Below, one piece after another: positions 1 to 64,000 of a DNA stretch of 64,000 nt. The notes beneath the pieces are model-generated. The model had not been told where the DNA came from. It did no database searches and was given only the letters and a program-made list of their open reading frames with translations. Both the position numbers and the translations under genes were made by a program. Source of the DNA: Octopus bimaculoides (Eukaryota). Positions within the stretch are counted from its first letter, which is position 1. Every line of letters starts with the position of its first letter. The stretch is from positions 2,906,879 through 2,970,878 of the forward strand of contig NC_068988.1 in the NCBI RefSeq assembly GCF_001194135.2, read 5' to 3'.

Positions 1-131
1 GAGGTTTTAGTTTTGTTTGGGACAACCACTTTAGTAACAGCAGTATAATAAAATGTATCTAGTTCACAAAGTAGACTAGTGACAGGAAAAACATCCAGTC
101 ATGAAGGTCAGATCATAAGAAACAACATATA

Positions 132-356
132 CAGGGTGGCCCCAAAATAGGTTTACAGTTATTCAAATATTTCTTTCACATTCATATATTAACAGTTAAG
201 ATCTTAATTATAAAAGAAATATGAAACCATTATTCTATGCTAATTTAGTTAATTTTGTCAAACTCCCTTTGCAGTTAGTAAGATAGAAATTTAAACGTAA
301 TAAAATAAATTTAAGTGCCTACGTGATAACTGTAAACCTACTTTTAGGTCACCCTA
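132..356. mobile_element. Tc1/mariner-type MITE (225 bp) with about 30-bp TIRs and TA target duplication
   Basis: Left end CAGGGTGGCCCCAAAATAGGTTTACAGTTA; reverse complement of right end TAGGGTGACCTAAAAGTAGGTTTACAGTTA; TA at 130-131 and 357-358; no ORF inside. Confidence 0.85.
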
Positions 357-1344
357 TACAATAAAAGAATCAGTTTTTTTTTTTGTTATTTAGTATGTCA
401 GATGATGAAGATGCACATTGGATGGCAAGATGCTGAGACACCACTCAACCCATGCTGGCAAGGACTAAATGATGACGATGATGATGATCATAAATTAGAT
501 GCTGTAGGAGATTCAATTGGTTGACTAAAATTATTTTTATATATTTATTTCTATTGTGGAATTATAATTCTGTCAGTTTGGTTTTTGTTTTTCTTCATTC
601 TCAATTTAATAAAATAAATACCAGTTATATACACTGGTCAATGTGACTTGACTATACTCTTAAACCTTATTGTATTCCTAGCATTGCAATTAATTAAATG
701 TTAATGGAACACCAGAAGTGCAAGCATGCCAAACTAGAACTTTTCAGTATTTAGTTGCCATTCCTCTACCTTCTGAGATTAGATCCTTGCAGAAGATCAA
801 CTTTGGTTTTCATTACTCTGGGGTGAATAAGATATCTGTGGTCAATAAAATAAGCACCAAACATGTTATGGCGTTAATTCAATTGATTATACAAATTCTT
901 CATATTTGCATTAGTCGAAGAAATCTTTATTAATTGCATAATATAAAGTTTGTATTTATATTATAACCCCTCCCCCCACTTTAACTAATCTTCTGTAATT
1001 AATGGCCATATGGTGCAAGATAATACAACCTGCTGCCACTTATTCTGCAGGGATTAGTGTCAACATAAATGAAACGTGAATTACCAAAGAAAGGGAATTT
1101 TTCTCTAACTGTGAAAACGAAAAACTCATGGAAATATTTGCTTTGCATTGAGTGCAGGGGCACAAGTTTGAATCAAGTTGGTCAGAGAAAACATTGGCAA
1201 AAACAAAAGCAGGTGAGAAGCAAATTAAATGAAACAAGGAATGACAAATGTTTACATTAAAATGTCATTAATTGTAAACAGTGTCAGTAGATACTGTCAT
1301 AAGATCACCAAGGGAAGTAACTGAGACACGGGGCAAGCAGGAGA

Positions 1345-1525
1345 GACTGGCATATAGTCGTTGGCTGTGCTAGAAATAGCAGCCAAATCCAATTTAATAT
1401 CATACCTTTCCATCATAGAAAAAGTGAGGACAACACGTTGAATATGATAGTCCTACATACGCGATGTCTTTACAAAAGGACAGGATGGTCACAACTTGAA
1501 TGCCTTTGATCATTAGGTCTACACA
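1345..1525 (+). repeat. Interspersed repeat family D copy (unclassified, SINE/LINE-tail-like)
   Basis: Shares TGCTAGAAATAGCAGCCAAAT and GGATGGTCACAACTTGAATGCCTTTGATCAT motifs with copies near 8960-9075, 10090-10290, 51290-51375, 51820-51990 and (minus) 53600-53710. Confidence 0.6.
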
Positions 1526-2072
1526 CTCTACCATTGCAGACATGGGAATAAAGCAACTGAGAAGCAAAGAAATGGTAGATTAAGGAAATGGTGGAAATTC
1601 CATAGAAGTTTTAGCTTCTCTAGATTCTCAAATTTCACCTATTGTAAGCAAACATAACAATGCAGGAACTACTACATGGTTCTTTGGTATGCTAGAAATA
1701 GGAAGTAAATTGGCTTCAGATGACAACCAGCATGCTAAATCTTAGAGAATACAGTAGACAATGTCCTTCCTGATATATACAATAGTGTTGACCAAAATGT
1801 GCTAGATTATAGAAACGGTTTATCAAGAGTGACCTGTGCCACACAACAACAATAACTATAGTTAAACGAGACACCATCAGCCAGAATAATGGACATAATT
1901 TGTGACACAGCTCCATATTCTATGAAGTATTGCAAATTTAATGTGAAACCAAGCAAGTGTATTCTTATAATTTAAATATAATTAACTTCTAATTAATTCT
2001 AATATATTCTCTGTGCAATTTCAACTTCATTTCTCCTATTCCTCCACTTGTTTGGATTAATAAGAATTTTTC

Positions 2073-2106
<34 letters not shown>

Positions 2107-2139
2107 NNNNNNNNNNNNNNNNNNNNNNNNNNNNNNNNN

Positions 2140-2171
<32 letters not shown>

Positions 2172-2247
2172 GAGAGAGAAAGAGAGTTAGATAGAGAGGG
2201 GAGAGAGAGAGAAAGAGTGACAAAAAAGGGAGAGAGAGAGAGAGAGA

Positions 2248-2289
<42 letters not shown>

Positions 2290-2895
2290 TAGAGAGAGAA
2301 AGAACAGAGATAATGTGAAAGTAAACAAATAAATATGCTTGGACTTGATATATAAAGTATCCATACATATATGCATGTAAATATATATTGGGGTATATAT
2401 AGAGAGAGAAAGAAACACCAAAAATATTCGGAAAATGAATATTCATGTATAAGCAAATAAATATTTACAGAACAGATTTACATGGAATACAAAAATGCAG
2501 AAAACTAGGGGAAGAGGGCATGGTATTTCAGGTTCAACAGCTGTTTCTGGAGGGCTGGAAATACATAATAGTTGTAATGTTGACAGATGGAGCGTGCAAA
2601 AAGTCAAGAATATGCAACCAGTGGTGGATGCATACAAACATTACCGTAAATCTGGCCCTTGCCTTCAGTGTGGAGAGATTGTCACCTAACATTTTAGATA
2701 ATAATGCAGGGGATTTAATGGTAGAAAAAGGCAAATTGAAGTAGGTAGAAAGAGGAAGTAAGCAGTTTACCTAGCGAACTTAGTCCTCAATAAATATTTT
2801 AGAGAGTAAGTTCAAACCATTTGAGCACTACTAAGTGTTTTTTACATTGAGCATCTTTAGATCCCACCTGTTGAATCTCTCTCTCTCTCTCTCTG

Positions 2896-2931
<36 letters not shown>

Positions 2932-4203
2932 ACAATAGGATTGAAAGAATCAAATAGAAGTCACAGTTAACTCTCCACCTGGTGTCTGGCTATCAAGAAA
3001 CAGTGTGGTTAAGGATAGGATGTAAACTCATTGTTGTCCTGAAAAAATCCAGAAATGGCTCTGCTGGAGTCTATATATAAAAATGGTCTAAATAAGAAAA
3101 TGCAATGTCAAAATTCTTTCAATCTTCATTCTTTTACCTTTTTTATGAATTTTCTGTGTGAAGAGACTACCTTGCAGCTGGCATCTTTGAAGAATTTCAT
3201 TTCCAGATCATTCTTTTTCCATTGGTGAGGAATATAAAATACTTTTTACTTTTTATGTTTTATTTGTTTTAATCATTCTGCTTTACCTTTATCCTTTCAG
3301 GGTTAATAAAATAAGTAATAGTTGAGTATTGGAGTAAATAAAACCAACTAACACACCACCAAAATCGCTGGCTTTGTGCCAAAATGTGAAACCAATATTT
3401 CTCAACAACTATTATTGTTTTTGTCCTCATTTCATATCTATCGTAACATGCCATGGACTAAATTTTTCAACTATAACTTATTAATTACCAACACTAATTT
3501 TAATAATACAAGAGCCTAAACGAAGTGTTTTGTAGTTCTTGGATCAAATACTATCAAGGTGACCCCACTTTTATGTATAGCCCTTTTAGTTTATGCCACA
3601 TAAACATTGATGAAAGACTTTCTTTAAGATTGCTTACATTCTTCATTGAAATGATAAATATGGTAAGAAGGGTAAGGAAACTCCAAGAAGGTAATTAATT
3701 TAGATTAAAATCATTGTGTTGAAATTGATGATATTTGGAAATCTTTGAAACATTAATAGAATTCTTCAGCATAATGTTCTGGTTAGTTTAGACACTACCA
3801 AATTTCAAGAAGCCTTAAAATGTATTGAATATTGAACCTATTACAACCAATATATTTGTGACACAAGTTTGAATGCATTTATCAGAACACAACAAAGTTA
3901 ACACGGAAATGGTCTGTTGTGCATTTTCACCTGCTCTAAAAGCACATAAAAGTCAGAGCAATAGTTTTCAAATATTAATTACTGCTTAACGAGACTTTAT
4001 TAGTCTACTTAGATAAGAAAAATATGAGCTGCAAATGCCAACTTAAAAATTTGAATTCAAAATATATCTTAATAACGTACAAAAATATTTAAGCTTAGAC
4101 ACACAATACAGAACAATTTATGGATATACATGTACGATGTATATCTGTTATAAATTCATCAATTTGTCTACATACGTACGCACACACACACACACACACA
4201 TGC

Positions 4204-4257
<54 letters not shown>

Positions 4258-4722
4258 TGAGACTGAGAGACAGAGAGTGAGAGAGATGAGCTTTTTTAAA
4301 ATAATACGCTCTAGTACCAGGAGTTGTACATTCACACAAAGCATTCCTAAACACCTTGTTTATTAAATACCGACCCATACAAAAGTGAAATACTTTGTTG
4401 CTGATCCCCTACAAATACAGATTTACATGGTTTATTCTTAACGAGGTACTTTATTTCTAAATATCGCACTAAAAGTTTGGCATCCAGGCATTTTATCCAA
4501 GCAAACCCTATTCTGAAGCAAACTGCACTTTATCCAGGTGAACCCTATTCTAAAGCAAGCCACACTTTATACATGTGGCCCCGATTTTCTGAACAAATTT
4601 TAATAAAATTCTCTTTGCTACTTTCAAGAACTGACCTATTGATTTAAAATGTTTGTAACTGTTATTGTTCACTGTACTTACTCTGCCTATGTAGCAACTT
4701 CTGACAATCATATTGTTCTGGT

Positions 4723-4776
<54 letters not shown>

Positions 4777-5122
4777 GTCATCGTCATCGTCGTCATCATT
4801 ATCATCATCATCATCGTCGTCGTCGTCGTCGTCATCATTGTCATAATCATCCTTTAACGTCCATTTTTCATGCTGGCATAAGTTGTCTGGTACAACAGGC
4901 AAGCCAGAGAGCTGCATCAGGCTCCGGTTGTCAGTTTGGGCATGGATTCTGTGAGTGGATACCTTTCCTAAAGCCAACCACTTTCCTGAGTGTGCTGGGT
5001 GCCTTTTACACGGTACCAGCACCAGTGCATTTCATGTGGAACCAGGATGGGTGTTCTTTTGTGTGGCTCCAGCATCAGTGCTTTTCATGTGGCACCAGCA
5101 CCAGTGCTTCATATGTGACACC
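4723..5122 (-). mobile_element. RTE LINE 3' UTR copy (family A) with long (GAT)n tail
   Basis: CCTTTAACGTCCATTTTTCATGCTGGCAT...GGATACCTTTCCTAAAGCCAACCACT matches other family A copies; (CAT)n tract 4723-4850 is the tail on the minus strand. Confidence 0.8.
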
Positions 5123-5747
5123 ATTAGAAATACAAACTATTTAACGAACCAAGAGACTAACAAGTGACTGAAGTTTTTTGAGTATACTTAGGTTGATGGA
5201 AACTGTATGGAAGCCTACAAGGGAATTATTCTTAGTCTTGAATGGTTTACTTAATTAATTACCTGAATCAGTTCCACAAACTGGCCCTTGTGTGACTTTA
5301 GCAGAGTCTACTCTGTTGTAAATATATGGATTCTTCCATCCATTCTGGATTTGTACCTAATCCTTTGTGGCCCTGTCTACTGTTGCTCCAGTCTGGCAAC
5401 ATAGTTCCATCCTTGTTTCATATATATGAACGCACTCAACCTCCACATATCCCATTCATCACTCTTATAATTATTTCTGTTTGCTCTCGTTTCTCTACTG
5501 GAATTCATAAGTTACCAATATTCTTTGTAAAACCCTAAGTCATTAACGAATTAATTCGTTTATATGTTTTAAATTCACACACACACACACATGCACGAAT
5601 ACACACACACTCACACACATACAGGTACACTCAGTCTCTCTCTCACACACACACATACACACACACACACACACACACGCTCCTTCATAAAAACACACAG
5701 ACAGACACACATATATATACATTCATAGAAACACGCACATTCACAAA

Positions 5748-5805
<58 letters not shown>

Positions 5806-5938
5806 NNNNNNNNNNNNNNNNNNNNNNNNNNNNNNNNNNNNNNNNNNNNNNNNNNNNNNNNNNNNNNNNNNNNNNNNNNNNNNNNNNNNNNNNNNNNNNN
5901 NNNNNNNNNNNNNNNNNNNNNNNNNNNNNNNNNNNNNN

Positions 5939-6001
<63 letters not shown>

Positions 6002-6586
6002 TCTATATTTTTATTTTATGTTGAAGTTTCACAAACTGCAACACTGAGTTCCATCTTTTGCCAATTCTCAAGCAATGAAAGAAAGGAATCATTCAAGCTT
6101 ATATTTATATGTGAAATAATAATAAAAATAAAGATTGTTAAACAATAAGATATGAACAATAGAAAGTTTTTTGGTCTATTTGGAGAAGGTAACAACTGTA
6201 TGATACAAGTCTGTCTAATGTTCACCTGCTAATTATTTTGAAATATTTCAACAGAAATTTCACTTTTTGATGACAAACATTGTATATGAAGTACACATTA
6301 ACAAAAGAAAACGTTTTTGAATTGCTTGGAACGTGTGACAAGCTCCAAACAATTCAAGAATGTCCGACAGCTGAAACAATATTTATGTTCATCAACTTAG
6401 AATTTGCCGTCGTAAATGGCTAATTATTTATTGCTTTCTAAATTTAAGGTGATATCTAAGAAATTAACTGTTGTATATTGTTATACTCTACAAACAAATC
6501 AAAAAGTTTTCTCTTATTAGCATGCATCTTATAGTCAACAATTTTTATTTCACACACACACACACACACACACACATGTATGTGTG

Positions 6587-6666
<80 letters not shown>

Positions 6667-6693
6667 CACACACATATATATATGTATATCTAT

Positions 6694-6726
<33 letters not shown>

Positions 6727-6935
6727 CATTCATATATACATATATATATACATATATAGATATATACATTTATATATATATATGTGTGTATGTATGTATA
6801 TGTAAGTATGTATGTATGCATGAATACACACATATACATACACATGCACACATATGCAAATGCACATATAAAACATTTGTAGATTAATTTCCTTCATTGC
6901 TTGAAAATCAGTAAAAGTTGAAATTTGTGAAGTTA

Positions 6936-7760
6936 GATTTAGAGAATGCTTTTGACAAGGTTTCTATGTTATCTACTGGTCACTAAGAAAGCTAGGGTTA
7001 GATGAATAGCATGTGATGGCTGGCTGTACAAACTATGTATAGAGTTGCAGTCAGCAAGATGAGAGTTAACAGTAAGTTTAGCGATGGTTTGGTGTATATG
7101 TAGAGGTCCAACAGGGCTCAGTCCTCAGTCCTTTCTTGTTTAAAATAGTCTTCCAAGTCATAACAGAGGAGTTTAAGGTTAGCTGTCGATGAGAACTCTT
7201 GGATGCTGATGACCTAGTTCTTATAGCAGAATTGATGAAATATTTGAAGAAGAAATTCCAGACATTGAAGCAAAGCCTGAGATTGAAACATCTTATAGTA
7301 AACTTAGTAAATAGGAAAGAATTCAGGACTCAGCTACCATGAAAGGAAATGGCTGTAATTGATATGCTAAAGAAGAAAGCAGTATAGGTAGAAACTGCAT
7401 ATAAGGTATCCAATGTAAAAACAGAATATACAAAAAGTGTAGCAGAATCAGAACCCAAGTTATAGATTCTTCCACTTGCTCTGAAGACATCCTAGAAGTA
7501 GTTGATATTTTTGTTTATATAGGTGGAATAATTAGTTGTTCATGTGGATGCTTTAAAAGCAAAGTAACAAGAGCAGGAATGGATGGGAAACATTGAAGAA
7601 GTTATTACTTCTGTCAGTGACTAGGTACTTTCTCTCTGAGTGAAGGGCAGATTATATGATGCTTGCATGTATGCGCTATGGGCCTTCATTTGTGAAGACT
7701 ACACTGAAATGAAACAAGTATGATTTTCTGGATGTATAATGTTAGTATTCATGAATGATG
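6936..7760 (+). pseudogene. Degenerate RTE-clade LINE reverse transcriptase fragment
   Basis: Translates with stops and frameshifts as DLENAFDKV...SLRKLGLDE...VQQGSVLSPFLF...ELLDADDLVLIAE...LEVVDIFVYIGG...VKGRLYDAC, matching RT motifs (DxxKAFD, QGSxLSP, YADD) and the RTE-type downstream region. Confidence 0.9.
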
Positions 7761-7846
7761 GCACCAGTCCTGATACATTTTGAACAGACCTTGTATAGAC
7801 CCAACCTGCATAAGTATATATAAACACATATCTTATGTCTATATAT

Positions 7847-8052
7847 GGGTTTCAAATTTTAGCACCAGGCCAGCAATTCCAGGTGAGAGAGGAGTTATTT
7901 ACATTGACCTCAATGCACAATTATTTTATCGGCCCTGAATGAGGAAAAGCATAGTTGACCCCCTGGTGGCATTTAGACACAAAGGGTAAAGATGGATGAA
8001 ATGCTGCTAAGCATTTTCTCTGGCATCATAATGATTCTGCCAGCTTGTTACC
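7847..8052 (-). mobile_element. tRNA-derived SINE family B copy
   Basis: Reverse complement carries the AGCTGGCAGAATC head and ends in CTGGCCTGGTGCTAAAATTTGAAACC, as in other family B copies. Confidence 0.7.
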
Positions 8053-8273
8053 ATTCTTACCATTCTATATATTTTTATACAAACATTTTTTTATCTGCAA
8101 ACATCCTTATTCTCATCATCATCATCAACCAAACAACTCCTTTCCAGGCTTGCATATGAATATATATATATGTGTGTGTGTGTGCGCATATGCATGTGTG
8201 CGCATGTGTGTGTGCATGTATGTGTGTGTGTATGTGTGTGTGTGTATGTGTGCATACACATATGCACACTGAG

Positions 8274-8310
<37 letters not shown>

Positions 8311-8812
8311 TTTAGGCATAAATGTTTATTTCTATAATCAGTATCTCTCACCTGTTGATCTCTCTCCCTCTCAATTCTCTCTCTTGCTCTCTATTTTTCT
8401 CTCTCTCTCTCCCTCTCTCCCTCACCCTCTCTCTATGTTTACATTTATTATGCAAATTCTTTTCCTTCCAAAATGTGTTTCCTTTCCAGAAATTTTCTTA
8501 CCATCATACAAAAAAAGAAAAGAAAAAGGAACAAAATATAAATAAAAACAAAAATGTGCTACCATTTATTTTCTCGAAGATATTCAAACTATCTCTCCCC
8601 AGGAAAAGAATCCATCATCTTCAAAATGCACCACTCAAAGCCATTTTCTCTTGGCTACGGCAAAGAAACTCTCACCTTTTCTTTATTCTCTAACAAGTTT
8701 GGTTCCACCTTTTCTTCTCTGTATTTTCCTAATGATTATTTGCAAAAAATTTTCCTTCTTGTACTTTTATTTACAACCGTTTTAAAATTTGCATTATTTT
8801 GTTGTGTGAGCA

Positions 8813-8861
<49 letters not shown>

Positions 8862-9169
8862 AAAATCTTGGTTCAGATTTATGATAACAACAATTGATCT
8901 CGTTTTATTCCAACCTGTGTGTTGGTCATTCCACTTGCTAAAAGTAGTAACCAGATCTTCCTCTCATTGCACCCTACTGTCTTGAAAAGAAATAAAGGGA
9001 CACTTTGGATGCTGTGGACTTGGGTACACAATGCCTGAGGAAATAAAGCTAGATGGTCATGACTGGAAAGCCTGTGGTGAATTAGTGCAGTTGTTAGAGT
9101 GTTGGGTTAAATACTTTGTCTAGAATCGAAGGGCCTTAGAGTCAACCTACCAAAAATCAATGTCTTTAT

Positions 9170-9322
9170 AAGCACCCACTACAGCTGGCTGCTGTAGAAA
9201 CTTTGCCAGATCAGATTGGAGCCTGGTGCAGCCTTCTGTCTCACCAGCCCTCACTCAAACTGTCCAACTCATGCCAGCATGGAAAGCAGATGTTAAACGA
9301 CGACGATGATGATGATGATGAT
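9170..9322 (+). mobile_element. RTE LINE 3' UTR copy (family A), 5'-truncated
   Basis: GCTGTAGAAACTTTGCCAGATCAGATTGGAGCCTGGTGCAGCC...CATGCCAGCATGGAAAGCAGATGTTAAACGACGACGATGATGAT. Confidence 0.85.
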
Positions 9323-9485
9323 CACCTAGGAAAGAAGAAAGCTCTGAAAGTGATGCTGTGAGTGTAGTCTTTGCAAAATATGGAAACCATAAGAATATCT
9401 ATGAAGACGAATCAAAGCCCTCCCCAGAAAGCTAATGACTAAATTTCTTATTTTATTGAACAATGGTAATATATTGCTCTGTATA

Positions 9486-9691
9486 ACTTTGGTACAAGGC
9501 CAGCAATTTCAGAAAGGGGCAAAAGTTGATTAAATCAACCCCTATGTTCAATTGGCACTTATTTTCTTGGCCCCAAAATGATGAAAAGCAAAGTCGACCT
9601 CGGTGGAATTTGAACTCAGATTGTAAAGAGAGATGAAATGCCACTAAGCATTTTGCCTGGTGTGGTAGTGGTTTTGCCAGCTGACCGCCTT
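9486..9691 (-). mobile_element. tRNA-derived SINE family B copy
   Basis: Contains GCAAAGTCGACCTCGGTGGAATTTGAACTCAG (B-box GAGTTCAAATTCC on minus) and head CAGCTGGCAAAACC. Confidence 0.8.
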
Positions 9692-10089
9692 AAGCAAGGG
9701 TCATATATTGCCGTGTATAACTGGTTGAGTATTTAAAACTGAGCAGCACGTACACACCAAGTAAATAGATCAGTAGCTACGTTCTGTCTATGTTTTATGA
9801 CCACAACAAAGAAATAAGTCTTTACATCATCATTAAAGATGTTATGATGAGAGAAGCCCTTATATGGTCAATAAAACAAATGAAAGAAACGTTGATGAGG
9901 TCACTAAAAGCAGCAAAGGAAACCTTTTAATCAGTCACCGAACCTGCTAAAGATATCAGACAAATCTTCCTGAAATTACATTCTACAACCAGAAAAAGGA
10001 CACATTCCTGTGTTTGTAAAGATCGGATGGTTAAGCTTTAATAACTTGTCTGCTTGGAATGGTTGACCCGAAGCTAAGAAACAACAAGA

Positions 10090-10290
10090 GAGTGTCTATG
10101 TGATCGTTTAACCTGCTGGCAGTAGCAGACAAATTTCCCTTCAACTGTACTTGTCTTAATAAAGATCTAAGACTACAATGGATAATATAGAACTTTAAAT
10201 AGTCAGAACGGTGAGGATTGGAATGTTTTTGATCATAGAGATGTTCAATCAGGACTGACCTGGGGCTAAATAACAGCAACAACAACAAAC
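10090..10290 (+). repeat. Interspersed repeat family D copy with (AAC)n tail
   Basis: Ends TTGGAATGTTTTTGATCATAGAGATGTTCAATCAGGACTGACCTGGGGCTAAATAACAGCAACAACAAC, matching 51290-51375 and 51820-51990. Confidence 0.65.
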
Positions 10291-12755
10291 AAATCACCAA
10301 CATTACCACCTCCATAATTGTTCCTGTTGTCATTGTCGTCATCATCATCATCATCATTACGATCATCATGTGAAAAGCATAGCAAGGTTTGGTAAAATCT
10401 ATAGAAGATTATTTATTTCAAATTTCTTTGAAGGTTCCAGACAACTATATCTCTCATGCAGCAAGCATATCACTAGATGTTCGTTAATTATGTGCCATTT
10501 TTCTTTGAATGTTGGTTCCAAAAGGAAATGCTTTGCCCATAGACAGTGAAATCTATTAAAACATTGTTATTTACAAGGATTAAGAACTCATAAACTGTAA
10601 GATTACACACTTTAGATTGTAACGTCTAGAATGTAATAGAAAATCTAGAAGCTGGCTAGTAAAAGTTGATGGATTTTGATCACTTTATTAATATTAACTT
10701 CATAATTTGACAAACCTAGAACTTTATATTACAAACATCAAGAAAATGAATACTTGCCTGAAGGGTTTAATTTGAATTTCAAAAACTGGTCTATTCTGGA
10801 ATGCTCAGAGATCCTATTGATAGCTTAATATTAACCAGATTAGATTTGAGATTCTATAGCCTTGGGTAATTAGAACTAATTGTCATAACACTGCATAGAA
10901 CAATCTCATTAGTTAATACTTGTTTTTACAGTTACTCCATGAGTTAGACAGGTGTTGCAGAGTGTAATATTGCTATTTCTCTCTCAATGTTTTTTTTTTT
11001 TTCATGTGTGATGTACACCTCTTGTAAGCTTAAAACCTCACAAGTCAATAACTAGGTTTAAGCTTTATGCTTCGAAATGTCAATACATCTGCTGACAATA
11101 TAGTTTAACTAACAGAAATACATTGTTGAATATGAAATGCCAGTTAATGCAAAAGATCAATGTGGTAGAAGCAAACATACTGAATATGCAGAGCACTTTT
11201 TTTTTAAATCCTGTTTTGTGTTTGTTTGTGTTATACATGCCATGCTTAGAAAATTCTTCCTTTGCGTGTTAAAATTATGATTTGTTTTTTTTTTTTGGGG
11301 GGGGGGGTTGCTTAAGCTGAACTGTCACAATTATGGAAAGAAAATAGGTCTTCTTTTGCATTCCTACAACAGACTATGGTGAAGATAGAAGAAAAGAATA
11401 GAATGTGGAGGAAGAGAGAAATGGGTGGGGGAGAGAAAGAAAGAAAGAAAGAAAGGGAGAAGTGAAAAGAAAAAGGTGTGGGTCAAAACTTTGGGGATAA
11501 AAACCAAAGAATATGATTAACAATTTCAAAAGAAAAATGTAAAAAAAAAAAAGCAACAGTATACAGCCATAAGAGCAAATGAGTAAAGTGATCAACAATA
11601 GAGAATCTTTGTGTTTCTGATTGTTTTGAGGGAGAGAAAGGTGTGTGAGGGGTGCAAAGAAATAACTTTCTTATGTTGTGAGGAATGTTGTTGTTTTACT
11701 GATAGAACAAAATTTAACAGAGAAAAAAACAAACAGAAATGAAAGAGTTAAAAGATAAAAAAAATAAACCAAAATACAGAAGAAATTAACATCATAATGT
11801 TTTTATTCTGGTGTTTGAGATTTTAGCTGGTTTTGTTTGTCTTTTGTTTGTTTTTTCTTGCCTTTCTTATCTAACAAATCTTCCTTGGAGCTACTGACCT
11901 AAAACACCTGATGCAATGAAAAACACAGCTGTTTTGACATGAAGAATTATCAGAGAAAAGTGACAGAATGGCAGAGAGAGAGGGAAAGACAGAGAGACTG
12001 AGAGAGAGATGAAAAGAAAGTGAGACAGAAGGGCGAGTACCTGTCTTGCAGTGTTCAGAGTAAATTTACTGTCTTAACTGATAAATAAGCAAATAAAACA
12101 ATGAAACTAATCACATTATAGTTAAGTTTTGGAAGAGTTTCTTTTCCCTTTCTCTCTTTTCTCATTTCCTCTCACAGAACAAATTTTTATTTCGTTTTTT
12201 ATATAACTATATAACAACATTTTATTACAAAGTAGTTATGATTTTCACCACTCAAGGTGTTTAGGTCACTTACTATGCAGAAGATTTATCACATAAAACA
12301 GCTATTTAAAACCTGACATTTCTAATGCGTGTGCAGCGATGGGAACTGTTAAATTTCAGAAGCAATTCTTTATTAATGTATTTTGAAGATTGCACTTAAT
12401 AAACAATTATCTGGTTAAAAACAATATCTTATATGAATATAAGTTAATATTTGGAGCTGGGGAAAAAATGTCAAATTGAAAACCATGAAACATTCACTAG
12501 AAAATGATACATGGGTTTTGCAATTCTCATCGTCATAACACACACACACATGTACATAGACACACATGCACATGCACACTCTCCAGCCATGTATATATAT
12601 ATATGGATATGTTACATGACAAAATTGCTTTTTAATCACTTTTTCTATTATCTCACCTGTACATTTCTAAAGACTATGATAGACTAATGGCAAGAAGAAG
12701 AGATTTACAGATTTACAAAATTTTGTACACTAAGTATTATGGACTCATAGTCTGT

Positions 12756-12798
<43 letters not shown>

Positions 12799-12964
12799 AT
12801 GTATGTATATATGTGCATGTGTAAATACAACCCATGCCAGCATGAACAATGGATGTTAAATGATCATTATAAAGATGATGATAGACATACATACACACGT
12901 GCAAATATATATATAGACATATATGCATGTATGTATGTATGTATGTATGTATGTATGATTATCA

Positions 12965-13330
12965 TAGTTGTTTTTGACATCTGATTCTCCCATGCTGCCA
13001 TATTTCAAACAAAACTTATTGGAGTAGTTTTCTACAACCAGAGCCATTTCAAATAGTTTTCATTCTTCCTCTTCATAAGCATCTTTCTCAGTCAATGATG
13101 AGACATTCCTTAAATCTACCCCACCAATTGCACAGGGTTTGGATCAATAAATTCATTATTTATAACATAGTCTTTCCAATGTGTACGGCAGATGGTTTGC
13201 CATTTTCCTTGATGGAAGTGTTCCGACCACTCTATGTTTGTTTGTTTTCTCACCAAAGATGCTGGAAGACGAAAATGGTGAGGCTCTGATCTCTGCAATC
13301 GATCACCACCGAAAAACAATTCACAAAATG
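12965..13330 (-). pseudogene. Degenerate THAP-domain (P-element-like) transposase N-terminus
   Basis: Across a frameshift: NCFSVVIDCR, then HFRLP...W...TICRTHWKDY...IDPNP, resembling the THAP pattern C-x-C...FRLP...W...C-x2-H(W/F)...P; stops downstream. Confidence 0.45.
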
Positions 13331-14780
13331 TCTTTTAATTTAGTTTGTTGTTTATGGTTCTTTGGTTCTTTATATTTTAAGACAGAACAGTAGATAATTA
13401 CGGATAGGTAGACAGAGCAGACAGCAACGTCTGTCATGTGACCAAATGTGGAGAACAGATGACATGTCACATGACCACCAGACAAGAGATAAAAGCCCAA
13501 TGTTATTTTGTTTGTCTATTAATTATCGTTTTATGGTTTTTTCATAATTATAATTTCATTTTGATGTTTGTTTTACATTAAAGAAATTGAAGGGAAATAA
13601 TGAGAAAAAAACAAACAAAACAGTTTATTGTTGTTTGGTATAACACAATGAGTTTATAAATTTAATGTGTGTATGTATGTGTGTGTGTGTGTATTTGTGT
13701 GCAGTACGTATAACACACAGATGCATGCACTCAGACACACACACACACAAGCACATAAATAGAGGATATAATACTGGAATACCAAAGTTAGAATGAAATA
13801 TGGTGTTTTATTGAAGCTTAAAAACTTCACAATTTGTTGCTCAAAGTTTGATGTAAGTAATCATCAGGGAGTAGTCTTCTGTCTGATGATAGGTTGTGTG
13901 AAAGTCTGAATTACAGTTTCTGAAGTTCTTTAGCTTTAATATGACACTAGTAAGATAGATAGAGAGAAAAGACAGGCAGAAATAAAGAAAGACAGACAGA
14001 TAGACAAACAGACAAATAAAAAAAATTGATAGATAGAGAGTTAAATAAATAGACAGACAAATATCAGAGATGTATTGTCTGTGTTAGCAAGGTAGGCAGT
14101 GCCTGCCCACATTAAACTCTAGATATTATTTGATACAAGAACCATATTAATTCCCATTCATTACAAACATATATAGGTTAATGCATGGAATAGAGGGTGT
14201 GATTCAGTCCATGGCCTGTATTTTGACATAAGATAGACATAATTTCTTCCTTGCACCTTTTAACTTCAATGTTTATAAAAGATGTAACACTTCTGAAACC
14301 AACTGACGTGTGTTCAGTTCCATTAGGCATTATATATGAGAAAAAAAAGGGCAGATTTCTTGGTGACAATTTCACTCAGTTCTATTAAAGAGTGTTGAAG
14401 ACTGGATATGTATTACACAGTATATCATTGGTGGTGGCAGCTTTATCTGTTGGCCTTAAATTTAAAAATGTCAACCATATCAGTCACAGAAATGATTGAA
14501 TACAAAATTTAGACTCATATAATACTAAAGCAACATAGATTTAAATTTTTACCTGCAGCAGTAAATGAATATTAATTAGCACGCCCAAATTAACCTGGAT
14601 GTGTTGTTTATCAAATCATAAACTGCAGTAAATGTCTTGAGAAGTCTTCATGTACGTCAGAGGTTCTTGCTATTTTTTGTTTATGGACACCTCTTTGATT
14701 CCTATTCTGTTGGGGTGGACCCTCATAAAAATCCCATTATATTTTAATAATTAAATATTACAAGAAATTGTATTCTTTTT

Positions 14781-14990
14781 CTTTTACTGCTACTTTACTC
14801 TTTTACTTGTTTCAGTCATTTGACTGCGGCCATGCTGGAGCACCGCCTTTAGTCGAGTAAATCGATCCCAGGACTTATTCGATGTAAGCCTAGTATTTAT
14901 GCTATCAGTCTCTTTTGCCAAATCTCTAGGTTACGGGGATGTAAACACACCAGCATCGGTCGTCAAGCCATGTTGGGGGGACAAATACAG

Positions 14991-15035
<45 letters not shown>

Positions 15036-15198
15036 TACGACGGGCTTCTTTCAGTTTCTGTCTACCAAATCTACTCACAAGGCTTTGGTTGGCCCAAGGC
15101 TATAGTAGAAGACACTTGCCCAAGGTGCCACACAGTGTGACTGAACCCTGAACCATGTGGTTGGTAAGCAAGTTACTTACCACACAGCTACTCCTACA
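14781..15198 (-). mobile_element. tRNA-derived SINE family C, near full length
   Basis: Reverse complement: head GTAGCTGTGTGGTAAG...GGTTCAGTCACAC (A/B boxes), central (TA)n/(TG)n, and tail GGTGCTCCAGCATGGCCGCAGTCAAATGACTGAAACAAGTAAAAGAG. Confidence 0.9.
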
Positions 15199-16119
15199 CA
15201 CAAAATTGTTAAAACATTTTGTGTGTTTTAGATGTATAAGTGATTTATTGCCCATATATTCATCAACAAAATCATATATTAACCCAAAGGTGACAAATGG
15301 GCCCCAGTTGAAAACCTTTAGTGTTGATAAGTGATTCAAAATAGCCGAATAGTTAATTTAGTCACATAATGATGGATAGCAACTAGAGCTAGTGAAATTC
15401 ACAAGCCCAGAGAATTGAGACACCCTTATATGGGATTGAACTTAGCTCTGCATGCTAACGTATCAGTTGTTAATATTGTGATTGTATCCTCTTCCATAAA
15501 AAGTGATCATGTGCAAAAGTTAGAAATCAATATTCTTATAATGCAGCTATTCACAATAACAGAATCATTTTGTTTCTATCACGCTGTTGATATTTACAGC
15601 AAGGTAGATGGGACCATTTGAGAATTCAGTGTTTTTACAGCTGCATACAATACAGAAACTAGCCAAATATCACAAGCATTTGCTCTGTAAGCTGGTTGTC
15701 TGATGCTCAGTGAATATGAGTGTATATATTCAAATGTTTACGTTTGTGTATGTGCCTTTGGCTTCATTGTCCCCATTCAAAAGTGGGAGCTGCTTTACCA
15801 GCTTATCCATCACTGCTGTTTATTAACGGCCATTCAGCTAATGAAGAACAAACTCTCCTACATCTGACATACATCAGTCATAAACAACATTGGGAAATTT
15901 GCCAGCAAGCTTTCGCCATGCATATCTGTAGCCAGTTTAGTTTTAAACAGGTTAGTATTAACATATCTAATGCAGGGAGAATGGAATAGATCACATGAAA
16001 CACCATTACGCGATAAGGAAAATGTAAAATGACAAGTCAATGCTAAAAATTATTTTCATCGAATGCTGTGAGTGAGCCATAACCTGATACTGTGGTCTTT
16101 CACTTCGTTGCTGTATAAG

Positions 16120-16204
16120 AAAAACACAGGACGTTTGCTCAATGTGAAGAGAGTTTGATCAAAAGCCTCCATGATCAAAGTAAGTTTCAGTTTAAACAAC
16201 AAAG
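16120..16204 (+). CDS. Weak candidate internal exon (KHRTFAQCEESLIKSLHDQSKFQFKQQ)
   Basis: AG at 16118-16119 after a modest pyrimidine tract, one open frame, two GTAAGT donors (16180 and 16205); the 16205 donor is phase-compatible with the 28269 exon. No homology recognised. Confidence 0.2.
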
Positions 16205-17599
16205 GTAAGTTTATGTGGTCACTTATCATTCTAGAAATAGCAACCAAATATCTTTCGAATAATGCTGTCTAACAAAACAGAAGCTCACAATGGATAATGT
16301 AATCCTTGGTATATTATTCCCAGAAAACAAAAAAGTGGGTAGTTAATGGCTTAAAAGTATTTGTGCAAAGGTCTGCTGGGTCAGCATTTATTTGTGGTCT
16401 AAACAACAACAAAAGCAATAACAACAACAACAATCTCGATGATCAAATATGCAGGCAATATGAAAGAGCTGCAAATGTTGCTAGGATATCTTTTATGAGT
16501 ATAATGTCCCATACATAGTGGAGAGGCTCTTGCACTGCATTAAAAATAATCTCTTGAAGATTGTAAATCATATACAAATTAATTCAAAGATTTACCACTA
16601 ATAAACCAAATCAGAAGATATTTATGATTTCTTAAATTAACCATTTATGAAGGTACAGAATTCAATACATGAAGAATGTCTCAACATTTGGTCCAGTGAT
16701 AGCGCAGCTAAGTACTTCATAAAGTTTCCTTACAAGAAGAATTACTGGACTCTGCAGATATAATATATACAATGCATATATGTTGTTATTGCCATTCCAC
16801 ATGTTATCTCTCTATATATAGAATTCTTTGTCTTTCTGTCTGTTCCCCATGCATTCTCAAATGGCTCAACCAAATCAAATCAAATTTTGCAAGGTAAGAG
16901 TATCACATCCTGCGAGTGTCAACATGAAATTCTTTTTTCATTTGGATTAGAACAATATAACATTGGCACTGGTTCGATATTAGGTGTCAAAAGTCAAAGA
17001 ATAAAAGTGAATGAATAAGATCTAAATTGTAATGTGATACATTATTTCACTTTTATACTTTCACTTTTAATTCTAAAGCCGACGACGATGTCACATTTTG
17101 TATATGACTGTGTAGTTGTCTGTGAGTGTATCAGTGTGAATACGTCTGTCAGTGTGTGTGTCTTTCCATGTTAGATATATTATTAAATACACAAACACAT
17201 CTACACATATATATATACATATGTGACGACTGACATGTGTAAATGCATGCTTGTATGTGTCTATCTTACTATATGCATATGAGGCCTGGCCAGTGTCAAT
17301 ATAAAATTTTATTTTCATTTCGAGTAAAACAATATAACATATCATAGATATGATCTTTCTATAGTCAACAGGACATTTTATACCACGATGACGATGACAG
17401 CATCACATTTTGCATATGACTATGTATCTGTCTGTGAGTGTATGTGTGTGAATGTATGAGTGTGTATATCCATCCCGTTCTTATAAAATTCATAATTCTG
17501 TCCAAATTGGTGTCTACACTCAAACTGTTGTTTCTGTAAAGCTTTAAAATTTTCAAATGAAACGAATGGCATGTGCTGCTCAGGTGGTAAGGTAAGATT

Positions 17600-17910
17600 G
17601 CCAACACTAGATGTGGCATCTCAAATTGTAGGTGCCCTAAGTATGATAAATAAAGGATGTCAGAAATATCTAGATAAAATCCCAGGAGAACCATGTCTCA
17701 GAAAAATCCCTAAGGTTGTGCTGACAAGTACTACCCACATCCTAAGGAAACTCCTATCAATTCAAATGTCTGTGTTGTATTACATGAAGATATTTCGCCA
17801 CTGCCCATGCAACTTCCCCCCACCTCAAGCTTTCAGTCATACTGTAACATCTCTTATCTTTCACTCACCTCAGGACACTGGGTGTGTTTTGGCAAATGAT
17901 TGTAACAAAC
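17600..17910 (+). pseudogene. R4/Dong-like (RLE-type) LINE 3' end
   Basis: MWHLK at 17611-17625, then IVGALSMINKGCQKYLDKIPGEPCLRKIPKVVLTSTTHILRKLLS, the typical C-terminus of R4/Dong-type ORFs (VGALG...T.HILRK.LS). Confidence 0.75.
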
Positions 17911-17912
17911 AT

Positions 17913-18172
17913 GCAGAACCGCTAAGTTACGGGGACATCAACACACCAACATTGGTTGTCAAGCGATGGTGTAGTGACAAACACAGACACACACACACAT
18001 ATATGTACGACGGGCTTCTTTCAGTTTCCATCTACCAAATCCACCGCCAAGGCTTTGGTGGGCCCAAGGCTATAGTAGAAGACACTTACTTGCCCAAGGT
18101 GCCAAGCAGTGGGACTGAACCCAGAACCATGTGGATGGGAAGCAAGCTTCTTACCACACAGCCACTCCTGCA
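17913..18172 (-). mobile_element. tRNA-derived SINE family C, 5' two-thirds
   Basis: GACGGGCTTCTTTCAGTTTCC...AAGGCTATAGTAGAAGACACTT...CTTACCACACAGCCACTCCTGCAC, highly similar to 14781-15198. Confidence 0.9.
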
Positions 18173-18187
18173 CATATATATGTTGTG

Positions 18188-18230
<43 letters not shown>

Positions 18231-18464
18231 ATGACCTTGAACCCACAAGAGTAAACAAGAGAGACAGAGACAGGCAGAAACAAGGAAAATGCCCCTTATA
18301 TTTGAATACTATGCAAATATTCTTTTATAAAACTTTTCATTTAATTTTCCCAAAATTTAATTGTTTACCATATTTAGAGTTGAAAAAGTCTCAATGACCG
18401 AAATCGGTACTAAAATGTTTTTTATAAAATTATCTTAGCATTTCTTACCTTCACCTTTTTTTCC

Positions 18465-18558
<94 letters not shown>

Positions 18559-19529
18559 CACAACATCTAAGTCAGCTTGGAAATAAAGACTGCCATTTTG
18601 TATTAATACTGCATCTGTCACTATTAATTATATATGTATGTATATGTGTATCTCTCTATACATATGCTTCAAAGAAGATCAATGTATCAAAGAATACTGA
18701 ATACATTAGAGACGTTTTGCTTTGTTAGGCCAACAGTTCAAGTCCTTAAGGAGTTATTTGGCTAGCTTTTCCTTTATCCCTGAGGCTTGTGAAATAATTA
18801 AAAATTAAATACTGATATAAGTACAATTATCTAAACACATCTCCAACCAGAAATATATTTTAGTGAGGAATGGTAGTTTCTGAAAATTAATTTTTGTTTT
18901 TGCCATCCGTCCAATATATTAGGAAAAGCCATCATTAAGCATATTAAATGCCATTTAGACAGCAATGCTTGTCTTCAATGTTGAAATGACTGTGAAGAAT
19001 TTTTTTAAAAAATCACTTTGATTCTCTGTGTAATACATAATAGATTCCTAACCTGTTAACCTTTTACTCTCTCTCCTGCAGCATTCCAACAGAGTAAAAG
19101 TATTTAACTCAGCTGTGCCACCTTGAAGCCAAACATAATTTTCTCTTCATTGGAAACCAGGTTATTTTTTCCTAATCAATCAATTTTTCCTTTAAATTCA
19201 GCCCCTTCAGTAATATTGGCTGGTGTTATTGGAAATTGTTCAGCAACAATTCTATCATAATTTTCTGATTCTTTCCTTTCATTTACATCATTAAGTTTTG
19301 GCCCATGATTGGAAATTTCAAAATTAATCATTGCTCACCACAAATGGCAAAGATATCTATATCCATTCCATGAGTTCTTCTTTTGTTTTTTTTTTAGTCA
19401 GAAAATAGAAGTGAAATGATCTCATTGATTAAGTATTGAACTATTGGCTCATGCATTTGAAGTTCATATCCTTGGAACACATTTCGGTGTATTTCTGAAC
19501 AACATTCTTTATTCTATTTTGCCTGGACA

Positions 19530-19668
19530 CAGGTGTGGCTGTTGTGCTTAGGAATTTCATTATCAAACGTAAGGTCTCAGGTTCAATACCAATACAAGTG
19601 TCTTCTTCTGTAGTTTCAGGCCAACCAAAGCCATATGAGTAGATTTGGTTGGAAGAAACTGAAAAAAG
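19530..19668 (+). mobile_element. Degenerate SINE family C 5' part
   Basis: CAGGTGTGGCTG...GGTTCAATACC...CAAGTGTCTTCTTCTGTAG...CCAAAGCCATATGAGTAGATTTGGT. Confidence 0.65.
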
Positions 19669-19673
19669 TGTGC

Positions 19674-19709
<36 letters not shown>

Positions 19710-20014
19710 ACATGGTTTGCTCTCGGGTCATGTGTGAAACTGAATTGCTACCATCTTATTGTGTTTCTGGACAAAAGCAACACTGTGCTGTATGGAGGTG
19801 GTTGACTTTGTTATCAGCAATAAGTGTTAGATATTCTAGGAATATTCAACCTCAAACCAAAGCCAACACCATACTGAGACTCTGGGACAATAATGGAACT
19901 GGAACATGTGTCTGTGAGTGATTGAGAAAAAGTTTGGGGAATAACGTTTGTTAAAAATTGAGCAGATGATTAACTAAATTCCATTTGTTACTGTCTTGTG
20001 GACATCATGTGCCT

Positions 20015-20400
20015 TCTTTCACTATTAATGCCCCAACTCTTCATTTAATCGAAGAATTTTTATCTCTTTCCTATGAGAATCTCAGAAACACCATTCTTTC
20101 TACTTTTACTGGTTACCAATTCTTTCTGTTTGGTAATTTTAATGCCAGGGTAGGTTGTGATTGTAGAACAACCTCATTGTGTTTCTGCCAGGTTGAAAAT
20201 CCATTTTGAATACGAGAGTCACTGTTGATGAAGTCTTTGAGGAAATTCCATGCTACATTTGTCACAAAATATTCAAAACAAAGTTAGGGATACGTAGTCA
20301 TGTGAAAGCCCATTGCAGAAAAGTTAACAAATCTGTAATAGGCATATGTCTGCAAGGATAAAATGGTTATGCTAATAATTGAATTGACAGCCACCATAAA
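20015..20400 (+). pseudogene. RTE-clade LINE remnant: APE endonuclease fragment next to C-terminal C2H2 finger
   Basis: TINAPTL...EEF...YENLRNTI...LFGNFNARVGCD (APE GDFNARVG motif), then CYICHKIFKTKLGIRSHVKAH at 20251-20313. Confidence 0.7.
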
Positions 20401-20591
20401 TAGTTGCACAGATATATCTAAAAGAGAAAAGGTGTTTTACTGTCTAAGCAAAAAGAACTTGGACATTCCCTAATGGCATCAGTGCTATCTGGCATCTCTG
20501 GAGAGAGAGAGTGAAACTAACAGAAGTTACCAAAATCAATGTAAATACTAAATAACAACTGATGAAAGCATTGTCACACAATGGAAGCAAT

Positions 20592-20834
20592 ATCATTATC
20601 ATCGTTTAACGTCCATTTTCCATGCTGGCATGGGTTGGGCGGTTTGACTGAGGACTGGCAGGCTTGGGAGTTGCACCAGGCTCAAATCTGATCAGACAAG
20701 GTTCCTACAGCTGGATGTTCTTCCTAAAGCCAACCACTCCGAGAGTGTAGTGGGTGTTTTTTACGTGCCACTGGTAAGGGTACCAGTCAGGCGGCACTAG
20801 CATCAACCATGTTCAGATGGTCCTCTTTATGTGC
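20592..20834 (-). mobile_element. RTE LINE 3' UTR copy (family A)
   Basis: ATCGTTTAACGTCCATTTTCCATGCTGGCATGGGTTGG...CTACAGCTGGATGTTCTTCCTAAAGCCAACCACTCCGAGAGTGTAGTGGGTG. Confidence 0.9.
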
Positions 20835-21256
20835 TGTGGACAAATACTAAAAATATATATGCATACAGGTATATGTATTTGTACATGCCAAAATGTGTGT
20901 GGGCACACAGACATAGAAGAGTAGTGTTCATTAGTAAAAGAGAACAGAAACTATGATACTCGTTGGTAAAAAAGCAGTGGCAACTCTCTCAGTTTTATTC
21001 TCAGGAGAAACATCGGTCACAGAAAAGATGCTGTCAGATCTTTGGCAGATTAACATAAAATCTGAATATTAGATGTGTTTGATATGCAGAAACAATGAAA
21101 ATCATGAACATCCATGAAATAAAGTTTGTTGAACTTTCCAGATGGTCTATCTGACGTCATTGATGATTTATATTAACTTGGTCAGTGATTCTCTGATCGA
21201 CAAATATCAGGTCTCCAATAATATTAGTAAAATATTTTGACTTCTTTATTAATAGA

Positions 21257-21385
21257 CAAGGCATGACCTCGTGGCTAAGTAAATGAGGTGCCGATCATAA
21301 GGACATAGATTCTGTCCCTTGCTTTATAGTCGCAATGTGTCCCTAGGCAAGAAACTTTACTTCATGTTGCTACAGTTCATTCAGT
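21257..21385 (+). mobile_element. Degenerate tRNA-headed SINE family F copy
   Basis: GGCAAGAAACTTTACTTCATGTTGCTACAGTTCATTCAG resembles the reverse complement of 26855-26990. Confidence 0.4.
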
Positions 21386-22375
21386 GAGAAAACATGAGTG
21401 TTAAGATTAAGAGAGGGCCTGGTCAGCACCTGGTCAGTATGACAGCATTTATATTCCAGTGGCCTGACCCAAATACATTCAGGCATGAAACAGGACACAT
21501 CTAGCAGTAGACTGTTGTATTCTGCCTTTAACTTTCACCTTTTATTAATGAGAAGACAAAATAGAGTTTATATCTATCTCATAATTCTTCTTTCTTCAAC
21601 CCTGGTTGTAGACAAGTTTAACAAGTTTAAATCCACCTGAAATCACAGTTGCATTAAATATAGCAATGTGTTTTCCCCATTATCACTCTTTCTCCTCTCA
21701 CCAAGAGAAACATTGTTGACTTATGTGGCATGCACCCTGACCAGAACAGAGCTGTGACGAAATGTTATGAAATAAAGTAAGAAAAGAGTGAAAAGAATTC
21801 ATGGAGTCAATTCCTTTTCTGTCTTTATCACTTTTTAACCACCAGGCCTAAGACCATGCTGTAGCACTGCCTTTACCCCTGTTCATAACAGCTTCTATTT
21901 TTGTTCAAAAAAAGTAGAATGATAGCAACATGAGTAAGAAGTAATGAGACATGGATATTAAATGTAGAAGAGCTACAATGAGTGAAGGGAAAGGCGCTTG
22001 GTATGATTGGTGATGGGGGATGGATAATGAGGGCTGGGTATTAAAAAAAATAGGTGTGAAGTGTCTGTGACAGAGAATGCATATGGAAGATGTGAGAAGA
22101 AATGGTGAGATGGAATCTCAGGAGATGAAATAATGCAGTCTCTCAATGAATGGCAATTTACCATAATTGCACAACAATCAATCATATGCTAACATGCAAG
22201 AATCAATGGTTTGGCTGAAGAGTAAGATAAGAGTGTGTGTATGTATGTATGTATGTATGTATGTATGCATGTATGCATATATGCATGTATGTATGTGTGT
22301 GTGTATGTATGTATGTATGTATGCATGTATGTATGCATGTATGTATGTATGTATGTATGTATGTGTGTGTGTATG

Positions 22376-22407
<32 letters not shown>

Positions 22408-22818
22408 TGCATATATGTATGTATGTGTGAATATATGCATTTATGCATGTATGTATGTAAGTATGTATGTATGTATGTATGGAGGATGGAGGTATGTATG
22501 TATGTATGTGTGTGTATATATGTATGCATGCATGTATGTATGCATTTATGTATGTATGTATGTAAGTATGTATGTATGTACTCACAGACACATTTATACA
22601 TTACATAAAACTCACACCTACATTTATGAATCTTCATAGAAATATACAGTTTGATAGATAGATTGATTGATGCATTTATTCAATATTCTAATTTTTCTAT
22701 ATTTCATTTTTGTTTCTGAAGTTATAATGATTTCTCCATTTATATAGCATATATATACTTATACATACATGTGCATGAATATATATATACATACATACAT
22801 ATATATATAAATAAATAA

Positions 22819-22892
<74 letters not shown>

Positions 22893-22919
22893 ATATATAT
22901 ATATATATANNNNNNNNNN

Positions 22920-22980
<61 letters not shown>

Positions 22981-23947
22981 GTACATACACACAGAGGCAT
23001 ATATATATTATATATGCACACGTATTTATGTACCTAACATATGTATATGTGTATACATGAAAACTGTGTGTGTGTGTGCGTGTGTGTTATCATTTATTAT
23101 ACTTACTAAATATGTCATATCTAATTGTGTGTTTTGTTTTATTCTTCTAAGGAACTCGTACCAGGCAGTTATTGAAAGAAAGAGAAATTATTAGTTTAAC
23201 TCCATTAAGATAAGAAAACTGCATCTACAGGAAATTGATGACATTACTCATTAAAATTATATGATTAGAATGTAGCAAAGTGAATTAATAACAAATTTTA
23301 GTCTCGGCCAATGACATCCTCTGCGTAATATTCAAACATAAGAGAAAGCAGATTTTATCAAGCAAACATCAAACATCAGTGGAGATGGCAGTTTTCTTTA
23401 TATTTTTCAAACCCAGAATTACAGTAATAAATCAGTAAATTGGTCTTTGTAACAAGCAGTAACTCTCGGTCATTGATTGAGTCAGTTCATTTTATCTTAA
23501 CTGCAGCAAAAGACAAAAGAGAAATAGCCTGCAATTTGTGAGAAAATTGAATGCACCATGTTTCTAATATATTCACCATTGATTTGACCTGGCTCTCAAT
23601 TCAAAGCTTTTCAATCAACATCTTTCTTTAAAATATGTATAAACAAATTAATATCCTCACACACTAACATTCTTTTTCTCACACAAGTACTTTGTTAAAA
23701 TTGATTTTTTTTTTGATACTATAAATTGAAAGTTATTTTTAAGCATGTTTGTCAAAATGTAACCACCCGAGTTGATAAGTTGGTTAGCATTTTTATTTCT
23801 TGTAAATTAGAAAGTTTATTTGTGGCATCCTTTTTTTCAAGACTGATGCCAGACAGGTAGGATACCAAAAATATTACCAACCAATATGCAAAATTTGCTT
23901 GCATATAAGAAGCAAGATATTGAGTGCCTGTAACTTTCTCAAAGCCA

Positions 23948-24007
<60 letters not shown>

Positions 24008-24044
24008 NNNNNNNNNNAACGTATATATATATATATATATATAT

Positions 24045-24078
<34 letters not shown>

Positions 24079-24910
24079 GATACTTAAATAGATTAATTAT
24101 AGGATTCAATAGAATCTTGGCACATCAATAGGTAGGATGCCAGAAATGGCTTGGTACAATAACATAGGATTCACCGGGAAGTAAAACAACCATGAAGATA
24201 TCGGGTTTTGACAGGGTGCTATAGATATGTAAGTACAAAATCCAATTTAAACCACAGATTTGATTCAGGGATGGTTCTAGTGTGACATAGGTAAAAAAAA
24301 GAACACGAATGAGGTTTAAAATTTGTGACAGCTGTTTCAATAGTATTTTATTGATGTATTCATAGATCACATCATATATAAGATGGAGAGTTTTATGCTA
24401 TGATGTAATATATGAATAAACTGATAAAATTGTACTGAAACAGCTATTATAAGTTTTAAATCCCTCTTGCAGTTCTTTCATAGATATATATACTAGCAGC
24501 TAAACCTGGTTTCATCAGGCCCGTTTAGATGATGTGGCTGTGATCGTTTTCGGTTAGGCATAATCAATAACAGTGTTTCTCAACCTTATCATTTCAGGTC
24601 CCCTGTTTCGATTGGAGCCTTTAGCTGTTTGAAGATTTCATCAACCTCCAGTCACAAAATGGCTTCAGGAGTTGTGAAGAAAGAATTTGTGCGTAATCTG
24701 TTTCTGAGGGCTATTCTATTGGATATATGTATAATCATTAAAACATTTATTTAATTATGAACAAAGAAAGAAATTATACATTAATCCCAATTTTTGTAAG
24801 CAGTTGTATCTGTAAAAATTTTATTTGCAGAGAGCAGAAATTGAAAGATATATGAAATGGACGTGCATGTGTGTGTGTGTGTATGTGAGAGAGAAAGATG
24901 GTGAGAAAGA

Positions 24911-25430
24911 GAAAGTAGCTCATCCTCAGATGTTTCCAGGAAATCCTCAGAATTTTCCAGGAAGACCAATCCTCGGAACTTTCCAGGAATTCCGTGGAAC
25001 TTTCCATGAAGTGCCATCCTCGAAACTGTCCAGGAAGTAGCTCATCCTCAAATGTTTCCGGGAAATCCTCGAAAATTTCCAGGAAGTACCACCATCGGAA
25101 CTTTCCAGGAAGTAGCTTATCCTCGGATATTTCCAGGAAACAAGCGGAACTTTCCAGGAAAGACCATCTTTGGAACTTTCCAGGAAGTAGCTCACCCTCC
25201 GATATTTCAAGGAAATCCTCAGAAGTTTCCAGGAAATATCACCCTCGGAACTTTCCAGGAAGTAGCTCGTCCTTGGATCTTCCCAGGAAATCCTCGGGAC
25301 TTACCAGGAAGTACCATCCTCTGGACTTTCCAGGAAATACCTCATCCTCGGATCTTTCCAGGAAGTACATCATCCTCTGATCTTTCCAGGAAGTCCTCGG
25401 AACTTTCCAGGAAGTCACCCCGGAACTTTC
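24911..25430. repeat. Higher-order minisatellite: 28+21+26 = 75-bp unit built on a TTTCCAGGAA core
   Basis: Parsing at each core gives A B C B C A B C A B C A B C A B C A A B C', with A = GTAGCTCATCCTCGGATN+core, B = ATCCTCGGAAC+core, C = GTACCATCCTCGGAAC+core. Confidence 0.95.
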
Positions 25431-25777
25431 TTTACAGTTTCTACTCAAATTCTACTTGGAAGGTATTAACAAAACAAAACTACTAGAAGACATTTGTGCA
25501 ATGTACAGCACTATGGGATTGTTGTGTCAACGCCCCCAAGCAAAGGAGTAGGATCACCCAAGACATATAAATAGAGGTAGTCTAGCCATGGTAGAGCAGT
25601 TGAGTAGCCGTCATGTAGCGGTTGAGTAGAGATCATTCGAAGGTGCTAGATAGCAGTAGCTTGAGACATAACAGGGATAGAACCCAGAAAACCATGGTTG
25701 AACAGCAAACTTCTGAACCACATGTCTGCATCTGGACCATGATCTGTACATATACATGACATAGGCATGTCTATATT

Positions 25778-25837
<60 letters not shown>

Positions 25838-26854
25838 GTATTATGCATGTTTGTCTATAGGTGTATGTACACTTGCCCTAATGCTTATCTTATGGACAGA
25901 GAAAATTAATTGTGGACAGAAACTGTCATTTCATGTGTTAAATCAATATTTAGATGAACGATGGATGCATCAGCCATACATATAAACCTTACGACTAAAA
26001 TAACATGATGCAACATCGTCCATACGATCGGTATTTGTATTACATAAGAAAATGAATTTGTATAAGAAATTTTAATTATTACAGAACATCTTAATGTAAT
26101 GTAGACCTCTGAAGAATCCTTGCACACAATATTCTCTGCAAAGATTTACTTTCATTCTTTGTTTTATCACATTGCTAACTTCACTTCAATTTCCTATTCT
26201 AGATGTAGCTTAAAATTAGAACTTAGTCACGGAAAAGCAAAGCAGGAAATTAATTCATTCCTGCATTTGTTAGGGATTAATTTTTAATTGAAAATGGAAA
26301 AAACAAACAAACAAACAAATTATAAAATTAACTGCTTCTTTCTCTTTATTTTCATTCCATGCAGTGTTGCACCTTAGTCCATCCTTGGAGAAGAGACAAT
26401 ATGTATCTCAAGGTATACAACTCACCTCAATAATTTAAAGTTAGTTTCTACTTTCCAATGGAATGTGCCTCAGTAATTTGAAGGTTTACCACATCTGAGT
26501 ATGTCAGATGCAGCAAACTTTCTGTTGTCTTATATTTTCTTTGTGCTGTATATTGAGGAAGACTTAACAGCAACATCAGTGAAACAAAAAGGGAAGATCA
26601 AAGAGAGGTTTAGCATGGCTTCAGCTAATCTGGGAAGTTGGGAAATTCAGTCTCACGACTAAAACTGGACTTTATAGAAACAATGTCAAATCTGTCTTAA
26701 TGTGTTCTTTCATGATAATTCTTTGAGAATCACATAGCAATTGTCAAAGAAAGCTTTTGATAAACTGATGATGTAATAGAAAGACCAAAACGATCAAAGA
26801 TCCTTTCCAAGCCAGAAGCTCGTAAGGCACAACCCCATTGCAAAAATAATCATT

Positions 26855-26990
26855 TTCATCAATGTATTGGACTGAAATAATGTGAAATGTTCAGCTCAAG
26901 TATATAATGCACCACTTGGTCTAGGAATTGAAACCTCAATCTCATGATCATGAGTGCAACACCCCTAACCACTAAACCACTTGTCTCCAT
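26855..26990 (-). mobile_element. tRNA-headed SINE family F copy
   Basis: Minus strand GGTTTAGTGGTTAGGGGTGTTGCACTCATGATCATGAGATTGAGGTTTCAATTCCTAGACC (A/B-box-like); similar to 61730-61895. Confidence 0.65.
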
Positions 26991-27102
26991 GATGATGCTT
27001 ATGACCAAATTCACACACATACACGCATGCATAAACAAACACATTCGTTCTTTCATATATTTTTGCACTGTTCCAGAATTTTGATTATTTACCATGAATT
27101 TT

Positions 27103-27180
27103 CACCAGTCCACAGTCAAATCGTCCAACCCATGCTAGCATGGAAAGCGGACGTTAAACGATGATGATGATGATGATGAT
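27103..27180 (+). mobile_element. Very short RTE 3' end (family A) with (GAT)n tail
   Basis: CAGTCAAATCGTCCAACCCATGCTAGCATGGAAAGCGGACGTTAAACGATGATGAT, near-identical to the reverse complement of 63713-63780. Confidence 0.85.
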
Positions 27181-27334
27181 GAATTCTTTTAATGATTCTT
27201 TTATTGATGGAATCCTGGTTGTGATGTTTCTTTAAAACACTCCCATGTTATGAGTCTTAGATGGGAAAATGTGTACTGTATAACTTCAAGCCTCATCTCG
27301 AATGAAAACTATGTGAAGCAAATGTGTTTGAGAA

Positions 27335-27490
27335 GGTGCAGTCATGGCTGTGTGGTTAAGAAGCTTGCTTCCCAATCACGTGGTTTTAGGTTCAACCCCA
27401 TGGTGTAGCACTGAGCAAGTGTCTTCTACTATTGCACTGGGACAACCAAAGATTTGCAAGTGATTTGTTGCAATTAAAAGATGTCTATCA
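27335..27490 (+). mobile_element. SINE family C 5' part
   Basis: ATGGCTGTGTGGTTAAGAAGCTTGCTTCCCAATCACGTGGTTTTAGGTTCAACCCC...GAGCAAGTGTCTTCTACTAT. Confidence 0.8.
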
Positions 27491-28268
27491 TATGTATGTA
27501 TGTATGTATACATGTATGTATGTATGTGTGTGTGTGTATGCATATATGCATGTATGTATGTATGCATTTATGTATGTATGTATGTCCAGCATTTGCCATG
27601 ATCGATCACTATCCACTAAACCTTTTCTATTTTCTCTCCCTGTTTATTTATGTGTTCCTTCCTGTCGAAGAGCGTAGGCTCGAAATGTAAAAGGCTTTCT
27701 CACTTCCTGAGCGTTAAACTAATACATCTGTTTGTTCTTTACACACCCGTATTCATCTATTGTCTTTTTGTAAATTCTCACTATGTATGTATCTATGTTT
27801 GTATATAAAAGGTTAATAGAGTTAGAGACTGGAATAACCATCTAAGGGATAAAAGTATCTGTTCTACTACCAGTATAACTACCTATGTTAACCCTGGACA
27901 TACATGTGCAAGCATAATATGCTCATAGGTTACAGGTAATGACAAAGATAAACATGAGTTTATCAGGAATCAAATTTCTGTTTACTTTAAATTAGAGTAG
28001 TATATGGGTTCATAAAATCATGTGGCTATCACAGAATGCTCCTCTGATGGATTTGGCTATCAGACCACATAGTAACCCAACACAGAGTAGCATATTGCTT
28101 CCTAAGGATGACAACTAGCGAAATAAATATATTCACTTCTCATACCTCCTAACATTTTATGGTTTGTAAGTGTGTGTGCATGTATACGTATGTGTGTGTG
28201 TGTGTGTGTGTGTGCATGCGTGTGTGTACAAATGTGTGTCTGAGTCTTTATTTACATATTCTCCAAAG

Positions 28269-28347
28269 ATCACCAGCTACAAGTGGCGATGCCGTTGTCG
28301 CTTCATCAGCTGGTTTTATAAGTTTTGAAGAGGTGAAAAAACAACAG
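28269..28347 (+). CDS. Candidate internal coding exon of an unidentified host gene (SPATSGDAVVASSAGFISFEEVKKQQ)
   Basis: Acceptor TCTTTATTTACATATTCTCCAAAG, donor CAG/GTAAGC, 79 nt (phase 2 to 0), only one open frame, locally higher GC/CpG, not repeat-like. Confidence 0.6.
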
Positions 28348-29024
28348 GTAAGCATTATCAAAAAAGCAGGACTTCTGCTAGTATGAAAACCCATACATAA
28401 AGATGAACAAACTTTTCATTTCCATTCTACTGATTTCTTGTCAACTATATATTTCATAGATGTATTTACCTTAGCATTACTTATAGTGATGTCTAGCAAT
28501 ATTTTATTGAATCTTGTTGATTTTCTTTCTATTTTTCATGAAAATTCTTGAGTCTTTGCATGACAGAATAATGAAATCAACAAAAACGGTCAACACAATG
28601 CTTTCAAAACCTTACATTGCTAACAGTTCTTCCTTGTTTTATTAGAATCAGCTTTTGTTTCATCTTCTATGATTTAATAAAATATCTAATACGGCTTTTC
28701 TGAAAACGTTTCTGCAGAACCCAAGAGTTCTGTGAAAAATATTCTGATGATCCATGAAATAAGGTGATTTTTAATAGAATTTAATAAAAATTTGTTTCAT
28801 AAAAAACATATTCACCATAATGTATTATTTATTGTTGTTGTTGTTTAACATAAATAAATTCTCTCCCTAAAACAATTTCTATTTTATCTAACCATCATCA
28901 TCTTCATTATCATCATCGTTTTGACATCCACTTTCTTATGCTTGCTTGGATCAGACAAAATCTACTGAGGTAGGTTTTCTATGGCCAAGTGTTTTTCTTG
29001 TCACCAGCGCTCCTCTGTTTCCAG

Positions 29025-29413
29025 GCACTTGCAAAGACCTGTTGAAGACCAAGTGAAGAGATCGTTATGGGTGAGGACAGTACCACCTGGTTGGAACCCA
29101 TGTAAAAAGCACCATTTGAGCGTGGTTGATGCCAGTGCTGCCTGACTGGCTCCCATGCTGGTGGCACATGAAAAGCACTATTCAAGTGTGGTTGATGCCA
29201 GTACTGCCTGACTGGCCCTCGTACTGGTGGCATGTAAAAAGCACCCACTACCCTCTCGGAGTGGTTGGCATTAGGAAGGGCATCCAGCTGTAGAAACTCT
29301 GCCAGATCAGATTGGAGCCTGGTGCAGCCTCCTGGCTTGCCATCCCTCAGTCAAACTGTCCAATCCATGCCAGGATGGAAAGCGGATGTTAAACGACGAC
29401 AATGATGATGATG
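29025..29413 (+). mobile_element. RTE LINE 3' UTR copy (family A) with two ~65-bp internal repeats
   Basis: CAAAGACCTGTTG start aligns with 53150; two AAAAGCAC...GCCTGACTGGC...TGGTGGCA units; ends GGAAAGCGGATGTTAAACGACGACAATGATGAT. Confidence 0.9.
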
Positions 29414-29474
29414 GACAGCCTTGTTTTTGCAGATTATCGGCAGTGTTACTCATTTACATCTATTTGCTTGCCTG

Positions 29475-29685
29475 GCAGTGTTACTCATTTACATCTATCA
29501 CAATGTCAAGGCAAGGAGACACACACATACATTGGGCTTCTCCCAGTTTTCACCTACCGAATTCACTCATAATATTTTGATCAGTTCAAGGCTATGGAGG
29601 AAGACACTTGCCAATGGTGCTATGCAGTGGAATTGAACCTGAAACAATGTAATTGGGAATCAAATTTGTTAACCACATAGCCAAT
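29475..29685 (-). mobile_element. Degenerate SINE family C
   Basis: AAGGCTATGGAGGAAGACACTTGCCAATGGTGC...GAATTGAACCTGAAAC...TTAACCACATAGCCA. Confidence 0.7.
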
Positions 29686-30593
29686 GTTTTGTAAAATTAG
29701 GGCAGCAAAGGTTGTCCTTAAAATACAGAAATTGGTTCTATGATTGATTGGAGAATGGCATGTAGGCTTTACAATGAAATAAGTCTGAGGACCACTGATG
29801 CCATGTGCTGTATTTTCTAAAAGATCAGTTGCCTACGTCTACCTTTACAATTTAAAAAAGGAGTGCCGGTCTAACTAAACGAAAGTATTTTATCATATTT
29901 GTTAAAAATCAATTTCAGAGTTGAATAAATTTAGAAAATGTTTTCCTCTGGTTCCCTCTCTATGTTCTGCTAAATTAGTAAACTCAAATATTCCACAACT
30001 TAATACACACCGAAGTGAATTTAGCAAGGCAAAAACCAAAATAAAAAAAAAAAACAAAAAAATAAATAACAAAAAAGGTAAAATAAGAAAAGAGAGAAAA
30101 GTTGTGTTGCTGCCAAGCTTCAATTAATAAACAATGTTATCCTTGCAGTAATCTGGAGAGATGGAGATAATGTTTTATAAATCTGTAAAATAAAAGAAAC
30201 GAATGAAGAAAAGACAATTGATTTCAAGTAGAAATTTGAAGGAGAAGAAGAAATCAATGAATAAAAATGGTTTTTGCTTGTTTTCATTTTTCTGAATTAG
30301 ATGTGTGAACAGTTATCGCAGAATGAGGAAAATGTTTTCATATTCTTATTCATTCAATGAACGAGTAGTTAGTTTATTTCTTTGTCTGTTGATGTGTCTT
30401 TTTTTTTAAAAATCTTTATTTGATTTTTATTTGTAGAATACATGTATTCTAGAAAAAGAAAATCAATTAAATGAAGATAGCCCTCCAAAAATATCACAAA
30501 ATGCAAAACACAAAATGTAAACTGCTGTACAAGATGTTTAAGTACTGAAATAATTGGTTAAAAAAGGATTTTATGAATAATGATAATAATAAC

Positions 30594-30643
<50 letters not shown>

Positions 30644-31379
30644 TAATAAGTGAATGAATTAGTTAAATAACAGACATAGAAAAGTGAAAGAATCAACAGA
30701 AGCATTCTTCAAGAGACATTTAGTGCACAGTCTGGGAAACTCTCAAATACAATTGTTTTGTTCAGAGACAGCGATGTGTTATCCTAGAAGAAGAAAATTA
30801 TTCTCATTGTTATCAATTTTTGAGGAATTCTAATGACATTCCTCTTTCTAATATAATTGTCGATACTGCTTTCTTTTTTCTTTTTGCTTTTTATATAGTT
30901 TCTACCATTCTGACTTGTTAACTCAATGATCTATCATTTCATTTACGATGTTAAAAACGATTAACAAAAAGAAAAAAAAAAAGAAAAAGATATTAGTTAA
31001 AATATAACTAAACTATATCCCAATATCAACAGAACAACAACAATAATAAAAAGTGTATAACCACATGTACTTTATTGGCCACAAGGGCAACAAAAGATGC
31101 AACATTATGTAGAGGAATTACAAAAATTCTAATTGTTATAATGGTTTCAAATTTCAGGGGTAGAGCTTATTCTGGTAAATACATTGGAATCATCATCATC
31201 ATCATAAAACGTACATTAAATGATGAGGATGATTCCAATGGATTGTCAGAATCTTCAGAAGAAGTACCTCTTGGTATTTGTGCAGGTTCTTCATATCCTG
31301 AGTTCCAACCCACCTGAGTTTAAGTTTGTTTTTATTCTTCTGGGTTCCATATTGCGATTAGAATTAAAACAGTGAGCTG

Positions 31380-31631
31380 GCTATGTCGTTACCCCATCTG
31401 ACGGTTCTCACTAATGAGAATACCAAAAATGAACCTGACCACTCTCAAAAATGAAGTAAAAAAATACGGAAAAATAATCCAGAATCCTTGTCCGGTACCG
31501 GATCGAGGCCAAACATCCCTGAAAGTTTCGTTCAAATCCATCCAGCACTTCTTGAGATATCTTATCTACGGACAAACAAACAAACACGACTGAAAACAAT
31601 ACCCTTGCCTTCACTAAAGCGGAGGTAATAA
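31380..31631 (-). mobile_element. Helentron/DINE-1-like non-autonomous element, 5' part
   Basis: Minus strand starts TTATTACCTCCGCTTTAGTGAAGGCAAGGGTATTGTTTTCAGTCGTGTTTGTTTGTTTGTCCGT...GGATGGATTTGAACGAAACTT, the TTATTACCTCCGC + GTTT/GTCC microsatellite layout I associate with this group; no matching 3' hairpin seen. Confidence 0.55.
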
Positions 31632-32500
31632 TAACTAGTAATACTCATGGAAATTTCACCATGATTACAAAACCTTTTAGATTGTTCTAAGTTTATATAT
31701 ATAGAACCATAAAAATTAGCGCTCCTTTATAAAGTGCATATTCTGTATAATTTTCATTTACAAACACCATTCAGTTCTTCTGGATAAGATGTTAATTGAG
31801 GGAGTATGACTTTCCCATTCTCTCAGCAGTTCAGGGGTTCTTTTTTGATGCTCTCTCTCTGATTTACCTTTTATATTCTAGCTTGACACATTCCCTTATC
31901 TGTTATAAATACTCACTCTATACTCTTTGATTCATATTTTCCCCCCTACACGCCAATGCTCCCATGCTTGTTCTAATGACCCAACCCTCTGCTTTTCATA
32001 ACGTCATTGCCTGTACTGTCTAATTCTTTCTCTTGTTAGCTTATATCGTTTGTCGTCCATAGCTTATAAATAAACATCAATTTTTGAGTGAACAGATGAT
32101 CAATAACAGCAGGTATGCACATGCATTAAGTGACAGGTGATATAAAAAATTAGTTCAATTAAAATAAAACTTCATTCTTCACTATCCACTCACCACCACC
32201 ACCTCCACCACTATCATCTCCCTCTACTTCCTCTTTCTTTCTCTCTCTCTCTCTCTCTGCCTTTCTTTAACCTCACCATCAGAACGTCACCCCTCTGCTA
32301 AACATTGTATTTCTAACTCTCTTTCTCTACATCACTACCCCCAAGCTACAACAATGCCATGGAGGAAAACAAAAACAACCACTGCTACTACTGCTGCTGC
32401 TAATGATGATGATGATAATGATGATGAAGATGTAAATGAGGATGAGGATGAGAAGGATGAGAATGAAAAGGAAGAGGAGGTAGAGGAGGTGTTTGAGGAG

Positions 32501-32532
<32 letters not shown>

Positions 32533-32889
32533 GGAAGATAGAATTATGATTTGTAGCTATTACAATTATAGCTGCTATTATCACTAAGGAAGTGAATCAT
32601 TTGAGCATTTGCGCCTTGAATATCTCCATTTGAGCCTTGAATATCTCCAGAGAAGTCCTCATGATAGATAAAGGTAAAAACTATTGTCTTGACTATTGTA
32701 CTTTCAAAAGTGAAGACTTGATCAAAACAGGGGCTGAAACTATCAGCCATGCTTCTGACTATTTATTTCTACCCTAGATTTCTAGAGCAAAGAAATAAAC
32801 ACAAAAGTAACAATAAAAACACATCAGAAACAATGTAAATCGATGGCCTGACATCAATTGTAATATAGGAAAGTGGTTAAAGCATAGTA

Positions 32890-33152
32890 AACTTTGGGTG
32901 ACATGTGTCAGGTGACGCCAAAAGAGATTTTCAAGGACCCTGATGGTCATTGGGCCATAACGGAATTGTGCCCAGCTGAAGGTACCAAGACGAAACGGTG
33001 TGAGATTGATGGTACAGTTCAATGAGTCTTTTTACTGCTTTTCTTGTAGTACAAATCACTTCCGGACTGATTGCTTCAAAGAACTGGAAAAACTGAAACG
33101 GCAACAAGAACAAGAAATCACACTTTTTAGAGCACTATCAAGCAAACTCTAG
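32890..33152 (+). pseudogene. Possible piggyBac transposase C-terminal Cys-rich remnant (alternative: host terminal exon 33050-33152)
   Basis: VTPKEIFKDPDGHWAI...TKRC, then after a 1-nt shift SFYCFSCSTNHFRTDCFKELEKLKRQQEQEI, resembling D..GHW...RC...FYC..C...H...CF. Confidence 0.4.
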
Positions 33153-33697
33153 GGAATGGTAAATCCCTTTATACTGAGTATCTAAAAAACAGTTACAATG
33201 ACACAAATACAGGTAGGCTTCAGAATATAAACAATATGTAAAAAATAGATTATTAATAAAATTAAAAGACATTACATTGAACATACAAGCGAATACCCCA
33301 AATACATTGATGTTTTTCAACACCAAATGACTCAAAAAGTGCTTGCTGGTGCATTTGGCTGCATTTGTACATAATTCAAAACATGGTTAAAAGTATCATG
33401 GGTTACCCTAACTCAACATAGGTAATCCTTCATATTTTATTTCCTTTCAATCACTTGTTTTAATTATTGTGTCTTTTATTGCACTTTTTTTAATTTTTGT
33501 ACAAATATATGTACTTTTAAAATTTCAATCCCGCCTTCCACATTATTATATAACATCTCTCATCTCTTCTTTCCATATTTCTAGGCTTGTCTTTCACATT
33601 CCAATTTTCTTTTTCTTCATTTGTAATCTGTGTAAAAATTTCAATTTTTTTTCATTTTTGTATTTCTTTCATCCATTGTCGCCCCTGGTAGCCAACT

Positions 33698-33934
33698 AGC
33701 AGAATCCTTACCATACCAGGAAAAAGTGCCTAGAAGCACTTCGTCCTGCTTTACATCCTGAATTCAAATTCTGACAAGTTTGCTTTTGTCTTTCAGGGCC
33801 AATAAAATAAGTTTCAGTTGAGTTTTGGAGTTGATATATTCGACTTCCCCCTACCCCAGCCCCTGAAATTGCTGGCCTTGTGCCAAAATTTGAAATCATC
33901 ATCATCATCATCATTATTATTGTAATTATTATTA

Positions 33935-33989
<55 letters not shown>

Positions 33990-34023
33990 CATCATCATCA
34001 TCATCAACGTCATCATCAACATT

Positions 34024-34082
<59 letters not shown>

Positions 34083-34123
34083 TATTATTATTATTATCAT
34101 TATTATTATTATTATTATTATTA
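33698..34123 (+). mobile_element. SINE family B copy with long compound (ATC/ATT)n tail
   Basis: AGCAGAATCC...CTGAATTCAAATTCTG...GAAATTGCTGGCCTTGTGCCAAAATTTGAAA then about 225 bp of ATC/ATT repeats. Confidence 0.8.
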
Positions 34124-34542
34124 ATAGAAGTGTTTGCTGTAGAAGTGAATATAGCAAATAATCGTTTACTGAGATATTCCTTCTTATTACCAAGATGATT
34201 TCACCAGCTTTTTAAATTAGATTTAGCAGCTGCTGGTGGGAAGTGAGTGAGTGTGAAGAAGACTATTTGAACTTAACTGGTCTTGTCAGCTTTTGTCAAG
34301 TTTCATTGATATTTGTTGATATTTGGGATTGGGAAAAAAAAAAACATACAATTTCCCACAAATTGTATTTCATGCTGTTTTGCTGTGAAAGCTGAGCTGA
34401 TTGAATCCAAACTACCAAATTGTTGCTGGTTCATATCCTGCTGTAAGTGCTGTCCACTGTCCATGGACAAACAAATTGGTTTTCTTCGCTTAGCTGGAAA
34501 TAAGAAAAACAGGGAAGTATTTTAAATTTTTATTTTTAGATT

Positions 34543-34637
34543 CAGGCATCGGTTAAGACGTTTACTTTGCAATCACGTGGTTTTTCAGTCCAGTTACTCT
34601 GTGTGGTACCTTAGGCATGTGTCTTCTATGATAGCCC
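34543..34637 (+). mobile_element. Degenerate SINE family C head
   Basis: CGGTTAAGACG...AATCACGTGGTTT...GTGGTACCTTAGGCATGTGTCTTCTATGATAGCC. Confidence 0.55.
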
Positions 34638-34785
34638 TTGTTTTTTATGAATGAATTTGTTAGATAGAACATGTGTGGATGCACATTTGTGTGTATGTGT
34701 ATATATACACACACATATATATATATATGCACATATACACACATATGTATATATACACACACACATTTATATATCTACACACACA

Positions 34786-35419
34786 AGACACAAGATGTGA
34801 TCTATTTCTAGTGCATTAATTGTCCACGTTAGTGGTCGACGTTATTTTTTAAAATGTACCTTAATCCCCTGAGATTGCAGATAATATTTCTGAATCTCTT
34901 TGATTCTTTAAATGTGCTGGCCCCCTGATAATTAATCGATATTAATTAATATATTAATATATGACTAATTACCAGATCTTATAATAATATTTACCCATTA
35001 CTCATGTTCTCATACTGAATATATTCGACGCAGTAAATATTTTCTGCGGATATATTCCTGGAATTAGCGCGCCAAAACGAAGACTTTTGAATTTTACCAT
35101 TAAGCTGTAATTAGCAGAACCATATGCACGCGCACCCATGGCGGTGGGCAACTATGTATACGATTCTGATAATTGCTGCTACATTACAAATCAGGCTGAT
35201 GAGGAATAGACAAATGGTAAGAATTTGTTAAATCCGAAACCTGGTTCCTGTTTAATAATGATTTTTTTAAGGTGATTTTAAATGTCTTGCCCACTCACGT
35301 ATTTGGTATGCTGCTATATTTCATGTTGAGAACTTTTTAGGTCTTAATAGACACAAGATGTGATCTATTTCTAGCGCATTAATTGTCCATGTTAGTGGTC
35401 GACGTTATTTTTTAAAATG
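34786..35419 (+). mobile_element. 563-bp unit with 71-bp terminal direct repeat containing a hammerhead ribozyme (retrozyme-like / Penelope pLTR-like)
   Basis: 34786-34856 and 35349-35419 are identical except 2 C/T transitions; (CA)n on both flanks; internal hairpins and a hammerhead fold. Confidence 0.7.
35182..35260 (+). ncRNA. Minimal type I hammerhead ribozyme
   Basis: Stem I 35182-35195 with 35247-35260; CUGAUGA 35196-35202; stem II 35203-35215 with 35223-35235 closed by G-C; GAAA 35236-35239; near-palindromic stem III ACCUGGU; predicted cleavage after GUU at 35246. Confidence 0.8.
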
Positions 35420-35461
35420 CACACACACAGATAGATAGATAGTAATATGTTTGTGTTTATA

Positions 35462-48189: not shown

Positions 48190-48583
48190 TACAAGCATTA
48201 TTGTGTGGCAAGAAGTTTGTTTTCCAACCACATGGTCTCAGGTTCAGTCCCACTGCATGGTACCTTGGGCAAGTGTCTTTTACTGTAACCTCGGGTTGAC
48301 CAAAGCCTTGTGAGTAGATTTAGTAGATGGAATCTGAAAGAAGCCTATTGTATATGTATGTGTGTGTGTGTCTTTATGCCTGTGTTTGTCCCCCACCACT
48401 ACCTGACAACCAGTGTTGATGTGTTAACATCCCTGTAACTTAGTGGTTCAGCAAAAAAAAAAAATAACAGAATTGGTATCAGACTTAAAAATAAAATAAG
48501 TACTGGAGTTGATTTGTTTGACTAAAATGTTCCTTAAGGTGGTGCTCCAGCATGGCCACAGTCTAATGACTGAAACAAGCAAA
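48190..48583 (+). mobile_element. SINE family C, full length
   Basis: TGTGTGGCAAGAAG...GGTTCAGTCCCACTGC head, central TG repeat, tail GGTGGTGCTCCAGCATGGCCACAGTCTAATGACTGAAACAAG. Confidence 0.9.
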
Positions 48584-49124
48584 CGATGACAGATATATTT
48601 CATTTGCTGTTGCACATTTAAACATGTAGGAAAAGTAAGATATCTCCTATACAAAATTCTAGAAGAATCTCTAATAGGAGATACACATATTCTACTACTT
48701 GTACAATTCTGTAAATCCTATTAACAAAGGAAACGTGTGTAATGGTAAATAAATAATGCCAACACTTTTTTTCCAGTATCCTGTTTTGATACGTATGTAT
48801 GCATGTATGTATCTATACACACATATATATAGAAACACACAAAAGGACCAATATATTAATTAGACTATCCACTAATCTGCTTGTTTAATTTGTGACTGCA
48901 TTATAAGCAGCTTATCTATAGTATCAGTTAGAGAAGCAAGATGGAAGCATCTGTCATGAGAAGTAGTCAACAAGCTGTGAAACAGTCTTGAAGAAGCTGC
49001 ATCTTTTCTTCCCATACATCAGTGGTATAAAATGGCTGTATTTACATTATTATTTAGCCAACAGTGATGTTTATAATATTTAATTTCCCTTTAGTTCTTC
49101 AGAGACATGCTGTGTTTCATATAA

Positions 49125-49381
49125 ATACTGCTGTTTGTGCTGGTGCCACATTAAAAGCATCCACGCTGGTGCCATGTAGCAGGCACCTGTGCCAGTGACA
49201 GATAAAAAATACAAAGTACACTCTGTAAAGTGGTTGGCATTAGAATGGGCATCCCGCTGTAGAAACCATACCAAAACAGACAGTTGAAGCCTGGTGCAGC
49301 TCTCACAGGCCAGCTACTGTCAAACCATCCAACCCATGCCAGCATGGAAAATGGACGTTAAAGGGTGAAGATGATGATGAT
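49125..49381 (+). mobile_element. RTE LINE 3' UTR copy (family A variant)
   Basis: GTGGTTGGCATTAGAATGGGCATCCCGCTGTAGAAAC...CCAACCCATGCCAGCATGGAAAATGGACGTTAAA. Confidence 0.85.
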
Positions 49382-50454
49382 ATAAACCCATACACTCACT
49401 AATAATCTTGTGTATTATACAATTTGCTTCCAATTTTCTGCACTATTTTCAGACTGGTCTTCTGCCTAACTAAGATATTCTTATTCACTGTTGGCTTAAA
49501 TGCAAATTTCTAAATTGCTTGAATATATTTTATTTAACATTCCTGCCTCTTAAAATATGCTTTTCTCTTCACCTTTCACCTGAACTATTTTTATTCTTAT
49601 ATTTTACTACCGGTTCACATCCCACTTCTATTTTCTGTAACCCTTTAATAAAAATAATTATGTGAAATATCGACCCTAAATATGTATTACCTCATATCTT
49701 TTGCTGTGTTTACTGATTCAGGAGTCTTTGAATGTATTTGAACTTGTTGACATCTGATTGAAGAATAAAATGATAAATCAAAAAAGCAACACATGGCTCT
49801 GTGGTTATGAAGTTCATTTCACAACCATTAGGTTCCAGGTTCAACTCCCATTGTGTGGATATGAGTTACTTAGGACCATGCAAATGAAATTTGGTAGATT
49901 GAAACCATGCCCTTCACATACCCATACACAAACAAGCAAACACACACTAAACGCACACACACATACACCTCATCTTTCCCTTCATCTCACAACTTTTCCC
50001 ACTCCTCCTCCTCCTCCTCCTCCTCCTCCTCCTCCTCCTCCTCCTCCTCCTCCTCTTCCACCTCATTCCATTCCACTTTCTTTTTTCCTTCTTCACCCTG
50101 TTTCTCTCTTTTACCAATTCCTGTTCTCTATGAATCTCCTTGCTCTTGTGCTACTTATCAGTTGCAGCCAATTTAGAAGATGCAAGACCCTCCTATCTCT
50201 CATTAAGTTCTCTTCAGTTAACTTTTCTCTAAAGAAGGAATTTCTCTAAATTTTTGAATTTTTCACTCCTTTCAGGAAGTTCCCTGTTCTATTTTTATTG
50301 ATTTTACTAAATAATAAATGTCTTTCTGATCCAAATTAGCATGTGTCTCTTTTGTTTCTGTTTGACTGCGTACATAAGTAGTCCTTTCTCTGTTTAATTT
50401 CGAGTAACTTTTGATTGGCCTCCTACTTGGTAGCAAGTTTGTAAAGGAAAGCAA

Positions 50455-50625
50455 CTTGGAGTAAAGATTGTTTGCCAACGTAACATGGCAGTCCTGGTTT
50501 AGGACGACTGTTGCTGTAATTTAGCCCCAAGAGACATCGTCTCCAGCTGGCTATACAACACAATCTGTGTCCTTATATTTTCAAACAAAGGAATGTAGCA
50601 CCCTCGCTCAGCTCAGAACAACAAT
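50455..50625 (+). repeat. Interspersed repeat family E copy
   Basis: Aligns by eye with 43190-43355 over about 165 bp. Confidence 0.85.
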
Positions 50626-52816
50626 ATCTGTGTATCACAATTTCCAGATATTGTAATCATTTGTATAAATTCAGGATTTGTGTTTTCTCCTCAAAATCCT
50701 AATCCAAGCCATACTTTCCTCCAGATTGGTCAGTATGTATTTGGTTGTTCTAATAAGAATAATAATAGGTATGAAGTTGAAAGTTTGTGTATGTATGTAT
50801 ACATGCTTACATCTTTCAATGCTTATCGATGAAGGATGTAAACATTATTGAAAAACTATTATTCTTCTATGTCCATAAGTTACAAATACTCTCTTGTCAC
50901 TTTCACTATCAGAAATATTGCAAAACAGTGATTGGTCCATTGGCAATATGTCACCAATGTTACTATTGTCCACAATTTGTGAAGTAAAATAAGTAAATAA
51001 ATAAATAAATAAGTAAATAAATAAATAGCACACAAAATTAAACATACATTGAAGATACCAAATTCATGTAATTATTTGACTTCACTATTTAGAGTGATAA
51101 GTTTAGTTCTGCAGTTAGTGTTTGGAAATAGTTCTTTTAGTTTTGAGCCTAATCTTAACAAAATACTTGAGGAAACATGTATGTGGTTAAATGACTTGCA
51201 AGAAATAACAGATAAAACTCCCTCAAATTACAATTTTTATATCATAATTAAGGCAGAATATAATTGAAAATATAGTTCTAAGTATCCTTAAAAATGGAAG
51301 GATCATTGTTGGAGTGTTTTTGATCATAGTTCTGTTCAATCAGGTCTGACCTGGTGCTAAAACAGCAGCAACTTCATTCAACATGATTTTCAGAAATAAT
51401 GTCTACAAGGTGCTGAAATATTTACCACATAATCATAAAATATAGATTTCAAGCTGATAATGTATTTTGTGTGTGGACAAGATGCACATATTTGCTTGCA
51501 CAAGTTTGTCTCACGGGAAACTGTATTCCATTCTTGTTGAGTGTTGAAGAATGAAAAGGGTGGCTTGATGCAAAAAAAATATACATAAAGCAATGTTACT
51601 CTAAAATTGTTCCTAGAAATCTAACTACTCTACAAAGAAATAAAAATGAACTTATGCCAGTGAAAAACAATCTATTAATACAAAAACATCTGCTGGTAAG
51701 ACAGACAGGCAAGTTATATAGTTAATATTCAAAGCTGATATTTGTATTATTCCAGACTATCTGAATCTGCAAAAACCAAATACTCGCATACAGGTACAAT
51801 CCATTAAAAAAGGAACATCTATGAGACCATTCAACATTTTAGAAATAGCAGCTGATTTTTCTCAAGTCACACCTTTGAAAAATTAAGGAAATATTGCAGA
51901 ATCAAATTAAACACATATAAATATCAGGATAGTTACAATTGGAATGTCTTTAATCATAAATCTGTTTGACCAGGCCAGCCTGGGGCTAAAATAAAAAAAA
52001 TGACCCCAGACAATTAACACCTGTAAATTCGCTTCTATTGAATTACAATATCTGTAGTGAGAAGAGCCTGTAAACTTTCATTATTTGATATTCCATGAAG
52101 CTATTGGAATCGGTTCGTGTACATGTGTCTCTTTCTGTTGCATGCAACATTTTACTGTAGTTCTAATAGACTGAATTAGTCTTATAGCCACCATTGCAGC
52201 TGTCTACAACAGAATGATCTTAAAGAGAGGTAACACCTATCAATGTAGCACACATGTGATGGTCTACTAATATCTCTCTCACAAAACTAAGTTTTTCAGG
52301 ACCAACATTAATTATGCAAAGCTAGATTAACAAACTGAGATAATTTCCTTCAGCAAAGGCAATGGTGCATAATAACAGTTTAATAACAGTGAACATTACT
52401 TAAACTGCATCACAAATTCAACAGTTCCCCTAGTTTAACGAAGTACTAATGTTAAACAAAGAGAAAATAATGAATGTAGATTAGAAATCTATTATTTATT
52501 GGAACTGTCTATTGAAATCAGACATAAATCTAACAGGTCTTTAATATTCTTTAGTCAACAATTACAATAAGGTTTATGTCAGACCCATTTGTGTCTCATT
52601 TTTCTCTTCTACTTAATTGATTTCACTTAAAATGCTTTTTTTCCCCTTTATAATTCCATTCACCCTTTAACTTTCTTTGTCTAGCAGAAGATTTATAAAA
52701 AAAAGACAACGATGGATTTAGAGATTTTGAAATATGTTAATATTTTTTACTTTCTGTTTGTCTGTTGAAGCATTTTTCAGGAATCAAAATACTTATTCTG
52801 CTGTTATATATGTATG

Positions 52817-52862
<46 letters not shown>

Positions 52863-52877
52863 CATATATACACACAT

Positions 52878-53498
52878 ATGAGGACAGATATGTGAAAAAG
52901 TGTTACACCCTAGCAGTTGAGGGAACCTGTGGAAGAGGTAGACCCAAGAAGACCTGGGATGAGGTGGTGAAGCACGACCTTCAAACATTGGACCTCATGG
53001 AGGCAATGATGAGTGACCAAGACCTTTGGAGATAAGCTGTGCTTGAGAGGACCCAGCAAGCCAAGCGAGACCGTAACTGTTGCCTATGCCAGTGCAGCAT
53101 AACCGGCCCATTTAAGAGTACCCTTCAATCACTGGGCAATAAACTGTGCTTGCGAAGACCTGTTGAGTCAAGTGAAGTCATTGTCGTGGCTGATACCAGT
53201 ACAGCCTGACTGGCACCAGTGCTGGTGGCATGTAAAAAGCACCATTCGAGTGTGGCTGATACCAGTGGCACCTGACAGGTACTGTGCTGGTGGCATGTAA
53301 AAAGCACCACTCAAGCATGGTCGATGCTAGTACTGCCTGACTGGCCCTCATGCTGATGGCACAAAAGAAGCACCCACTACACTCTTGGAGTGGTTGGCAT
53401 TAGGAAGAGCATCCAGCTGTAGAAACTTTGCCAGATCAGACTGGAGCCTGGTACAGCTTTCTGGCTTGCCAGCCCTCAGTCAAACCATCCAACCCATC
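52878..53498 (+). mobile_element. RTE LINE 3' fragment: ORF2 C-terminus plus family A 3' UTR with three ~65-bp repeats
   Basis: VKKCYTLAVEGTCGRGRPKKTWDEVVKHDLQTLDLMEAMMSDQDLWR (GRGRP..TW...D...W motif) running into the family A sequence; tail missing. Confidence 0.92.
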
Positions 53499-54115
53499 AC
53501 TATCCCCTGTCATAATCGAAAATAATGACTGCAAAAACCCAAACCCTCCCCATTTAAATCACCCACCACACTCACAAGAACCGACAGCAGTGAAGGCCCA
53601 CACTTCACCTTTAAGTTGCCAGTTATTTCAAACATTAAATAATGCTCCTTTATATGGTGCGATTTGAGAGATATTTAGCTGCCATTTTCTGCAGGTTAAT
53701 TGACTCTGCAGTGCATCTGTCATTTGTTGAGGAACAAGCGAGAGTATATACAAGATGTGAAGTTATGATTATTCTTATATGAAGCTAAATGCCAAAATGC
53801 TGCCTGAGGATATTGGTTCTGGTTAAGAAATACACAAACCTCATCACATATGCATTAAAACAATTTTAATTGCAATCAAGTTTGTTTTATAATGAATAAT
53901 TAATAACAGTATTGTCTTAAAGAACGTTTAGCTTGTTGTTTCATGCCTATATAATCTGACATTTTAGTCACAAGTTCACTGGTTCTGTGACCTTCTGTTA
54001 ATAAATGGAGACAATGGAGCAAATGAAGAACATAACAATGATTTCAACATAGAGCCATTCCATTGCGGCTACTATCATTTTCTATTGGATTTAGCTGCTG
54101 CTGCTGCTGCTGCTG

Positions 54116-54169
<54 letters not shown>

Positions 54170-54228
54170 TTACTAATAATAATAATAGTAATAATAATAA
54201 TAATAATAGCAATAACAACAACAATAAT

Positions 54229-54428
54229 AATGGTTTCAAATTCTGCCACAAGGGCAACAATTTTGGGGGAGGGGATGAGTTGATTACATCGACCCCAGTG
54301 TTCAACTGGTGTTTATTTTATCGACCCTGATAGGCAAAGTTGACCTTGGTGGAATTTGAACTCAGAATGGGTGAAATACCACTAAGCATTTTGTCCAGAA
54401 CGCTAATGATTCTACCAACTCGCTGCCT

Positions 54429-54430
<2 letters not shown>
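54229..54430 (-). mobile_element. SINE family B copy
   Basis: GGCAAAGTTGACCTTGGTGGAATTTGAACTCAGAA...GCTAATGATTCTACCAACTCGCTGCC. Confidence 0.85.
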
Positions 54431-54504
<74 letters not shown>

Positions 54505-54514
54505 ACTACCCCTT

Positions 54515-54547
<33 letters not shown>

Positions 54548-54570
54548 GTAATAATAATAATAATAATGAT

Positions 54571-54726
54571 AGAGGTTTCAAACTTTGGCACAATGCCAGC
54601 AATTTTGGGAGGGGTAAACTGGTTAGATTGATCCCCAATATACAGTTGGTACTAACTTTATCAACCTCGAAAAGACGAAAGGCATTTGAACTCAGAACAT
54701 AAAGAGAGACAAGATGTGCTAAGCAT
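54571..54726 (-). mobile_element. SINE family B copy
   Basis: GGTTTCAAACTTTGGCACAATGCCAGCAATTT...CATTTGAACTCAGAAC. Confidence 0.75.
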
Positions 54727-54732
54727 TTAATG

Positions 54733-54779
<47 letters not shown>

Positions 54780-54905
54780 GTCCTTGCTGCTGCTGCTACC
54801 ACCATATAGTTTCCATTTTATGCAATGCCACAGTTCTGAGATTTATGTTTGCCAACATAACTATCTCACATCCTTGTTGTGGCAGGTTTCACCTGAACAC
54901 CTCTA

Positions 54906-54919
54906 GTTTCCATAGCAAC
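54906..54919. promoter_or_regulatory. RFX X-box-like motif in unique sequence
   Basis: GTTTCCATAGCAAC fits the X-box pattern; motif match only. Confidence 0.25.
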
Positions 54920-55085
54920 GGCTCAGGAGCTAAAATATACAGCAACAGTAAGAGAAAACAACATCCTCGATGGACTGAACATATAGTCTGAAATAGTTCT
55001 AATAAACCATTTTGATCACTGAGCAGAGGTTGATCGATATTGAAGTGATGCAATCACTAAAACCAATGCAAAAACTGGTTGTATT

Positions 55086-55705
55086 GGTCATCGTCATCGT
55101 CATCGTCATCGTCATCATCATCGTCATCGTCATCGTCATCTTCATCATCATCGTCATCATCATCATCATCGTCATCGTCATCATCATCGTCATCGTCATC
55201 ATCATCGTCATCGTCATGTATTATTTGATGAGAGTGCCCTGATGACACTATAGTGAAAGTCATCCTGATTAAGTCTAAATTCTTCAGCTTCTTTGCCAAC
55301 TCTTGGCCAACCACCTTCTCATATTGTCCATCCATTGTGTTCTTTGTTTGCCTCTTGATCAAATGCCCTCTACTCATCTTTTTGTGATAATGTTTTCCAG
55401 ACCTCTGCTTCCTTGAACATGGCCATAATAGATGAGCTTTTGTTTTTTCACAACGTTCAGGAGTTGTCTTCCATCTGACTTGTTATAACACCAATTTCTT
55501 TGTCTGATTATCCTTACACACCCTCATTTCTAATGCAATGATTATATTCACTTCAAACTTGTTCAGAGTCCATGCTTCACCACCATAAATGCCTACTGGC
55601 CAAAGGAGTGCTTGCGCCACCCTTATTTTAAACATAATTGAGACATTTTTGCTGGGCCACATGTTATTAAGCTTTTCCGCAGACATTCTTGTCATAGCTA
55701 GCAAT
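55086..55705 (-). pseudogene. RTE (BovB-like) LINE 3' fragment with (GAT/GAC)n tail
   Basis: Minus strand: KLNNMW...NVSIMFKIRVAQALLWPVGIYGGEAWTL...LLNVVKKQKLIYYGHV...WMDNM, then GAT/GAC repeats at 55086-55217. Confidence 0.85.
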
Positions 55706-55740
55706 GTCCCATTTTGCTAGCAATCACTAAAAACATGATT

Positions 55741-56150
55741 GTTCACACAATTAAAAGCTTTTGGTTGGTTTGATGTAATCAAAGATTTACCAAAGTTAGG
55801 TTTATCAACCACTTACTCTAATGTAGAATTTGTCAAAGATAAATCTGCCAGGAATTGCACAGGTCTGTGTACTTTTGGTCCTTCAACATTTGAGCAAACC
55901 ACAGCTGAAAACCCCAACACGTCTGCCAGCAACCAAATAACACATAATCCTCATGGCTCATTGATGACTTAATTTTGATATGCTATTACGTTACACTTTT
56001 GAAACTTTGATTCACTAGATGGCCTTCACTGCTTCATGTCTAAGAGCCAGTATGCCTTAGTTCTGACAAAGCAGCCAATATATTCATCATAAAAGAAGTG
56101 TTATGTCCCAATTTTGCTGCCAGCACATCAGGTGTGATAGCTTTTACTAA
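55741..56150 (-). pseudogene. L1/Tx1-clade reverse transcriptase fragment
   Basis: Minus strand QTCAIPGRFIFDK (55844-55867 encodes QTCAIPGR) and QPKAFNCVN (55741-55767), matching QTCAIPGR.I.DN and DQ.KAFD.V.H of Tx1-like elements. Confidence 0.6.
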
Positions 56151-56674
56151 TTGCCTCTTCTAATCTGTAGATTCTTTTGCTTTTTTTTTTTTCTTTTGTA
56201 ACTCCATTTCTCTGCTATATCCTATCAATTCTATAATAGTGGGTTCCTTCTTCCAAAAGACTCACTGCCAGTAAATGTTGGTCTCCCTCCTCTCATCCTC
56301 AACATTTACCAATAAGTCTATCATTCCAAGGTTACAGTGAATATAGAGAGCGAGTTACCGGGATAAAAGTTTAGAAATTTTGGTTCCAACCACTTAAGCT
56401 GAGAGTAAAGTGTCTGGTAGTTATCAATAAATAGAGAAAATTAACTAATTTTGGCAGGAATGATAGAAAACGCAGGAAGAATAATAGCCAGAGTGCTGAA
56501 GAAATTAGAGATAAGAGAGCGTTCTTGTGTGATGATACAGCTGTGTGGTGAGAATTGTCGGGACAAAGGTCACATGATTAGTGATAAGGAAGAGAGTAAG
56601 ATGGAGAAACAAAAACATGAAAGATTTGGAAGAGGAGGAGTGGAAGAAGAAGACGAGAGAAGGAAGGAGTAGGT

Positions 56675-56763
56675 TGGTAGTAATAATAACAACAATGAAC
56701 AGGTAGAGGGTAATAATAATAATAATAATAACAACAACAATAGCAACAATAAAATAATAAAAA

Positions 56764-56795
<32 letters not shown>

Positions 56796-56985
56796 AATAA
56801 TAACAACAACAACAACAACAACAACAACAATAATAACAATAATAATAATAGTAGTAGTAGTAGTAGTAGTAGTAACAAGAAGAAGAAAAAGAAGAAGAAG
56901 AAGAAGAAGAAGAAGAAGAAGAAGAAGAAGAAGAAGAAGAAGAAGAAGAAGAAGAAAAAGAAAAAGAAGAAGAAGAAGAAGAATG
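56675..56985. repeat. Compound trinucleotide microsatellite (AAT/AAC/GAT/TAG/GAA)
   Basis: Seen directly; explains ORFs 56570-57060. Confidence 0.95.
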
Positions 56986-57527
56986 GCAAATTTCAGAGAG
57001 CAAGGCTAACAAAGCATGTTGTATTGAAGGAGTGAAGAGAGACATAAAAAAGAGTGACATAAAAAAGAGAGCCTGTGTTGATTCTCCTCGTGTAGGTATT
57101 TGAGAGAAATTGTGAAAGGTTGAATGTGTTGGCCGTTACCTTAATATATTTGCTTCTTAAGCTTTTTTATGCCAGAAAACTAAGTTTCTTCCAACCTGGT
57201 AATTATTCTCCTTGTTACTCTGCTTTATCTGATTACAGCAGCTGTTGAAAAGTATCTGACTTTCTTTGGATAATCACTTCAAAGAAAGGTTCTAATCTTT
57301 GAGAAAGAGAGAGAGAAGAAAAAGAAATATGAATAAATAATTAAATAAATAATTAGAAATGCAGGAATAATAAAAAAGCAAAAACAAGACAGACAATGCG
57401 CAATTGTATATAAAAAGTGTATTTCAAGCCATGTGGATGTGAGAAGAAAGATTAAGATGAGCATGATATTGATCACAAGGCAAATTGTGTGTGGGAGTGT
57501 ATGCTCTCTCTATATATAAACATGTTC

Positions 57528-57587
<60 letters not shown>

Positions 57588-58005
57588 NNNNNNNNNNNNN
57601 NNNNNNNNNNNNNNNNNNNNNNNNNNNNNNNNNNNNNNNNNNNNNNNNNNNNNNNNNNNNNNNNNNNNNNNNNNNNNNNNNNNNNNNNNNNNNNNNNNNN
57701 NNNNNNNNNNNNNNNNNNNNNNNNNNNNNNNNNNNNNNNNNNNNNNNNNNNNNNNNNNNNNNNNNNNNNNNNNNNNNNNNNNNNNNNNNNNNNNNNNNNN
57801 NNNNNNNNNNNNNNNNNNNNNNNNNNNNNNNNNNNNNNNNNNNNNNNNNNNNNNNNNNNNNNNNNNNNNNNNNNNNNNNNNNNNNNNNNNNNNNNNNNNN
57901 NNNNNNNNNNNNNNNNNNNNNNNNNNNNNNNNNNNNNNNNNNNNNNNNNNNNNNNNNNNNNNNNNNNNNNNNNNNNNNNNNNNNNNNNNNNNNNNNNNNN
58001 NNNNN

Positions 58006-58072
<67 letters not shown>

Positions 58073-58899
58073 ATCAGGGATGTGCCACTTAGGTAGGCAA
58101 GGTAGGCAGTGCCTACCTTGAATAAAATAGATCGATAGCAACATTTTCCTTTTATGGCAAAATATGCACCTAATTCAATAAAATTATGAAGGTTAGTCTG
58201 ATTACTATGCATAAAATGCAAAATCTTTATATAAGAGACAGACAGGTAGGTAACTAGATAGATATGGCTTTATACACAAACACAGACACACATGTGCACA
58301 CATACATACATCTCAAGACAAAAGAATAGAAACATTTGCTATATTTTTAATTCCATGTTACACACGTTTCATTAGAGGATAAAAGTTACAAAGGTATACA
58401 GGTATGAGAAAATATATAGAATCTCCTATCTGTAATTCTGCAGACTACGATTCAAAGTGCCATTTACTTGTAACTATGGGCAGTTCTAGTGACTTGTCAT
58501 GTTATTATCAGGGATAGAAACCAGTTGCCACAAGAAACCTATTCCTCCATGAATAATAGTAGACCTTGATGGAGTGTAGTGAATTTATCAGAGGTCCACA
58601 GGAAAATTGGTAAAATGAGTTATTTGCATTCCCTTGAGGGAAGCATATACACACAGTGTTTTCTTCCTGAACACCTGGTTACTTCCTGTCTGGGCAAACA
58701 CATTGACATCAATATCAAAGATTGTAAATGTTAATGTGGATATAATTTGTGAGATTTAAAACTTTAATTTTATTGAATATTAATTACTGCATTAATTAAT
58801 TTAAATAACCATTCATTAATGTAGCAATGATGAGTAGAAAATTGATTTTAAATTGCTGTCACTACCACTTTATTTTAAAATTAAATTTTGAATAAGAAA

Positions 58900-59850
58900 A
58901 TGAAGAGTGCTGTTAGTCCAAGACTGCAAAGGGTAGCTGATTTTGTAGTGTAGTTGAAGTACTCGGATGAATATGTTAAATTTGGATTTATTTGTCATGA
59001 AAAATATGCTATGGATTAACCAGTATCTTTAATGCTTTATAAGTTTGGCTAAAGTTGCAACGAAGCTATGAAATGAAAATTTCATTTAGAAAAAGAAATG
59101 AATCTTCTAAACTTAGTTCATTTGATATAAAGTTCGTATCAATTGTCTGTTATCAAGTTTCCAATGATATCCTTTTGAAACTGCCAGAACTTTTTTTTAC
59201 AAAAATGTCCAAAGAAGTGCAAACTTCAAAGGTTGTTACATACAACAAAGAGCTCAGGTCAAAAGATTGCCTCACGCCATTTGGTGAGCAATTTAATTGA
59301 CCATATGCTAAACACATTCCACAAACTGTTCTGGATTATGTCACAGATAAATTGAATCATATTTCTCTTTCTAGTTACAGGCAGGTGAGGGAATTATCAA
59401 AGAACATCAACAATCAAGTAATTAACGTAATTAATGAAGCCAAAGGTTTTCTTATTCTGACCACAGCCAACTTTGTTGATGTCATGGAAACTGCTGCTGA
59501 GTTTCTCAATGCCAATGGTCTACATTGGGAAAATCTTGTAGGTGCTTCTTTTGATGGTGCACCAGTCAAGCTGGATTCAAATTGAAGCATTCAAAGATTG
59601 ATGAAAGAACCTCCAAGAACATATCTACAATGGCAGGTAAAACATTACCATGTACTTTGGATTCTGTGTTTAAAGAGAACATTAACTTAGCTAATTATGT
59701 TAAATCTCTACAGCTCTAAACACAAAGTTCTTCAAAATTTCTATCAAGATATGGGGTCATGGCCTTCTGCTAAAAATGTCTAAATGAATGTTTCTAAGTT
59801 GGAGCTAAACATGTTCTTACAGACTCAGGAAAAGCAAGAATTCTACTGCA
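58900..59850 (+). pseudogene. Degenerate hAT (Charlie/Buster-type) transposase
   Basis: KYSDEYVKFGF (58957), NEAMK (59059), KLNHISLS, LHWENLVGASFDGAP (DGAP at 59553), KTLP...ANYVKS, matching ZBED5/Buster-type motifs; many stops and deletions. Confidence 0.85.
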
Positions 59851-59999
59851 TTTACTGGAGTGTGTTTATATCTTGTCTGTCGGAATTACAGCAACATTAG
59901 TCCTAGACCAGGACTTCCATGTTATATTGGCAAAAAATCTTTACTACAAAGTACTGTTGTTGAATTTACAAATAGTAGTTTTCTAAATATTTCCAAGTC

Positions 60000-60430
60000 A
60001 ACAAAATTGGTTTTCTTCAGGGTGTCTATTGAAAATATTCTTCTCTATGGCCACTTGAGCTGAGAAAAAGAAACTTCCATATTACCTTCATGGTACATAC
60101 ACCGTATTTCTCATAAGGTCTTAAAAACACCTCAAGCTATAAAGACAAGCCCATAATATGAGATTTATGGACACATCCCACTCATCTCTGCTATTGTTGC
60201 TCAAAAATGAGGAGGCTTTTCTAGTACCTTCTATTGTGTAGAACAATAGGCCAAAGCAGATGTTATTTTTTGAAGATTTCCACAACCTGAGAGACAACAA
60301 AGCCCACTCAACTAAATTGATGAAATTGTCTGAGACAGACAACATGAAATTGAGGACATACCATAGTTAATAAATGACAGAGATTCCTAGAGCACAATGG
60401 TGAAAAACATCTCAGCTTTTGCTTCTTGAG
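60000..60430 (+). pseudogene. RTE-X-like LINE 3' fragment
   Basis: KLVFFRVSIENILLYG...LHGTYT...MRRL...IEDIP*LINDRDS*STMVKNIS, matching K..FFRA.VES.LLYG...LDG.YT...DR..W. Confidence 0.7.
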
Positions 60431-61729
60431 GAAGGAGAGAGAGATTTGTTCTAAGATGCTGAAGTTTTAACTATAGATCCGTTTATTGAAGAGTTGTTAT
60501 TTCCACTCACCTTCAAGGTCATCATGTACCCAGAAATTATATTTTCTTAATATTGTCTTCGTATGGTATTTTTACTTGAATAATTGGTACTTTTTTGAAA
60601 TATTTGCCATTAGTTGCATATAATATTGTGTTGCTTTAGTTGCAATTTGTTTGTAGCTTTGACTTGTTTTATGGTAAGCAGTTAATCTTATTGCTTCAAA
60701 CTATCAAAGTGCTAATGCTTTTCACACAGCTATAGTTATCTTTTATGTTGATACTGTTGACCACTTTATAGTCCTTCTGGTTGATTTTTCTGACTAATGT
60801 TGAGAAATAACTAGCTGTATTAGACACAACATTCATGCTAAGCAACAATTCAACAGCATAATTTATTTTGTTTGGCTTCACCGTTCTGTGGATTTTGTTC
60901 TTGTCTGCTCTCCAGTTTCTATTTATATCTGTTTTTCATCATTGCATCACAGTATCACTATATCACTGTGCAATGTAATTAAATAGCTTTTGCTATAAGA
61001 TTTACTGCATATTTCCCTACCAATATTTCTAACTAAATTTTGCATAACTGTAGGTAGATAATTAACATTTCTGTTAATAGAAATTCTTCATTTCGTTTTC
61101 TACAAAGAGAATACTCATATCTAATTAGGTTTAATTTGATATCTAAAGAGTCACATGTCTTTAGTTAACTCTAACAACGAACTGTAGGTGAATTTCTAAT
61201 AACTTTCTATTAGATTATGTCAAAACCTGCCATAGTTGTAGTCATCATTCTTTTTAAGAAGACAAATTTACACTCTAGATCTATCATACAGTAAAAACTG
61301 CATCATCTTCCTTCTACATTCTTGTTGGAAACCTCATTGTACAAAAGCTCCCCAGATCTTATAACATTCCATTTCCAGGTAAGGAATACATCATGTGCTA
61401 ATAAATAGAAGACAGTTCAAACTATAAATTTAGTGTTATATTATCAATACTGTTCTCATTCAGGTTACAAAGTTATTAAAAATGTGGAAAGGTATTTTGG
61501 AGGATCCCTTCTTGGAGTATAAGTATTTTATATATCTGCTTTTGAATGAATTTGTTGTGAAGTTCTTGTATATTTTTCTCAATGTCCTCCTTATCAAACC
61601 TCTTCTATTATGGACGACTGATGAGGGTTTCGTATTTTCTTGTTGAATAACCTGCTCAGATGATTTGTTTATCATAATCAAACGTTTGTGCCGTACGTTA
61701 TCCCACTCTTTCCCATTTAATCCACATTT

Positions 61730-61895
61730 CCAGTACAGAAGAATGGTGTGCTACATATCAAATATCAAACTGATTGCAGAACAATGTGAGGTGAAGCGTG
61801 TTATGCAAGAACACAACACACTATCTGGTCTGAGAATTGAAACCATGATCTTGTAATCATGAATGCAATGTCCCAACCATTCTATTACATGTGTT
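61730..61895 (-). mobile_element. tRNA-headed SINE family F copy
   Basis: GGTCTGAGAATTGAAACCATGATCTTGTAATCATGAATGCAA parallels 26910-26960. Confidence 0.6.
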
Positions 61896-63102
61896 CACAT
61901 TCCTGTATAGTTTTTAACCAGATATACAAGTGGTATAGCAAATCATTTGCATAGCAGCATTGCCAATGTAACTACAATAAGCCTGTTTCTTATTCTTACT
62001 GAGTATTAAGAATGCCTAATGATGATAATGGTTAGCAGAGGCATTTTCTGATTGCACTAGTGGTCTCTGGTTATATTGAATTCCAAATTCATATTTAACT
62101 TTGTTGTTCTATGAATATACACTAGTATATATTATAAGTTTTTCAAACTAAATTTTCGCCTCTTACAATCATTGTTGTGTTAGATGGCCACACAAATACA
62201 TTTTGACAGAAAATATTATGTTCCATATTCTTTTATTTATGTTATAAACAGAATTATTATGATAAAGGATGGTTGATTAGAATTCTTGGCATTATTTAGA
62301 AGTTTAGCTTAATAAAAGTATAGTATTTGTGACTAGTTTTAAAATAATACATATAAATTTATAAAATACAAATTAATTCTTACAATAAATTTAAAGTTAA
62401 TTTTCTTGGAGCCATCTATTAACATTCTTTCCAAATTTCTCTTCAGTTGAGATGATTGTCAACCCATAATCTCAATATTCTTCTAAAAAGCTATATTTGT
62501 TAATGATGCACAAACTTAAGACCTCCTATGCCTTAACTTCAGTGTAGCCAGAAATCTCTAAAGAATGGTTAAACAAAGCATTTAGAGTTTTTTGGTTTAG
62601 AAATTTCTTAGATGAAGAATTATCATCATCATTCAGACTAGCATTCTTATTTTGGTTGCTATAGTTACAACATTTCTAACCATCTAACCATCTTTGGGTA
62701 GCTCTTTTATGAAAACAACTTCCTTGAGGTGCCTGTTATGCCTTCCAACCATTTTCAAGTACCTGTTATATTTTGCAATGTTTTCAGAATTTCTAATTCA
62801 ACCCTAACTTTAATCCATGGCAGTAGATTCTTTACCTTCCATTGTCCATCTCAAGGATATCTTCTATTAGTTTCTTGTGATACCATTTGCTCATTCCAAC
62901 CAAACAAGATTATTGTACTCTTTCCCAAAGATTGAACACTCCACCCAAACCACTACCTTTGACACTCACTTCCTACATTCACCAACACTTAAAGTTTATA
63001 TACACTATCTTATTGCTTGACTTTTCTTTCTTGGACCATATTCTACATCTTAAACTTAATTTCATTCCTTACATTTAAAATTTAGTTGAATTCTTGAATT
63101 AC

Positions 63103-63360
63103 AGGCACTGGTGTGGCTGTGTGGTAAGAAGCTTGCTTCCCAACCAATTGGTTTCAGGTTCAGTCCCGTTTCTTGATACCTTGCACAGGTGTCTTTTACT
63201 ATAGCCTCAGGCTGACCAAAGCCTTGTGAGTGGATTTGGTAAAAAAAAACTGAAAGAAGTTGCAGGTTTTAAGACAATAAAAAGTGGGTTTGATTCATTC
63301 AAGCAGGTGCTCCAGCATGGCCACAATGGAATGACTAAAACAAGTAAAAGATAAAAGATA
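63103..63360 (+). mobile_element. SINE family C with internal deletion
   Basis: Intact head GTGGCTGTGTGGTAAGAAGC...GGTTCAGTCCC and tail GGTGCTCCAGCATGGCCAC...AAACAAGTAAAAGATAAAAGATA, central part missing. Confidence 0.85.
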
Positions 63361-63712
63361 TGTTTTATTTATTTTCATTTTGTAAATAAGAACAAATTTT
63401 GACTAACATTTTTGAACTTAATGTATCTAAACTTAATGCAAATCTAAAGATAAAAAAAAAACCAAAAAGAAAGCCACAGAAACTCTAAACAATTTTTAAT
63501 TAGTTGATTCTATTAAGACATGAAATATTTATAAATGCTAATAGTGTCAATACAAATAGTTTTTGTAAATAACGAATTTAATCATGCATTCACATTTTAA
63601 AATCATGTCACAAATTATAATCAACCACATTTCACAAATTCTCTTTCTACTAGGACTGCTTACATTACTGCTTCTTGTATATACTTCCTCTTATATATAT
63701 ATATATATATAT

Positions 63713-64000
63713 ATCATCATCATCATCATCATCGTTTAACGTCCGCTTTCCATGCTAGCATGGGTTGGACGATTTGACTGAGGACTGGTGAAACCGGATG
63801 GCAACACCAGGCTCCAGTCTGATTTGGCAGAGTTTCTACAGCTGGATGCCCTTCCTAACGCCAACCACTCAGAGAGTGTAGTGGGTGCTTTTACGTGTCA
63901 CCCGCATGAAAACGGCCACGCTCGAAATGGTGTCTTTTATGTGCCACCCGCACAAGCCAGTCCAGGGGCGCTGGCAACGATCTCGCTCGAAAATCCTACA
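63713..64000 (-). mobile_element. CpG-retaining (probably young) RTE 3' UTR copy (family A), continuing past the window
   Basis: CATCATCGTTTAACGTCCGCTTTCCATGCTAGCATGGGTTGGACG...CTGGATGCCCTTCCTAACGCCAACCACTCAGAGAGTGTAGTGGGTG. Confidence 0.92.

What the first reader, a model, noticed from the sequence alone, without database searches (positions are those of the whole stretch)
35182..35260. Minimal type I hammerhead ribozyme with a complete catalytic core
Seen in sequence: stem I (CAGG 35192-35195 with CCUG 35247-35250, AAA with UUU across a bulged U, CAUUA with UAAUG), the core CUGAUGA, a 13-position stem II (2 A-A mismatches, 1 G-U) closed by the required G-C pair, GAAA, a near-palindromic stem III ACC-U-GGU, and cleavage triplet GUU at 35244-35246. 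Established knowledge: type I hammerheads with tiny palindromic stem III occur in Penelope-like elements and metazoan retrozymes and typically cleave as dimers. Inference: this is a real or recently decayed ribozyme; U at position 17 is suboptimal and may be a C-to-T change from GUC.
Basis: partly seen in the sequence, partly recalled or inferred. Interest (0 to 1): 0.85.

Follow-up and report, generated by a model that had tools for sequence, protein, structure and literature searches.

The report
Possible hammerhead ribozyme in octopus repeat
A complete hammerhead self-cleaving RNA motif sits inside a small, strongly folded repeat inserted in a microsatellite of an octopus-like genome; it is probably a dead-end copy of a known kind of ribozyme-carrying mobile element, but no relatives could be found to prove it.

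Summary
By chance, a loose match is expected 0.05 times per window. A match this stable is expected 0.0005-0.005 times per window, which is still tens to hundreds per Gb-sized genome.

No Rfam hammerhead model matches, even at E<=10 on 91 nt, and no paralogue could be retrieved, so stem covariation is untested.

The context favours a real element:
- The motif lies in a 489-nt segment bracketed by 74-nt direct repeats at 96-97% identity. This is the only close high-identity direct repeat in the window.
- The repeats make a 1.13-copy, 563-nt unit that sits between (CA)n tracts.
- The unit folds far better than shuffles (z -4.4; 24 control windows reach at best -2.6).
- Around the motif this folding is specific to the + strand.

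The window shares dispersed repeats with Octopus sinensis.

Best reading (about 50%): a monomeric, non-mobile copy of a Penelope-like-element-derived or retrozyme-like element carrying a minimal type I hammerhead. Main rival (about 35%): a chance motif. If real, it is a new member of a known kind. Interest is low to moderate.

The parts
35182..35195 (+). Helix I, 5' strand (CAUUA-C-AAA-U-CAGG)
   Evidence: Sequence. There are 4 contiguous pairs next to the core, extended by 3+5 pairs across a bulge and an internal loop. RNAduplex energy for helix I is -6.4 kcal/mol.
35196..35202 (+). Core box C3-A9, CUGAUGA
   Evidence: Sequence. CTGATGA(N6-36)GAAAC occurs once in the window, against 0.36 expected from shuffles.
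35203..35235 (+). Helix II hairpin: 13 positions (11 pairs, 2 A-A mismatches, 1 G-U), G10.1-C11.1 closure, 7-nt loop GGUAAGA
   Evidence: Pair list. Hairpin energy is -6.3 kcal/mol. It forms in the MFE fold of the 79-mer and of the whole unit.
35236..35239 (+). Core box G12-A15.1, GAAA
   Evidence: Sequence.
35239..35245 (+). Helix III, ACC-U-GGU. The loop is too small to close within one molecule; between two copies it forms 6 pairs around a U-U mismatch.
   Evidence: Sequence. Self-duplex energy is -5.5 kcal/mol. The double-hammerhead fold scores -28.9 kcal/mol, against -29.4 for two monomer MFEs.
35246..35246 (+). Position 17 (U). The predicted scissile bond is between 35246 and 35247; the triplet is GUU.
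   Evidence: Sequence. U is allowed by the NUH rule, but GUC and GUA are described as the two naturally occurring, fastest-cleaving triplets (PMC3138052, read).
35247..35260 (+). Helix I, 3' strand (CCUG-UUU-AA-UAAUG)
   Evidence: Sequence.
34786..34859 (+). Terminal direct repeat R, left copy (74 nt)
   Evidence: the repeat finder family D6, 96% identity; alignment; blastn 97.2% over 71 nt.
34860..35348 (+). Unique body U (489 nt) carrying the hammerhead. It begins and ends with CTTAAT. R+U makes a 563-nt unit with 33.7% GC.
   Evidence: No second copy in the window. As a circular RNA its MFE is -133.1 kcal/mol, z -4.4, against 24 control windows with mean z -0.43 and minimum -2.59. The domain 35000-35340 has z -4.07 on the + strand and -1.79 on the reverse complement.
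35349..35422 (+). Terminal direct repeat R, right copy (74 nt; 3 transition differences from the left copy)
34680..34785 (.). Left flank: (TG/TA/CA)n microsatellite ending ...ACACACACA at the element boundary
35423..35445 (.). Right flank: ACACACA followed by (GATA)n. Together with the left flank this reads as an insertion into a (CA)n tract, or a CA-type target duplication.

Best explanation
The motif is the hammerhead ribozyme of a small non-autonomous retroelement, of the kind called animal non-LTR retrozymes or Penelope-like-element (PLE) derivatives, in an octopod genome. This locus holds about 1.13 copies of a 563-nt unit (R-U-R, 34786-35422) inserted into a (CA)n microsatellite. In an active master copy with two or more tandem units, two hammerheads would pair through their near-palindromic ACCUGGU segments to form a double hammerhead. 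Each would then cut after U17, releasing a unit-length RNA with a 5'-OH and a 2',3'-cyclic phosphate. A tRNA-type ligase would circularise that RNA, and a PLE-type reverse transcriptase would copy it for more than one turn, which explains the 74-nt terminal redundancy. This particular copy has only one ribozyme, so it cannot release a unit-length RNA and is a dead-end insertion. It has probably drifted since insertion: the two R copies differ by about 4%, so roughly 1-2 substitutions are expected within the 79-nt motif, and these could account for U17 or the A-A mismatches. What is shown: the motif, the terminal repeats, the microsatellite flanks, the strong folding and the octopod origin. What is inferred: homology to PLE or retrozyme hammerheads, the dimer mechanism, circular RNA, reverse transcription, and the decay.
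For: The core and all three helices are complete. Chance expectation for an equally stable motif is 5e-4 to 5e-3 per window. The motif lies inside the only direct-repeat pair in the 64-kb window that is >=90% identical and within 5 kb; the bracketed 489 nt make up 0.8% of the window. Both flanks of R-U-R are (CA)n; PLEs show an insertion bias for microsatellites and form partial-tandem pseudo-LTRs (PMC8557442). The 563-nt unit length and 34% GC fall within published retrozyme ranges (51-972 bp; GC <45%), and monomeric copies are common (bioRxiv 10.64898/2026.07.22.740005; PMC7229834). The unit is unusually structured (z -4.4, against a control minimum of -2.59), and the hammerhead domain folds much better on the + strand (z -4.07) than on its reverse complement (z -1.79). 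The double-hammerhead fold is energetically on a par with two monomer MFE folds (-28.9 against -29.4 kcal/mol). The architecture matches the PLE minimal hammerheads: helix I of 4-5 bp, enlarged helix II, G10.1-C11.1, and a small palindromic helix III (PMC4209133). The window shares 28 dispersed-repeat matches at 77-89% identity with an Octopus sinensis locus. Cephalopod genomes carry Penelope elements, and the giant squid genome has 235 Rfam hammerhead-1 loci (PMC6962438).
Against: No Rfam hammerhead model matches at the gathering score or at E<=10, even on the 91-nt region alone. No paralogue was found in the window, in 22 kb of O. sinensis sequence, in 5.8 billion predicted proteins searched with all translated frames of the unit, or in metagenome contigs, so there is no covariation evidence and no proof that the unit is a repeat family. 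There is one hammerhead, not a tandem pair. No RT or GIY-YIG coding remnant lies on the + strand within about 2.4 kb. Next to the core, helix II has only 3 contiguous pairs before an A-A mismatch and helix I only 4, compared with 4 and 6 in validated retrozyme ribozymes. [quoted passage not shown] U17 is unusual among natural hammerheads. Helix III is an odd-length near-palindrome with a U-U mismatch, whereas the validated examples have perfect even-length palindromes. In the MFE fold, CAGG pairs with the other CCUG (35240-35243), which gives an inactive conformation. Validated retrozymes have z-scores of only -0.9 to -3.2, so strong folding is not diagnostic. A genome of this size should hold tens to hundreds of equally good chance motifs.
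Confidence: 0.5

Rival explanations
1. Chance motif. The hammerhead consensus arose by coincidence in AT-rich, hairpin-rich non-coding DNA, and the 74-nt direct repeats reflect an unrelated local duplication or assembly quirk. Nothing is cleaved.
For: The motif carries little information. A loose descriptor hits 0.048 times per window, and about 20-200 equally stable motifs are expected per 2.7-Gb genome. No Rfam hammerhead hit at any threshold. No paralogue was found. The helices next to the core are weaker than in validated ribozymes, position 17 is U, and the MFE fold is inactive. A region already rich in local helices supplies stems I and II almost for free. The context argument was made after the fact.
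Against: Joint coincidence is required. The expectation for an equally good motif (5e-4 to 5e-3 per window) must be multiplied by the chance of landing in the 0.8% of the window bracketed by its only close high-identity direct repeat. That repeat structure also has the unit size, GC content, microsatellite flanks and + strand-biased folding expected of a hammerhead-bearing element. G10.1-C11.1 and the near-palindromic helix III were not required by my descriptor yet are present.
Confidence: 0.35
2. Remnant of the pseudo-LTR of an autonomous Penelope-like element whose reverse-transcriptase and endonuclease gene has been deleted or lies outside the region examined. The ribozyme once processed the PLE transcript.
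For: PLE hammerheads lie in pseudo-LTRs, most genomic copies are solitary truncated motifs, and PLEs insert in microsatellites (PMC4209133; PMC8557442). Cephalopods carry Penelope elements.
Against: Pfam finds no RT or GIY-YIG domain in the three + strand frames of 32.8-37.6 kb; only a mariner HTH_48 domain is found. The R-U-R unit has sharp borders against microsatellite sequence on both sides and is only 637 nt long. The repeated part (R) does not contain the ribozyme, whereas PLE pseudo-LTRs do.
Confidence: 0.08
3. A structured element of another kind, such as a foldback or MITE-like DNA element, a satellite monomer, or a hairpin-derived small-RNA locus, in which the hammerhead-like junction is incidental.
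For: The folding is very strong (z -4.4). AT-rich palindromes at 34925-34975 and a hairpin at 35017-35057 fold on both strands. Validated retrozymes are less structured than this unit.
Against: There are no terminal inverted repeats around the unit. The termini are direct repeats, not inverted ones. The domain holding the motif is structured mainly on the + strand. No Rfam family matches within the unit itself; the sub-threshold microRNA-type matches all centre on the flanking TA/CA microsatellite. There are no tRNA-like parts.
Confidence: 0.05

Closest known systems
Minimal type I hammerheads of metazoan Penelope-like elements (Cervera & de la Pena 2014, PMC4209133)
   Same: Type I topology; complete CUGAUGA / GAAA / UH core; G10.1-C11.1; short helix I (4 contiguous bp) with an ill-defined distal part; enlarged helix II; a very small near-palindromic helix III that implies action as a dimer; occurrence as a solitary motif; microsatellite-associated insertion with a partial-tandem terminal repeat.
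   Different: [quoted passage not shown] Helix II is longer (13 positions against 6-8 bp) and contains two A-A mismatches. The terminal repeat does not contain the ribozyme. No RT-EN ORF is nearby. No consensus family could be shown in the same genome.
Animal non-LTR retrozymes (Cervera & de la Pena 2020, PMC7229834; Li et al. 2026 preprint)
   Same: AT-rich non-coding unit a few hundred nt long carrying one type I hammerhead; more-than-unit-length copy; the unit size of 563 nt lies inside the reported 51-972 bp range; monomeric derivatives are common; the RNA is predicted to be highly base-paired.
   Different: Retrozyme hammerheads are canonical (helix I 6 bp, helix II 4 bp, conserved loop-loop contacts, even-length perfectly palindromic helix III, GUC or GUA). 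This one has none of those features. Only 1.13 units are present and they carry one ribozyme. Expression as circular RNA is unknown.
Rfam Hammerhead_1 (RF00163) loci reported in cephalopods (235 in Architeuthis dux, PMC6962438)
   Same: Same host group (cephalopods) and the same ribozyme class and topology.
   Different: The candidate scores below E=10 against every Rfam hammerhead model, so it is not one of the loci such annotation would find.

Membership tests
Hammerhead ribozyme (class-level definition) | Conserved core: C3 U4 G5 A6 N7 G8 A9, G12 A13 A14, an A15.1-U16.1 pair, and H17 (not G) | tested here: met
   CUGAUGA 35196-35202; GAAA 35236-35239; A35239 can pair with U35245; U35246 is position 17.
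Hammerhead ribozyme (class-level definition) | Three helices radiating from the core, with a G10.1-C11.1 closing pair | tested here: met
   Helix I has 4+3+5 pairs and helix II has 11 pairs in 13 positions with G-C closure. Helix III has 3 pairs, but with a 1-nt loop it can form only between two copies.
Hammerhead ribozyme (class-level definition) | Site-specific self-cleavage 3' of position 17 | not testable with these tools
   Needs in vitro transcription of monomer and dimer constructs. Only thermodynamic plausibility of the double-hammerhead fold was computed.
Rfam hammerhead families (Hammerhead_1 RF00163, Hammerhead_3, Hammerhead_II, HH9, HH10) | Covariance-model score at or above the family's gathering threshold | tested here: not met
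   No hit at gathering on the whole window. No hammerhead family appears at E<=10 on 451 nt or on 91 nt. This may be explained by the 33-nt helix II, which is my inference and was not tested.
PLE minimal hammerhead (Cervera & de la Pena 2014) | Enlarged helix II and short helix I (4-5 bp) | tested here: met
   Helix II spans 13 positions; helix I has 4 contiguous pairs followed by a bulge.
PLE minimal hammerhead (Cervera & de la Pena 2014) | [quoted passage not shown] | tested here: not met
   A35202 is followed directly by G35203, which pairs with C35235. Shifting the register by one base breaks the next pair (sequence).
PLE minimal hammerhead (Cervera & de la Pena 2014) | Palindromic 15.2-16.2 and loop 3 | tested here: inconclusive
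   ACCUGGU is a 7-nt near-palindrome. Two copies give 6 pairs around a central U-U mismatch (-5.5 kcal/mol).
PLE minimal hammerhead (Cervera & de la Pena 2014) | Located in the pseudo-LTR of an element encoding RT and a GIY-YIG endonuclease | tested here: not met
   No RT or GIY-YIG Pfam match in the + strand frames of 32.8-37.6 kb. The motif lies in the unique part, not in the repeated 74-mer. Published surveys note that most PLE hammerheads are solitary, so this does not exclude PLE ancestry.
PLE minimal hammerhead (Cervera & de la Pena 2014) | Belongs to a consensus family in the same genome with covariation in the stems | not testable with these tools
   The source genome is not in any searchable DNA collection. 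Indirect routes found nothing.
Animal non-LTR retrozyme | Head-to-tail tandem of at least two units, each with a hammerhead | tested here: not met
   Only 1.13 units (R-U-R) and one hammerhead. At best this is a 'monomer derivative' as described in the 2026 preprint.
Animal non-LTR retrozyme | Unit of about 50-1000 bp, non-coding, with low GC (<45%) | tested here: met
   563 nt and 33.7% GC. The longest open stretch is 49 codons. The translated frames have no protein homologues.
Animal non-LTR retrozyme | Canonical type I ribozyme: helix I 6 bp, helix II 4 bp, with loop 1-loop 2 contacts | tested here: not met
   The candidate has 4 and 3 contiguous pairs next to the core, against 6 and 4 in the coral, mussel and axolotl controls.
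Animal non-LTR retrozyme | Expressed as unit-length linear and circular RNA | not testable with these tools
   No transcriptome data are accessible. The unit is predicted to be highly structured as a circle, but that is not diagnostic.

The most novel reading that the evidence does not exclude
Octopods harbour a previously undescribed retrozyme-like family of about 560-nt units whose type I hammerhead has an unusually long helix II interrupted by an internal loop. That internal loop may replace loop 2 in contacting the helix I bulge. The variant escapes all Rfam hammerhead models and would give rise to circular RNAs. The locus here would be one monomeric copy of that family.
Probability: 0.25. 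Interest if true: 0.4.

Novelty: new member of a known kind. Interest (0 to 1): 0.25.

Why it matters
If real, this adds cephalopods to the animals in which hammerhead-bearing, PLE-related non-autonomous elements can be tied to a defined unit. It would also show a helix II architecture that current covariance models miss, so such ribozymes would be undercounted in genome annotation. It would not change the understanding of the ribozyme or of retrozymes. If it is a chance motif, it shows how easily the low-information hammerhead consensus arises in AT-rich, hairpin-rich animal DNA.

Tried and rejected
1. Rfam covariance models. I ran the gathering threshold on the whole window and E<=10 on 451 nt, 91 nt and 1001 nt. 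No hammerhead family appeared. The only weak matches were snoRNA, CRISPR-repeat and microRNA-type hits, and the microRNA-type ones are all driven by the TA/CA microsatellite.
2. Paralogues in the window. Sensitive blastn of U against the 64 kb found none. Relaxed descriptors allowing a bulge after A9, the U3-A8 core variant and a 1-bp helix III gave only unrelated, poor hits.
3. Paralogues through predicted proteins. I concatenated all 16 open stretches of at least 24 codons from the six frames of the unit and searched 5.8 billion proteins. There were 3993 word-sharing candidates and none scored E<=10. This is a weak negative, because such short non-coding ORFs are rarely called as genes.
4. 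Exact-pattern scans of metagenome contigs with a degenerate hammerhead pattern and with the core of R. Both returned nothing, as expected for animal DNA.
5. A sample of Octopus sinensis sequence (22 kb around a GVQW3/mariner-like gene). It shares many dispersed repeats with the window but nothing from the unit. Sampling more loci was judged too unlikely to hit a family of unknown copy number.
6. A search for PLE coding remnants on the + strand around the motif found only a mariner HTH_48 domain. A first attempt using DNA references failed because of stop codons. The - strand and the rest of the window were not scanned against Pfam.
7. tRNA or SINE-head search and a bacterial promoter/terminator scan gave nothing relevant.
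8. Supplements of the PLE papers are not held as text, so no mollusc or cephalopod hammerhead sequences were available for direct comparison. The NAR 2020 supplement supplied four validated retrozymes, which I used as controls.
9. An alternative register with UUC as the cleavage triplet was rejected because it breaks helices I and III (sequence).
10. A first attempt to score a double hammerhead with intramolecular helix I was topologically wrong. It was corrected to the nested intermolecular arrangement.

Full report
**1. What the window is.**
The 64 kb has 33% GC, is full of microsatellites, contains 1173 N from assembly gaps, and has no long ORFs other than low-complexity ones. A 157-codon ORF at 35612-36085 carries a weak Mos1-type HTH_48 domain. 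Its best named relative is Octopus sinensis 'protein GVQW3', at 59% identity. A 22-kb O. sinensis locus fetched through that protein shares 28 dispersed-repeat matches with the window at 77-89% identity. The window therefore comes from an octopod or closely related cephalopod draft genome. Cephalopod genomes are reported to contain Penelope elements, and the giant squid genome has 235 Rfam hammerhead-1 loci (PMC6962438).

**2. The observation.**
- Helix I: CAGG/CCUG, AAA/UUU across bulged U35191, and CAUUA/UAAUG.
- Core box CUGAUGA at 35196-35202.
- Helix II: 13 positions with 11 standard pairs, two A-A mismatches and one G-U, closed by G35203-C35235.
- GAAA at 35236-35239.
- ACC-U-GGU at 35239-35245.
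- GUU at 35244-35246.

A descriptor I wrote independently finds this and nothing else on either strand. It also recovers three of four experimentally validated retrozyme hammerheads from the supplement of PMC7229834; the fourth has a known U-U mismatch at the base of helix II.

**3. Is the motif more than chance?**
In 750 Mb of second-order Markov sequence with the window's composition, the loose descriptor hits 280 times, or 0.048 per window counting both strands. Of those hits, 31 have summed helix energies as good as the candidate, and 3 match or beat it in all three helices. That gives 5e-4 to 5e-3 per window. It also means tens to hundreds of equally good accidental motifs in a 2.7-Gb genome. 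The motif alone cannot settle the question.

**4. Covariance models.**
No Rfam hammerhead family matches at the gathering score. None matches at E<=10 on 451 nt, or even on the 91-nt region alone. It shows the motif is not a canonical type I hammerhead of the sort annotated in cephalopods. My inference, which I did not test, is that the 33-nt helix II is heavily penalised, since canonical hammerheads have about 14 nt there. Published PLE minimal hammerheads were likewise found only with relaxed descriptors (PMC4209133).

**5. Context.**
The motif lies in a 489-nt unique segment, U (34860-35348). U is bracketed by two 74-nt direct repeats, R, at 34786-34859 and 35349-35422. The repeats are 96-97% identical and differ by three transitions.
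- A self-comparison of the whole window shows this is the only direct-repeat pair that is >=90% identical and less than 5 kb apart. Other nearby pairs are 77-88% identical members of dispersed families or minisatellites.
- The outer flanks are microsatellite on both sides, ending ...ACACACACA on the left and starting ACACACA(GATA)n on the right. R-U-R therefore reads as 1.13 copies of a 563-nt unit inserted into a (CA)n tract.
- PLEs are described as forming partial-tandem pseudo-LTRs and favouring microsatellite targets (PMC8557442).
- Animal non-LTR retrozymes, now argued to be PLE derivatives, have consensus lengths of 51-972 bp and low GC, and often occur as monomers.
- No RT or GIY-YIG remnant lies on the + strand between 32.8 and 37.6 kb, so the element would be non-autonomous.
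- About 4% divergence between the R copies implies roughly 1-2 substitutions in the 79-nt motif since insertion. This is my inference, and it would allow U17 or the helix II mismatches to be decay.

**6. RNA structure.**
- Folded as a circle, the 563-nt unit has an MFE of -133.1 kcal/mol, z -4.4 against dinucleotide shuffles. Twenty-four control windows of the same length from the same 64 kb have mean z -0.43, SD 1.3 and minimum -2.59.
- The 341-nt domain containing the motif (35000-35340) has z -4.07 on the + strand but -1.79 on its reverse complement. This suggests an RNA-level, G-U-dependent structure on the ribozyme strand. The left part of the unit folds on both strands because of AT-rich palindromes.
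- Four validated retrozymes give z of only -0.9 to -3.2. Strong folding is therefore compatible with a retrozyme-like RNA but not diagnostic of one.
- In the MFE folds, CAGG pairs with the first CCUG (35240-35243) rather than with the helix I partner, so the ground state is inactive.
- A correctly nested double-hammerhead fold of two copies scores -28.9 kcal/mol. Two monomer MFE folds give -29.4, and the unconstrained dimer MFE is -33.4. The dimeric active fold is therefore accessible.

**7. Search for relatives.**
- No second copy in the window.
- None in the O. sinensis sample.
- No match for any translated frame of the unit among 5.8 billion predicted proteins.
- None in metagenome contigs.

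The source genome is not in any DNA collection available here. The decisive covariation test could not be run.

**8. Comparison with known systems.**
The anatomy is closest to the PLE minimal hammerheads: short helix I, enlarged helix II, G10.1-C11.1, and a tiny palindromic helix III implying dimeric action.
- It lacks their typical unpaired base after A9.
- Its helix II is even longer and mismatch-interrupted.
- It does not sit in the repeated terminal segment.

It is not a canonical retrozyme hammerhead. Validated examples have helix I of 6 bp, helix II of 4 bp, an even perfect palindrome in helix III, and GUC or GUA. GUU is allowed by the NUH rule, but a review describes GUC and GUA as the two naturally occurring, fastest-cleaving triplets (PMC3138052).

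**9. Verdict.**
- About 0.5: this is the hammerhead of a PLE-derived or retrozyme-like non-autonomous element, present as a dead-end 1.13-mer and possibly decayed.
- About 0.35: a chance motif next to an unrelated duplication.
- About 0.08: a pseudo-LTR remnant of an autonomous PLE.
- About 0.05: another kind of structured element.

If real, it is a new member of a known kind, with a helix II variant that current models miss. Interest is low to moderate.

Noticed in passing
35531-36821 (ORF 35612-36085, +): Decayed mariner/Mos1-like DNA transposon about 100 nt downstream of the R-U-R unit. It has 26-nt TIR-like inverted arms at 35531-35556 and 36796-36821, 1239 nt apart. The N-terminal transposase fragment has a weak HTH_48 match and its best named relative is O. 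sinensis GVQW3 (59% identity). The ORF breaks off where a dispersed repeat starts (36132-36275).
   Followed up: partly
34860-34865 and 35343-35348: The unique segment U begins and ends with the same hexamer, CTTAAT, so in an ideal tandem the 74-nt R would be flanked by CTTAAT on both sides. This could be a junction microhomology or an old target duplication around R. It is unexplained.
   Followed up: no
35192-35195 with 35240-35243 or 35247-35250: CAGG can pair with either of two CCUG copies (CCUGGUUCCUG). The MFE uses the first, which buries the cleavage site; the hammerhead fold needs the second. This may be a conformational switch, or just an argument against activity.
   Followed up: partly
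14798-15199, 17912-18181, 48202-48595, 63102-63259 and others: A dispersed SINE-like repeat family that is also present several times in the unrelated O. sinensis locus L001 at 77-89% identity. This was the main evidence for the octopod origin of the window.
   Followed up: partly
36132-36275 vs 38358-38500; 9191-9317 vs 29287-29413: A second dispersed repeat family (78-91% identity between copies). Its translations repeatedly read ...AVETLPDQIGAW...NPCQ...LNDDDD, and it often ends in an Asp-codon/(GAT)n-like tract.
   Followed up: no
38176-38366 and 53186-53309: A 66-nt-period minisatellite (about 3 copies, 75-88% identity) that appears to be attached to the dispersed repeat family above.
   Followed up: no
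24910-25415: A tandem array with a period of about 75 nt (77-88% identity). It produces overlapping open frames on both strands with reiterated FPGN/SRK peptides. No Pfam match was found for one of these frames.
   Followed up: partly
27100-27180 and 63713-63793: An 81-nt inverted pair at 98.8% identity, 36.5 kb apart. This is the most similar repeat pair in the window. Its nature is unknown.
   Followed up: no
52769-53032 (+) and 55060-55716 (-): Open stretches whose translations look like the C-terminal parts of LINE reverse-transcriptase ORF2 proteins (for example ...GRGRPKKTWDEVVKHDL...DLWR and ...LLWPVGIYGGEAWTL...). This judgement comes from reading the translations only; they were not scanned against Pfam.
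   Followed up: no
33895-34123; N runs near 2.1-2.2 kb, 5.7-5.9 kb, 39.9-40.5 kb, 57.6-58.1 kb: A very long (ATC/ATT)n microsatellite (about 230 nt). Four assembly gaps, each embedded in TA/CA microsatellite, show that this is a short-read-type draft in which repeat structures should be checked against long reads.
   Followed up: no
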